A stretch of DNA of 63,290 nucleotides, counting the filler, from Basidiobolus ranarum (Eukaryota), in the NCBI GenBank assembly GCA_040143965.1. It is 2 parts of 2 records of this genome, joined end to end, with 100 filler letters (N's around TTAATTAATTAA, not from the genome) between each part and the next. Parts side by side here need not be neighbours in the genome. Positions count along the whole stretch, not along the records: positions 1 to 31,734 come from JASJQH010000088.1; 1 more part is not named here. One strand, 5' to 3'. The position numbers were made by a program, and so were the translations under genes. This document shows, piece after piece, positions 1 through 63,290 of this stretch. Every line of letters starts with the position of its first letter. Position 1 is the first letter of the stretch. The notes below the pieces were generated by a model that saw only the letters and a list, made by a program, of their open reading frames with translations, had not been told where the DNA came from and did no database searches.

Positions 1-136
1 ACTCCTGAAACTGAAAAAATTGAATAAAATCAAATCTAACTTGACAATTTTATGATGGTTAGTAAATGGTCAATCCCAAATGGATTAAAATTGTGATGGT
101 TTTCCTACAATAACAATCCTCAAATTTCTGTTAGGG
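1..136. repeat. Diverged direct repeat, copy 1 (truncated by window start); copy 2 at 855-990
   Basis: Both copies share blocks such as aaaatcaaatctaacttga and aaatggattaaaattgtgatggttttcctac...acaatcctcaaatt.ctgttaggg. Confidence 0.85.
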
Positions 137-854
137 TTGGCAGGACATTTGTGGACTGCAAGTTGGGGATGTATTACCTGAATTCTTTATTGAAATTTTC
201 CAAAATCCAAGATCTTGTTCTCATTGTGAATGGTAACAAGAGTCAGCAATTTGCCAAGTGTCAGTGCTATTCAAAATTTCTGATGTTAAGCAATTTTTCC
301 ACCATTAGTTTGCTGGTAAAGCATATTGATGTTGTTGAGTTTTGTCTGATCAGTCAAGTATATACATATGTAGAGACTAAACACAACAAGATTCTTGTAT
401 TTTTTGATTCTCCTTATGGCTGGAATACAAAGCAAAAAATATCTAAATAAAGGCATGCATATTAATTCAAATTTGTGCAGCAGTAAACCCAGTAATTTGC
501 CATTCAAAAATTAGATTTTTGCAAAAATTGTTGGAAATTAAATAATGCATGCCAAATATAAGAATCAATATTTTAACATATATGAATACTGTCATGATAC
601 CATCAAGAAGCCACCATCACACCATCAAAATCCCTGGCAGAATGCAAGCCACCAATGTTGTGATGGTTCTCTGATGGTTTTGCAATTCAGAAGAGTGGAA
701 TCAATCCAGATTCAATCAATTTTATTTTTGTTAGGGAGTGTTCAAGTGGTAAATGTGTAAAATTTGAGTTATGTTTTTTGCACATGTGTTAATCCATAGT
801 TCTCTGAGATTGTAGCCAATCATATGCAACTATTTTGCAAGATCTGGAAATTTC

Positions 855-990
855 ACTTCTGAAACTGAACAAAATGATCAAAATCAAATCTAACTTGATG
901 AATTTATGACAGTAAATTATCAGGCAATCTGAAATGGATTAAAATTGTGATGGTTTTCCTACTATTACAATCCTCAAATTCCTGTTAGGG
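855..990. repeat. Diverged direct repeat, copy 2; abuts the break in the copia integrase fragment
   Basis: Aligns by eye to 1-136. The integrase-like translation of ORF 939-1220 (-) loses similarity at ~990. Confidence 0.85.
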
Positions 991-2586
991 ACAATAGAGA
1001 GAGCTTCTTCTTTTATTTCCATAAAGTAGACCCAAGGGTATCTTGTATAAACAGCAATAAAAGTGATTAAATATCTTTTTCCATATAAAGATACACTTTG
1101 CATAGAGCTGCACATATCTGAATGAATTAGAGTTAATTTTTTAAAAGATTTTATTAGACTAGAGCTCTTGTATGGTTGCCTGGCTTGTTTGCTATATATA
1201 CAACCCCCACAGATTTCCATTTTGGTTGGGGGGCTAATTGGAATTCCAGAAATTAGTCAATTTTTGCTCATTTTGCTTAAAGAATCAAGTCCAATATGGC
1301 CAAATCACTTATGCCTTAAGTGAATAGTTTCTTGATTAGAATAACTGATATATACACATAAACCTCTTGGATTATATGTGAGTGTGTATAAGTTCTGGTC
1401 CTTTTCTCCCAAAGCTAAATAATTCCCATTTTGATCAGTGATGGTGCATCCTGACTTATCTAAATTGATTCTTAGTCCTTCTGAAGTGGCCTTGCATAGA
1501 GATATTAGGTTCTTGGCAATCTATGGAACATGCAGTACATCCTTAAAGTTATACACTTTCTCTTCAGAAGCTCCAGTTAAACTGACTTAAATTGTTCCCA
1601 TTCCAACAGCATCCAATGTGTGGTCATCTCCCATGAAAACTGTCCTAATTGGGATTTCTTCAAAGTTTACAAACTAATGTTTTTCATTTATGAAATGTTG
1701 GGAGGATCCCAAATCAGTATACTATGTCTGAGAATCCTTGTTGGTAGTCATAGATAGAGCAGATATGAACAAGTGATCTTCTGTTGTAGCCACATTTCCA
1801 GATTCAGTACATCTTTCTTTTTTGCAATTCTTTCAAAACAATCTTTGCTTAAATGGTCAGTTTTTTTGCAGTAATCACAGAATGTTACTTTTCTTCTTAA
1901 AGTGCTCTTGGTCTTCATAGGAAGGCTTCTCATAGCCTATTAAGCATTTTCTTCATTCTTTTGGTTGGATCCCAATTTGCATATATCTTCATCCAGAAGT
2001 CTGCTAAATATATAATTTAAGGTCTGATTTTTAGTTATTGATTCTGGAGCCATTACTAGGCTCTAAACTCATGTGACAGGCTATTCAGGACTGTAACAAT
2101 AAATATCTTGATCAGTGGTAGGTACTCCAATGCATTCCATTTCAACTACTATCATAGTAGCTCTACTAATTTGTGATTTATTATCATTTCCTGGCTTCAT
2201 CTTTAAGTTAAAGAGTTGTGCTGTTAGAGCCATGTTGTTGGTAGCAGAACATATTTGGTAGGTGTCTTCCAAGACTCTCCATTCTTTCTTGACAGTTTTA
2301 GCTCTTGAACATTGAATTAGCAATTTGTCTTTAACATTGAGACAAATTATGTCAAAGAGACTTTGTTCTATTTTAACCTGGAGTAAAACTTTGGTTGCTG
2401 AGAGTTTTGCATTGTTTTCTTCTCCTATAACAGTATCCCAAAGTCCTTTTTCTAGCAGCAGCATGTTCATTCTAATTTTCCAAACTTGACCATTAGTTCC
2501 ATTCAATTTTTCCAAGGAGGGAGAGTTCCACAAATTTGAGAAGTAAACATTACCAAGAGTGCAAGCTTGGGGCTCATAATTTGTTA
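991..2586 (-). mobile_element. Degenerate Ty1/copia LTR retrotransposon (gag, zinc knuckle, protease, pre-integrase, integrase start), with stops and frameshifts
   Basis: ORF 2081-2602 EKLNGTNGQVWKIRMNMLLLEKGLWD is copia gag-like. ORF 1748-1933 carries a CCHC knuckle, CDYCKKTDHLSKDC. ORF 939-1220 ICGGCIYSKQ...LIHSDMC...YLITFI is integrase-like. A PBS-like attatgagccc follows ...taaca on the - strand at ~2570-2586. Confidence 0.9.
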
Positions 2587-2601
2587 AAGCATTAGGGATC
2601 A

Positions 2602-2929
2602 TGTTGGGAGTGGTTTGGAGAATTAGAGAAATTGGTGGTTTTCACTTGTGGATTTATTGTGTAAAAAGTTGACATTAATTGTTTTAGCAATATGTAAGTA
2701 AAGTAACTTCTAAAATGCACTAAGAAATGTCTCAGGAATATGTGTGCAAAGTTTGGGGCTTCTAGCACATGTTTGAAAAATCTATATATTTGAGAACTTC
2801 TAAGTTAGTTAGTATATTCCAAGTAAATTCCAATTGAGAAAAATGAACAATATCTTAGTGAATTATAAGCTATCAAAGTACTAAGCTATATATAACTGTA
2901 TTGGTGTTTAAGCAATACTAATTCCAACA
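2602..2929. mobile_element. LTR-like element, copy A (TGTTG...CAACA)
   Basis: Canonical inverted LTR termini tgttg (2602) and caaca (2929); homologous to 2977-3303 and 46961-47257. Confidence 0.8.
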
Positions 2930-2976
2930 AAATCTAGCCCTCAGTCAGCACATTAATGATATGGTCTTTGAAATCC

Positions 2977-3303
2977 TGTTGGAAGTGGAATACAAAATTA
3001 GAGAAATTGGTGGTTTTCACTCATTGATATTTGAGTAAAAAGTTGACATGTAAAGTTTTGTCATGATATAGACAAACCAACATATAGAATGTGTTAAGGA
3101 AGGTCCCTGGAAAATGTGTGCAAATATTGCAGCATCTAGCACAAGTTTAAAAAATCTATAGATCTGAGAACTTCCAGGTTGGTAAAAATATTTGCTGTAA
3201 ATTCCAATTATGAATAATGGGTAATATCTTAATGAATTGTATCATAATTGTGTACCAAGCTGTATATGACTATATAGGTGTTTAGACAATGCTGATTTAA
3301 ACA
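2977..3303. mobile_element. LTR-like element, copy B (TGTTG...AAACA)
   Basis: Colinear with copy A; shares aattagagaaattggtggttttcact, aaaaagttgacat and aaaaatctata.a..tgagaacttc. Confidence 0.8.
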
Positions 3304-3519
3304 ATATTGACTTGTGTATTGGCAGATGACTCAGAGGCTAATACTGATTGGATGAATATTATGTGATAGGTCATATAATTGGACAGAAGGCTTAAGTGAA
3401 TAAATGGTTATTGATGTGGGAGGTTACATGGTGAGCCTCTGGATAAGGTCAGGTGACTAGTTAGCAATTTTGATAAACTAAACAGAAAGACAGGTGGATC
3501 CTTCTATAGTTATTCCATT

Positions 3520-4700
3520 TAAGAGACTATTCAATGATGGCTTAAGAGAGTTGGCCATATTGGATTTGGTTAATTACACAAAATGATCAAAAACTGCATA
3601 ATTTCTGGAATTCAAATTTACTCCCCAGCCAAAATGGAAATTTGTGAGGGTTATGTATATGGAAAACAGGTCAGGAAAGCAATCAAGAGCTCTGGTTTAA
3701 TAAAATCTGTCAAAGATAATGATTTAATTCAATCAGAACTTGTGGACCTGTGCTAAATATATTTTTAGGTGGAAAATGATAGTTGATCCCACTTTTTGCT
3801 TATTATACAAGATACACCATGATTTAACTGATGAAAAGAAAAGAAGAAGGTCTCCCTGATTTTAGAGATTTCAAAACTCTTGTGAAGACTGAGACTGGAA
3901 CTAAAGTTAAGAAAATACATATACATATTAGGGCAGAATATACTCCAACAGTATTTAATCATTTTTGCAAAATTCAAGGCATTAACTAGGAAGCTATTGC
4001 CTCATACTCACCTCAATAAAATGGAGTTGATGAAAGAGCTAACAGGACTACAATTAAAATGGCAAGATTCATAATAAATGCAATAAGCTATATATCTGCT
4101 TTGGGCCAGATAAGACAAGCCCTGCATTATTAGTCTTATATGTAGAGGACATTATTGTAGCAACCAATGACATAGAGACTTTGGAGAAATCCATATCCAG
4201 CTTATCTACCAGATTCCAAAGGACTGATCTTGGTGAGCTCATGTACTATCTTGGAATCACAATTAAGATAGATAGAACTAGCAAAATAATAACTTCAAGC
4301 CAGTCCATGTATATCCTAGATTTATTCAAGAAGTTTATAATGGAAGAATGCAATCCAGTAACTACCCCAATGCAGACAAATCTGACCTGGACTACAACTA
4401 GCTCTAATCAGACATTCTGGGTCTAAATGAAATGAATATCTTTGTTGAAACATTGCCTGATATTTTAAACTGGGGAAGAGATATTGTAGCCAGGAGAGCG
4501 ACAAGATGATACATGTTTATTTACCCTAATGGAGCTATTTCTTGAAACTCAAGGAAACAACCTGCTGCAGCACTTTTAACAATAGAAGTGCTGTACAAGG
4601 CTGCTTGTGAAGGAGCAAGAGAAGTGACATGATCAAGAAATTCTTAAAAGATTTGGGCTATTCTCAAAAATCACCAAATACAATATTTACTGATAATCAA
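3520..4700 (+). mobile_element. Second degenerate copia copy (pre-integrase, integrase, RT, RNase H fragments), opposite orientation
   Basis: 3634-3750 matches the reverse complement of ~1100-1220. RT motif L.LYVEDIIVA (degenerate YVDD) at ~4130 and DLGELMYYLGI in ORF 4181-4426. RNase H-like NSRKQPAAALLTIE at ~4545. Confidence 0.85.
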
Positions 4701-6123
4701 CTCAGTAAACCAATAAGTGAAACCACCAATTTCTCAAAACCTGCAAACTACTTCCAAAAGGCTCCCAAATACTTTAACATATATCTATATAACTAGTATG
4801 TCTTATTGCTCCCACTTATCTACTATATCTTGCTAACCAAACTCCTGAATATCTCAAACAATTGACTTACTTCCTTACTGTACAAGTCACCATATTCTCT
4901 TAGTAAACAAGTAACTAGGACACTATGATAAGTTGCCTCTAATATACAAAGTCTACCCCCATTATGTCAAGGTCCACTAACCACTTGCTTGAATCTTACT
5001 GCTACAGATGCTTTAGGCACATCTCCATTGTGTGTTTCTTATTTTTCATCTTATGCTATTAATGGGTAATATTAAGCCAATATATAAATATATCTCATGT
5101 GAATCAAAACATCTTTTTCTAATACATACTCTACAAGTCCCATACTTTCCTGAAACGTTTTCATTTCCTGGTTAATAATCACCTAACTCATTAGCAGAAT
5201 ATACTTTCAGGAATTATGTTGCATATACTAAGGATTTCCAATATAGAATTTGATAATTGAGCATCATCCAGATTGTTTTCACTCATCAATGTCTATGATA
5301 CAGTCCCTTCCTATATGATCAGTTTTTAATCAGAGGTGTTAGTGTATTTCTTTTATTATTGAAATAAAAATCACTCAAACTTACAATAACACCATTTTGC
5401 AAAACTTCTTGCAAATATCCCAAATTCCCCAAACAATAAGATAGATTCAGGGCAAATAGTTAGCAGTGAATTAACTTTTTGTATATATCCTGAAGTTACA
5501 CTTAAATACTATTTTGATGATCTACAAATACTATCCTGTAAGCATCATTATTGCTCCATGTACTGGCATAATATCCTTGCATCCAAGATAATGGAGAAAG
5601 ATACTGGACTTCCAATGATACACTAACTTAAATATCAAAACTTAGATCTATGGTGGAAACAAAGTATGTTATCAACGGTTGTGCGTCGGAGGTTTTTGGA
5701 ATACTGGTTTGGTTAGACATGACTGAATGATGTATCTTACTTCTGCATTCCTTTCAAATAGATGTTACAATTTTGACTTCTAGAAGGATTCTTTGTAGCA
5801 GATAGACTTATATGCCTATTGCTAATCGCTCAAGGGTCAGCTAAGCACAGTTGCAAAGAAAGTGAAGTAGATGTTGTGTTGCCCTCAAATAGTATGAAGT
5901 GAATAGCAGAAACAGTGGAATAATATGGCTAACTTTAAGCACAACGAGAATTTCAATTGAAATGGGAATGTTTATAATATATGGGATTCAAAAAAAGAAC
6001 TATACTGAAATTTACATGTTGGTTTTTTGGTTTAGGTGAAAGAAAATTGGATTAAGAGAAAATGGAGAGTTGTCAATACTATTTGTGTATCATCTATTAC
6101 AGCTACCTAACCTAAATTGGCAC

Positions 6124-8156
6124 CTAAATCTGCATGGGATTCTTCATTCTTCCTCCTTCATCGCTACCAAGTGGGGGCCAGCTCATGTTGTGGTAATGGG
6201 ATGGACTAGGTTGTGAGACAGGGAAGCTCTCCTCCATTCCTTTAAATGGGCCAGAACTATGAAATATCTTGGGCCGATATGTTGGATCTTTCTCCATCAC
6301 GCTATTGGAGAAACTTTTTAGCATGTATATGGTTACGTTGGAGAGGTTAGTGTGTCCACTCACCTAGAGTTTCGGAACTTCTCCATTAACGCAGCTTTAC
6401 CTTGAATGTTGGCGTAGGATATGTGACAAACCTTGTCGGAATTAAAACGACCCCTAAATTGAAATAGAGTTTAGTCAGGAAGAGCATTAGATACATGCGA
6501 TGTCCACTTTTCCTACCATTTACGACCGACTCGTTGTTCTATGAAGCTGACCACCGCGCTACGAAACAAGCATGAATGGAATTGAGCAAATGGAATGGAC
6601 TCTTAACGAAACTTACTTGACATCAATGAAATTAATGAACGCATATCCAACATTGCAGTGGTTTTTGAAATCTATGCGTAGATATACAAAATCATATTCT
6701 CCCTCGTGTGTTTCATCAATGCATTCCAGTAGCATTTTCTAAACAAATTGGGTTATTTTTGGCCTCACATGTACCGATATCAATCATATATGTACCTGAG
6801 TGTACTTGTTAGGAATATTGCGAATCATAAAGGTTGTTCGAGTATCAATGCCTAGCAAGGTAAAGTATTTTTAGAATTTACTAGTGGAAATCTACTGGTG
6901 GAAAGAGATGGTACCTTGTGCAACTTTCCAAACATCGACTTGGTTACGACCAGGGACGATATTCTCGCAAGGGTTCGAGTTGGAGGAAAATCTAGGCATA
7001 TTGGATGGTGAATATGACCTTGAAACACCACTGACATTGGGTTTGTACTGCCAGGGAGTAGACCAGATATCTGACCTGAGATCGAAATTGTGGAACTGAT
7101 TTGGGCTGGTGAATCGAGTTGGAAGTTGCTGACTTTCAAATTTCGTGGGATAAAAGCGATTGGAATGGGATAGCATGCTCTGGAAAGAATCTTTCGCATT
7201 AGTGCTAGGAAACCTAGTGGTCGCCATTGCATCATTCCATATACTAGTATTAAGCTCATCAGTGAAATGGCTTAAAGACCCTGAATCATGGCAATCGCGG
7301 AAAATGATGATTCTATCAGCAAAGTCTTCGTCTGGACAGAAGTTCACTTGATATTGAGTGTTCTGAGGATCAATTCTATGCAGTTTTTCTTCAGCTGCAA
7401 CCGCACTTCTTATATCGTAATACTCGACAACTACACTGGATTTGTAAGGAAGTTGGCTTATCTCACGAATATCCCCGCACGACTCCAGAATTAGCTGCAT
7501 GTTTGAAGTAAACGCATTAGGAGGACAATATGAGAGCAACAATCTTCCATCAAAATCGTTGATATCTTTAAAGGAGTTAAAGAGTGTCGTGCATTTGGCG
7601 AGCTGTGAGATTTTAACGAAATTTACTGAGGTTCGTTCTGCTTGGATCTTACTGGCTCTTAACTGTTGGACTGCTGCAATGGCATCACGCAGATCATAAT
7701 ATGCTATGATGATCATATCGAGATCGTGAACCCGGTCTGTGAGTACTTGCCATACTTTTCCGGTGTTCTGTCATGGATAATACATTTTAGTGATGCAGCT
7801 CACAAGCAGTCCACTCTTCTCTATTACTTTACCTTCAAAAGTTTTAATTCTTCGGTGTCGATATTGTGTGGTAGAAGGTCCACAGAAACAAAGTGAGTAG
7901 GTACCGTACTGTTGCAGGAAGATAGTTCGTGTGCATCGGTTGAAGTAGAAAAACTATAGCCTTTTCCACCTTCAAACATAGATCTGCTATTATCCATGTA
8001 ATCTTTCTTGACCTCGTAGGGATATTCTATATTTCTGTCATGCAGTACATTAGATTGCTCAAAGCTAAGCTTGCTCATCTGGTTTTCTAAAACAAAAGAG
8101 AAATCAGATGGAGTTTTAGATTGTGAGCAGGAAAATTGAACTAACCGAGGCCCCAT
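6124..8156 (-). CDS. mei2: Mei2-like RNA-binding protein (N-terminal RRMs plus C-terminal RRM_2), multi-exon
   Basis: Spliced translation gives DTRTTFMIRNIPNKYTQ/KMLLECIDETHEGEYDFVYLRIDFKNHCNVGYAFINF...FNSDKVCHISYANIQGKAALMEKFRNS, the Mei2 C-terminal RRM signature. Upstream RRMs contain AYYDLRDA and EYYDIRSA. Introns are GT-AG. Confidence 0.9.
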
Positions 8157-9143
8157 TCGAATGGGCTGTTTTCATAATGCTGGTAGTTTTTTGATTTTGA
8201 AAATATAGACGCTGAAACGCCCGAGATGTTTGCTCTAGGAATGGAGCCAAAAGAGGAGTCTGATAAGAATGCTTGACCAGGTTTAGGTTGTTGGCGGGGA
8301 GTCAGAGGAGAATTCTGTTATCCTAAGAGTTAGTAGTGGTCAAAGTGGGAAGATACGCTGATTAGACTCACCTGAAAGACCTCTATCGGTTGAACCTTGA
8401 AGTCTATGCTGGCTGGTAGTGTATGCTCGGAATCTTTCTGATCTTCAACATCGTTTTCTAAAAGTAAGTCTATGGGGGTTTTATCTATGGCAGTTGCAAG
8501 CATTTTAGAGTGGTTGGGAATCCAAGTGAATGAGCCTTGAATGCTAATGTTCTACGCCAAAGCGATGAATCTAGTGTTGGAAAGAATCAATGGTTGAAAG
8601 TCCTGACGTCGACACAGAAATGTATTCAAGTCTAGTATGAAGCGAATGAATCAAGACAAGAAGCCAGGCGCACCTTTTATAACTGCATCCCTAGGAGGTA
8701 ATGTACAGTGTTGCAATTACTCCACTGCATGTTCCTAAGTTTGTGTCGATGTATGGTATGGAATCTGTATGATATGGAATCACATTGAATAGCTAATTCT
8801 ATTGAGTGATCGCATATCACTTCTACGTTGCAAACTAAAGTAAACCATTGGCCCCCTTGATAGTTTATGATCTATAACAGAGTTCACATTTGATCTTGGT
8901 GTATGGGGTTGAAAGCAATATCATTCCTCGAACAGATCACCATTGGACTCATAGTGAGGAATACGTAGGATAGGCTGGATAGGCTGGAAACTTTGGATAG
9001 GTATCAAACCAAATAACCATATTCGAGTTTCTCCTTTACCCCTTTATCTCAGCCCCTTTCTATCTTCAAACCGGCATTAAATACTGGGCAGACAGGAGTA
9101 CTGTATAAACTATAGTCGTACTATTAAGACGTTCAATGAGCTC

Positions 9144-9194
9144 TCTTGACCCGTAGGTTGATCTTGACCCGTAGGTTGATCTTGACCCGTAGGT
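9144..9194. repeat. 18-bp tandem repeat, 2.8 copies (tcttgacccgtaggttga)
   Basis: Seen directly in the divergent mei2/BCK1 intergenic region. Confidence 0.95.
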
Positions 9195-10275
9195 GGAAAA
9201 AGAGAGGGTTGAGAAGTGGTTTGGCGATCACAATGATCTCCTTTCTTTTCCTATATTATGCTTATAACTGTGACTGTGACATTATTGTCAATTGCTCAAC
9301 TCCAATCTCTCCAACCCCACATACTCTGTGCCCCTTACTTCTAAATTAATTAGATAACCCTAACCCTTTACTCATGATATCTCAGACTACTGGTAAAGAT
9401 GAAACGACAGGATACTGCATAGTCAATATAGGATTAGGGTTAGCTCTACGGCTAATCAACGCATCAGTAAAGTTGATTAGAACTTTATCACCTATCACGT
9501 TAGTCAGGGCTAGGGTTGGGGTTATTCATTGAATTATTATTAGACCACATGGCAAATCTCTGACAACAATCTTATTTAACCAGTTTTCACCGTTGCATTG
9601 CCATCCATCATCATGTGGCTGATGCCATGCTTTAGGATTAGGGTTGGTTTGCTCATAATATATATCAGGGTGTTATTATATACACATATTAACGAAGAAG
9701 TGAATTGGCTAGTCGATCCAGGTTAGATGAAACAGTGCCATAGACTCATCAAACAACCAAAGTTAACGTTTGCGTGTACCTGTCTCTATATATCGATCGA
9801 ATGGATCATCGATGTCATGAGTCTGCAGCATAAGGATTGGATCCTCTGGTTTTCGTTCTGTTATTCACCTTTGTCTTTGTATGCTAATAATTTACACCCA
9901 AGGCTCCAATGCCTCTATTCTTACAATACCACAAGAAATCAGTTAATGCTATTAATATTGAGTCAAGTAATAGATTCATATGTTATTATTTACCATGTAG
10001 AAATTCCCTTGCGCAATCATACCATAAATCATGGATTTCCATCTCAATTCCTTTTTTATCATCTCGATATTAAAATACTAATTCATGGTCATTTTGCACA
10101 TCTTCTGTACTCTTCTTTATAACTTTGCCTTTTTTTCTCTGCTCTATTCCGCTATACCTAGTCATCTACCTTTTTCATAAAGCTCGGTTGACTTCTCATA
10201 TACATACCTAGTAGCCTTCAGATATATATATATCACTCTGATCTGTTACTAGCCCCTGTAGCTTGTACATTTCTG

Positions 10276-13200
10276 ATGTTAGGCAATGGAAAAAACACTA
10301 TAGATAGTAATACAATGCTAAATCAAAACACTCCCTCCATGCAACATAACTTTGATTCTACTCCTCGTGTCATGATCGAAGCACCCCAAGAAAATTGCAA
10401 CCCTGTAATTACTCTCCAATTAGATTCCGGCGTTGATATAACTAGACCTTTTGTAGCGAAACCGGAAGTTGAGAATAAGCAAGAATCTTTGGAAGAAGAA
10501 TACGAGAAATGGGATTTGAAAGCTGTACTTACTTGGCTGGAAGACAATGATTTCGGAGAGTATAAGCAAAACTTTGCCGGTAAATTTTTAAACTTCACTT
10601 GAATATTGGCTATATAGCTAATTAAGTATCATGTATATATTAACTTTGTTTCATCTCTCTTTTAGAAAACGATATTCATGGAAAAACTTTCTTCGAGTTG
10701 ACGCACAAAGCTCTGAAAAACCTAAACATCCCTACTATCACTGAAAGAGTTAGACTACTGAACGCTACAAAAAAAATTGGACTTCATCGAACGCGTAAGG
10801 ATCGTAGAGACTCTGTATGCCCACTCATTATTCTTGTACTTTGATTGGCATTTTCTGACTTTATTTTATATCATTATCTGTAGTTTCAAATTAATACCGA
10901 AACTCTAATTGAATCGGATCATGAACCTTCACTGCTATCGGATGTACCTTCAGATCTTGAGGACCAGCAGTCTGAAGAAATTTTGGTATCAACTACACTA
11001 CATCAGCATCCTCATCGTAATCCTCCTAGAGAGGGTTATCAAACTTATCGTGAAAGCCGTAACCCCAACCTGGACAGCAACCAATACCCCCCTCATCTCC
11101 CGCATGATAACCCAACGACTTCTAGAGAGCCTGCTCATGCGCATGGACATCGTGATATTTATGCCACATACCGCGATTATCAAAACATTAATCGCGATTC
11201 TTTCACTACTGAAGGGCATCCAGCACTCCAAGCTCCAGTCATTCGGCCTAGGGGTTCATCCAAAGATTACTTTCAAAATTCCACCTTAAACCTTACTGCA
11301 GTATCTCCAGTGTCAGCATTAACAGCTCAAAGCGGAGCAGCCACTATTGCAATTACCCCTCGAAGCTCTTCGAGAAATATACGGTTTTTCTCTTCATCGC
11401 CAGGTTCATCTTTTGACACTCATAATCAGTCACCAGTAAGTATAACCGATACAAATAGTACTGTAAGTGAGTACCCATCAATTCCTCCGAGAGGGGAGTC
11501 GTTAGGTCATTGGCGTAGTAAGAACTCTCCGGTCACGGCTACTTTTCCTTCGGTTCCTACCATGAGTCCATCAATCATCTCCTCTGCAACCATTACAACA
11601 TCCCCAGTTAGAGAAAACTCACCTAGTAGTACCTACTTCCTTGGTTGGACATCCAAGACTCACAAGAAGGCTAAAAGTTGTCCGGTATATATATATATAT
11701 ATATTATAATTACAATCTTCTCTCCTTTCTAACCGATCTTTATTCATCTCGAAACCAACCAATCAGGACGATCTCATACCCCCTCAGGTACACTCGGTTT
11801 CTTTTCTTGTTATATATATACATACGATTTAACTCATTCCACCCATTTTATACAGAAAATCCTACGTGTGAGACAAGAAAATAGTCCAGTAGTACAAACC
11901 ATGTGTGTATTAGAACTGGAAACTCCGCAGCTTCTTCATGAACGAATTTTCCAACGCCTCAATATCACCGAAAATTTGGAGGATTACTTGATTTATGCCT
12001 GTCGACAAGGAAGCTCTGGTATGTAAATCCTATAGTTTATCAGAAATATCGATGATTTCAGCTTCTAACTTCAATATCCATTAGTGGGAAAGCCCATTGA
12101 TGAGCAAGAATTGTTTGAATTATGCGAGGAAGCAGAGGCGGTAGATCCCATTGAATTGGTTGTGTGTCGTAGCAGTAATGAATCATATGAAGAAAATGAG
12201 CATGCAAACGACGTCAGATATTTATTCCAAGCACCTCAGCAAATAGCCCAAGAGGAATCGGTATATTTGGATGGTGCCATCTATGAAGATCCACAAGAAA
12301 TCCCTGATGAGGATTGCGTACCAACAACTTACCGTGAAAAATTCGAAAGCGATCCCAGCCGAAGTCAATCGATTACAAACATAGAGTGCAAGGAGGATAC
12401 ATATCCTTTGCCTGATGTCACACCGTCTCGTAAAAACTCCGCCAGACCTAAACTACGCCATAGAGCCACAAGTTTCGAAAGTATTAAACAAGCAGCCAAA
12501 TCCAAGGAAGCCACCCCTACACCTACACCTAATCTCACCCCCAACAATACCACCGATGCTGGACATTCTGATTTGTGGTCAAAGCCACCCTCCCCAGAAA
12601 GCGCTGCCTTACAAGACGATAGTGACGGTGATCTTTTGTTCCGAGTGGCGCCAACTCGTACAAATACCCAATCACCTCACAATGGAACAGTCTTTGGCGA
12701 ACGACCATCTGCCGATCATATTTCACGAAATCTCGATTTCTACTTCCCCAATCATGATTTGGATCAACCTATTATTGAAGCGGTGTCCGAAACTTCAGAT
12801 CAAGAAGCAGGAAAGAAAATTGGATTGGTACACAAGAAGACCATTCGTGGTATTGTACAAGAAGCTCGAAGAAACTCTGTATGTAATGGACTCCCTCTAC
12901 GTAGAAAGAGTACTAAACTATGGGACAGCAAAGTCTCCGAGGTACCCAGAACTCGTGGCGTTAAAAGAAGAAACGTACAAGTGGCTACAGATGAAAACAA
13001 TCAACCTATTCTCTTGGACAGAACCAATACACAGCCTTGGGTCACTGGTATGTAAACGTTATCACCTACTCACAGTGAACAAATTAGTGCTCTTATTTAA
13101 TTGAACGTTACTTGATAACAGCATCCAAAATACAATGGGTAAAAGGTTCTCTTATTGGAAAAGGATCCTTCGGTAAAGTTTATCACGCTTTGAATGCTGT

Positions 13201-14616
13201 CACTGGTGAAATGATTGCTGTCAAGCAAGTAGATGTACCCAATATGTACCAATCTGTTCGTCAGCAGAAAGCAGTGGTTAGTATAATATCAGACCAATAC
13301 GAAGTATAGACAATCCATTAATCCTCAAATTGTTAGGCCACCCTATATGCTGAGATTGATCTGTTGAAAAATCTGGAACATGAAAATATTGTTCAATATT
13401 TGGGTAAATATGTTTACCTCTAATTTAAGCTACTCCCACCAAGACTCCTAACGACAATGATATAGGATTCGAAGTGACAGAAAATACAATCAATATCTTC
13501 CTTGAATATGTACCTGGTGGAACGATATCTAGCGCTCTGGCTATACACGGAGCACTCCCTGTCAACGTGATCAAATCGTTCGTAAAGCAGACACTCCTCG
13601 CCTTGGAGCATCTTCATGAGCGAAAGATTTTACACCGAGTAATGCTCACAATATTCATACTATACCATGTTATAATTATATTGAGCCAAACCCCATATAG
13701 GATATCAAAGGAGCCAATATACTAGTTGATACGGATGGCGTTTGTAAGATCTCGGACTTTGGAATATCTAAGAAAAATGGTGATTATCTTATCAGCCTTG
13801 CTCTATTCACTACTATTTACATACTGACGTTGGAAATTTTAATTAGATGACCGAATCGCTTATGCTAGTGACTCGAGAATGTCTTTACAGGGATCCGTCT
13901 TCTGGTAAAAACAAATCGAAACATATAGCATTGTAAAATTTTAGTAACTTTGATCGGAACAATAGGATGGCACCTGAGGTTATCAAAAATAACGGATACA
14001 GCGCTAAAGTCGATATTTGGTATGTTGTATTGGATGATAGCTCATATCAAATCGGTTCTCATTATTATTTAATTCAAACAGGAGTCTTGGTTGTTTATTG
14101 ATTGAAATGTGGTCTGGACATAGACCTTGGTTGGAATTTAATGAAATTGCTACTATGTGGAAGGTAAATCAATTTGCTATTTCTGGTTGATATTTACCTT
14201 TATCTAATATCGTTGTTTAGCTTGGGACTATGCAAGGACCACCCTACCCTGAGAATCTAACTGACGATGCTCGTGATTTCCTGGACAAGTGTCTAACAAT
14301 GTACGTGCAAGATTGATTACTTCTCTTTGAAGATATATACGTGTACCAGCTGAATACTAACTCATCAACTGTTTACTATCGCAGTGATCCTGATGAACGT
14401 CCTACTGCTTCTGAACTCCTAGCGCATCCCTTCTGTCAGTTAGACGAAAACTTCAAATTTAGTGACTTTTATACAATCGACCCTAATTTCTCACCTAGTA
14501 CTAATACCAAAACCAACTGGACTTCTATATCACCCGAGCCAAATTCCATTTCACGGACCAAGGAAGAAGTTCAACAAGAAAGCGAGAATGGAAATGGGAA
14601 TGCTGTATGTGTATAA
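10276..14616 (+). CDS. BCK1: MAP kinase kinase kinase, Bck1/Mkh1 type, with N-terminal SAM domain; multi-exon
   Basis: SAM-like WDLKAVLTWLEDNDF...ENDIHGKTFFEL. Bck1/Mkh1 motif RPSADHISRNLDFYFPNHDLDQP followed by RRKSTKLW. Kinase motifs WVKGSLIGKGSFGKVY, AVKQV, HRDIKGANIL, KISDFG, GSVFWMAPEV are assembled across GT-AG introns. Confidence 0.9.
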
Positions 14617-16240
14617 AACCTCAATGGTTGATGCTCCTAACTCCAACATAAGATAGTCACGATATCATGACCATGACCATGACCAAAAAACCTAACCCTT
14701 ACACATACGCATACACAGTCATCAACATTTGTAGTTTAATCATTTTCATTTGTTTAATTCTAATCCTAGTCAATTCATGATGTTTATTCCATTATAATCA
14801 CTCTAATCATATTTATACCCCTGTTCACGCTTCTCTTTCTCCTCCCTCTCCCCTCCCCCTTTCACTCTTTCTTTTTCTAACCCTCATCCAGATCTCTTAT
14901 CCTTAGTTCATTCCTTCTTCTATACAATATTACCATAACTTTTCTACCACTTAGATATCATATCTACTTGGTATTTAATTTTTTTCCATTAAAGATAAGA
15001 TTCTCTTCCCTAAAATGCTTTGCACCAAAATGTCAGGAATAGGATAGAACAACATGGATTTAGTAAGGTACCTTCCAGTAGCTGAATCTCCACTAAGGGC
15101 AATAGTCACGGTAATATTCAAAAGAAGCAAGTGTCCCAAAGCAGGCAATTATGGCTTTTCTGTGTTTAGATGACAACGAACAGTTACCCTGTAATGAGTA
15201 CCCTTCTATGGGTAACACTACTGGGACTGATTGACCAAATTGGCACGAATGTTGATTTTCACCTGTACCTGAGTACCCGTACCCTAATTCGTACCCGTAC
15301 CGGATCTATACCCGTCTATCTATCACCCGGTGTGTTTATGGAAACAAGGCATTAACATAATTCCACTGGAGATTCTCTTTATAGAACTTAATATTAGGAT
15401 CCAACTTCAGTTAATATACTAGGTTGAATTTGGATCCATTCAACCAAATCTAACCATCTATGGTGATCTAGATTCAAGTGTTTGGTAAGGCCCGTGAATT
15501 CAGATATTAAATGTATTGGAATTAGGAAGATTTAGCTACCAATGACTCCCCTAATCCCACCCATTACCCACTAAAATTGGGCCACATTAAAAATTTCAAT
15601 CCCTAGATCGAATCGAATTCAACCACTCGGTGTATATACCCAACCCAAACTGTGGTGAATGTGGCTATTTTTATTGGGTGGGGGGCATTTCTATAGTATA
15701 TTGAGTTGAAAAAAGATGGAATTCTATATCTGTGCAGTACATAACCACATTCACCCATATAATCACATAACCCTTTTACTTGACACTAACTTGGAAATAT
15801 GTAAAATGCTCATCTAACTCTAACTAGGATCGTTGCAGTCATGAGAAAAAGAATGTACTTATGGAATATCTCACTCACTCTCACTCTCACCTTCATCTAA
15901 TCTACTTACTAATCTGCTCACTCAAAACAGGTTCGCGTACTCAACCATAAACAAATATTACCACGCGAGTAAACCAATCATCTTCACCGATCCACTCCTC
16001 TAAAATCATTGACCAATCAAAAGGGGATTTCCCATGTAGCCAACCGTAACCAAGAACATTGTTGACTAATTCCATAGTCCTGTGGATATAAAGGAAGACA
16101 GTTATTGTGATATATAAGGAAGAGACTTGCCTCTGCTATAAGGAATCTAATTCAATTTTACGTACCCACACCCTCACTCAATACCTTTTAAGACTTTGAA
16201 ATTTCACTTGCAATCTTTTGACAACTAACAATACGCAAAC

Positions 16241-17567
16241 ATGGGTCGTAAAAAGATCCAGGTTACACTTCATTGTCGTAGTTATTGTTACCATCGCCTA
16301 TCCTAATATCCATTTATTCCCTACATAGATTAAGACTATCGAGAATGATCGTCAGAAGACTGTGACATTTACTAGAAGAAGAGGAGGTCTGATAAAAAAA
16401 GCCCATGAATTGGCCGTCTTGTGCGAATGCAAGGTGGTTCTATTGATGTTCGACTCGAAAGATGAATGTCACATGGTAATTTTCCTTTTAACCTATCCAT
16501 TCTATATCTTAGCTAACCCTAAACATATTTCAGTATTCTTCCGAAGAGGATCCGGATGAACTGATAGGAAAATATTACAGCAAAGAATTTCATTCAGGTG
16601 ATTCTAAAGTATGTATCACTTACAATTTACCTTGTCAAATCTTTCCTAAATTAATGAATCTTTGGAATTGCTAGAAACGAAAGCTATCTAAACTTGACGA
16701 TGAGTAAGTATTCTTCAGCATCGTTTTATCTATATTTATATATTGATCTTCTTCTTTCAGTCCGTTTACACCTGGTCTTATTCAAGAGGAAGTGAATGAA
16801 ACTACGCCTACAGTCAATGAGTATAAGATCATGACCAACGGGGACGGTTCTGAAAACATTCAGGTTAAGCAAGTAAAGGGCGTCGGTAATAACTCGGGTA
16901 TCAATTCCAATGGACAACAATGTATTACATTCGAACCAATTACAACTACGGCGGATGACTTTATGGTGCCAACGACTTCAAGTCAACCTTGTAGTGAGAT
17001 CTCGACTCCACCTAACCTGATGAATGAAGAAAGCACACTATCTTATGTATCGCAAGAGCAACATCAACCAAATATCGTTGCTCATGAACCTTTCCTCAAC
17101 ACATCTTCTACCCTCGAATCGTCTATAAGCTCAGGTCTAATATCGAATCCCGAGTTCTGCTTTGTACCAGCAGGTTCCTATAATACAATGTGCAAAACTG
17201 GATTAACAGAAGGGGATCTGTGTGGAAGTGCCACAACGTCACCTAGTTCGGAATCACCACCAGAAATGTACCAGCTATATCCACCACATGATTCCAACCA
17301 AATTCCAGGCCATCCTCCCAACCAAATCATTAACTGTTTAGGTAAGATCTGATTGATCTATTTTGATAGCCATGATCAATTTATACTAATCCAAACAATA
17401 ATTCAGAAGATATACCACACCATTCCCACATGGACTTGTCAAATGCAAATATTCCATATACCAACTACTTTCCGAACTTGGACCCAAATGCTATAAACCT
17501 TTGGGGATGGCCGTCGGGTATCAAAACCGATCCATTTAACCAGATGATTTCCTTCAAAGGAAGTTAA
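16241..17567 (+). CDS. MADS-box transcription factor, MEF2/Rlm1-like, multi-exon
   Basis: MGRKKIQ/IKTIENDRQKTVTFTRRRGGLIKKAHELAVLCECKVVLLMFD followed by a S/P/T/Q-rich tail; final exon ends ISFKGS* at 17567. Confidence 0.9.
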
Positions 17568-18649
17568 CCTTTCTGTTGATTACACATGTATAGTTCCTGA
17601 CCGCTCCCTGGTTTATTCCACCTCTCCTCTCCCCTATCCACTCCTTACCTTTCCCTTCCTTCCTTTACCTTACCCACCCCTCAAGTACACCTTTGTTATA
17701 TTTTATCCTTCACACGTTAGCATAGAAAATTCCCCCTTGTATTTTGAATCAGAATTTTAGAAATCATCTAACCCTAACCCTATTTGTTACCCTCTTCTGT
17801 GATCCTTGCTCTACCAGTAAATTATACTGAGATACAAACAACTTACAAAATTTAAAATTTCAAAGTAGATGGAAACCACTTACTACTAGTTAATCAGTCA
17901 TTCACTTTGTCATATAACAGCGTAAAGAATTTGAATACTAATCTAATGAGGATCGTTATCAAGATCAACTTGATATTTATTTTCTATGAATTACAAGTGA
18001 GGAAGAAAGTTCAACCATATTATAATAATCCACCTAGTCCACTAAATGGATTCCTCATTTCTTGCTCTAATTCTACTTCCTAAAATATTCATGTTAATAT
18101 ATCGTCATTTAAATTTCTGTTAAAGTGAAAGAGGTTATATACCTTGAACTTCTTCGTTCCTTGAAAGTACCATTGAGTTGAGACTTCCTTTTCACACGAG
18201 TACGATTTTTCACAGAATAGGTGATCAAAATGGTTGCTTCGTTCTTGAATCGTAAATATGGGGAGTTTGGTGAATACTCTTGGTTCGTACACTGCTCTAG
18301 ATGTGGCAGTATTGGTGTGTTTGCTGGCTGAGGACATGTTGCGGATTGTCGTATGTACGAAGTTGGTTTGTATACAAAATGGACTGTCAACTCCCCCATA
18401 TATATATCTACAATTCGCAATCACCTTGATTGGTTGTATCGGAGAAGATCACTTCATCACGTGACATGATGCACACGAGAACGAATGAAAAGTAAGGTTA
18501 ATTTTATTTGAGTATCTCGTTTGACATACTTATGATGTAACTGATCAAGGTTATGTATTGCCATGATCTTACGTAGATGATGATATTTATGTGTAAAAAC
18601 AAGCATTCAAAAGCATGGCATAGGGCATGGGTCTACATGATGTTTATAT

Positions 18650-20356
18650 CTACTTTTGACCACATCTAATTTGCTCCTCTTTGTACCAATTGGGAGCTTC
18701 TATTTGGCCATCTTCAAGAGTGGTGTTATAATCATAATGCACCAAGAGTTCTTCATCTTTGGCTATGTCCTTCAGAGTTCTAATGCTCTTGATCTCACCA
18801 AATCTAGGGTGTAAATAGGTATCGTATTGACAATTATTATTGAACTGATGGTTGCATTTATGCCCTAAGGTTGCCACATAGTTCTTGGTGTCTGAGTAAA
18901 ACGCAGTGACATCAATGACTGTCTCATCATCTAATGATATAGTGTTATCATTCAAGGACCAATCTCTGGAGTCAACCTATACTCTACTTATTAGACCAAC
19001 GAATTCGAGGCTCCTGACCAATGTGCTTACTTACCTCTTCGTGAGTGATTCGAATGCCATTGTAGAATGATGCCACTTCCTAACAAATATTCGTTGGTTA
19101 GGAATCGAAAGATGGTTGAGTGATAGGGATATATGTATATATATATATGGATGTAGATTTGCTTTATACCCCTTTCTTCAAATCTCGTTTAGCAAACAAT
19201 CCTTCTCCAGAATTCGGAATCTTGGATTTCTGGACATAAACACGGGACGTTTCATATGGATCCCGAAGTAATGGATCTTTGGAAATGATGGTATCGGTGG
19301 ATATATCTTGAGTGTAACTGATTTCGGAATCTTAAAATATGCCGGGTTTTAGCAAGTCTAGAACCATTTCCATGTGATATATATATATGTATGTATGCAT
19401 TTAAACCTTTAACTAACTCTCCGTTCTTTTGAATATAATATTGTGCAGATACCATCTCACCATCCTAAGACCTCACAGTTAGTGAATGACTCGATAAATT
19501 CCATGAATCATAGATATAATTACCTCCCAAGTTCCTTTCAAACAACTACCATCAGGAAATTCATATGTGCACTGACTACCTGTAACTTCCCCCTCTTCAT
19601 TAAGAGAACCAGTTAAGTTACCACCATCCTACGAGTTAAAGTGAGTAGAAATAGAGGATATTTTGAATAAAAAGAAATCATTTACCTCAAAGTAAAACTT
19701 TCCAATACCACTACGAATATTGTCTTTGTATTCTCCTTCGAAAGTTAATTCACCCTCTTCATCATACTCTTTTGCTGGTCCATTCAAATCTCCATGCTCA
19801 TAGGTTCCCTCTACACCAAATGGTTAACCAAATAAAATACCACCTTCTTTATGTTGAAGAAATTAATATACCTATATAACTACCATTGGCAAAAATATAT
19901 TTTCCGGAACCGTGAAGTTCATCCTCAATATATTCACCAGATAAAGAACTACCATCCTCAAAGTATAAACTAAGAAAGTAGGAGTTTTTTTTAAAAACAA
20001 AAAGAAAATCAAGTATTCGTTTGCTTAGTAAAACTAATACTCCATTTATAAAATATTACCACGAATACTTACCAACCATAACCATATCTATAGAAAATTT
20101 TTTAACCATAGGTAAAACATAATTATTCAAACATATCCTTCTAAAAATATATACTAATATTCGATTCTTCCTAAATAAAGGTAACTTACTTCTCGCCTTG
20201 TTTAAACTCTCCAATAAACTTCACTCCGGATTTCTCATATGTTAATTCCCCTTTACCGTGGTATTCTCCAGCTTCATTCAACTCCCCCTTGTAAGTTGGT
20301 ATTTCATCCATCTCCATGGAATCTTCATAATCGCTAGCCTCTTCCGAACTGGACAT
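18650..20356 (-). CDS. SETD7: SETD7 (SET7/9)-like lysine methyltransferase, MORN repeats plus SET domain, multi-exon
   Basis: MORN-like YKGELNEAGEYHGKG and GEYIEDELHGSGKYIF. SET region DPYE...GEGLFAK...FYNGIRITHEEVDSRDWSLNDNTISLDDETVIDV...ATLGHKCNH...HPRFGEIKSIRTL...EELLVHYDY...EAPNWY closely follows animal SETD7. Confidence 0.9.
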
Positions 20357-20683
20357 GATAACTTTAAACTGTATCAAATGAATTATCTTGGTCAGTTCAG
20401 GTATATATATAATTCATTTTCATATCGATATCACATGATCGAGGATGGAAAAAGAAAAATTCATGGTTATGGGTTATAATTTCATTTCTAACAGTTCACA
20501 TTCCAAAAAAAAACAAGAACAATTCATCAGGTAAATTATATGATAAAGGAGAATTTATTTTAAAGAGGATGTTTCATAACAACGTTTAGAATAAGGTCTG
20601 GTTTCCAATGGGTAGGAATTTCATCGTAAAAGAAAAAATGATGTCGTGTCTAATATCAATTGATATGATCCACTCGAGACATC

Positions 20684-21038
20684 TTAGTTGGCCTTCTTAC
20701 GGAAAGAACAACCTTCGGTCAAACGGGCACGACCACCGGTAGGTTGGCAGAGAACAGTAGCGCAAGAACCGCACAAGACGACAGTTTGGGCATGGGAGAA
20801 AACGGTGGTAATGTTGAAACAACCGGGGCACTTAACATCCATGAAATAGGAGTTAGGAGATTGCACCAAACGCTTAAGCTTGTGAGTGTTCTTCTCGTGC
20901 TCGAGAGTAGGGTTAAGGAGATCGACAGCCAACTAAAGAAGAACAATTCAATTAAACTTATCCATCTAACAAAATGAATCCATCCGTCTAACTAATCAAT
21001 TCATCATATACACTGTTGTTAATATCACTTACCACCAT
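20684..21038 (-). CDS. RPS27: 40S ribosomal protein S27 (eS27); 6-nt first coding exon, one intron
   Basis: ATGGTG|gtaagt...ttag|TTGGCT gives [10 protein letters not shown]...[21 protein letters not shown]...CSFRKK. Confidence 0.97.
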
Positions 21039-21394
21039 GTTTTACGATTGTACACCTGGATGGACCGCTAAACAAGCGAAAAAGAGAGATTCCCTGGCGT
21101 TCGTAAATTCATTTTATACCACGTCAGATACCCAAAGCTGTCGCTACCCCTCGTGATTGGGTAGATCTAAATCAGGAGGGTTATTTAAGAATCATCGAAT
21201 CAATAAATTTTGTAACCAAGTTGATGCTAAATTCAGCTCACGAAATTCAGTTCGCTGCCTTGTTGAAATAATATATTATGGTCTATAACGTCTATTACAC
21301 AGGCCAATGTGACTGAAAGATGATTTATTTGTATGTTGTAAATGAAAACAATGAGGATGCTAGATGATCATTAACATGCATTCAAGGAAGAGGA

Positions 21395-23802
21395 TCAAGA
21401 GTTCATTACGAATTCGATATCTTCTACCTCCTTTGGCGCAGTGACCGACAGGACAACTGGGTCTTCTTTGCCAACCAGGACGTTGTCTTCAATACGAATT
21501 CCAATACCTTGGTACTCTTTAGGGAACTTGTCATCATAAGGAACATACAACCCAGGTTCTACACGTTGACATACATTAGGCCTGATGATAGAATCTACTA
21601 CTGAGAATGTTAAGACCACTTACCAATTGTGACTACCATCCCAGACTGTAGCTTACGGCTGCGTGTCATGTCAAATGTATCGTGAAGATCGAGACCGAGA
21701 TAATGGCCAACGTGATGTGGGTAAAGAATTCTATCAACATCCTATATGGTCCACAGTTGGTTAGCAGCCACGACAAATACACCGTAAACGAATTCATACC
21801 CATTTATCTAATTTGAATCCAAGTTTTCCTAATTCTTCCTTCATCAAGCCTACTGACTCATCGTGAACTCGGTTCAGAGAGTTGTTGTTACTTTCTGTGC
21901 ACATCTAAGCAAGCAAATATAGGATAAACAAAGTGATTGCGAATGGGGTAATGCTTCATATGGGGTCTCTAACCTTGATACATTGCTTTTGTACATTCAA
22001 AACGGCCTTGTAGAGATCTTTTTGTTGCTTGGAGAATTTACCGTTGACGGGCCAAGTACGTGTTATATCACTCGCATAACCGTTGTATTCCTACCGTATC
22101 AAATCCGTTATTCTCAATTCCCATAAATAATTCACATGTCATTGAATACTTACGCCTCCAGCATCTACGAGTAACAGATCACCCTCTCTGATAATCAACA
22201 CAGTTAGAAAATATTTGGAATAGAAGTTTCAGAGATTCGATGCAGTACCTTAATGCTTGGTTGTTACTAACATAATGCATAGTCAAAGCATTTTTGCCAC
22301 CAGCTACTACTGGAACATAAGCTAGCATTTGAGAACCTCTTTGACGGCACTCATATTCGAACAATGCCGAGATGGTTTGTTCGGATACACCAGGTCTGGT
22401 AGCCTTCATGATCTAAAGAATAACTCATGGTAAGAGCCTTGTGGTATGTAAATAGTCTAGCGTAAATCCGCACTACCTCAATGAAACTTTTCCCGCTTAT
22501 TTCGCCAGACTCTCTCATCAACCTAGCCTCAGCTTTGCTTTTGAAGAGTCGATGCTCTTGGATGATAGGTGCTAGGGGCTTGATTTTCGATGAAGCATTC
22601 TCTTCAAAAACCATTAATATTTTCTCGTGTTGACATTCATTTGATATTTGTCAGGTACCTTTGGAAGTAAGTGATTTTACTGCATGCTCATATGAGTAGA
22701 GTGCTATCGGGTCAGGAAAGTCCACATATACAGGACCGTCGGAATTGAAAAGGTCGCGAATATGATGGCCGAATTTCGCGTACTCGTGTGCCTAATTTTC
22801 CAACAAAGATAAGTATCCGATATCACGCTATATTAACGCTAGCATCTAGGTTAGATTTGATCAAACCTCATCAGCTCCGAAGTAATCGACGGCGGCTTCC
22901 AACCCCGCGCGTGCACCTTCCCATAATTCGATTTCTGGCTTCTTGGGTTGAACAAACATAGACATAGTATATCCACGTTCGGTAGAATCATCCTTTTCTA
23001 GATCCCATACAATTAATACTTGGTTAATTATCAAAACTATACGGTTGGCTGTCACTGAGTTATTCACTCACCTAGTACTGTAACCGCATCTGGTTGATTG
23101 TAACCTAAAGGAGGTCAATAAATCACTTAGTAACCGCCATTGAGAATTAAAGGGCCATAGCAAATCCTTGAATTTCAGTAAGGTTCAATGGAACGAAGGC
23201 TAACCCGTAAGATACAAAAAGTCCGTATTTTGATGAAACGGATAACTACATGGTCCACAATAGTCAAGTTAGAAATGACCTATTCCAATATCGATGCTGG
23301 ATGTTGTGAATAATTGCTTACAATATTTTGTGAGACATATAACGCAACTTGTGCCCAAACAATATCACCTTACTCTTCTCTGGTAAAGAAGTGATGAGTT
23401 TAGTTCTACGTAGTTCATATTCAACTTTGGAGATTCCTGGGGTAACTATAGTATAATTAAACGTGATTAGAGGTCGAAAAGGAATGGTACTATATTCTGT
23501 CTAGAGAATAGAAACCTTCATCCTCCTTCATCAAGTATGGGTGAGTTTCGGGGGTAGGCTGTCCAAGAGAACGTAAACCACGAACTACGGTCAAATTAAA
23601 GCCTTCAAAAAAGGGAGTTTAGATATAAATATTCATATTGAAAACATGGCTATTCGAGAGCGGAACATGCAGCTGTTTACCTTGCTTTCTCACGAAAGGT
23701 TTGGAGACTATGCGTAAATAATTCTACATGGTTGAAGGATTTTCAGTCAAAATATATATTTTGGTGTATCGAGAGGAACGATTCTCTGGGGATATTCACC
23801 AT
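21395..23802 (-). CDS. ICP55: Mitochondrial Xaa-Pro aminopeptidase (M24B), Icp55/XPNPEP3 type, multi-exon
   Basis: [91 protein letters not shown]. Predicted first exon is the ATG alone (23800-23802). Confidence 0.9.
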
Positions 23803-24838
23803 ATGAGAGGCATATAGAGAAATAGAATATTCATACCATAGCCGAGTAATTATCAAGTATATTAACGAATACGCAGAGACAAGGTTTATCACTCGTGTGA
23901 GGCACCAGATATGTTCAAAATTTTGGTTCGGCTAGGTAGAATTTTTATTGCGCAATTTGGAAATTTAAATGGATTGGTGTTTCTACTAGTCAAGGCCTGC
24001 TTGAATTCGATCATATGTGGCATGTATGTAGATGGGAAATTACAACTCGTTAAGCTGTGACTGGTATGGTATGAATGGCATTTGGATTAGCCAAGACCAG
24101 TTTGGATGCTGTGATGGCGTCTATACTTGTCCAATACATCTACGTGTGGATATGCGTGTAGATATGCGTGTACACCGCCATATGTTGCAAATTCAAATAG
24201 TCTGACTTAAATCTGAATACTCTTCGAATGCTAGCTGAACTTGTGCATTATCATCTGGTAAATCTCCCATATAAAGCTTCTTTTTTTCTCCAATCAACTG
24301 AATTCAATTTCATTTTTTTCTCTTTTCTATTGGTAAACTACCTGTGAGTTCTTTCAGATCGAGGCTTGATTTGCTCATCGTAGCTGAGAGTCGTATTTCA
24401 GATGGGGAATTTCTCACCAATCATTTTACCCTCACTCAATTCTTCTTCCCTAATATAGCCTTATTCTACAATATATTCGTCGCATCTTCCCTATTCTTAC
24501 GGAGTTTTCTTAAACGACTTTAACTGAGTTCCTCTCTGTTGGGGGACAATTAGTGAAATAATCTACCTTATTTTCACCAACTCTTAATACAGCTTCTTTT
24601 ATTGACTACACTATACGTAGTCAGCACCTTTAATTCTAGTTGGAACTTTGTAAAAGTTCGTTACATTGGTGATTTCAATAGCTTCTTTTACGCTTTGCTT
24701 TTACCCCTTTTACACAACGAAACTGTCTACCTGTTTCATATCATTTTTAGTGCTTGCCACTTCCGCAATTAAGCTTAAAGCACAACCGAAAACCTGACAC
24801 CACTACCTTTAACAGTGACCGAACAAACTAATTCTAAT

Positions 24839-25450
24839 ATGTTGTTTCCAAGATCTCATTTTACTGCTACTGCTGTACGTCCTTTGATAGCTCGTTCAAC
24901 GTGTCAGAGTGCTTCTCGGCCACCTACGAGTACTCCTATTCGACAATTGCGTACGAATTCGCTTGTGAGCAACACTACACACCCCTCTGTAATAGCACCA
25001 ACGCTTAATCGTTTTCGCGGTTCATTATTACCACAATCTTCCACCCCTGGAGTGACCATGTTAAACAACGAGTCTCGTTCTCACTTTCATTCGGTCGCGG
25101 CGGAATCTTTTTATCCTTCAAATAACCAATTATTTGGAGAATTCTCATATACTAATACCCCTTCATACTTTGGAAGTACTAGTGCCTCCTTGACGTCGTT
25201 GTCGACTTCTCCGCCACAAAGTGATTCTGAACTTACTTGGGAGGACTTCACATTATATGATGAGGAAGGTCTTGGTGGTGATTTTAGCTGGGATATTGGT
25301 GGTGTTACACCTGCGCTGTTCGCTCCACTGGCTGAGGTTTTCGCTTCAGCTATCTCCAATACTAATGAAGGTAAAACCAGTGACTCTGAGTTAGAACAAG
25401 AGGGAGCATTTGTTTCCGACGAAGACAACCACTCCTATGACAGACAGTAA
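24839..25450 (+). CDS. Hypothetical protein (~203 aa), basic S/T/R-rich N-terminus and acidic C-terminus
   Basis: Long open frame in AT-rich surroundings with raised GC; ATG at 24839. No domain recognised. Confidence 0.6.
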   Translation: MLFPRSHFTATAVRPLIARSTCQSASRPPTSTPIRQLRTNSLVSNTTHPSVIAPTLNRFRGSLLPQSSTPGVTMLNNESRSHFHSVAAESFYPSNNQLFGEFSYTNTPSYFGSTSASLTSLSTSPPQSDSELTWEDFTLYDEEGLGGDFSWDIGGVTPALFAPLAEVFASAISNTNEGKTSDSELEQEGAFVSDEDNHSYDRQ

Positions 25451-26729
25451 AGTCATGACTGGAGAGGAATTATTTACTTGCGTTGTATAGCAGAATAGGG
25501 CTATCTTCCTGTGACTCCATGAACTGTTTTGTGGAAGAAATTTCCGAGATTTTCCACTCATTGTCAGGGGGAGTTCATGGTACCGGTTATTGGTCAATGT
25601 TTTGTGTTCTATATTTTAAAGAACCCTCACCCATCAGTTATCTCATTCTTAAGCTTGACTTTATTCAAGTAGAAAAGAATACCTTGGTTTCTACAGAGAA
25701 ATGAACTTTCCTTGGTTTGGAAAGGAAGTTTTTCTTTACCCAAGATACTCAACATATTAAGCTGGGCTTGTGGTTCTTGTTTATCTCCTTGATATTATAA
25801 TCTATTTCTTATCTTTTAAATTTATCTTTACTTTCAAAATTGAACCTATTTTACAAAAGCAGTTTCGTATTGTTCTTCGAATCGGGTTCAACTCCTTTTC
25901 CTCTACTCTACCCTCCTCTCCTCTACTACCATTTCTTTTTTATCCTACGTTAACATGTACCGATCCCCAAAGTGCGGATCCTCTTTACTAAATCATTAAA
26001 TCACTACTGGAATTTGACTTGGTTTAATGTATTCTTGTCAAATAATAGGTTAAAGGAAGAAATGAACATCATTTAATTAAATTATTTTTAAGTGATATAT
26101 GGTTTTGATATTCCGCAGTATCGGGGTCAGAGTCATCCCCTACATTTAGAGCTTCAGCCAGTATTATGGGCTGAGTATTACAAAGATGGTCGTGGACGTG
26201 GACGTAAACGTAGATGTAGATGTATTAGGTTTAAACTAGTTACTAAACTATGAATATTGACCTATAAAAACGTAACCTTAGCAACCGCACGTCATTACGT
26301 GCACGTGCGAAACTTTTATTCATTGTTAAGGTTACATTTACAAAAATATTCAATAGAGGGTTAAGGCTTAGTGACTTGGTGATATTAGCAATGATTAGGA
26401 TATTTTCTATGGAATTTAATATCCTGTTCATAGAGAATTTCCTATATTTCAGATAGTTTATGGATAGTTTGAAATTTCTCGGAGATTTTATAGATAGATA
26501 AAAATTCAACAGGCTTTTAGTTGTCTTCATCTTGATTCATGGTCACTCTTTGACTTATTGGCATGTTTGATCTTCCAGCAAAGCCCAGTGAGTCATTTAT
26601 GGTTCTACTAATTTCTCATCGAATCCTTTGTTTGTCCTTTGAAACTGCCCAGGAAGTCCACCCAGCTTATCTATAAAAGAAGGTATTGGTGTTGATACAT
26701 CAATATCCCATTGTAACCAACCATCTCTC

Positions 26730-27809
26730 ATGTCTACTTACGATATTTACTACTTGGATATTCTAGGGCGTGCGGAAACAGCCAAACTTATCTTGTTATT
26801 AGCAGGGGTAAGTTTCTTGAATCACTAGTATAAAAATAGTACTAATTATTGTGTAGGAGAAATATGAATCTAAAGATATTAAGGTTGGCTCCAAATTAGT
26901 ATATCAGTCATTCGAATCCATCTATTTATAATCATTAGTTTGAGGATTGGCCTGAAGCTCAAAAAGATGCACCATTTGGTGTGGTACCTTATCTCGTGGA
27001 ACATCAAGAGGATGGCTCAGTAAGTGTAACTATTTGGTGGACTCGATTAGGTTGTGACCAAGTCTAATGACAGTTAGAAATTCGTCCTAGGGGAATCCCA
27101 TGCCATAGAACGTTACTTGGCTAGGAAGTTTGGTGAGTTTTAGTGATATCTAATGGGCTCACAAATAGATCGAGAAATTGATTCTACGCATCCTAGGATT
27201 CCTAGGTAAAAATAATCAGGAAATGGCATTCTTGGAGAGTGTTTGTGATAGCGGAAGTAATGTTAGATTTCAATTCACTTCATCCCTTGAAATGTTCCTC
27301 TGATGAGTTGTCTTAGGTTACATGGGGGAGAAATTCTTTGCTGCACTTGATTTGGAAGGAGAGTCGAAGGTAAGTACCCAACTCCGTGTTTGTTGTCCAA
27401 TCTATAAGTAATAACTTTTATTCATATCAAAGGAAAAAGCTACAAAGCAATTCTATGAAGAAGTTATACCAAAATATATTCGGTCTCATGAGAGTTTGCT
27501 CGCCAAGAATGGAAACGGATATTATTTAGGTCAAGAGGTAAGCAGTTATATTCATTTCATTAAATCATTCCAAATCATCATGTCTAAACATTCTTGGTTC
27601 ATAAATAGTTCACTGTGGCTGAGTTCTTGAATATGCAAATGATACGTCTCATCAATGGAGTCACTGGTAAGGAAATCTTCTCGGAGGCCCAATCCCCTAA
27701 CATCTGGAAGATGTACCAAAATGTACGCAACCACTCTGCATTTGATGAGTATTTTGAGGTATCTGAGGCTAAACTGAAAAAGCTCCATGAGAAACTTAAG
27801 CCGTCATAA
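26730..27809 (+). CDS. Glutathione S-transferase (sigma-like), about 8 short exons
   Basis: MSTYDIYYLDILGRAETAKLILLLAG/EKYE.../EDWPEAQKDAPFGVVPYL.../LGESHAIERYLARKFG...LLAKNGNGYYLG; frame is kept across GT-AG introns. Confidence 0.9.
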
Positions 27810-28742
27810 ATGCTCTAGCATAAATAAACATCTCATTATTGAAATCTAATCATGATGGTTGTGGTTAGGGTTAGGGTTACCTAACTAGATAATAGTAACA
27901 AATCCACCAGTCAGTCTCAATGACAACTAGATGGTCGGTAAAACGAAATTCCCGCTTTCAAAGAAAATGTATACATCGCCTACTCATAAAATTATATAAT
28001 AGAGAGGAGTTGTCATATTCCATTTGTATGTAGAAATACATTAGCGTCAGTTATAAGTTTCACATTTATCTTGTCAACTGTCGGTTCCCTCAGGTCGCTG
28101 CATAGAACTCGCAAAGGTGCCAATTAGAGAATAAATTGATTAGAGTAAAGGGAACCGTTCAGTGAAGATATCTCATTACTGATATACCGTCTCTCGAAAA
28201 AATCTGTCCTAGCTTGGATAGTGAGCTCAGGGGTTGATGCAAAGAAGCCACTAAGGTTAGGGTTAACCGTACTCTCAGATATTAAACTGCGACAATGTTT
28301 ACTATGACAAATATTATCTACTTTTCTAAATATAGTAACATGTTAGGTTACCTCTAGTTTAACTCGAATGCCATTACTTAGTGTCCAAGGCTTCATTAAA
28401 CCACTGTGAAATAAGAACCGGGAGCAGAGTTCATAGTTACACGGAACGAGACTTATGAAAGTGGTAGACGCTATAATATCCATTACACTGACACCCTTAA
28501 TTCAAGCCTCGAAAATGAATAATAGAATCGGTGGATTGGTTTCAAAATCCCTCATTTTTCTAAGTGGACTTTACTACCACCTAAAATGGAAGATATTCCA
28601 AAGATATACAAATCTTTCATTAATAATCATGAGATCGAATACATGGCATGGCTCGTATACCAGCATAAAGCTATAAATTCTAGCATCTAGGTCAATCAAA
28701 AAATATCAACCAACACTTTCTGGAAAAGTGAATCAAAGAAAA

Positions 28743-29444
28743 ATGTACACTTTAACTCCCTTCCTTATCTTGTCTATCTGGCTTCATAGCTTCATCGTGC
28801 AGCCTTTACCATTGTACAATACTAACGTTCAGAATATGAATCGATCAGACTCGGGCATGCTGGTCCTACCAAATGCTTACCTACCAAGTAGTATCCAAAC
28901 CAAGCTCTCCAGGAGGAATCGAAATTCCACGGGTAACCGTTATCAAGGAAATCAGTCAGGTGGTAGCCCCAACAATAACAACAGCAATAATGGAAATACA
29001 CGCAGCACCGGGTACAAAAGCAATGACAGAGTAAATGGGAACAATAACAATCAGAGCAGTAATAGTAAAGGCAATTCATCTGGAGCCATAGGCACTCTCC
29101 AGTTCCGATTTAATAACGGGCAATGCACTGATTGGGCAGATGCTAGATATGCTCAATTAACAGGCCATCACGTAGATTGGTCAGGCGATGCGTTGAGTTG
29201 GCCTTCTTCAGCTCGTAACTCTGCTGGGTGGACCGTATCAAGCCAGGCGAAGTCGCCATCCATTATTGCTCTGCAACCCGGAGTTCAGGGCGTCGGAAGT
29301 GATGGTCATGTGGCGGTTGTTGAAAGTATTGAATCCAATGGAGACGTTTATACCAGCAATTACAATTACAATGGTGGACCTTATATCAAAACCTTTGTTA
29401 CTTTTAAGCCAGGAAATGGGGTTAGTTTTATCTGGCATAACTGA
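28743..29444 (+). CDS. Secreted CHAP-domain (cysteine/histidine-dependent amidohydrolase) protein, intronless
   Basis: Hydrophobic N-terminus MYTLTPFLILSIWLHSFIVQP, N/S/G-rich linker, then GQCTDWA (catalytic Cys), WSGDALSW, GHVAVVE (catalytic His) and SNYNY. Confidence 0.88.
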   Translation: MYTLTPFLILSIWLHSFIVQPLPLYNTNVQNMNRSDSGMLVLPNAYLPSSIQTKLSRRNRNSTGNRYQGNQSGGSPNNNNSNNGNTRSTGYKSNDRVNGNNNNQSSNSKGNSSGAIGTLQFRFNNGQCTDWADARYAQLTGHHVDWSGDALSWPSSARNSAGWTVSSQAKSPSIIALQPGVQGVGSDGHVAVVESIESNGDVYTSNYNYNGGPYIKTFVTFKPGNGVSFIWHN

Positions 29445-30134
29445 TTTCCATTTATTAAGGCAGCAATTGTGCCACTAAAATGTTGGGGTATTTGTTAGCA
29501 TTAGTATGTTAGTTAGCGTTAGGATATTTGTTCACTGGTCAATAAATTTAACACTAAGGAGTGCTTATTAAAGAGCTTATACCAGGACACATGGCTGAAT
29601 TGTAATATATGTTGGAATTGATGCAGATCAGCTAGCTAATAACAAGTATTTTAACATTGTTGATGATTGACCTGAGAGATCTATTCAATGGGTTAGGGTT
29701 GCACTACATACTTCGTGATCTGCATTCAAAATCCTTATTTATTTGAGATGATGGGGTTCGAGTGCCAGGGCCAGAAGCAAGTATATTTACTACAAACTTG
29801 CCAGAATCCACACCTAGAGAGTGACGTCTTAAGGCATTGATCAGATGCACGTAGCTACTACTATGGATTACAATCAAGTCCATCTAGTATAATCTAAAAT
29901 TGCCAAAGAATCTGGATAACATACACCTGTTTCAACCAGATTGAATGGAATAGAACAACTTGCACCACGTTCACAGCGATCATTTTCTATAGAGAGAGTG
30001 ATCGACCAGAGACTTGCCATTGACTGTCTTTGTGGTGTACTCACCAGATCGAAAGAAAAAGCTTAAATACCAGCTATGTTTTCTAGCAAAAGCCATCAAC
30101 ACACCAATCTCCTCGGTGCCTTACTCTGCCAGTC

Positions 30135-31220
30135 ATGAAGTGGTTTGGATTAATCATCGCCTCGTTGTCATTGAGCTATACAGCTTTGGCAACTCCAATC
30201 ACCAAACGTCAAGATCTTACTACCATTGACACCAAAGAGCTCGGTATCCTCAAGACTCATGCTAGATATGCGTCAGCTGCTTATTGTCCTCAGGCTAAGG
30301 TAACAGATTGGTCATGTGGTGAACGTTGTGTAGGCCGTCTGAATGTAACAACCTACTTTACCAACGATGCTACCGGCATAGCCGGATATATTGGTTACAA
30401 CAACGAAGAAAAGAAAATTGTCATTTCATTCCGCGGGTATGGGTTCTTGTGGACATAAAGCAATTGAGATCGATTCAACTAATATCTTGTGATTCTTATA
30501 GATCCTCTAATTGGGCTAACTGGGCAAAGAATCTGGCCATTCTACCAAAAACATTTGTCTACCCTACGGCAAACGAAAATGTCAAAGTCCACAGCGGTTT
30601 CTATGAAACTTATTCCAGCGTTGAAACAACTGTTCGTTCAGGCCTTAAAGATGTCTTGACACAACTAAAAGATGAAACTGATCCATACAAATTAGTCATC
30701 ACTGGACATTCCTTGGTGAGTTGAATCAATAATAGTTCATTCTTCACCCATTCATTAATCACTAATGGACTTGTTTCAGGGAGCGGCGGTCGCAACTTTC
30801 TGCGCCATGGATATCAAGAGATTTTATTTAAATCCTCGCAGTGGAAGATCCTTCAAGTCAGAGTTACTAATCATTGATCGCTCACAAATATACCTACACA
30901 CTTATGGACAACCTAGAGCCGGAAACGCTGATTTCTCACAACTAGTGTATAATACCTTTGGCTTGAATACTACACGCACAACATTGGCAAGAATCACTAA
31001 CAATCGTGACCCAGTGACTAGACTTCCACCTCAAGATATGGGTTATTTCCATCATCCACATGAGATCTACATCCGCAAGGACTCTACCACCGTAGCTTGT
31101 CAGGATGTTATCGGTGGCAAAGTAAGAGAGGACCCTAATTGTATCCTCGGAGTAACTTTTCCAATTGGCTTCAGTGATCATGGAAAATACTGGGATATCC
31201 AGTTTGGTACTGGTTGCTAA
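30135..31220 (+). CDS. Secreted class 3 lipase, two introns
   Basis: Signal peptide plus KR site; YASAAYC, IVISFRG/S, VHSGF, TGHSL/GAA (GxSxG), TYGQPRAGN, DPVTRLPP, DH.KYW. Confidence 0.93.
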
Positions 31221-31734
31221 GCATCCTACAAGTGTTATTAATATATGAGTCACCTCACTCTACCATACCAAATGGTTACTTACCCGTTACTTTGGTTACT
31301 CGTTACCCTTCCTGTTACCCCACCCATTGGCTCAATTGTTAATAAATTCAACACTGATAACAATGCTCATTATATGTAGTAACATGCAGCTGTCAACACT
31401 CATAGAGTTGGCATCTATCTTATCGTATTCAAGCATTGGTGTATTTATTTTGCATGTTCTCTTCTCTGTTGCCAAGACAGTTAGATCCAGTATCTGAATA
31501 TGTTGTGCATTCTAATTCAGCACTCTCTGACAGATTGTGCTTCAATATGATGACCTGTATAATATAACCAAGGCCTGACATCCCATGACTAACAACCTAT
31601 GCCACTGTGGAACAAATATAATTAAACCTGAAGATTACTCATTCCAAACTACGGTACAGTTCAAGTTGCTTTTACATTTTTTTCATAAGCAACTGTTTCC
31701 TCTTGAGCAACAAAGATCAAGGAAGAAATCTGAA

Positions 31735-31834
31735 NNNNNNNNNNNNNNNNNNNNNNNNNNNNNNNNNNNNNNNNNNNNTTAATTAATTAANNNNNNNNNN
31801 NNNNNNNNNNNNNNNNNNNNNNNNNNNNNNNNNN
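31735..31834. other. Assembly gap / artificial contig spacer (44 N + TTAATTAATTAA + 44 N)
   Basis: Exactly 100 nt with a central palindrome that gives stops in all six frames. Confidence 0.97.
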
Positions 31835-33443
31835 CATGAGTTTGATTCAGAGATGGTGATGGTTAGAAAGAGAGAAGAGAAGATCATTGCAAATTATAAA
31901 ATGACCGTTGATAAAGATCATATTTCCAATATTGTCTACGGACCTAGATTACTAAGCAAAAACTCAGATTTAGTTGAAAGTGATATAGTATTAGACATTG
32001 TACTGGCTATGTAGGAGGTTTCAAGAAATAGGCAAAGCATCACCAAAGTAAAACAATTATCACTTTACTCAGGAAACCCTTGTCAGTAGGTGCTAGACTT
32101 ACAAAATAGCATCTCCTATCAAGTAAGAGGCTTTGGACAAAATTATCACACTTTAATTCCTTTACACCTGGAGTTGAGTTCAATACAAGCCATTTGGAAT
32201 CTCTTTACCCCTTGGGTGATAACTTCACTGACATTCACACTTACGACGTTCACAAATAGGCATGCTTGATAATATTTTTACTCAGAATTGTCCCATTCTC
32301 TGCAGTTACATTCTTTCCAGTCTAAATCTCAAGGATAGATCACTCTATCATAAAAAGTTTGGAAGACTGACATATGCTTTTTTATTGTTGGGATTGACAT
32401 TTTTGTAGAATCAATTTATTTGTTAATATGACCATTTCTGATTGGTTTTTCTTCCCAAGCTTGCTCAGACTTCAATCCCACTTGAACATGGCCAGTTTGG
32501 AGATGTAAATACTCATAGGTATGAGCTAGCGGGAAATACGGTCATCGATTTGTGGCACAGCAAATTTACCATAAATACTTGTCACAAGAAACACTATCCA
32601 AAGGTGGTACTCAAGTGTATCACTAGGACCAGCGGGGATATGAGTCTAGAGGAGTACTTGAACCATCGTTTCGAAAAAGTTCACCCTATTCTCTCCAAAT
32701 TGGTGTTGCCGCAGTGATTACATGTTGCTTTTGGGTAAGAGAGGAGTTGAGAAATACAGAGTGCGATATCACTTGCCACGAAAGCTCACCATCTGGCGCC
32801 TGATTTCTGTGGTACGAAATTAAGCAAGCATCGGTGATGAAATACATTCGTATAATGTTAATTTGATGTTGCACATTCAGTGAGAGTAATTCTCACAATC
32901 CAGAGCCAAGTTACACGTGTGAGGTGTGCTAGGCTTGGAGTATTTCCATAAAATGAACCTCATTTATCGGTAAATCAAGGGACCCTCTCCTCATTCACTC
33001 ATGAGGATTCGGTATGTTGATATGTGAAATTCTACTTGAGCAATCTCCTTTTCATAGAGGACGAGATATATCACGTGATCTACCAAGGATGAAGTGACCC
33101 AACCAACATGTTACCTGACTTGGTATCTCTCACTCAGAGGGGTAGGAACTTTGTGGTGATTTTGCAGGAATCGGGTAGCGTCGCAAGTCAGGACTTGGAA
33201 AATCCGAAGGTGTCAGTAATGATTTTTAGCAAACATACTTTATAATGTTAGAAAGGAAATTTAAAACTCTGCATTAGCCACATATGTTACTTATCACCAT
33301 CCGGGAGGTTTTCACTGTTTCATGGTCAAAATGGTTTATTAATTATAAATTTTAGGGTGAGGTGGTTCGGATTAAATGGAATATCTACGAGTATATGTGA
33401 CAACATAATATGGGTTAAATTCATGAGATGATCTGGAATACAA

Positions 33444-36400
33444 CTAATTGGTGCCTAAATCTTGTTGAATGACTAATGAGTAGTATTGTCCCTTAAGTCC
33501 CATTAGTTCATCGTGAGTGCCCTGTTCGTTGACCACTCCATTCTTGAACACGTAGATGACATCTGCCTTCTGAATGGTGGATAGACGATGAGCGACCGCA
33601 ATGGTGGTTCTACCCTTGGCTGCGTTATCAAGTGCCGTTTGAACCACCTTCTCTGACTCGGCATCCAAGGCGGAGGTGGCCTCATCCAATAACAGAACCT
33701 TAGGGTTTCTGATCAAGGCGCGAGCAATGGCAATACGTTGTTTCTGACCACCAGAAAGTTGAGAACCTTTGCTACCAAGTGGGGTGTCATATCCCTTGGG
33801 AAGTCCTACGATGAATTCATGGATGTTGGCATCGCGTGCCGCTTGTTCAATCTCTTGTTGTGAAGGAATACGATCGACCAAACCGAAGCAGATGTTTTCC
33901 CTAATGGTCATATCGTAGAGAGTTGGCTCTTGACCGACCAAGGCGATGTGTTTACGTAAGTCATTGATGTTCATTTGACGGACATCCTTGCCATCGATCA
34001 TTACATTTCCGGAAATAACGTCGTAGAAACGCTCGGTAAGGCCAATGACGGTACTCTTACCACATCCAGATGGACCAACCAAGGCAGCATATTGTCCAGG
34101 TCGGATATCAAGGTTGAGTCCTCGAAGAACAGCCACACCTGGACGTGTTGGATAGCGGAAGTGGACGTTATCGTAAGTGACACGACCTTCTATGGCATTC
34201 ACCTTGTCTCCTTCGTTGGTAGAAACATCGATCAAAGGTTGACGATCCAGAAGATTAATGATATGACTGGCAGCGGATTTGGCTTTACTGATGTCTGGGA
34301 CGAAGGAGAAGATGTTACCAGCACTTTGAGCACCGAATACGATGGCCATGAAGATGACCATGAACTTCTGAAGATCGTACTCCCCATTAGCGATAAGGGT
34401 ACCACCATACCAGAAACCAAGAGCGTTTACCAAGAATACGATGGCTTGTGAGAGAGCGAAGACGAAAGATGAGCCGAATGCATTCTTGATGCCTTCCTTC
34501 ACTGGTCCCTCGAGTTCCTGGTGGTACATATCACATACATCCTTCTCACGAGTGAGCGAGGCGACGGTACGCACTGCGGAGGCGGCTTCACAGGCAAGTT
34601 GTGCAGAATATTCGTATGCACGTTTCTGCTGCTCTTGATAACCATTCATCATCTTCATTCTGATCACACCAGCACCCATCAACACTGGCACACATGCGAC
34701 TACTACCAGGGTAAGCTTCCATCCGTACACAAAGCCGATAATGAAACCACCGACAATTGTGCAGAACACTTGGAGAATCGTACCGAGCGTAACACCGCTT
34801 ACACCTTGGACGTGAGTAGCATCAGTGGAAAGGGCTGAGACCAAGGCACCAGTGTTATTGGAGTCTCTATCGAACCATCCAATCTCTTGACGAAGCATTG
34901 CATTGAAAGCTCTGGAACGAATTCTCTCAATCAATCTTTCACCAGCGATACCAAAGAAGGTGCCCTGAGCAGTGTTGGAGATAAAGGCACAGCAGGCGAT
35001 CACCAAGAACATGGATGCCCAGAAGTTAATGTCCTCGATTAAAGTAGGGTTTCCTTTATACATGACAGCCATGATCTTCGAGAACAAAATAGCAAAAATG
35101 GGGGTGACCAAGCCGGAGACGATCGATCCAGCCAAACCAAGCAACATGAAAGATAGCTCAGGTTTACTCAATAGATAAACACGGTAGATAACGTATATAA
35201 GGGAATGGCTCTTTTCTTCATCACCATTTTCAAGGCTTAATTGGTTTCCAGTAGAGTACATCGACTGAATGGTGGTTTTACGTCTTAGTTGGGAGTCAAT
35301 CGATTTAACAGCGTCGATATTGGTATCTTCTGGAGGCAGTGTGTTGTCAAGATCATCGTCATCTTTCTTCGTGATTCTCTGGAGTTCAACCAACTTGTAG
35401 TATGCACCTTTAGATTCAATCAGTGATTTATGTGTTCCTTGTTCGACGATGTCGCCCTTCTCCATCACGATAATTTGATCGGCATTACGGATGGTGGAAA
35501 GTCGATGAGCAATAACAATGGTAGTTCTACCAGAACTAGCGCGGTCCAATGCTTGTTGAACGATCCCTTCCGATTGAGTATCTAGGGCGGATGTAGCCTC
35601 ATCCAGAAGCAATATACGAGGATCCTTCACGATGGCTCTGGCGATGGCAATTCTCTGTTTCTGTCCGCCAGAAAGTAGGAAGCCTCTTTCACCTACGTGG
35701 GTATCATATTGATCCGGTAGCAAGGTGATGAAATCATGAGCATTGGCCATTTTACACGCTTCTTTGATGAGCTCCATCTTCTTCTCGGGAGAAGCGTTCT
35801 CGTGAGGAGTTCCGATTAATCCGTGGGCTACATTTTCTGCGATAGTGCATCTGAATAGAGTTGGCTCCTGAGAGACAAGTCCGATTTGTCTTCTCAACCA
35901 GTGGACATTTAACTCATCAATTGGAGTGCCATCCAAAAGAATTTCTCCTTGAATAGGATCATAGAATCTTTCCAACAATTGGATGATTGTAGATTTACCA
36001 GAGCCACTAGCACCTACCAACGCAACCGTGTGACCAGGTTGGATAGTGATATTGATTCCTTGCAAGATGGGAACATCAGGACGAGATGGGTAGTGGAAGT
36101 AAATGTTACGGGCTTCAATTAATCCTTGAGTTGGCTGAGTAGGCTTAATTCCTTCCTCAGAAAACGAGTCAATCAGTGGGATTCTATAAATAGCCTCATA
36201 CAGTTTCGCGGCCGCACCCTGAGCAAACGAGAAAGCCTGGAGATTTGGGGCAATATGACCAAGAGAGAAAGCACCAATCATCACAGCGAAGAAAACGTTC
36301 ATCACCTGACCCACGTCAAGTTCGTTATTGTTGATAAGTTTCCCGCCAAACCAGAAGGCAAGTGAATAAGCTGCATAAATGATAAGAAAGATCACACCGA

Positions 36401-37317
36401 TACCCAATCCGGTTAGAAGGGATTTTTTCATTCCTTGCTTCTTGGCATTGGCGATGTTCACATCGTACATATCCGCCAGTTTCTTCTGCTGACCAAAAGC
36501 TACAGTGGTTCGAATGGAGGAGAACACCTCTTCAGCGAGGGTTCCTGAAAGGGAGTAGTAATCCAAAGCTTTCTTGACGTATTTCGAATTGAAGAAATTC
36601 AAAACTCCCACGGAGATGGCAATTAATGGGATAATAACACACAACACCAAAGTGAGCTTCCAGTTTCTAGTGAAAGCGATGATAAAAGCAGAGATGAAGG
36701 TTGCGATGTAATTGATTGTTTGTGGAGCCTTTTCCGAGATACCGTCTTGAACCAAATGGGTATCGCTGGTGATTCTGGTGGTCACCTCACCAGCACCCAA
36801 TTTATCAAACCAAGCAATATCTTGACGAAGAACCGCTTCCAAGTATGACTCACGGATTTTTCGTGTTTGACGTTCACCGGCATAGACCCATGTGCACATG
36901 TAGCCGTATGTGGTAACCAGAACAGCTATGGCGAGGTACACGAAGTACAATGCGTATTTACCGATCTCTTTCTTGAATTGATCTGGTGTCATTGTTCCCT
37001 GCATCCAACCACTCATAACACCTACCATCTCACCGAAAATAATTCTAAAGCAAAACGAAGAGTTAGTTAGTGAATGGAAACTAAATGGAGGTTCTCTTCA
37101 TTTCTACTTACGTCATAACAGGCATACCAGCGCCTGCAATCATGGCACAGACAATACCTATGATCATGAGAGTCCAATCGAAAGATGTGGCGAAGTTGAA
37201 TAACTCTCTCATGGAAACTTTGGTTTCCTTCACATTGGTCTTGGTATCCAAGGGGATCTTTTCATTCAAAGTCGATTCCCTGTCGTTAGCGGAAACTTTC
37301 CGCTCATTAGTCGCCAT
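33444..37317 (-). CDS. MDR1: Full-size ABCB (MDR/P-glycoprotein) transporter, one intron
   Basis: Two TMD-NBD halves; Walker A GASGSGKS and GPSGCGKS, LSGGQKQRIAIARA, LLLDEATSALD. Exon 1 ends GMPVMT|gtaagt. Confidence 0.97.
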
Positions 37318-37920
37318 AGTAATATAAAAAAATTGGATATGTGGTTAGATAGTGGGAAATGGGCCCAATATATACTGGAGTCACACTCAACCGGAGAAAC
37401 ATTGATAGTGGGCGAATTTCCGGTATACTACGCAAAAACGGAACCCCTCCGAAGTAAACTAACTTTAACGTTCGACCAATCAGATCGCTCTGTTAGGGAA
37501 AGAAATAGAGTTTCTCCGAGAGGTGATCTAAATTTCCGGAAAGTAGGCATGAGATTTTCCTTGAGCTCTGAATGGCGCACCTGCTAAATTCGGCCAATAT
37601 CAAGTCCATCCCACACTATTGCCAAATCCTAGTTCATTCGAGTTACCTATTCTATATTGCATTGAGTTACACTGTGCACTGCTTGTTCGTTGCTCAATTT
37701 CTTGCTAATGAACTAGATGGTGCCTCTAACTTCTATTCATTTACCAACAATAGCATGAATATGGTCTGCATACGATAACATTCAAATCAGAATCTATACA
37801 AGATAGACATGAAGATACCAACATTCTAATCATATGGAAAATAATCATCTTTATCTTTCCAAATCGAGTATTTCTAGATCTGACCAACACCGTGCATATT
37901 AAACTAATTTTGCGGTGTAG

Positions 37921-37988
37921 AATAGTAACGTTTCTTAGTTTAGACTTGTATATATATATATAATAGTAACGTTCCTTAGTTTAGACTT
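37921..37988. repeat. 27-bp direct duplication flanking a (TA)n run
   Basis: aatagtaacgtt(t/c)cttagtttagactt at 37921-37947 and 37962-37988. Confidence 0.9.
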
Positions 37989-38845
37989 TGGTGGCTAAGA
38001 AACAGATCCCAAAATAGTCACACTACCACTACCAATGGAAGAAATACCAATAACTTAAACCGCACAATCCTAACTTTAGTTTAAATGAAATCACCTTTGT
38101 ATAATCCTAACTTGGGAATTATATGAAATCATTCTTGATGGATGTTTGATTGCATTTGGATGTAATTGGATTAATAGTTCCATGTGAAGGTGATTCTCTA
38201 AATGTGATTCTCACTAAGTGCTGTGAACTTTATAGGCTGATGAAAGTGCTAGTACCACCCTTGTATTACTCATGAATCATCATCAATCTATATAACCGCT
38301 CTATTTCCACCAAAGATTATTCTCACCTCTATCCACGCTACCTATTTCCCTTATATTAAATGTTGAGTTCGTCCTAGATGATAGTGTTTACCACCCTCTC
38401 TCCAAATCTATGATACTGGAGTGAGTCTAAATGTAATTTCTTATACGATATGTAGTTTGACGTTGGTGGGATTTCTCTAATCGACTCTTCTACTTCTTCT
38501 TCCAAGTCGGTCTTCGGCTTTTGATGAGCTGTATTACCTCAACACCTGAAATCCTTCCCGATCTATTTATGATCAGTGCACTCCTTGACTAGGACTGTTC
38601 TCTGCGTATTTTAAGTAGTAGGGCGGATCTGAAAACGCAAGTTCACTCTGATGTACATTTACGGCCATTGTGATGCCTAAATCACCATCATAACCAGATA
38701 AAACCTGGAAGGTAAATAGAGTGACGCTTGAACTCACCTTCGTCATTCTAGACTTGCTCGTAGTGAAGGACATCTTGGCGACGCGGAGCCATGAAATTGG
38801 TGAAGAACGAGAGTTTGCTACGGCCGGTTACCTATATATATATAT

Positions 38846-39223
38846 ATGTTCCAGAGAGCGGACTCCAGTGGTATGTATTCAGCAAGTTATTGCGACTCTG
38901 TATTCATAGAGAAAATCAACGTCAACCTCAAGTCTACCACTAGTGTGGTAAAAGAGAATGTGGGAGAAACCTTTATGGTAGCCGAAGGCAAGACGAAAAC
39001 AAATGAAAGTAATGTCGAATTTGAGAGAGCTCAGGCCGAGGGATACGCACAGAGTGCTGTCGAGAAATTTACGGGAGATGTGAATGATACGATAGGCAGT
39101 GAACAGATGCAGGCTGAGAGTACGATTAGCCATACCAAGGGTGATACCCACATGAGGGACCAACACAGGCGAGACCTGCCACCCCAGATGTTTCGCAAGA
39201 GGCTCCACAAAATAATGAATTAA
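38846..39223 (+). CDS. CsbD/Hmp1-like small stress protein, possibly degenerate
   Basis: VKENVGET...AEGK...EFERAQAEGYAQSAVEKFTG..NDTIGSEQMQAE.TISHTKGD resembles fungal CsbD-family (Hmp1) repeats; start codon uncertain. Confidence 0.6.
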   Translation: MFQRADSSGMYSASYCDSVFIEKINVNLKSTTSVVKENVGETFMVAEGKTKTNESNVEFERAQAEGYAQSAVEKFTGDVNDTIGSEQMQAESTISHTKGDTHMRDQHRRDLPPQMFRKRLHKIMN

Positions 39224-40773
39224 TTCTATGGGTGAAATTTCTTGAATAAATAGTGCTACAAATTAAATATTATCACGCATATAGTTCAATGGTTCAAATA
39301 CCGGTGGGGAGTGAGTGATTTGCTTGGCATCCACGATCATGGTACCCCGATTGTGTAGGACAGCAGTTGAATAAATTCCATTTATGATATCAAGAAATCA
39401 AGTCTCACCAAACTTTCAGACAAACCGCTGTTCTTTGGGGTTGATACCTGGTTGTCAAACTTATACTGTGGGTCTGGATCCTTTTTCAAGCGACTTTGGA
39501 TACTTATAAACGTAAACCAATGCTCACTGGCTCTCCGTTCACTAACTCCTACTCCAGGTGGTGCTTTTCGAGAAACCAATTCCGATACATCTGAATCTCC
39601 AAGAAGTAACACTGGAATCATGAGGTCATTGGCGACCGCGCCACAAGGGGGACTACTGGTTGCACTTCGTACAAATTGCGTCTCCAGATTCTTTTCTGTG
39701 ACGAAGTATGTCAGTGAAGTGAAGTGATTAGGTGGAATTTATGAATTGATTTTTCTCAAGTGATTTGGCCAGAAAGTGCTTCCTCTGGTTTCACCTAATC
39801 GAGAAAAGAAACACGCTCGCTCGCATTTGCCGAAGTTACAAAAGTTGGTGATTGTTTAGGAGATATTAATTTGCGTGTATGTTCCCAAGAGTAGATAACA
39901 AGAAGTTCATTCCTGTGTCACATGAATCAATACATTTATAACTGTTAAATTGCACTATAATGTTATAATTAACCTGACATCTATAGGAATACTCAGTTGT
40001 CAAGGAATGAGTTCATATTAAGTTTAGTTTATTGTATACACTTGCTTGGTCAATGATTTCACTCTTTCTGCGGCCTAAAACCTCAGCTTTGGTAAGTTAT
40101 TGGCTCGACCAGAAATGGGAACTCTTAAACACTCACACAGTTTGAGAACACTAGTCCTTATCACTCTTAAAGGAATGACCTTAACACTCTGACTTATGAA
40201 CGTGGAAGAATAGAGAAGAAACTAGATCATATTGTATTGGATGCAAGCTCATAGATCAAAAATAGGATATTCATCTATTTAAAATAGCACAATAAATATG
40301 CAAATTTAATACAGCAAGTTGATTAACCATTATTGAGATGCGTTTGGTGAAGCAAGATGCTGGATTAACTGGAACCCTATTGAGAACGATCTATACATGA
40401 TAGATTTACAGCGGAGCTCTGATAACACCTCCATATTTCAAATATTCCAACACAATATGTAACAAATGGCATATTAAGAACAATCTAGAATTATTGGTAT
40501 ATTGCCTGAATAATGAAAGAGAAAAGAATGACTTCGAGTATGTTTCAATAGAACTCAACAGTAAATAGTAATATGGGAAAATAAATTAATACGATATGTT
40601 GTGAATGTATATACGCGCTGAAAGCATTGCCTGACCAAGATATTCGTTACTAACATTAGTGAAAACTTTCTGCATCAACAATATCAACATAGCATGAATT
40701 AGAGAACGAATGAATTTCTTTTAATTCGACAAAGTGTTATTGATATAACTAAGTTATTTCTTAATTACAAGCA

Positions 40774-41973
40774 TTAAAGAGTACGTGATTGGTTTTGTTG
40801 ACCACGTCTTCCGTTAAAACCTCTTTCATATTTGTTATCTTGCTCGTCTTCTTCATATTGACGACCATAACGAGAGCGAGGATAGTTTTGCTGACCGCGT
40901 TTACCATTAAAACCTCTTTCATACTCGTTATCTTGCTCATCCTCATATTGACGACCATAACGAGAGCGAGGATAGTTTTGTTGACCATGTCTTCCGTTAA
41001 AACCTCTCTCGTATTCGTTATCTTGTTCATCCTCATATTGACGACCATAACGAGAACGGGGATAGTTTTGTTCACCACGTCTTCCGGCCAATCCTCTCTC
41101 GTATTCATTATCGCGCTCATCTTCTTCATATTGACGACCATAACGAGAGTGAGGATAGTTTTGTTGGCCACGTCTGCCGTTAAAACCTCTTTCATACTCG
41201 TTATCTTGCTCATCCTCATATTGACGACCATAACGAGAGCGAGGATAGTTTTGTTGACCATGTCTTCCATTGAAACCTCTCTCGTACTCATTATCTTCCT
41301 CTTCGTACTGGCGACCATAACGAGAGCGAGGGTAGTTTTGTTCACCACGTCTTCCGGCCAATCCTCTTTCATACTCGTTATTTTGCTCATCTTCTTCATA
41401 TTGACGGCCATAACGAGAACGAGGATAGTTTTGTTGACCACGTCTGCCGTTAAAACCTCTTTCATACTCGTTATCTTGCTCATCCTCATATTGACGACCA
41501 TAGCGAGAGCGAGGATAGTTTTGTTGACCACGTCTGCCGTTAAAACCTCTTTCATACTCGTTATCTTGTTCATCCTCATATTGACGACCGTAACGGGAAC
41601 GAGGATAGTTTTGTTGACCATGTCTTCCATTGAAACCTCTCTCGTACTCATTATCTTGCTCATCCTCTTCGTACTGGCGACCATAACGAGAGCGAGGGTA
41701 GTTTTGTTCACCACGTCTTCCGGTCAATCCTCTTTTGTACTCATTATTTTGCTCATCTTCTTCATATTGACGGCCATAACGAGAACGAGGATAGTTTTGT
41801 TGACCACGTCCTCCATTCAAACCTCTTTCGTATTCGTTTTCTTGCTCATCTTCTTCATATTGACGACCATAACGAGAGCGAGGGTAGTTTTGTTCACCAC
41901 GTCTTCCGGTTAATCCTCTCTCGTATTCATTGTTCTGTTGGTTACGTTCTCCAGACTGTTGGTTGTTGGTCAT
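40774..41973 (-). CDS. 399-aa tandem-repeat protein (12 full + 1 partial units, consensus YERGFNGRRGQQNYPRSRYGRQYEDEQDNE)
   Basis: Intronless ORF with aaaATG context and TATAAAA ~85 nt upstream. Many differences between units are synonymous in this frame and all indels are whole codons. Confidence 0.85.
   Translation of the reverse strand: MTNNQQSGERNQQNNEYERGLTGRRGEQNYPRSRYGRQYEEDEQENEYERGLNGGRGQQNYPRSRYGRQYEEDEQNNEYKRGLTGRRGEQNYPRSRYGRQYEEDEQDNEYERGFNGRHGQQNYPRSRYGRQYEDEQDNEYERGFNGRRGQQNYPRSRYGRQYEDEQDNEYERGFNGRRGQQNYPRSRYGRQYEEDEQNNEYERGLAGRRGEQNYPRSRYGRQYEEEDNEYERGFNGRHGQQNYPRSRYGRQYEDEQDNEYERGFNGRRGQQNYPHSRYGRQYEEDERDNEYERGLAGRRGEQNYPRSRYGRQYEDEQDNEYERGFNGRHGQQNYPRSRYGRQYEDEQDNEYERGFNGKRGQQNYPRSRYGRQYEEDEQDNKYERGFNGRRGQQNQSRTL
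40790..41930. repeat. Coding minisatellite, 87-93 bp unit, ~12.6 copies
   Basis: Recurrent catattgacgaccataacgagagcgaggatagttttgttgaccacgtct on the + strand. Confidence 0.97.
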
Positions 41974-42057
41974 TTTAAAGATTCAAACGATTCTTACTAG
42001 TGTGGTATTTAGTTGAAGTAGTGATCGGATGCAGGAATCGAAAGGATTTTGCCCGAC

Positions 42058-42064
42058 TTTTATA
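42058..42064 (-). promoter_or_regulatory. Candidate TATA box of the repeat-protein gene
   Basis: TATAAAA on the - strand, ~85 nt upstream of the ATG at 41973. Confidence 0.6.
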
Positions 42065-42729
42065 GGAGAAATGTGGCTTATACAGTGTGAAATTTGTTTG
42101 AATATGAGCCAAGCCACCATAGTTCAATAACATCATAGAATTTGAAAAAGACGATTTTTGATCGCGGTTAAAGTAAGCATTTTAGCTGCTGGCTCATAAC
42201 AGTTGTTGTAGAATATTCTTGTTTTATAATCTAAGCATTAAATATCATGAAGGTGTTAGGTCATCTACTAATGATTGCTGCGATAAGATTGTTGCGAGTT
42301 TGGTACTACTGCTAAGCCACCTAGCTCATAATCTAGCACATCATTTGCATAAATGAATCGTGTTACTTATTACTTGAACTGACAGACAGGTGCAGCTAAG
42401 ATCAACTTGATTAGACATATATCAAATATGAAACAGCTAACAATGTTCATATAATTCACCACTATTTTTACTAGCTTCGTTTGGTATTTATAAATAGTAA
42501 AGTTTTGTCATCAATAGTAATAGTATCTTTTCAAGTACTTCAACTGATATTCCCTATGGCATATACATTATGAAAACTAATATAGCTATTTTATAACTAG
42601 TCATGTGAGCTAGGATGCATTCTGTTGGAGTGTATGGTTTTGGTTTCTTATATAACTAACTGTTTCTTGGTGCAAATTTGAAATACACATGGTGTGTATA
42701 TATTTATTGCTTTCAAAAGAAATTCAACG

Positions 42730-43135
42730 GATACTAGCTGGGGATACGTAAACTTCAGATATGAATACGGTGGTTCAAACTTTGCCAAGAAAGTAGAACA
42801 GTAACTGAAATCCGGTGCTATCTGTAGTGGAAATTCTGATACTATTGAGTCTCCCCAAACTTCTGCAACTACAGAATCCACATCAGCTACTGCAAGTCAG
42901 CCTGTTATCAGCCCATCACCACCTACTGGTACCTCCGCGAGACTGTCATTCAGATCTACTGCTGTCCCTTCTTATCCAGTTCAAGGAGGAGGCTTTACTA
43001 TAAGCCAAATGGGATGTAATAAATAAGATTATACTAGGTGTGACAATAGCAAGTAGCTACTGAGTCCATATAGCTCCAAGTAGTCGCTGCATTGCGTTAA
43101 AACGTGCGTCTACAGTTTACTGCGATTGGGCTACT
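42730..43135 (+). pseudogene. Decayed C-terminal remnant of a chitinase-like gene (S/T/P linker plus CBM19-like Cys module)
   Basis: YGGSNFAKKVEQ*LKSGAICSGNSDT..TSATTESTSATASQPVISPSPPT...QMGCNK*DYTRCDNSK*LL...RCIALKRASTVYCDW, with in-frame stops and a frameshift. Confidence 0.55.
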
Positions 43136-43934
43136 GGTAAGGATGCTCAAAGTTGTAGAGTTAGCAGATCACTTAGTGAATTTAAGCATGAGGGAGACCT
43201 TACTTGATTAATGGAGGAATACTTCAAGACAGATTTAAAGATATTCCATAATTGAGTGCACTAATCTTGTAATAAATATTGGACTTCATTTTGGTTATTA
43301 GTAAATATGTAGATGCTATGAGGTAAGTATTGAAACATAGTAACATATAAAGTATTAAGATATTTCATGGTCAGTGCCTACCATAATATGGCTAACGATA
43401 GTACAGTATTTGGCGTATCATTTTTTATGTAAGGCCTTACTAATGTTCACTGACCTGTTCTTAGTGTCAAAATATGGACATTTTGAGAGTGTTTTTGCGA
43501 TACGGAGTTATGTTGATGCCTATTCATTGATCCGAACTTAAATATTACACTTTTGGAGTAAGGCTAAGAGTATATGGTTAATGTTGTGCTCAAAATATGT
43601 GCGTGTAATTTGAACTTTTATTTCTTGCGTGACCCCCATATACTAAATGGTTATTTTGATATTGAAATGGGTTTTGTCTGGCAAAAGAATGGTAACCAAT
43701 ATAATTGATTAATGTAGGAAATACAAAACTGATGCAGAAAATAAACCACAAGAATGTGACTCCGATACAAGTTAAATATACAGCATATCGAAAGTATAAA
43801 AGATATGAAGGAATCGATCTCAAAGTAGTGTAAAAATTCAGTTGTTTATACAATTTAGAGAATATGTATACAATAGCATATGATATATAGAGACAAAAGC
43901 GAAAGGGAGGAGATAAAAACATAATGAGAAACGA

Positions 43935-45512
43935 TTAGCATTCGAGGCTATCGTATTTTCTGAACAAGAAATAGAAGATCCCAGTCATAACTCCCATCAG
44001 TCCAGTTTGAATTCCAAATACATATACAAAGTTGGGGTCATTACTCCACACTGCCAAGATTAGCCCGATCAAACTGCCACCACAATTGGTGAACAAGAAT
44101 AGAGCAGTAACAACGGATTTAAGTTCAGGCGCAGCTTGTCGGAATGCAAATTCAAGTCCAGTCACCGAGGCGAAAATCTCGGATATTGAGATACCAATGA
44201 ATGGAATGATTTGCCACCAGATGGAAATATCATTGACTGGATCTTGTCCCGCAGGTAAGTTACTCAAGTCGGTGAAATTGTAGTATGGCCCGGTCTTGTA
44301 CACTTGCGATTGAAGAACGGTGACAAAGATGAAGGCTAGAGTTGCGATAGTGAATCCAATGGTAATTCTCGTGATAGGACCAAGGCGGCATCCCATTCTT
44401 CTTAAAATTGGAAAGACAATGGTGTCAAATATAGGAATGGCAACAACTAGAACGAGACTATTGATGAGATTAAGTTGTTCAGGACCGCTGATAAAAGAAG
44501 GACGCTGCATAGTAAGCCCCATATTGATGAAGTTATCTGACATGTTGTAATACAAAGCCCAGTAGAAGGGGTAGAACAAGAATACTAAAGATGCACGCAA
44601 AGTCTTCTTTAGGTCATCCACGAAGGCGTCGTTCCACTCGAATCCGTCCACTTTGGCATAATCCAGCCAATGTTCAATAATCCCATTGGTTTTGGCATTA
44701 TCTAGAGGAGTTTTACGATGAGAAAGAGCATACTTGATACAATTGTAGGTTTTGGAGAGCACGGTGCCGGATGGAGGCTTAACAAAGTAGAATCTTTTGG
44801 CAGAAATAAAAATAATCAGCCCCAATACAAACATAATGGCTGGAAGAGAGAATGCAAGGGGATAAGATCCATAGTTGTTGGCAACAATAGGACAGATGAA
44901 CTGGCCCAGCAACGCGCCAAGGTTAATAGCCCAATAAAAGAAACGGAAAATTCTTTCTACAGTGAGTTGGGAGTCAATGTATACACCCGGAGTCTTGGTT
45001 GCAAAGAGACCCTCTTTAATTTGTTCAGCAGCAAAGGACGAAACATTGGATTTAATGCCACCAGTACCAAAGGCGATGAATGCATATAAGGCAATGATGT
45101 AACCGATCACTCCAAAACTTCCGTCAAGAGAAGTTGGAAGTGCACTAAGTGCCAGGATGATCAAACCGATCATATAAAAGATGGAGAATATGACGATGGT
45201 TTTGAATTTTCCGAGGTATTTATCAGCAATAATGGCTCCAAGGATGGTAGTAAAGTATGCCATAAATTGGAAACCTCTGTTTACGGCAGTTGCGGTACCC
45301 TTACTAAAACCCAGCATCTTTAACATGTAAGGTTGAAATAGGAGAGAGGCCCCATAAAAGGCAAAGCGTTCACATAATTCAGTGATGATGATAAACCAGG
45401 CGGCGATAGGCACTTTTCCAGCAATACGAAGCTTAATATCTTCAGGGTTGAGTTGACTCTCTGTTTCGTAGTCAACTTCTGTGTCATGTTCAATCTTTTT
45501 TTCTCCACTCAT
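43935..45512 (-). CDS. PTR2: POT/PTR2 family di/tripeptide transporter, intronless
   Basis: ELCERFAFYG (ExxERF motif), GAIIADKYLGKFKTI, GTGGIKSNVS, FYWAINLGAL, EIFASVTGLEFA. Likely start MSGEKK at 45512. Confidence 0.96.
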   Translation of the reverse strand: MSGEKKIEHDTEVDYETESQLNPEDIKLRIAGKVPIAAWFIIITELCERFAFYGASLLFQPYMLKMLGFSKGTATAVNRGFQFMAYFTTILGAIIADKYLGKFKTIVIFSIFYMIGLIILALSALPTSLDGSFGVIGYIIALYAFIAFGTGGIKSNVSSFAAEQIKEGLFATKTPGVYIDSQLTVERIFRFFYWAINLGALLGQFICPIVANNYGSYPLAFSLPAIMFVLGLIIFISAKRFYFVKPPSGTVLSKTYNCIKYALSHRKTPLDNAKTNGIIEHWLDYAKVDGFEWNDAFVDDLKKTLRASLVFLFYPFYWALYYNMSDNFINMGLTMQRPSFISGPEQLNLINSLVLVVAIPIFDTIVFPILRRMGCRLGPITRITIGFTIATLAFIFVTVLQSQVYKTGPYYNFTDLSNLPAGQDPVNDISIWWQIIPFIGISISEIFASVTGLEFAFRQAAPELKSVVTALFLFTNCGGSLIGLILAVWSNDPNFVYVFGIQTGLMGVMTGIFYFLFRKYDSLEC

Positions 45513-46960
45513 GATGGACTGTGTATGATTACTGAGTAGCAATAAAGTTATGAATTTCAAGTACGACTTGGAGGTTTCTTTTATAGACTGACATTCCTAA
45601 GTCGCGAGAGGAAAGTGTCACATTAGGAAAATCAATTGAATAGTAGCATTCTTTCTAATATGCCCGATTTGATCGATAGTTCTCCACATTAAGTATATCA
45701 ACCTACATTAAACTTATATTCAATCTTGAAAGTAACACAACTGTTCCAAGCTATCAGGCAACCGTATTTGGTAACAAATATTGCTAAAATAAGTAGAAGC
45801 GGTGATTTTGGATCAGATTAATAACAATTAGACCAATCAAATGCCTGAATGCCAAGCCTATGCGGACAAAACTGTTAAAGGAAACGCGATGGAAGTTTTG
45901 ATCATGGGAATCATCAACTTGACTAACTTGCAGGTGGACATGAGGCATTATATTTGGTTATAGAAGTTCCCGAGAGAGTTTACATATAGTACTATATTGT
46001 TGTAATTGCAGAACTACTCACCAAATCAAACTTCAACTAATTAGTTAAGGTGAACATCAAGATGCGTTTGTTTAAGTTATTCATGAACTACTATATATTA
46101 TCCCATTCAAGTGTAAAAACCTACGACATCTTTACAAAGTCCATAAATCTTGACGTACCAATGGCAGAATAATAAAAATCCCATATCTCCGCAACACTAG
46201 AGTATACTCATGTTGTTGTATAGGTATTTGAGACAGTAGTGGAAATTGCTAAAATTGCTGCGGTGGTGATAGCGACTGGTTGACGAACACCGTGTATAGA
46301 ATTCATCACTGGTAGGTGTCTGAGTAGTGTTATCCCATTAGTGGTTTCATTCAGAAAGAACAAAGGTGAGGCGTACTGCGTGGATTCTAGTACAACAGTT
46401 GCTGACAGTATTGGGTTAAGAGAGTGACATATGTATGAAACTTGGTCCTGGATTTCCACTTGTTCAGTTACTTAAATTTACTTTACTATACTCAATATCA
46501 TGTCACAATACATAAAGTACCACTTTTAACAACTGAATTCAATTATCAACACATAATGGTGAAGGTAGAATCAACAGGTCTGAGCATAATGTTGTTTTGC
46601 AATTTTTTATCGATCTTGTAGAGTATAAGCTGCTCAAGTAAATATTTTGGAGCCTTGAGTTGTCTATATAGTTCCTGCGCATGGAGTACCTTTATAATAG
46701 TTACTCAAAAACCCAATTACCTTGAGTAGACGAGGCAACAAAGAGAAAGCACATACATATTATTGGAGAATGTGTTATATAGATTCATCATAATTAATTG
46801 ATTTTTGTTCGTGCTGAGAACTTCAACGTTGTACCTCGATTTTCTCTTCCAAGTTGCACATCAAAATAATAAAATCCATTTAATTTGAATGGATTCAACA
46901 TTTAGCATGACTCCAGCAAAAACTGCTTATACCTGGTGGTATTGAAATATCTTGGGAGTT

Positions 46961-47257
46961 TGGTGGAAGTGGCTTGGAGAACTAGAAGGACTGATGGCTT
47001 TCACTTATTGAATAATTGAGTAGAAAGTTGACATTTATGTTTTTGTCAAGAAATGAACAAAACAACATACAGAATCTGTTCAGGAGGATCTTAGAAACGT
47101 GTATGCAAAGTGCGGAGCTTCTAACCCAAGTTTGAAAAATCTATATATCTGAGAACTTCTAAGTAAATTCCTCTTGCGAATAGTGAATGATATCTTAGTT
47201 CAATATGGAATAACTAAATATGACTATATAGATATTTAGGCTTTGCTAATTTCAATA
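46961..47257. mobile_element. Solo LTR, same family as 2602-2929 and 2977-3303
   Basis: Shares aaagttgacatt, tgcaaagt and gtttgaaaaatctatatat.tgagaacttctaag with copy A; termini are degenerate (tggtg...caata). Confidence 0.75.
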
Positions 47258-48476
47258 AAAACGCGAAATCAAGTGCTTAGAAATAGGCCCAGTAACATTC
47301 AAATACAGCATGTAACCATCCATCACAACATTGGGGATCAAGACTTAGGGACCAGAACAACTGTGAAAGTTAGGGCACAAAACTAACTTATTAGCAGTAC
47401 TGAATACTGATAACATTACTCAGAGCGGAACTACTAACGCAAGTCAAAGACTATTATTAGAGCTCTAACTAAGCTGTATGTTAAATATAAAGTTGAAGTA
47501 TTGAATAAATACAGATATCTTATTATTTAAGAAATGCTTGCAAAAAAGTGAATTAGCTATGAGTTATAGGGCACTTAGTGAGCCCTAATTATGACTATCT
47601 ACACCAGAGATGCCCATAGCAGATGCATGTAGGTAATCTAAGGTAAAGATCGTATAATTTCAAGATTTTTTAATACTTTTTAGATGAACTTAGGGTAAGG
47701 TTAAAAGGTGTTGCTAACCTTGTATTTTAAAGCCCATATCTCTGATATGGAAAATACTCCTCTGATCTACTCAGTAGAGGCATCAACTTTGTGGGGGTAA
47801 TTATCGATCTTGAAGAAGTGATAGCATTAATGAAGCAAAAATGGAGTAGAGAATTATCTTAATTATTTTCACGTATTCCTGGTCGTTATGTGAGTATATG
47901 AGAATCAATGATGTAACTTAAGGTCATAATGAACAGAGCATTTTTAATGCATTTGATAGATGTTATATCATATTTATTCACGTGTATATAATAATAGTAG
48001 TAATAGTGAATTATTTAGGAGGGTTAGGGTTGGAAAAATTTTAGTCATGGTTTTAGTGTGACCAAAAAGGGTAAATTGAAAGTCCGCTTAGATAAAGAGG
48101 TTGATCAAAAATTCGCATACATAATGGAGAACATAATATTGTCACACAAACTAGATAAGATTTTTATTGAGGAAAACAAATGGCCAAGTTCAATCTATGG
48201 GCGGAGGATTGGTATTAGGGTACACATTTACTTGTCATACTAACTGGTTTAGTCAAAAGGGGCTAAATTGAATAGAAGGAAGGGAACGTAGGGGAGAGGG
48301 GAAGGGAAGGGAAGAAAGGAAAGAGAAGAGAAGGGAGAGGAAGAAAGAAAGAAAGAAAACCAACACAAGGAGATTATTGAGAGGAATGGGAACGTTAGGA
48401 ACATTTGTAACCTTTTGAGATTAGAAACGAGCATGTTGAGATGATAATGACGGCGGATGGAAAATGCATGTATGGT

Positions 48477-50176
48477 TTATGTGCAGCACGAACGGCACGT
48501 TAGAACTTCCATAAATCTAGCCCAAAATCCTTTATCTACCTCACCGGTTTGATGAGGGGATGGTGATACGTCATTGCTTCTCGACTCATAATGCCTTTGG
48601 CTACGATGCTGATGACTACTGTTGGGACTTCTACTATGCTGAGGGCGATGTTGAGAATTACGAGGCGTAGTGTTACGCTCGGGTTGCAGGTAAGACTGAG
48701 AACCATGGTCACTTAACTACAAGACAGGAATACTTGAGTACAGATCAAATTGATACCAAACCTAAATCGACCTTACCTCACTCTTGGCACTTTTATCATT
48801 CAACATCCAATCAAAGATACCATCATCGCGTTCACCCATCTTCTCAAGGGCTCGGTCGAACAACCCACGCAAGTATTTGTAATCGGGATTCGCGTCGAAC
48901 CCAAGTTCTCTAGCATACTTTAGATAGTCTCCGAACTCCTCTGTTTACGATGTTTGGTTAGATGGAAATGGTCACTTAATGAAGGTGGAAGATGTCGCAC
49001 TTACCAGGATAGCCTTGACCCAACTCTTTGATTGGAGTGGTCTGTTTCTTCTCTCCAATTCGTTGATATTTTTGCTTGTTATTAGCCGCTTTCAATCCTT
49101 GCCAGGGAAGAGCTCCCTTCAAGAAATACATAATGACATGACCCAGAGCCTCCAAGTCATCCCTGCGTGATTGCTCTAACAAGATAGATGAGGAAAGGTG
49201 CTTTAGAACCAATTAAATTGCATCATACGGTACCTCGACCAAGATGAGTATTGATGCTCATATAACGAGCAGTACCACTCAAGCTCTTACGCTCTCTGTA
49301 AGGGATATGTTGCTTAGTCTTGGGATCACGATAGTATTTAGCCATTCCAAAATCCACCATAAACACTTGGCTAGCATGTTTCGAGTGAGGACGACCGATC
49401 AAAAAATTATCCGGCTTGATATCACGATAGATTAAATTATGTTCATGAACTGATTCCACTCTAGCGAGCTAAAAATATTCCATGAAATTGGCGAATTCAA
49501 TCAATATCTCAGTTGAATATTTTGGATGAAAGAGAGTGGTGAAAATACTAACCATTTGCTTTGCGAGCATTGCTACCGTTTTAACGCTGAACTTACGTTG
49601 ACAACCCTCGAAAAGATCTTCTAAACTAGGTCCTAAGAGGTCGATGACGAGCACGTTATAAGCATCTTCTTGGTTGAAGTAATACGCAGTAGGAATACCG
49701 GCTACACGTGAAAAATATAAGTAATGAGAGGGGGAGTTGAAAGAAAACCAAGTAAACTCACGTGTTCCAGCGAGAATCTTGTAAGTACGAAATTCGTCAC
49801 GAAGTTGCGGAACTTCAGTTTTTTTTACTTCCTATTGTAAGATGGGAGGTTCTAGTGAAGGTATATATACATATATATAATAAGGGTGTATGGAAACAAC
49901 GTTGAATCCGTTGTTATGGAGGGAAATAGGTTTGAAAAGTGTAGGATACGAATTTTATGGCAATCTGTTGGTTTTTCACCAGGTCGGTACCTAAAACAAA
50001 GTATCAAGTAACATGGATAGTTTAGTTAAAGGAAAATTTGAAAACTCTCCAAGGAATACCAATTAACCTTCGTATATAACACCAAAACTTCCCATGCCGA
50101 TCTTTTTTCCGACACGGTAATGGACACCAACTACTCCAGGAACTTCCTGGCGACCATCTTCCCGATTTTTAGACAT
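48477..50176 (-). CDS. Casein kinase I, Yck1/2 / Cki1 (gamma-like) type with C-terminal Cys-Cys, multi-exon
   Basis: MSKNREDG...[71 protein letters not shown]; ends [17 protein letters not shown] (palmitoylation-type tail). Confidence 0.93.
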
Positions 50177-51374
50177 ATGTCGGTGGTGTCTAGCTTAATG
50201 CGTAAAAAAGAAGATATTCTACCACGTTGGAAGGTGGGAAAATCGAAGATAAATGTTATCAAGCGTGTGTGAGTTGATATGGAAATAAAGGAACGAGTGG
50301 GTCCAAAATAGACAAGAATATTGGAACAGGAATCTGTGCTTGATGGGGTATAAAAATCCCTCAGAAACAAGAACGGATCGAAATTTTGATCTCGATTTCA
50401 CGTTGAGCCAAGGTGAGTGGCAGGGTGGGTGAAGAATGTTATTGAGCACAACAATAGGATGTTTAACGAAAATATAAGGAATGCTAGACTGGGGAGGGAG
50501 AGCGAGTGAGAGAAGGGTGAGTCGTAGAGCAAAGCTCATAGATCTTGCAATATTCAGTTCTAGATTCATTTCTCAAGAATCAGTCAACTTCGGTTTGGTA
50601 AAATCGATTTATTCAAATGTTCCAGAGATTAACCAATGGCTCTGAAGATAAGACTGATGCCAATCTAAGACCTAGAAGGGACCATGACAGCATCAGTTTC
50701 ATTGGGCGAAGTGTATCAGCCGAAATAACTTCTTTGGTTACTTCAACCCCACGGCATGTCTAAGCCATGTTAATTCTCATACAATAGGGTCACGACAACA
50801 GTTCTAAGAGGGAGTGGTGTTAGCTATTTTCTCACCTTAATCAACTAGATTGTGGCATGGTGAGAGTGGATTTGCAGCTGATTAAATGCTTTCAAAAAAG
50901 AGTTTTATTCTATATCCCAATTTACTTGCAACAATGAGCACCGTTTTCAATAGAAGTATGCAGAGAGTTCCTTCCTTCACACAGACAACATAAACATAGA
51001 GACATGCCTGAGCCTATATTCATCACTCCCATACGACGTGAGATTCGAAAAGAGGATTGCGTTACCGACGGAGGGGTTTTAGGATAATTCTGAGCCACAC
51101 ATACTCACTCGAACCAAGAGAGCACTACTTTTGTTGAGTTGCGTATAGTTGACAAGAATAACCGAGGCTATGACTCCCATTCATTACTTATGGATAGAAG
51201 AGAATATGGTAGATTTTTATCTAGTGTTTCAAACAATTGGGGCAGAATGAGGCAGTATTATTTTACAAAGTTGTCGATTCTGGCAATGACTCATTTCAAA
51301 ACCAGAATGTATAAAGTCTAAGAATGACATTGCTCAAATGACTATACTTATAAAGGTACAATGTTATCTCAAAC

Positions 51375-53265
51375 TTAAAGGTCTCTACGAGCACGCCCAC
51401 GCAACATCTCCGTGATCGATTGAGTTCTTAGGGGTCTATTAAATGGTAGATTTCTACGCCTTTGTCTTCGCTCATGTATCTCTTCCTCCACATTGATTTC
51501 CACAAACTTTCGCTTCTGTGATTTATCCTTCCAAGTTCTACCACAAGATTATCAGTAAACGTGGGGTCTCTCCACCATAACTAACATACGCTACTTACTG
51601 TTGCCGATTTGTGCGCTCTTCAACTTCTGGTGGTGAGAGTAAACGGATTGCCAAGGCTGAAACTATGTTGTCCATAGTAGTGGATGGTATGGGTGAGCTA
51701 CAAGATCAATGAAGTTAGAACAAATTGGAAGCATGCAATCTTAGCAGTCCACTTACTCTTTAAATTGAACCCGACACGAAGGGCATTGTGGAGTCTTCAG
51801 GAAATGAGTTAGAATAGAAAGCATTCATAAACAGACAAGATGGATACATACCTCATTCGCCGATATCCACTCCGATATACACTCCCCACAAAATATATGT
51901 CCACATCTAAGATAACAAACATATTAGAACAGTTGCGTACAGAAGCAGCATGGCGAGATAAGCTTACGGGTTCAAAAAATGAGCAGATACAAGGTATTCC
52001 CAACAAATAGCACACGTGATCTCTGACTCCAACTCTTTGAAACACAGCTTATCTTCTTTGCTTGGGATGTTCTGAACATCAGCATCCTCTTGTATTTCAA
52101 GAGTGGGTGTTTCTTTCAATGCAACGGGCGTTGGAGGACTAATGATTTCTTTAGCTTTTCCTTCCTTCTTTTCTGATACCAATTCAGCCTGATCTTCGGT
52201 CAAGAGAGTCCCCTGTTTTGAAAGGAGTGGTTGCGATTCCAAGGGTGTAGGAATTTTCAAATCGAACTTGTACTCTTGGGAAAAGTATCCCTCCGAAATT
52301 TCTGAACTTAAATCAATAAACCTCTCTTCTGGTGGATTCTCATGACGAGAAGATTCTACTTTTGGTTCTAAATTTTGATCGGTCATCAGTTGCGGACTTT
52401 TAAGCTGTGAAATAGGGTGGTGATTAGCGGGAACGTTGAGGCTGGCTTGGTCTTTACTATTATTTGAGTCGAACAGATTAGAGGATATTGGTTTACTTAG
52501 TAGCGTACGTTTTTGTTGAGAAGATGAATTATTTCCATTAAGTTGATGTTTGACCCGACTATCTTGTTGTACAGTTGATATAGCGAAATTATTTTTGGAT
52601 GTACCAGAATGAAATGGGTCTTCCGAAGGTTCCGACTTTCTAATATTTGAGGTGCTTGATTCGGTTCTATGAATGAAAAGTTCTGGTTTCTTTAATTTCT
52701 TTGTAAAAACCAAGTCAGGCTGTTGATCTTCAGTTATATTGGCCATATTGTATAAACCGTTCCAAAATTTGTTTTGTGAGGGGCTTTCTACTGGTTTACA
52801 AATAGGTGAAGAGGAGGGGATTTCCACCAAATGATTCGTTGGGTTGTTTCGTCTGGAGTTTTTCGGAGTGGATAGGTCAAAAAGTTGTGAGGTACCTTGT
52901 TCTTTTCTAGTAATGCTGCAATGATAGTAGAAAGGTGTATCTGGTATGCTTACTTTCTGACCAGGTTTTAAACCACCACCACCACCAAAGGCAACAATGT
53001 CATTATCTTGAAGTTTGTTTCGCTGGTTTGGAATGATCTTGACGTGGTTTATCAGAGTACCATTGGTGCTACCAAAGTCAATTATATAGTAAGTACCGTT
53101 ATCGAAGTGAATCTCTGCATGATGTCTTGAAATGATGTTCGATTGAAAGACATAGTGTTTCGTTTTATCTCTTCCAAAACTTAAAAAGTCATTCTCCATC
53201 AGAATAACCTTTGGAGTTTTTGAGTGAACAGTTGTTTGGTTTGGTAACAGATTGAGCGTCAACAT
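51375..53265 (-). CDS. FHA + RING-HC E3 ubiquitin ligase (RNF8/CHFR-like), 5 exons
   Basis: FHA: FGR...ISRHHAEI...DFGSTNGTLIN. Spliced RING: CAICWEYLVSAHFLNP/CGHIFCGECISEW...CPSCR, followed by MDNIV. Confidence 0.88.
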
Positions 53266-53974
53266 TGAGTACGCACACTACGTTTAAGGGTAAAATCACC
53301 TTCCGAGTAGCGTTTAGTAAAGTCAAAGCTTTCACTCTCCGTAGAAAGAAAAGAGAAAATATAGACTATTCTTTGAGTAAGGATACTCACTAAAAGAGGT
53401 TAGCTTTCTCTATATACACAAATTGAACAGTTGAATAAAAACCAGACTTTTAATTGAAAACCGAACTGTCTAAATTATCTCAAAAAGATACCTCCTCGAG
53501 AATCAATGGTAAACAACATCATCATACAATCAATTGCTAAATTTGGCATTATGTGTAGCTTCACAATAAAAATATATTTCATGAGTCGAGAGTAATCACA
53601 ATCAATCCCACAAGTACCTAAATTTAATGTATAGGATACCTTTATAAGCCGGTAAAGCCATTACATGTCGTGTTGATACGAGTCGAGAGAAAGTTAGCAA
53701 TCCCCTCGATAAGGACGGAAGTGGCACAACAGTGCCTTTAATAACACGTGTGTTAAGACAATAGCTATTCCTCTATGAGGATGGCATCTTAGCAGTTTTT
53801 TTTGACTCCACTGTCACATCATGAAATTTTGTTTACACTTTATAATACGTATACATATATATAGTACTCTAGCCATAACGGTTTATAAGTATTAGGCAAA
53901 GATTGGTTTATTATTGGTATTTACAAGGAAAAATATACGTATTAGTAGGGTATAAGACAAATAAAACCATCCTC

Positions 53975-55012
53975 TCATTGGAATATGGATTTTATGTGAT
54001 TCTCTTGTCGGAATATTGAGGTATTTGTTGGAGTCTCAGCAAGTAATTTGGTGTTTACTTTTGAGGGAGATTTCACTAGACTTTCTTTGGTAGTTTCATT
54101 CAAACGAATCAGAAGATCTGTGAACGAATGATCAACCCAAGAGGGGATGGGACTATCATGCTCCGAGTTCCAAGTACTATATACACATCCAAAGCTATGG
54201 TGTAAAGGATCTGTCACGTCCAAGTAAACTTTGTATCCAGTATTCTGACTAGAGTACACGCAGAGGAAACGCCGAGCACGACCTTCCGTAAGCAAGACGC
54301 TAGGTTGATAAAGTTTCATCGTTTCAATGGTTTTTTTGGTCTTGACGTGGTCTAATTCATCTAGTTCCGTGATTTGTACTCCCTCGCATTTTGCCTCTCG
54401 GGAAAAGGAGAGAAAGTGGTGAAGTTTGTGTGAGTGATTCAATAAGAAATGTACATAGTCCATGGGCAAAGAGATATCTAAGCGGTGTTCCAGTCGGATT
54501 ACATCTTCCATGGTGGGAGGACTGAAAATCTTCATCATTCCATTGGGGTGCTTCATAAAGCAAGAAGGGCGTGTAGTATGTGGATCATTCTCTCTAATAC
54601 AGCGACGGAACTGACACTCCTCGACAATTCCTTCGATAGCTCTCCGTTGCCTATCTCTAATTTGGCTAAGCAAGAAAAATAGATTATTTACTGCGTACAC
54701 TTTGGCGAGCACAGGAGCAGGCTCCAAACGATGTATGGTGTCAGTATGCTTGTAAATGGCAGAAGCAGGGACGCCAAGTTGTAGAGATGGCTTCTGAGTA
54801 GCGCGCGCTAACATGATTGGATCATTAGAGTCGCATTCGGCAACTATCAAGGAAGTAAGAAGGTTCTCTCTTTCTTGGATCACTAGGCGAACAAAGTATG
54901 AAAAAGCAGAGTTAACATGGACCAGTGAAGCCAACGTTGAATTGTCTACAAAGCCCAACGTATGAACTAGAATTTCGCTTGGTAGCAATAGCAAGGAACT
55001 GGGAGGGAGCAT
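53975..55012 (-). CDS. F-box protein with SMI1/KNR4-like domain, intronless
   Basis: N-terminal LLLLPSEILVHTLGFVD..TLASLVHVNSAF (F-box-like). Central PPTMEDVIRLEHRLDISLPMDYVHFL...FGCVY...SFTDLL (SMI1/KNR4-like). Confidence 0.7.
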   Translation of the reverse strand: MLPPSSLLLLPSEILVHTLGFVDNSTLASLVHVNSAFSYFVRLVIQERENLLTSLIVAECDSNDPIMLARATQKPSLQLGVPASAIYKHTDTIHRLEPAPVLAKVYAVNNLFFLLSQIRDRQRRAIEGIVEECQFRRCIRENDPHTTRPSCFMKHPNGMMKIFSPPTMEDVIRLEHRLDISLPMDYVHFLLNHSHKLHHFLSFSREAKCEGVQITELDELDHVKTKKTIETMKLYQPSVLLTEGRARRFLCVYSSQNTGYKVYLDVTDPLHHSFGCVYSTWNSEHDSPIPSWVDHSFTDLLIRLNETTKESLVKSPSKVNTKLLAETPTNTSIFRQENHIKSIFQ

Positions 55013-56287
55013 CGTTGATTTGGAAATATGGTGGAATAATAATGAAAGATGGCCATCAGCTCGGTTATAAAGGATTCTAGATTAACCGCCACCAAGTCAT
55101 CTAAAATGAGCCAACGAATACAATTATTAATAACTCATGTTAAATATAGGTGACCATGACAAATTAGATAATTTTCGTTGACACTTTTCTTCCTATTTTG
55201 GATGTTCTGTTCGAAGTGGGTTTCCATAGAATCAACAGTCTAACTGACAATTGAGAATCCTAATTTGGGAATTTCTTTCAGTCTCAGATGGGACACGCTC
55301 CTTTCACACACAGATGAGACCATGGCACTCAAATAGAAATAAGCAGATATAATCTCATTAGCTCTGTACCTCAACCATCCGGAATTTAATTCAAGTAGCA
55401 TACATACACCTGTGTGTCATTGTGTGTATTAATGATTTACCTGCATTGCGTGTATTAGTTTTTAGCTGTGCTTATTGTTAGTACTTACCGATCTTAGTGA
55501 CGGGATTGTTGGATTTAAGATTAGGACTAGGCCTGTCCTCGTATGGGCTTTGGAGGTTAGGTTTATCCTGGGATGGCTTTGATTGATGATTGATCTACTC
55601 TTTCTTCTTAGGGTTAGGGTTAGAATTCACTGATTTTCTAGTAACCAAATCTCTGACAAATACCGTGTCACAACCGATGACTAAATTGGCATACACGTTT
55701 TAAGCGAAAGGAAGTGAAGGGAAGAATTCCCAATAGAAACAGCGGTCTCAGGATCACTCCTCGCTCCAGTCACAACATGTAACCTGGAAATTGCTCTAAT
55801 TGATTGGATGCTTTGACATGTTATCTCACGCTCTATGTTGGCTATTTTCCTAAGCCATCTTGTTATTACGTGACTAGAGTTCCCCTGAGCGTAATTGTTG
55901 ACATCTTCATTATCATGACATACTGACATTCACTCACATATGATCAAGAATGTGTCAAGGGCAAACGGGGTTAGGTGAAAGTGTAGATTATTGCCGAAAC
56001 AATCATACGTCAATCTATGGGTCTATGGGATTAAGATCTCGGCAACTAGACTGGATTTCACATTAATCAACTGAATGTTACTATTCTCGTATAATTGTTC
56101 CTTTTCCATCTCCACTTGGTGAAGGTGTCTTTTACAAGTGAATTATTCATTGTTAAACCATTTTGCTTTTGATAGAACACTCTTGAATGCGTTTATGAAA
56201 AATTAGTTAAAATAGCTTTTTGTGGAATTTGAAAGGAAATGGGGATGGGGTGGAGTGGAAGCGGGGGTGCTGATGACTTGAGCCTGC

Positions 56288-59612
<3,325 letters not shown>

Positions 59613-60292
59613 ATGAAAGTTATTCAAGTTGACAAATACTAAGAAATGTCAAAGATCAGTTTATTTTACTGAATGCAAGGGTATGTTGTGAATATTATAC
59701 CTACAAGTAACGTTCGAAAAAACTAAGAATTCAGGAACCAGTTGATATTAGAAGCCAGTAAGGAAGAACTGTAACCATCCGTCATCCTTAACTATGATTG
59801 GCTAAAAAGTATCGATTTAGCATGAAGATAAATAGAGCGACTTTGCTAACAATATAATCTAAATAGCAAATGGCTTGAATTAAATGCGAATTTAGGATAT
59901 TTTAGAGCATAATGATGGAATTTCCCCAATAGGTAACAAGCAAAAGGTAGCATGAATATTGTTTGTAGTTAAATAAAGTGTATGATAGCATTGATGGAGT
60001 GTTTTTGAGAGGTGTCGAATGAGCCTCGGATTGGCAACATCTGCACATGAACCATATATACACCAATATGCCACTTGTAGATGAACGCTACTGACATATT
60101 TTTACAAATAAATTGTGCATCAATAAATTCTTACTTTAGTGAATAGCTTACAAGCGAGAGAAGGAGATAGTTTTATCATAATTAATATCTATACAACAGT
60201 CACATATTGCAAGGTGTCTAAGTATCGCAAACGTTCTCATCTAAATACTGCTTTTTATACAGGGATGGATATATATATAGGATGCTCCCTAA

Positions 60293-61150
60293 CTAGCATG
60301 GTTTAGTTTTGGCCCCATCTGTTTGGCGTTTGTCAGGCTTGCCTATACATTTTCGAGTGTGTCTTTTCACTGCATCCGATCGGCTAAATCCGCGTCCACA
60401 GGTAGAACAAGGAAACCCTTTGGCCGTTAAGTGGGTCAGCATATGCCGTTGTAGGTCATGAATTTTATCAAAGTATTTGTCGCATTCATCACAATGATAC
60501 GGCCTTTCTGGGTCATGTATTCGAAGATGAGTACGCAGTGAGTGAACTGTTGTAAACAGTTTTTTACACTCGCCATACGGACATCTCAATGACGGAATAG
60601 TTTTGTTGTCACATGCAAGAGTTATGTCATTTGAAGACAGTATATGAGAGCTAGCAAGTAAAGAAGCATCTCGGGATGTGTTGTGGAGAGTATTTGATTC
60701 AATGTTAGTAATCGATTCCAAACTATGGCCCATGTCAGTTGATATCAAATGCCTAGGACCTAATGGAAGCACCCCTTGATCGTCAGCTGAATCGTTGGAA
60801 GATGCTTTTCCGGAGTCATCAATTAAGTAGTTGAGAAATACTTGCAGATTTATAAGATCAAGGTCTGGCCAATCGAGAGGATTTACTATACCCTTGCTCG
60901 GTGGCAAATGGGCGTGACTGCTAGAAACTGAAGAGTCAGGAATAGCTTGAGAAGAAGAAATCAAATCTGAAGCTTGACTCGAAGATGGAAATAAGAACAG
61001 AGGAGTCATTTTGGGGTTTGAGCTGGTTGATGACTTATCATCACTTGTGGAAGATAGTTTCAACCAAAGCTCATAGTTAAAGGAGTCAGGTTTTGTATCG
61101 TAAGGTATATGGGGTGGATACGTAGTGAATTGAAGACAGTCAGAATACAT
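60293..61150 (-). CDS. C2H2 zinc-finger transcription factor (3 fingers)
   Basis: CPYGECKKLF...HLRIH, PERPYHCDECDK...HMLTH, CSTCGRGFSRSDAVKRH; S-rich N-terminus. Confidence 0.92.
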   Translation of the reverse strand: MYSDCLQFTTYPPHIPYDTKPDSFNYELWLKLSSTSDDKSSTSSNPKMTPLFLFPSSSQASDLISSSQAIPDSSVSSSHAHLPPSKGIVNPLDWPDLDLINLQVFLNYLIDDSGKASSNDSADDQGVLPLGPRHLISTDMGHSLESITNIESNTLHNTSRDASLLASSHILSSNDITLACDNKTIPSLRCPYGECKKLFTTVHSLRTHLRIHDPERPYHCDECDKYFDKIHDLQRHMLTHLTAKGFPCSTCGRGFSRSDAVKRHTRKCIGKPDKRQTDGAKTKPC

Positions 61151-61268
61151 GGTAGTAAAGTTTAGAGATTTGACGTGTAAGTATATATATAAATATCATT
61201 CACAATCATGCCATGCCATGTATTATTTATTATGATTTATTCCTCACTCAATGTGCGAGTCAGGGTCA

Positions 61269-61319
61269 GGGAAGGTTCGATTCTCCGCATTCTATTCTCC
61301 GCATTCTATTCTCCGCATG
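61269..61319. repeat. Short 14-bp tandem repeat (attctccgcattct), ~3 copies
   Basis: attctccgcattctattctccgcattctattctccgcat upstream of the C2H2 gene. Confidence 0.85.
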
Positions 61320-63122
61320 AATGAAAGTGCCAAAGATTGATAATCTCTAAGTGATGGTCAGCTTTTTACCTGTTTATTTATGTTTATTCCAGCAACTTAT
61401 TCATATACAACAGTCCTAAAAGTGGTAAGATGCCGCTGTTCTAGATCTTTGATAATCTCTCTTTAGGTACTACCAATTGCGAAACTGAGAAACAGTTGAT
61501 TCAAATAATACGTAACATTTATGACGTTAGTTTCGTGTATCCAGTTTCATAAAATTAATATCCAATGCAGATCAGCAATTCAATCTCGATTACAGTCTAA
61601 CATATCTTAACCGCAAGATCAGAGTTGAGAGATATTATCTGACTAGGGAAGTAAAATGAATAGACATAGTTCCTATATAGTCAGCTTAGAAGGGTTAAGC
61701 ATTAAGAAAGAATCCAACTCCTACCTTTAGGGTTATCAATTCATGTTGCCACTCCAAGTGTCATGTTTTGAGCATTGAATAATTATTATGGAACTTAGAG
61801 TCTGGAAGTACTCAATGCCTGCATGGCTTAACGAGTGATATGCAACTACTATGGTGAGTCTATTTTTTCATGAAGATTCAGAGTTAGCACAGGAATCAAG
61901 ATTGCCAAGCGAATGCCGAGATACATTTGATTGGTGTAGGATGAGATATTCTGTGGTCGTCATTCGCATAGGGTGAGGTTGTCATTCTTTACTGTTGATG
62001 TTACTGATAATTCTAGTTCTCTTCTTAATTTGACCATCCAATTGGTAGAAGTTGGGTGTGAGAAAGCAATGGTTAAGCAATGGTTTACAGCCAAGAAATG
62101 GAAGATACCAGAAAATGTAGGATATCACTCAGACAATAATCCCTAAAAGGTATGATTTCAAGACTCATTAGTACTTATATTGTATTAAGCCTGTAAGATT
62201 ACTATTCGAAATACCTGTTTGATTTAGCCAACTGTCAAATCAAACTTTCAGCGCTATTATTATCATAGCGACAAAGCCGAGCCGAAGGTCGTAGACTACC
62301 CCGAGCATTCGGCAATTGGGCACACAGAGTGCATGTTACACTTGATGAACAATCTTTCCCTAGTTACTTTCCTAGTTACTTTCCAGGAACCTTAGTTGTT
62401 ATAGAGCTAGACACACTACTGCAAGCTTGTGGAACGACCAGGATATGTCGACCGATGAATAATCAGTTGTAGGAGTCTTAGTTTGGTAGGAAGCTATGGT
62501 ATATAGTTAGTTCAGCTAAGAGAGAGAAAAATCAATTGCCGAATTCAAATTAGTAGTCACGTATCCTATCACATATTCGTTTCGCCAGGATATAAGCCTG
62601 CTATTACAGAGGTATTTTCAGAGATGTTCTGCTTCAGGATTAATTAGATTCAATCCGGAGCACAATTACATATATAGGATAAACGCAAACAAGCTAGGCG
62701 TGCTAGGTGTATTCCAATCGCATACGCTACAACCCGACGACAAAAGATATGTAACGCTAGTCACGATAAGCATGTAAGAAGTAAAAAGTAGGAACCATAA
62801 AGCGAACAAGAAATAGATATATAAGAAGAAAGCGAGACAGGAAAAAGTGTGACCAAGTCCTCACCTTACATCACGGTAAAAAAATATATACTAACAAAGG
62901 TTAATTTGCACACTTTGGGAAATGATGTGTAATTAGTAGTTTAATTAAATCCTGTGTCGCAACGTTACAACCAGAAGGCTGTTCGCGATCACTATATTAG
63001 ATGTGAATCTTTATTAACTGAGGCGGCGGAGTTCCCCAAAAAGTATATTGCCTGGGATAATGACAGATGTATAAATAGTACAAAGTTCTTCTAACCAAAA
63101 TCAAACTCGAAGAAATCAAACA

Positions 63123-63290
63123 ATGAAAGTTAGTTTCTTGGTAATCTCAACCATCTCCGCCACTTTGTTGTTCGCTCCTTTGAGCAGCTTGGCAGCAGAT
63201 GACAAGGTGGTTGTTGGCTACTATGTCCCTTGGGGTAAGGTTGAGCCCGAACAGTTGAGTCTTGATAAAGTCACCCACATCAACTATGGT
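63123..63290 (+). CDS. Secreted GH18 chitinase, 5' part only (runs off window)
   Basis: MKVSFLVISTISATLLFAPLSSLAA signal peptide, then KVVVGYYVPWG...LDKVTHINYG, typical of the GH18 N-terminus. Confidence 0.85.
   Translation, partial: MKVSFLVISTISATLLFAPLSSLAADDKVVVGYYVPWGKVEPEQLSLDKVTHINYG

Follow-up and report, generated by a model that had tools for sequence, protein, structure and literature searches.

How a fungus comes to encode an apparently intact CHAP protein, and to what end, is the question raised by the gene at positions 28743..29444 of the Basidiobolus ranarum DNA analysed here (hereafter the window: 63,290 nucleotides, filler included, from assembly GCA_040143965.1, in two parts joined end to end). 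The CHAP family is overwhelmingly bacterial and phage, and fungi are without peptidoglycan. An initial annotation, made from the sequence, proposed a horizontally acquired and domesticated bacterial toxin gene, fitted with a fungal secretion leader and used to lyse bacteria. The reading that we favour, at a probability of about 0.62, is that the product is a secreted peptidoglycan hydrolase of the CHAP type (MEROPS C51) with a bacteriolytic role, whose family goes back to one ancient Ktedonobacteria-type transfer followed by vertical descent.

Gene structure and predicted protein

The coding sequence is complete and intronless, consisting of a single, uninterrupted ATG-to-stop frame in the ORF list of the window (28743..29444, + strand, stop codon included), which encodes a CHAP (peptidase C51) protein of 233 amino acids, as further supported by Pfam and by paralog alignments. 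Residues 1-233 align end to end with residues 1-231 of the paralog P0005, and thus no intron is required; matches to paralogs reach an E value of 1e-92 in an exhaustive search of a library of 1.84 billion proteins, which places the ORF far beyond chance. The gene is present as a single copy in the window, as judged by tblastn. A TATAAA (28672..28677, +) lies 71 nt 5' of the ATG, and an AATAAA (29541..29546, +) lies 97 nt 3' of the stop, both of which constitute weak evidence at motif rates of 0.54 and 0.68 per kb on this strand (for the former, a chance of about 5% within 100 nt).

CHAP (PF05257) is the sole Pfam family at E<=1 in the ORF (E 6.8e-13; 49.4 bits against a cut-off of 26; residues 123-208, profile positions 6-81 of 81), and the catalytic domain, as delimited by Pfam, pLDDT, Foldseek and similarity to bacterial relatives, spans residues 118-233 (29094..29441, +). 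All seven PDB sequence matches at E<=1 are wall-hydrolase or lysin CHAPs, among them 2k3a (E 3.2e-9), in which the GQCT, GHVA and NYNGGP segments are aligned. Catalytic Cys128 (in GQCT; codon 29124..29126, +) and His189 (in GHVAVVE; codon 29307..29309, +) align with 2k3a and 2lrj, which bears out the initial description of an intact domain with these two residues. Cys128, His189, Glu194, Asn206 and Asn208 are all conserved: in the subfamily alignment His189 is invariant and Cys128 at least 90% conserved, and across the fungal copies equivalents of Cys128 and of His189 are each found in 38 of 39, and of Asn208 in all 39. Position 206 is occupied by N in 32 and by D in seven of these copies and, matched by sequence alone, aligns with the Glu of 2k3a in S-E-M-N-Y-N-G-G; the third polar residue of CHAP enzymes (Glu, Asp or Asn) we take, following the CHAPK literature, to lie some 17 residues past the His. 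The active site therefore appears to have been maintained under selection across the fungal copies.

The AlphaFold2 model has a core with pLDDT mostly above 90 (residues 121-233), including a helix at 128-140 and a strand at 189-196. Foldseek returned 20 PDB matches at E<=1e-3, those listed being without exception CHAP proteins or CHAP-containing lysins and amidases (best 9euf_E, 8.2e-7; also 5t1q, 2k3a, PcsB 4cgk and LysK CHAPK 4csh), with a probability of 1.00 to CHAP structures and a best rmsd of 1.9-2.5 A over 113-119 columns. A papain-like alpha+beta CHAP fold is thus confidently predicted. The match to Tae3 is weak (E 0.026-0.07), and reflects just the common papain-like superfold.

Ahead of this domain lies a putative signal peptide, residues 1-19 (MYTLTPFLILSIWLHSFIV), followed by QPLP (28743..28799, +). 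Its hydrophobic core has a mean Kyte-Doolittle value of 2.09 (residues 4-14), residues 5-18 form a helix in the AlphaFold2 model, and most paralogs carry a hydrophobic leader ending in V-Q-A/P-L-P. As most paralogs show Ala at the place in this motif that is taken by Pro in the query, the position of the putative cleavage site is uncertain. Residues 20-117 (28800..29093, +) form a low-complexity pro-region and linker, rich in N, S and G (24, 16 and 11 of 98 residues, respectively), with six N-x-S/T sequons and a predicted disorder reflected in pLDDT values below 50 for most of residues 37-115. Within it, K54-L-S-R-R58 (28902..28916, +) can be read from the sequence as a candidate Kex2-type propeptide processing site. 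R57-R58 is aligned with P-R in P0008, P0009, P0010 and P0012, and [KR]R occurs 5' of CHAP in just 7 of 33 Basidiobolus copies, such that the dibasic site is not family-wide. The intronless frame, hydrophobic leader, KLSRR and N/S/G linker of the initial annotation are hence all present, and a leader of eukaryotic type, though putative, gains from its conservation among paralogs. We infer that the product is secreted and may be processed.

Putative function

In the proposed mechanism, the CHAP protein would enter the ER, possibly undergo Kex2-like trimming at R57-R58, and be released. Outside the cell, the Cys128 thiolate and His189 would cut an amide or peptide bond in the peptidoglycan stem, leaving bacteria weakened or lysed. 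Where bacteria abound, as in gut, dung or cadavers, such bacteriolysis could help the fungus to compete or to feed, and no immunity protein would be needed in an organism without peptidoglycan.

The same enzyme, with the same horizontal origin, might instead cleave an amide or peptide elsewhere, for example in proteins of a host or insect, in gamma-glutamyl or polyamine conjugates, or in a component of the fungal wall or spore surface. CHAP is a general cysteine amidohydrolase fold, and its enzymes also include non-peptidoglycan amidases, for example the glutathionylspermidine amidase of E. coli; this enzyme and trypanothione synthetase-amidase are among the weaker Foldseek matches (E 0.015-0.1). 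Further, Entomophthorales grow within insects, where bacteria are not an obvious target. We nevertheless consider other substrates unlikely, because the fold matches listed at E<=1e-3, together with the seven PDB sequence matches, are wall hydrolases, wall-enzyme CHAPs (staphylococcal and streptococcal) and phage lysins; because the closest homologs are wall proteins of bacteria, located outside the cytoplasm and in some cases fused to LysM or SLT lysozyme-like domains; and because the active-site surroundings (GQCT, GHVAVVE and SNxNxxGG) are conserved between fungal and bacterial members. The family probably serves bacterial breakdown.

The fungal family and its bacterial relatives

The gene belongs to a large family, with at least 17 paralogs in B. 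ranarum and at least 15 in B. meristosporus (32 named in total; 28 of the 33 matches of one search were Basidiobolus, and a further look-up added four). The same subfamily is found in Entomophthora muscae and Massospora cicadina, and the E. muscae copies have the same leader-linker-CHAP order. The exhaustive search gave 543 matches at E<=1e-3, headed by 13 Basidiobolus proteins, after which came proteins of 55-60% identity over the CHAP half alone. Basidiobolus, Entomophthora and Massospora are the named eukaryotic holders among the matches listed (the best 150 of 543, and the best 120 of 513), and since inspection of the exhaustive search covered the best 150, other fungi may hold the subfamily too. 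The 32 Basidiobolus paralogs, and the sharing of the family with Entomophthora and Massospora, suggest that it is vertically inherited and old within fungi. Some Basidiobolus copies have different linkers or an extra Cys-rich module, as in P0021, for which an Atlas feature search gave no usable match and structural matches were weak (TM 0.55 or less). Existing annotation gives the paralog proteins as 'Peptidase C51 domain-containing'. In the article on the E. muscae genome, PF05257, C51, peptidoglycan and 'horizontal' do not occur, and PMC8778642 holds nothing on the CHAP domain, the string 'CHAP' there being part of 'chaperone' and other words.

The closest non-fungal relatives are bacterial, and are 55-64% identical over the CHAP domain of ~115 aa only; beyond this domain there is no homology between the fungal and bacterial proteins. 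Those that bear a name (most metagenome sequences carry no taxon) are all Ktedonobacteria, namely Ktedonobacteraceae, Thermogemmatispora and Ktedonosporobacter. Ktedonobacteria are filamentous soil Chloroflexota. A profile scan of 185,579 prokaryote species, with a pattern built from, and thus favouring, the subfamily alignment, retained 64 loci, all 64 of them from Ktedonobacteria/Chloroflexota, and a prokaryote contig scan with a single CHAP domain as query gave no match. Of the 301 Chloroflexota genomes sampled, 21 contain strong matches, which are set apart from the rest by an E-value gap from 1e-22 to 1e-10, and Ktedonobacteria have 4-12 CHAP matches per genome, divergent ones included. 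The bacterial relatives are multi-copy and partly tandem in their genomes; the proteins, 300-380 aa in length, combine a long tail at the N-terminus with a single transmembrane helix and a QAATATAVTQDG linker, and go under the names 'surface antigen' or 'CHAP domain-containing'. Among bacterial-like sequences, P0050 and P0127 lie nearest to the fungal clade. A viral contig scan with the subfamily alignment gave two pattern matches and no relative, and hence no sign of a phage vector at the sensitivity of that scan.

The toxin ancestry claimed initially fares poorly here, as the named bacterial relatives are membrane-anchored CHAP wall proteins which resemble resident wall hydrolases, and not polymorphic-toxin or secretion-system effectors. 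Family size, Entomophthorales sharing, ameliorated composition (see below) and the nature of these relatives together led us to reject a recent, lone domesticated toxin.

Direction and number of transfers

The trees bearing on direction and number of transfers comprise 116 alignment columns; for the careful trees, manual thinning of the rows removed 13 of 27 Basidiobolus and 22 of 53 bacterial representatives, and the outgroup consisted of three divergent Ktedonobacteria CHAPs on a long branch (1.22). In the careful outgroup-rooted ML tree under a site-heterogeneous model, the fungal copies form a clade (100/98) in which Basidiobolus (95/89) is sister to Entomophthorales plus P0148 (93/87), and the ML root nests the fungi within the bacterial radiation (93/88). 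In the outgroup-free tree the branch between fungi and bacteria has support of 99/98 and is recovered in 100% of 200 bootstrap trees, and in both careful trees the fungal rows are free of bacterial and unlabelled sequences. As this single branch parts all fungal from bacterial copies, one transfer suffices. Nesting within bacteria, which the initial annotation had expected of a transferred gene, is supported by the ML root, but AU tests rejected neither a placement of the fungi as sister to all bacterial rows (p 0.303) nor one of Entomophthorales outside Basidiobolus plus bacteria (p 0.285).

Two or more acquisitions might also be envisaged, in which Basidiobolus and Entomophthorales were each supplied by related bacteria, or in which the gene passed from fungus to fungus. 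Bacterial HGT is reported to be abundant in Basidiobolus (PMC7466969), the relationship between Basidiobolus and Entomophthorales is contested (PMC10079182), and the arrangement with a p of 0.285 is one in which the fungi are not monophyletic. Fungal monophyly both with the outgroup (100/98) and without it (99/98), and a derived layout of leader, low-complexity linker and C-terminal CHAP that is common to both fungal groups, nonetheless make multiple acquisitions quite unlikely. A fungus-to-fungus transfer would yield an identical tree.

Still less probable, in our estimation, is a transfer in the opposite direction or a sister relationship, whereby early Entomophthoromycotina-like fungi gave rise to the subfamily and an ancestor of Ktedonobacteria obtained it from them, or both groups had it from an unsampled third lineage. 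The bacterial side is narrow too, with 21 of 301 Chloroflexota genomes and named holders that are all Ktedonobacteria; the split between fungi and bacteria is a single branch, and the AU tests above do not reject rootings on or beyond that branch. In addition, Entomophthorales are basal in quick trees, and in those without the extra Entomophthora rows the Entomophthorales sequences are unresolved near the root. Such basal, long Entomophthorales branches beside a long outgroup branch are, however, what is expected of long-branch attraction, and the ML root under the site-heterogeneous model lies inside the bacterial set. CHAP overall is overwhelmingly a bacterial and phage family (Atlas clusters are 100% Bacteria), and Ktedonobacteria both maintain several CHAP genes per genome and possess the substrate.

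A single, ancient acquisition from soil bacteria is thus the most probable source of the fungal CHAP family. An intact CHAP domain and a eukaryote-type leader in a fungal context, and nearest non-fungal relatives that are bacterial, favour a horizontal origin over other readings; one part of the original proposal that falls away is a lone acquisition, which is at odds with 32 named paralogs and with sharing by Entomophthorales. Under the single-transfer reading, the catalytic domain of ~115 aa alone would have moved from a Ktedonobacteria-type donor to the ancestor of Basidiobolus and Entomophthorales, where the bacterial membrane anchor would have given way to a signal peptide that is cleaved off and to an N/S/G-rich linker, disordered and probably glycosylated, and the family would then have descended vertically through birth-and-death duplication.

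The apparent age of the acquisition predates the split between Basidiobolus and Entomophthorales, and as a shared derived character the CHAP family bears on the contested placement of Basidiobolus (PMC10079182). We raise, tentatively and as a possibility that may well prove wrong, a bolder version: that a single Ktedonobacteria-type transfer confined to Basidiobolus and Entomophthorales is a rare genomic change, and so an independent marker uniting the 'rogue' Basidiobolus with Entomophthoromycotina, and that the 15-17 or more diversified secreted copies form a bacteriolytic arsenal which shapes the bacteria of amphibian and reptile guts and of insect cadavers.

Comparison with known systems

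The CHAP hydrolases of Bacillota and phages (2k3a of S. saprophyticus, the S. aureus amidase 5t1q, the phage phi812 hub 9eum/9euf, PcsB 4cgk and LysK CHAPK 4csh) share the Pfam family and fold of the Basidiobolus protein, and align with it at the Cys of GQCT, the His of GHVA and the NYNGGP segment, although identity among the best matches is just 26-33%. They have SH3b, LysM, amidase or coiled-coil partners; in the Basidiobolus protein, by contrast, a eukaryote-type leader and a disordered linker precede the CHAP domain, and no wall-binding module is recognised. The Ktedonobacteria CHAPs, such as those of Thermogemmatispora tikiterensis (WP_112429574.1, our P0193) and Ktedonosporobacter rubrisoli (P0196), have the same motifs and are also multi-copy, but their N-terminal tail, transmembrane helix and QAATATAVTQDG linker are all lacking in the fungal proteins.

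Conceptually, the closest parallels are bacterial wall-degrading enzymes that became fixed in eukaryotes and gained a secretion signal. The Dae proteins of ticks and mites are said, in work by Chou et al. from 2015, to be amidase effectors domesticated from bacterial type VI Tae toxins, and Metcalf et al. reportedly described transfers of GH25 lysozymes across domains in 2014. Dae proteins stem from interbacterial toxins, in contrast to the Basidiobolus protein, whose relatives look like resident wall hydrolases. Trichomonas vaginalis has laterally acquired peptidoglycan hydrolases of the NlpC/P60 type with demonstrated activity (PMC6299479; PMC10461829). These papain-like cysteine hydrolases of bacterial origin, turned on bacteria, are the functional model that we propose for the Basidiobolus CHAP, with the differences that they are NlpC/P60 and not CHAP proteins, that their host is a protozoan, and that their activity is shown by experiment, whereas the Basidiobolus protein is known from sequence and model. 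The oomycete Saprolegnia parasitica has a secreted, duplicated CHAP family of seven genes, which the authors ascribe to bacterial HGT (Jiang et al., 2013; PMC3681718). Like Basidiobolus, it is a eukaryotic osmotroph associated with aquatic vertebrates, with secreted, duplicated CHAPs; it belongs to another eukaryotic kingdom, no donor is named for its family, and the likeness to the Basidiobolus family is one of description, no Saprolegnia sequence having been identified among the labelled matches of our subfamily searches.

Bacterial wall-degrading enzymes turned on bacteria are thus already known from ticks, Trichomonas, some fungi (GH25) and an oomycete (CHAP), and the gene at 28743..29444 would be a further case of a peptidoglycan hydrolase acquired by eukaryotes from bacteria. 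Added here are an early-diverging fungal lineage, an unusually large family and an unusual apparent donor, Ktedonobacteria. The surprise is moderate, given that the general phenomenon and large-scale HGT in Basidiobolus have been published, and that the proteins are annotated as C51 peptidases. If the enzymes do lyse bacteria, they would help explain how fungi of gut, dung and insect cadavers persist against bacteria, and would be a source of small lysins, disulfide-poor and secretable by eukaryotes.

Genomic context and locus integrity

The CHAP gene is flanked, each within about 1 kb, by two genes that were described initially as spliced, which our analysis corroborates. Upstream, a glutathione S-transferase gene is represented by an exon piece at 27415..27630 (+; GST_C_3, 26 bits against a cut-off of 21.6) and by further GST-like pieces in other frames, recognised by eye at ~26643-27067, the region as a whole consisting of short exon-like pieces in several frames. 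Downstream lies a gene for a putatively secreted class-3 lipase (30135..31220, +), in which the Lipase_3 profile is split between one frame (profile positions 10-72; 30323-30724) and another (73-139; 30759-31217). Two GT..AG introns open the lipase frame, and the solution 30716-30779 restores GHSLG. A eukaryote-type ABC transporter is also part of the surrounding fungal context.

Coding GC of the CHAP gene is 0.444 (GC3 0.432), in line with that of its fungal neighbours (0.431-0.455) and unlike that of the bacterial homologs (0.50-0.63), from which we conclude that the transfer is old. A CAI-like codon index against the ABC-transporter ORF gave 0.55-0.68 for all genes, did not separate fungal from bacterial ones, and was set aside as uninformative. 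With spliced neighbours, native-like GC and no N-run from the GST through the CHAP gene to the lipase, the gene is physically integrated among native genes. That bacterial contamination or a chimeric assembly set a bacterial gene amid fungal ones is scarcely credible and was rejected, despite two N-runs 2.3 kb downstream (31735-31778 and 31791-31834), on the grounds of these neighbours and this composition, of a eukaryote-like leader and N-rich linker common to 32 paralogs in two independently assembled Basidiobolus genomes, of paralog-bearing Basidiobolus contigs of up to 268 kb, and of a nearest bacterial domain that is just about 64% identical.

A published catalogue of HGT in Basidiobolus lists 806, 426 and 212 candidates flanked by fungal genes, of which 61% are intronless and which have native-like composition (Tabima et al., 2020; PMC7466969). 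Its main text does not mention peptidoglycan, C51 or amidase, and the CHAP family may be in its Table S5; the article centres on secondary metabolism, and takes up neither the sharing of this family with Entomophthorales nor a source for it in Ktedonobacteria. Intronless, flanked by fungal genes and native in composition, the gene at 28743..29444 fits the profile of those candidates.

Gene and Protein Structure

The interval 28743..29444 (+) holds a real, intact gene. The ORF listing gives one ATG-to-stop frame of 233 aa, and because the whole of it aligns end to end with paralogs (residues 1-233 with 1-231 of the paralog P0005), no intron need be invoked. Its sole Pfam family is CHAP (PF05257), matched over residues 123-208 at E 6.8e-13 with 49.4 bits (curated cut-off 26), and the motifs GQCT (Cys128) and GHVAVVE (His189), as well as K-L-S-R-R at residues 54-58, can be read directly from the sequence. 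A hydrophobic core is computed at the N-terminus, where an AlphaFold2 model built from a 52-row alignment places a helix (5-18); most of residues 37-115 are disordered in this model (pLDDT < 50), and a confident core spans 121-233 (pLDDT mostly > 90). The linker between leader and CHAP domain (residues 20-117) comprises 24 N, 16 S and 11 G among 98 residues, and contains six N-x-S/T sequons. The initial annotation of an intronless frame with a leader, K-L-S-R-R, an N/S/G linker and an intact CHAP domain is thus upheld by the ORF listing, the Pfam match and the paralog alignment, and it is highly probable that the product is a CHAP enzyme with predicted secretion. The basic pair is not general to the family: of the 33 copies in Basidiobolus only seven carry [KR]R ahead of CHAP, and within the subgroup of the query four paralogs have P-R, then YYSY, opposite R57-R58.

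Comparison with solved structures places the domain among wall hydrolases. All seven matches in a PDB sequence search (E<=1) are CHAP proteins, the best being that of S. saprophyticus (2k3a; E 3.2e-9), with GQCT, GHVA and NYNGGP aligned. Foldseek with the query model returned 20 matches at E<=1e-3, and those listed are CHAP domains from phage lysins and from wall hydrolases of staphylococci and streptococci (9euf_E at 8.2e-7, 5t1q, 9eum, 2k3a, 2lrj, 8ej5, PcsB 4cgk, Ly7917, LysGH15 and LysK CHAPK), followed more weakly by glutathionylspermidine amidase and Tae3.

A Duplicated Family in Two Fungal Lineages

A word-index search recovered 33 proteins, namely the query, 28 from Basidiobolus and four from metagenomes. 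A phmmer search, exhaustive over 1.84 billion representatives, returned 543 matches at E<=1e-3; tightening the threshold to E<=1e-10 left 259, and to E<=1e-30 left 14. The top 13 are all from Basidiobolus (P0034-P0037 being confirmed as such by look-up). The genus accordingly holds at least 32 of these proteins, 17 in B. ranarum and 15 in B. meristosporus, the best paralog being 86% identical to the query, a divergence which indicates that the window stems from a further Basidiobolus-like genome; some are clustered, with consecutive tags (K7432_005993-95) and four genes on one 176-kb contig. Four paralogs (P0017, P0020, P0021 and P0028) carry an additional Cys-rich module (residues about 20-110; C-P-x-G-N-G-L-Y-C-G ... 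L-Y-x-C) between leader and CHAP, which has no Pfam match and finds weak structural leads in accessory parts of Myxococcota M23 peptidases (TM 0.55 and 0.52), and which may be a wall-targeting module.

Three sequences branched deeply in the first trees. Look-up identified two as entomophthoralean, P0174 from Massospora cicadina (partial) and P0155 from Entomophthora muscae, while the third, the metagenomic P0148, appears to be fungal as well, judging by its VQAL-containing leader and a linker rich in N, Q and G. E. muscae has at least four CHAP paralogs, three with consecutive locus tags (DSO57_1023045-47) on one 260-kb contig; all four start with a leader, which in P0155 precedes a low-complexity linker and a C-terminal CHAP domain.

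Across 39 fungal copies, Cys128, His189 and Glu194 are each conserved in 38 and Asn208 in all 39, and position 206 is divided between N (32 copies) and D (seven). Departures from this pattern are instructive. In P0024 the N-terminal half of the CHAP domain is replaced, through either model error or decay; P0002 has Lys for Glu194; and in P0004 (B. ranarum K7432_012594) Tyr replaces the catalytic His189 and position 206 is Asp. The linker of P0004 matches the query linker DNA (28873-29031, +) in an alternative frame (36/53 identical, 68%; E 2e-23), such that either P0004 is a frame-shifted, probably decaying copy, or the amino-acid sequence of the linker is unconstrained. Because these three copies depart from the conserved pattern, the family appears to evolve by birth and death, with the query as an intact member.

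Bacterial Relatives

Beyond Basidiobolus, the best 150 of the 543 phmmer matches span only residues about 120-232 of the query, at 55-60% identity, and the named non-fungal relatives among them are Chloroflexota of the class Ktedonobacteria, held by Ktedonobacteraceae MAGs, Thermogemmatispora tikiterensis and Ktedonosporobacter rubrisoli. In a scan covering 185,579 prokaryotic species, each represented by a single genome, 150 of the 158 pattern matches were confirmed, and all 64 kept loci belong to Ktedonobacteria or Chloroflexota (among them Thermogemmatispora, Dictyobacter, Ktedonosporobacter, Tengunoibacter and MAGs), as far as a pattern built from our own alignment, and so biased to the subfamily, can tell. 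Unbiased support for the Chloroflexota affinity comes from the exhaustive phmmer search and from an Atlas structure search, in which the nearest cluster is from Chloroflexota (TM 0.93). Of the Chloroflexota genomes sampled (301), strong matches (best E <=1e-22) occur in 21 and weak ones alone (1e-10 to 6e-6) in 29, among them the unpublished G041; the other 251 lack any match. Three Ktedonobacteria carry 4, 11 and 12 CHAP matches per genome, partly in tandem, with six (L072, L080, L082, L085, L088 and L090) lying within a 7-kb stretch of one such genome (G003:C1:6649331-6656368); together with the consecutive tags in Entomophthora and Basidiobolus, these arrays suggest that the family is duplication-prone on both sides of the transfer.

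The part common to fungi and their bacterial relatives is the catalytic domain only. In the Ktedonobacteria proteins (300-380 aa), CHAP comes after a long tail at the N-terminus, a single transmembrane helix and a conserved QAATATAVTQDG linker; fungal proteins have instead a leader ending VQALP or VQPLP and low-complexity linkers of very different lengths. The bacterial-like sequences nearest the fungal clade, all three from metagenome/Logan contigs, are unusual in layout: P0050 and P0175 have an N-terminal CHAP domain, no leader and a C-terminal TM helix, and P0127 has extra domains or extra N- and C-terminal regions; these three might be lysins of mobile elements. A scan of viral contigs found no relatives of the subfamily.

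Phylogeny and Origin

All trees rest on 116 columns of the CHAP domain. In a quick tree of 186 rows, a branch with SH-aLRT 91 set the 33 Basidiobolus rows apart. For the careful trees, thinning by hand removed 13 of the 27 Basidiobolus representatives and 22 of the 53 bacterial ones. With three divergent CHAPs of Ktedonobacteria genomes as outgroup, the careful tree of 55 rows (LG+C20 PMSF) recovered a fungal clade (100/98) comprising Basidiobolus (95/89) and Entomophthorales with P0148 (93/87). Its sister is the trio of P0050, P0175 and P0127 (90/66), and together these join a clade from Ktedonobacteria genomes at 93/88, with N-terminal-CHAP metagenome sequences more basal. A careful tree of 52 rows without the outgroup parts fungi from bacteria at 99/98, in 200/200 bootstrap trees (100%), although the bootstrap had incompletely settled. 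That one branch separates fungal from bacterial members is firm, and a single inter-domain transfer therefore suffices.

CHAP domains are overwhelmingly bacterial and phage-borne, and their peptidoglycan substrate is, to our knowledge, confined to bacteria; these considerations, with the maximum-likelihood root, argue for transfer from bacteria to fungi, and we assign a bacterial origin of the fungal family a probability of about 0.8. The horizontal acquisition proposed in the initial annotation is thus favoured by the affinity to Ktedonobacteria and by the nesting of fungi among bacteria in the maximum-likelihood tree, but an AU test leaves standing a rooting in which all bacterial rows form a single clade with fungi as sister (delta lnL 5.6, p 0.303). 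A second AU test did not reject Entomophthorales branching outside a group of Basidiobolus and bacteria (delta lnL 10.2, p 0.285), a shape also seen, weakly resolved, in a quick 86-row tree; as the branches of the outgroup (1.22) and of the Entomophthorales and P0148 (0.98-1.25) are long, this is what long-branch attraction would give. The notion of a domesticated toxin was not borne out. The gene has a longer history in fungi, and is more deeply rooted in their evolution, than the initial annotation supposed.

The query would belong among eukaryotic peptidoglycan hydrolases of bacterial origin, of which Dae/Tae and GH25 are further known transfers. One survey of Basidiobolus describes large-scale bacterial transfer (806, 426 and 212 candidates; 61% intronless, with native-like composition), and its main text does not contain peptidoglycan, C51 or amidase, although CHAP genes may figure in its Table S5 (PMC7466969). 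A secreted, duplicated CHAP family in Saprolegnia parasitica is likewise reported and attributed to bacterial transfer (PMC3681718), and the NlpC/P60 hydrolases of T. vaginalis provide an experimentally supported model (PMC6299479, PMC10461829). Among the literature matches listed, neither Basidiobolus, Entomophthora nor Massospora is linked with the CHAP domain or with Ktedonobacteria, and the family goes unmentioned in the genome paper of E. muscae; its sharing with Entomophthorales, its Ktedonobacteria affinity and its size are new. As the placement of Basidiobolus is contested (PMC10079182), a shared acquired CHAP family would serve as an informative character, should broader sampling bear out its restricted distribution.

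Predicted Function

From its sequence features, the protein would enter the ER, lose its signal near residue 19-22, acquire glycans on its linker, optionally undergo Kex2-like cleavage after R58, and be released from the cell, where the Cys128/His189 pair would attack the peptidoglycan stem at an amide or peptide bond; amidase and endopeptidase activities are not separable by sequence. We somewhat favour bacteriolysis as its putative activity, the likely use being to kill or digest bacteria in gut, dung or cadavers.

Genomic Surroundings

The window is eukaryotic and AT-rich (GC 0.384), and 28743..29444 is the only CHAP copy within it. The ORF (GC 0.444, GC3 0.432) resembles in composition an ABC transporter ORF (0.455, 0.468) and a lipase exon (0.431, 0.390) of the window, and CHAP-coding DNA of 11 bacterial homologs lies above it (GC 0.50-0.63). 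A TATAAA motif lies 71 nt ahead of the start codon and an AATAAA motif 97 nt beyond the stop, both weak evidence given the composition. Upstream, a GST_C_3 match (27415-27630) lies among short exon-like pieces. Downstream is a class-3 lipase gene, whose Lipase_3 profile match is split between two frames (profile positions 10-72 and 73-139). An open frame results from two GT..AG introns in any of 48 combinations, and the one with intron 30716-30779 restores the GHSLG motif. The lipase start (30135-30215) encodes a leader and then a short segment ending T-K-R-Q (MKWFGLIIASLSLSYTALATPITKRQ), apparently the classic layout of signal plus Kex2-type propeptide. Such a layout would therefore occur in other secreted proteins of this organism, which lends some plausibility to processing at R57-R58.

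From GST through CHAP to lipase the sequence contains no N. The only N-runs in the window, two of 44 bases (31735-31778 and 31791-31834) that were read as a scaffold gap, lie just beyond the lipase gene and leave the CHAP locus untouched. Elsewhere, a 223-aa stop-to-stop frame at 24779-25450 (+) is S/T/P-rich with an acidic C-terminal part and has no Pfam family at E<=0.01, and a two-half ABC transporter of 1217 aa (33444-37097, -; ABC_membrane and ABC_tran twice each) occupies an uninterrupted frame, an unusually long intron-free stretch by the standard of this window.

Follow-up and report, generated by a model that had tools for sequence, protein, structure and literature searches.

An ER signal peptide and repeats with Kex2 sites between them define the fungal KEX2-processed repeat proteins, or KEPs (PMC7329392). 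In the survey that applies this definition, Basidiobolus meristosporus carried 43 KEPs, the highest number of all the strains covered (Umemura 2020, PMC7329392). The KEPs and the ustiloxin-type (dikaritin) RiPP precursors consist of tandem conserved short cores with basic pairs, and with acidic residues between the cores; the same features are found in a protein encoded by Basidiobolus ranarum (assembly GCA_040143965.1). Two further systems are relevant to it. Hydrophilins are recognised by a Gly content above 6% and a hydrophilicity index above 1 (PMC11277543), while the phase-separating N-terminus of Ddx4 has a kappa of 0.237, and a permutant with a kappa of 0.053 stops separating (PMC7503639). 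Charge-patterned disordered regions of the Ddx4 type unite blocky opposite charges, at a kappa of about 0.2-0.25, with Arg and aromatic residues, and their demixing is salt-sensitive.

A tandem-repeat gene in B. ranarum

The window (the whole stretch of DNA analysed, 63,290 nt with filler included) contains a single-exon ORF of 399 aa on the minus strand (P0001, 40774..41973), which encodes a protein of about 49.3 kDa and ends with a TAA stop codon at 40774-40776. An in-frame TGA is located four codons 5' of the ATG (41983..41985, minus strand), as the initial annotation had noted, and the initiator is the only Met of the protein. TATAAAA at 42058..42064 (minus strand, at -91 relative to the start codon and without another ATG in between) is likely a core promoter element, and ATTAAA at 40720..40725 (minus strand), 49 nt past the stop codon, is a possible polyadenylation signal. 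The protein is devoid of Cys, Trp, Ile and Val, the lack of the first two having been recorded before. It contains 72 Arg, 49 Tyr and 81 Asp+Glu residues; Gly amounts to 13.3% and Tyr, found in YP and YG contexts, to 12.3%, while R+Q+N make up 40.6%. The nitrogen content is 1.79 atoms per residue; in the products of six neighbouring genes it is 1.22-1.42.

The ORF is built on a tandem array (40792..41931, minus strand), in which TRF detected 12.4 copies of a 93-nt unit (83% matches) and 4.2 copies of a higher-order repeat with a period of 273 nt (86% matches). DNA identity is about 95% within the unit groups {3,7}, {4,8,11} and {5,6,9}, and 77-92% for the remaining pairs. At the protein level there are 12 full units (31, 31, 31, 30, 30, 31, 29, 30, 31, 30, 30 and 31 aa) and one partial unit of 20 aa. 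The units are preceded by a leader of 16 aa when the register starts from YERG, or of 14 aa when they are anchored on N[EK]Y[EK]RG. Unit number, unit lengths of 29-31 aa and the 16-aa leader all agree with the initial annotation. In each unit a basic, aromatic block, RG[F/L]xGRRGxQNYPRSRYGRQ, which carries 3 Tyr and 6-7 Arg along with di-RG motifs, precedes an acidic block, YE(E)DEQDNEYE. Eleven of the 12 full units share an identical core, QNYPRSRYGRQYE; the exception is unit 9, with the single R>H already reported. Its back-translation with degeneracy matched 11 times in the window, with 0 matches expected from 100 shuffles. In the 12 full units Tyr is invariant at all four of its positions, and Arg is invariant or nearly so at positions 5, 20 and 23, as well as at position 18 save for one R>H. 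The 'spacer' positions of the core, occupied by Q, N, P, S and G, are invariant too. Positions 7-13 alone form the variable stretch of the unit. No further copies of the array were found in the window, where tblastn matched this locus alone.

ORF length by itself is no proof of coding in this case, since the repeat lacks stops and so leaves three long frames open. Comparison of the 12 units gave pS = 0.470 and pN = 0.047, a ratio of 0.10 that falls to 0.014 in the core, and the 30 variable nucleotide columns were distributed as 4/4/22 over codon positions 1/2/3 (binomial P = 8.8e-6). The two alternative long ORFs across the repeat had pN/pS values of 2.3 and 3.1 and were rejected as genes; only the frame of P0001 is under purifying selection. 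The low pN/pS and the third-position bias place the array beyond chance and beyond a DNA satellite. These results indicate that the repeat protein is coding, with strong purifying selection on each unit, and substitutions between units are biased to synonymous sites, a point on which the initial annotation had staked its proposal.

Codon usage is restricted as well. CGA, CGG and AGG account for 0 of the 72 Arg codons, compared with 7-58% in six neighbours, and TCT (86%), CCT (92%) and CAA (90%) prevail, a usage similar to that of the window's ribosomal S27 exon; the S27 comparison covers 82 codons, and the counts from the repeat units are mutually dependent. This restricted, S27-like codon set hints at a high expression of the gene.

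In a total of about 15 billion proteins, the protein has only three relatives, all of them B. ranarum fragments of 62-91 aa. An exhaustive phmmer search of 1.84 billion representatives returned 5 matches, three of which were these fragments. A word-index search for shorter proteins retrieved the same three fragments and nothing else, and in one at near length, which scored 8000 candidates, none reached E<=0.001. The proteins P0003 (1674 aa) and P0006 (1145 aa), with 26-29% identity, were rejected as compositional matches since they are unrelated repeat proteins. The novelty suggested by the initial annotation held in the searches for characterised families. No Pfam family, including LEA and dehydrin profiles, matched at E<=0.01, and noise alone appeared at E<=10 (DUF3641 at 0.49 and DTHCT at 3.4, both well under the cut-off). 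There was also no PDB match by phmmer at E<=10 and no usable match in the ESM Atlas, either with the full-length protein or with residues 108-257 as the query. In metagenomes, a protein-pattern scan produced 36 pattern matches, 0 of them confirmed, and a scan with the degenerate core DNA pattern produced 0. The motif YPRSRYGR was not found in the literature, nor was this protein in the Basidiobolus literature, as judged by titles and abstract openings.

In the B. ranarum fragments, which are short, partly degenerate gene models, the unit is 71-81% identical and the cores are perfect. Between these genomes, the identity of an ordinary protein from a neighbouring gene is 72-73%. Public protein sets contain three of the six neighbouring ORFs, and the repeat protein is absent from them. 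Going by the sequences searched, the repeat protein is restricted to the Basidiobolus lineage. The protein-coding gene is real and appears to be absent from annotation, because the 399-aa protein itself is in no public protein set. Repeat-rich genes may drop out of fungal annotation, perhaps via repeat masking or assembly collapse. Since this gene is missing and its relatives are only fragments, an 'orphan' status, or an absence in sister species, is untrustworthy without tblastn on raw assemblies.

These data bear on the possibility that the ORF is functionless, that is, a young or decaying minisatellite open by chance and either expressed or silent. Its absence from public protein sets, its short and partly degenerate relatives and the three frames opened by the repeat would all be compatible with this. 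However, the low pN/pS is found in one frame only, 22 of the 30 variable columns fall at position 3, the codon set is restricted, and the unit has been retained across genomes in which ordinary proteins share about 72% identity. We thus regard a functionless ORF as highly improbable.

Secretion, processing and neighbouring genes

The most hydrophobic 15-residue window of the repeat protein has a mean of -1.8 (Kyte-Doolittle), and thus no signal peptide or membrane segment is predicted, in line with the initial annotation. An upstream signal-peptide exon, which it had proposed to look for, was rejected, since inspection of the DNA 5' of the gene yielded no plausible one. Two short ORFs alone pass a hydrophobic filter there and both run into stops; for the one at -477, donor-like sites, examined by hand, are out of frame or past its stops. 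The peptide encoded from an in-frame ATG at -147 is not signal-like, and joining it to the gene would need an atypical 42-nt intron. This only candidate for a 5' mini-intron is without CTAAY branch site and T-rich tract, whereas three introns of neighbouring genes are 64-68 nt long and have both. The B. ranarum fragment P0002 is labelled 'Secreted protein' in UniRef because of its hydrophobic N-terminus. This start has no counterpart in the window and P0002 begins mid-way through a degenerate unit, so its hydrophobic start is probably a gene-model artefact.

A secreted wall, adhesive or tanned (dityrosine/DOPA) material, for instance at the sticky tip of capilliconidia, would have to leave the cell through a missed signal-peptide exon or by cell lysis. 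The abundant Arg, the high Tyr content in YP/YG contexts and the UniRef label of P0002 are consistent with such a material, and such a composition resembles that of the Tyr/Lys-rich marine adhesive proteins. It has, however, no hydrophobic segment, the hydrophobic ORFs and the -147 peptide upstream offer none that could serve, the start of P0002 is probably artefactual, and no tyrosinase, laccase or peroxidase domain was detected in the window by Pfam. The literature on Basidiobolus capilliconidia adhesion gave no adhesive-protein paper by title and abstract opening. This material therefore seems quite improbable to us, and the wall or adhesive form envisaged in the initial annotation, which needs secretion, shows no sign of it.

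The repeat gene has two transporter genes as neighbours. Downstream, at 3.7 kb, lies a full-size ABCB (P-glycoprotein/Ste6-type) transporter (33444..37344, minus strand, with a 67-nt intron near 37100), which scored 1137.7 bits with ABCB1 and 1026.9 bits with the Ste6 a-factor exporter 7qkr. Upstream, at 2 kb, lies a PTR2/POT peptide transporter (43935..45512, minus strand). ABCB and PTR2 genes are common, and the two neighbours are context for the repeat gene, neither of them being specific. A CsbD-like stress gene at 38804-39220 was rejected as it is without Pfam support. The Pfam scan covered 69 of the 85 stop-to-stop ORFs of at least 80 aa, plus 6 of the other 16 from their first ATG; the remaining 10 ORFs either overlap the repeat in other frames or run opposite to the ABC/PTR2 genes. 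No DUF3328/UstY, tyrosinase or PAM (Cu2_monooxygen) domain, the partners suggested by the initial annotation, and no kexin or prolyl oligopeptidase was found among these scanned ORFs.

The dibasic position of the unit reads GRR/GKR in 9 of the 13 units, the same count as before, and GGR (once) or GRH (three times) in the others. RR is therefore replaced by RH in 3 units and by GR in 1, and RS is found in two B. ranarum copies. This putative dibasic site corresponds to unit positions 10-11, with entropies of 0.82 and 0.81, within the variable stretch 7-13.

It had been proposed that the protein is a polyprotein releasing many copies of a Tyr/Arg peptide. In its leaderless form, about 12 copies would be freed by a non-classical cytosolic or vacuolar protease, and they might be exported by the ABCB transporter in the way yeast a-factor is exported by Ste6. 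The strong purifying selection on each unit, with old synonymous divergence (pS 0.47; core pN/pS 0.014), is in keeping with this, the same pattern of unit conservation being known in polyubiquitin and neuropeptide precursors; so are the GRR/GKR of 9/13 units, the ABCB transporter 3.7 kb downstream and the PTR2 importer 2 kb upstream. On the other hand, RR sits where the unit varies most and becomes RS in the two B. ranarum copies, while processing sites are normally retained. The protein has no Cys/CAAX for an a-factor-type pathway, and no protease, DUF3328, tyrosinase or PAM domain occurs among the scanned ORFs of at least 80 aa. There is also no route of entry into the ER, while Kex2 acts in the Golgi (PMC7329392). 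A Kex2/RiPP route is thus unsupported, because there is no hydrophobic stretch, the TATA motif lies 91 nt before the only ATG, the dibasic site is variable and the window holds no partner enzymes. What speaks for peptide release is the strong selection on each unit and the two flanking transporters, which are not specific, and we consider the leaderless polyprotein improbable. Still more doubtful is a complete non-classical peptide system, in which about 12 copies of a Tyr/Arg peptide of about 30 residues would be exported by the ABCB transporter and their breakdown products recovered by PTR2. If true, it would represent a fungal ribosomal peptide route independent of the ER and Kex2 in an early-diverging gut fungus.

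Charge pattern and predicted disorder

The repeat protein has a GRAVY (mean Kyte-Doolittle) of -2.54, an FCR of 0.39 and a slightly negative NCPR of -0.015. Its kappa-like value, calculated with our own implementation in which the maximum is taken from two fully segregated arrangements, is 0.31; shuffled sequences gave 0.156 +/- 0.022, and none of 500 was as high. AlphaFold2, run on the single sequence, gave a mean pLDDT of 38.4 and no secondary structure, a low pLDDT from one sequence being a weak indicator of disorder. With 13.3% Gly (>6%) and a mean hydropathy of -2.54 (index >1.0), the protein passes both hydrophilin thresholds by a wide margin. GRAVY, kappa-like value and pLDDT fit the R/G/Y/Q charge-patterned disorder proposed in the initial annotation. 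Of its two readings, the uncleaved disordered protein suits all measures, while the peptide-releasing polyprotein loses its main support.

We tentatively favour, with slightly less than even confidence, a leaderless intracellular, hydrophilin-like Arg/Tyr sticker polyampholyte that acts uncleaved. The full-length polymer would be the working form of this intracellular, intrinsically disordered protein. Each unit would present a basic aromatic 'sticker' block and then an acidic block, so that 12 units would form a near-neutral polyampholyte. The basic/aromatic blocks may bind the acidic blocks and the Tyr/Arg residues of other chains through charge-block and cation-pi contacts, and a shift in water activity, salt or pH could cause a reversible condensation into a coacervate or gel. 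As for condensation, stage of expression and role, we propose that the protein would act as an abundant protective matrix and nitrogen-rich reserve in a dormant or dispersal stage (spores) of this Basidiobolus-lineage fungus. If this reading is true, the protein would be a natural, near-perfectly periodic 12-unit sticker-and-spacer polyampholyte, kept exact under selection while its DNA drifted. It would also offer a clean natural model for condensation by charge blocks and Arg-Tyr contacts, and be a candidate for the survival of spores during drying and digestion in a gut-passaging fungus.

Sticker-spacer proteins and hydrophilins are usually less tightly conserved than this core, in which Q, N, P, S and G are fixed along with Tyr and Arg. 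As the spacer residues are invariant too, this suggests a specific partner, a modification or a released peptide. The protein could also be envisaged as an RNA/nucleic-acid-binding condensate scaffold or regulator, organising cytoplasmic or nuclear granules and not serving protection or storage. In this case RNA binding, or alternatively methylation by PRMTs that partners would read, would fall to the di-RG and Tyr blocks, and auto-inhibition to the acidic blocks. An exactly conserved whole core is more in keeping with a motif for specific binding or modification than with bulk material, and the protein is leaderless and predicted disordered. Moreover, it contains 23 RG and 24 GR dipeptides with 10 di-RG matches to RG(X0-4)RG, a definition reportedly due to Thandapani et al. 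2013. In RNA-binding proteins of the RG/RGG type, tri/di-RGG or RG motifs usually accompany an RNA-binding domain. It has, however, 0 RGG, no RRM, KH or other RNA-binding domain by Pfam, and a slightly negative net charge, and no relatives beyond one fungal genus, while core granule scaffolds are usually widely conserved. A scaffold of this kind is therefore rather unlikely.

Comparison with known systems

Unlike the KEPs, the repeat protein is without signal peptide, and RR is the least conserved part of its unit. Its core motif was not found in supplementary files of PMC7329392, where tables list accessions. In contrast to dikaritin RiPP clusters, no DUF3328/UstY or tyrosinase neighbour is present among the scanned ORFs of the window, and it differs from animal amidated neuropeptide precursors by the lack of a signal peptide, its variable G-RR and the absence of PAM in the window.

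Rhodotorucine A and other a-factor-type precursors are leaderless, with tandem copies, a CAAX Cys per copy for prenylation and Ste6-type export. The repeat protein is likewise leaderless and tandem, and its gene adjoins a Ste6-similar ABCB transporter, but it has no Cys and the transporter is closer to ABCB1 than to Ste6. Profilaggrin and polyubiquitin are leaderless cytosolic tandem arrays with protein-identical units and diverged synonymous sites, and filaggrin units are Arg/Gly/Gln/His-rich, their final fate being a free amino-acid pool. The repeat protein is homologous to neither and has neither an S100 nor a ubiquitin fold. Nor does it show an evident conserved motif for cleavage in the linkers, because the candidate site is the variable stretch. 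An analogy with septal-pore disordered proteins was considered and dropped.

With hydrophilins and LEA proteins, the repeat protein has in common that it is predicted disordered, repetitive, leaderless, Gly-rich and very hydrophilic. There is, however, no sequence relation to LEA proteins or dehydrins, and its units are near-invariant, whereas LEA repeats are loose and LEA proteins have far lower Tyr/Arg and far higher Lys. Hydrophilins are, in addition, induced under water deficit or osmotic stress. A Tyr-Arg sticker grammar is known from FUS-family proteins. The Ddx4 N-terminus and its FUS-family counterparts are parts of helicases or RNA-binding proteins, and their patterning is degenerate, whereas the repeat protein is free-standing, built solely from its near-identical units, lacks any folded domain and is not homologous to them. 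As far as its sequence goes, it resembles the Ddx4 N-terminus in that blocks of opposite charge alternate along the chain and Arg occurs together with aromatic residues, in RG, YG and FN-G contexts, and its kappa-like value of 0.31 stands beside the kappa of 0.237 of that domain.

Repeat structure and coding status

The repeat protein P0001 is encoded by an ORF of 399 codons on the minus strand (40774-41973). A leader of 14 residues (16 if the register of the initial annotation is used) precedes 12 complete units, each 29-31 aa in length, and a truncated one; at the DNA level, TRF gave a 93-nt unit in 12.4 copies together with a higher-order period of 273 nt. The pattern of the unit is NEYERG[L/F][T/N/A]G[R/G/K][R/H]G[E/Q]QNYPRSRYGRQYE, followed by an acidic tail, (E)DEQ(D/N), of 3-5 residues. 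Among unit positions 1-26, 19 are invariant in all 12 full units, positions 4 and 18 are changed in one unit each, and the remaining variation is confined to positions 7, 8, 10, 11 and 13. The protein is composed mainly of R (18.0%), E (15.3%), G (13.3%), Q (12.3%), Y (12.3%) and N (10.3%), with 49 Tyr and 72 Arg, and is devoid of Cys, Trp, Ile and Val. All details observed in the initial annotation were reproduced, among them the in-frame TGA that lies four codons 5' of the ATG and the occurrence of GRR/GKR in 9 of the 13 units.

ORF length is no argument for the gene at this locus, where the lack of stops in the repeat leaves three frames open over long stretches. When the 12 units were compared, pS was 0.470 and pN 0.047 (ratio 0.10), the ratio being 0.014 in the 13-residue core, and third codon positions represented 22 of the 30 variable nucleotide columns (binomial P = 8.8e-6). 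The synonymous bias whose absence had been named beforehand as refuting the initial proposal was thus found. Across the six frames over the repeat, a constraint-like pattern was seen only in the P0001 frame and in one stop-ridden antisense frame sharing its codon register (pN/pS 0.15). The ORFs of 307 aa (40761-41684, minus) and 308 aa (40987-41913, plus) had pN/pS values above 2 (2.3 and 3.1, respectively) and were rejected as genes, being by-products of the stop-free repeat; the plus-strand product would resemble a multi-pass membrane protein. DNA identity among units is 77-96%, and units 3-4-5 and 7-8-9 are ~95% identical, with signs of block duplication. Together with the substitution pattern, this indicates an old array in which one common amino-acid sequence has been maintained in every unit despite codon drift.

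Relatives and genomic context

P0001 had no match in Pfam, the PDB sequences or the ESM Atlas, and metagenome scans returned nothing for it. A set of 1.84 billion cluster representatives (covering ~15 billion proteins) yielded only three true relatives, all of them 'hypothetical proteins' of Basidiobolus ranarum (62-91 aa), and a word-index search among shorter proteins gave the same three. In these fragments the unit is preserved at 71-81% identity; some cores are perfect or nearly so, and others next to them are degenerate. The identity of the neighbouring SMI1/KNR4 protein is 73% to a protein of B. meristosporus and 72% to one of B. ranarum, which indicates a further Basidiobolus-lineage genome as the source of the window; by this yardstick, the unit is estimated to be at least as conserved as an ordinary protein. 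One fragment, P0002 (85 aa), is labelled 'Secreted protein' by UniRef. It looks like a gene-model artefact: its hydrophobic start of 20 residues, of which no counterpart was found in the window, is followed without a break by the middle part of a degenerate unit.

The public annotation of the source genome seems to lack the P0001 gene, perhaps through repeat masking, because neither its exact sequence nor a near-identical match of any length was found in the ~15-billion-protein collection, while 3 of 6 neighbouring ORFs are exactly present there. That the protein is not seen in the B. meristosporus proteome is therefore no evidence of absence.

The window is eukaryotic (GC 33-46%, few long ORFs, genes with introns), and no tRNA genes were found in it. 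The P0001 gene lies between those of a full-size ABCB1/Ste6-like transporter (33444-37344, minus), whose best PDB match is ABCB1 with a strong match also to the Ste6 a-factor exporter, and a PTR2/POT peptide transporter (43935-45512, minus), all three on the same strand. Elsewhere are copia-type LTR retroelement fragments (gag, DUF4219, 2084-2641, minus; RVT_2, 4058-4423, plus), a perfect 18-nt tandem repeat of 2.8 copies (9144-9194), a ribosomal protein S27e exon (20687-20932, minus), class-3 lipase exons (30323-31217, plus) whose 64-nt intron interrupts the GHSLG motif region, dynamin exons (56475-58343, minus) with a 68-nt intron, and kinase and SET-domain fragments. Two stretches of N (31735-31778 and 31791-31834), 12 bases apart, mark the gap between two contigs, whose lengths of 31734 and 31456 nt sum to the window length less 100. 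P0009 (233 aa; 28743-29444, plus) carries a CHAP domain (E 6.8e-13) at its C-terminus, preceded by an Asn/Ser-rich linker and a hydrophobic, signal-like N-terminus. As CHAP is a bacterial-type peptidoglycan hydrolase domain, P0009 may be an antibacterial enzyme that a gut fungus acquired horizontally.

Gene model and peptide release

P0001 contains only one Met. A TATAAAA motif (42058-42064, minus) is located at -91 from the ATG, with no ATG in between, and ATTAAA occurs 49 nt beyond the stop codon. An in-frame ATG at -147 can be joined to codon 7 only via a 42-nt GTAAGA...CAG segment. The introns inferred in the neighbouring ABC transporter, lipase and dynamin genes measure 64-68 nt and contain both a CTAAY branch site and a T-rich tract, whereas the 42-nt candidate has neither; the peptide added from this ATG (MVAWLIFKQISH...) is not signal-like, and two further short upstream ORFs with hydrophobic starts run into stop codons. 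On these grounds an upstream signal-peptide exon was rejected. No hydrophobic stretch was found within P0001 itself (best 15-residue window, -1.8), and we conclude that the gene is predicted to be single-exon and leaderless.

The initial annotation had considered P0001 as a polyprotein releasing many copies of a peptide. PMC7329392 defines Kex2-processed repeat proteins by an ER signal peptide together with repeats between which Kex2 sites lie, and places the action of Kex2 in the Golgi. P0001 showed no way into the ER by hydropathy or by inspection of upstream ORFs and introns, and few parts of its unit are as poorly conserved as the supposed dibasic site (RR 8, KR 1, GR 1, RH 3, and RS in two B. 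ranarum copies). Of the 85 window ORFs of at least 80 aa, 69 were domain-scanned and 6 scanned from their first ATG, and the other 10 either cover the repeat or run antisense to the ABC and PTR2 genes; the DUF3328/UstY, tyrosinase and PAM domains proposed as a check were not found in the scanned ORFs, nor were subtilase or prolyl-oligopeptidase domains. These results argue against the Kex2 route. Selection on every unit, a polyubiquitin-like pattern, and the flanking ABCB transporter and PTR2 peptide importer are compatible with peptide release, but both transporter types are common and are linked to the repeat gene by adjacency only. We regard such a polyprotein as improbable.

Composition and proposed nature of P0001

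The second proposal of the initial annotation, an uncleaved, charge-patterned disordered protein, is favoured by hydrophilicity (GRAVY -2.54), blocky charge, low pLDDT and the lack of ER entry. Charged residues make up a fraction of 0.39, and the net charge per residue is -0.015; the kappa-like value, a measure of our own, is 0.31 against 0.156 +/- 0.022 in shuffles, and was reached by 0 of 500 shuffles. AlphaFold2 gave a mean pLDDT of 38.4 and no secondary structure. Nitrogen amounts to 1.79 atoms per residue, compared with 1.22-1.42 in neighbouring proteins. A narrow codon set, similar to that of the window's ribosomal-protein exon, hints at high expression.

The sequence and the structure prediction point to a putative intracellular disordered polyampholyte. 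Tentatively, and with a chance somewhat short of even, P0001 could be a hydrophilin-like material that would condense through charge-block and Arg-Tyr contacts, and may shield a dormant stage and supply it with nitrogen. Such a material does not account for the almost complete invariance of the core, which extends to its spacer residues; this invariance leaves room for a released peptide, which we consider improbable, or for a specific partner, such as RNA or a modifying enzyme, which is unlikely in our estimation.

The P0001 family is new and apparently unannotated; the kind of protein is familiar. With its GRAVY value and 13.3% Gly, P0001 therefore shares both physico-chemical properties by which hydrophilins are delimited in the definition taken from PMC11277543. 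The phase-separating N-terminus of Ddx4 has a kappa of 0.237, as given in PMC7503639, compared with the kappa-like 0.31 of P0001 on our own measure.
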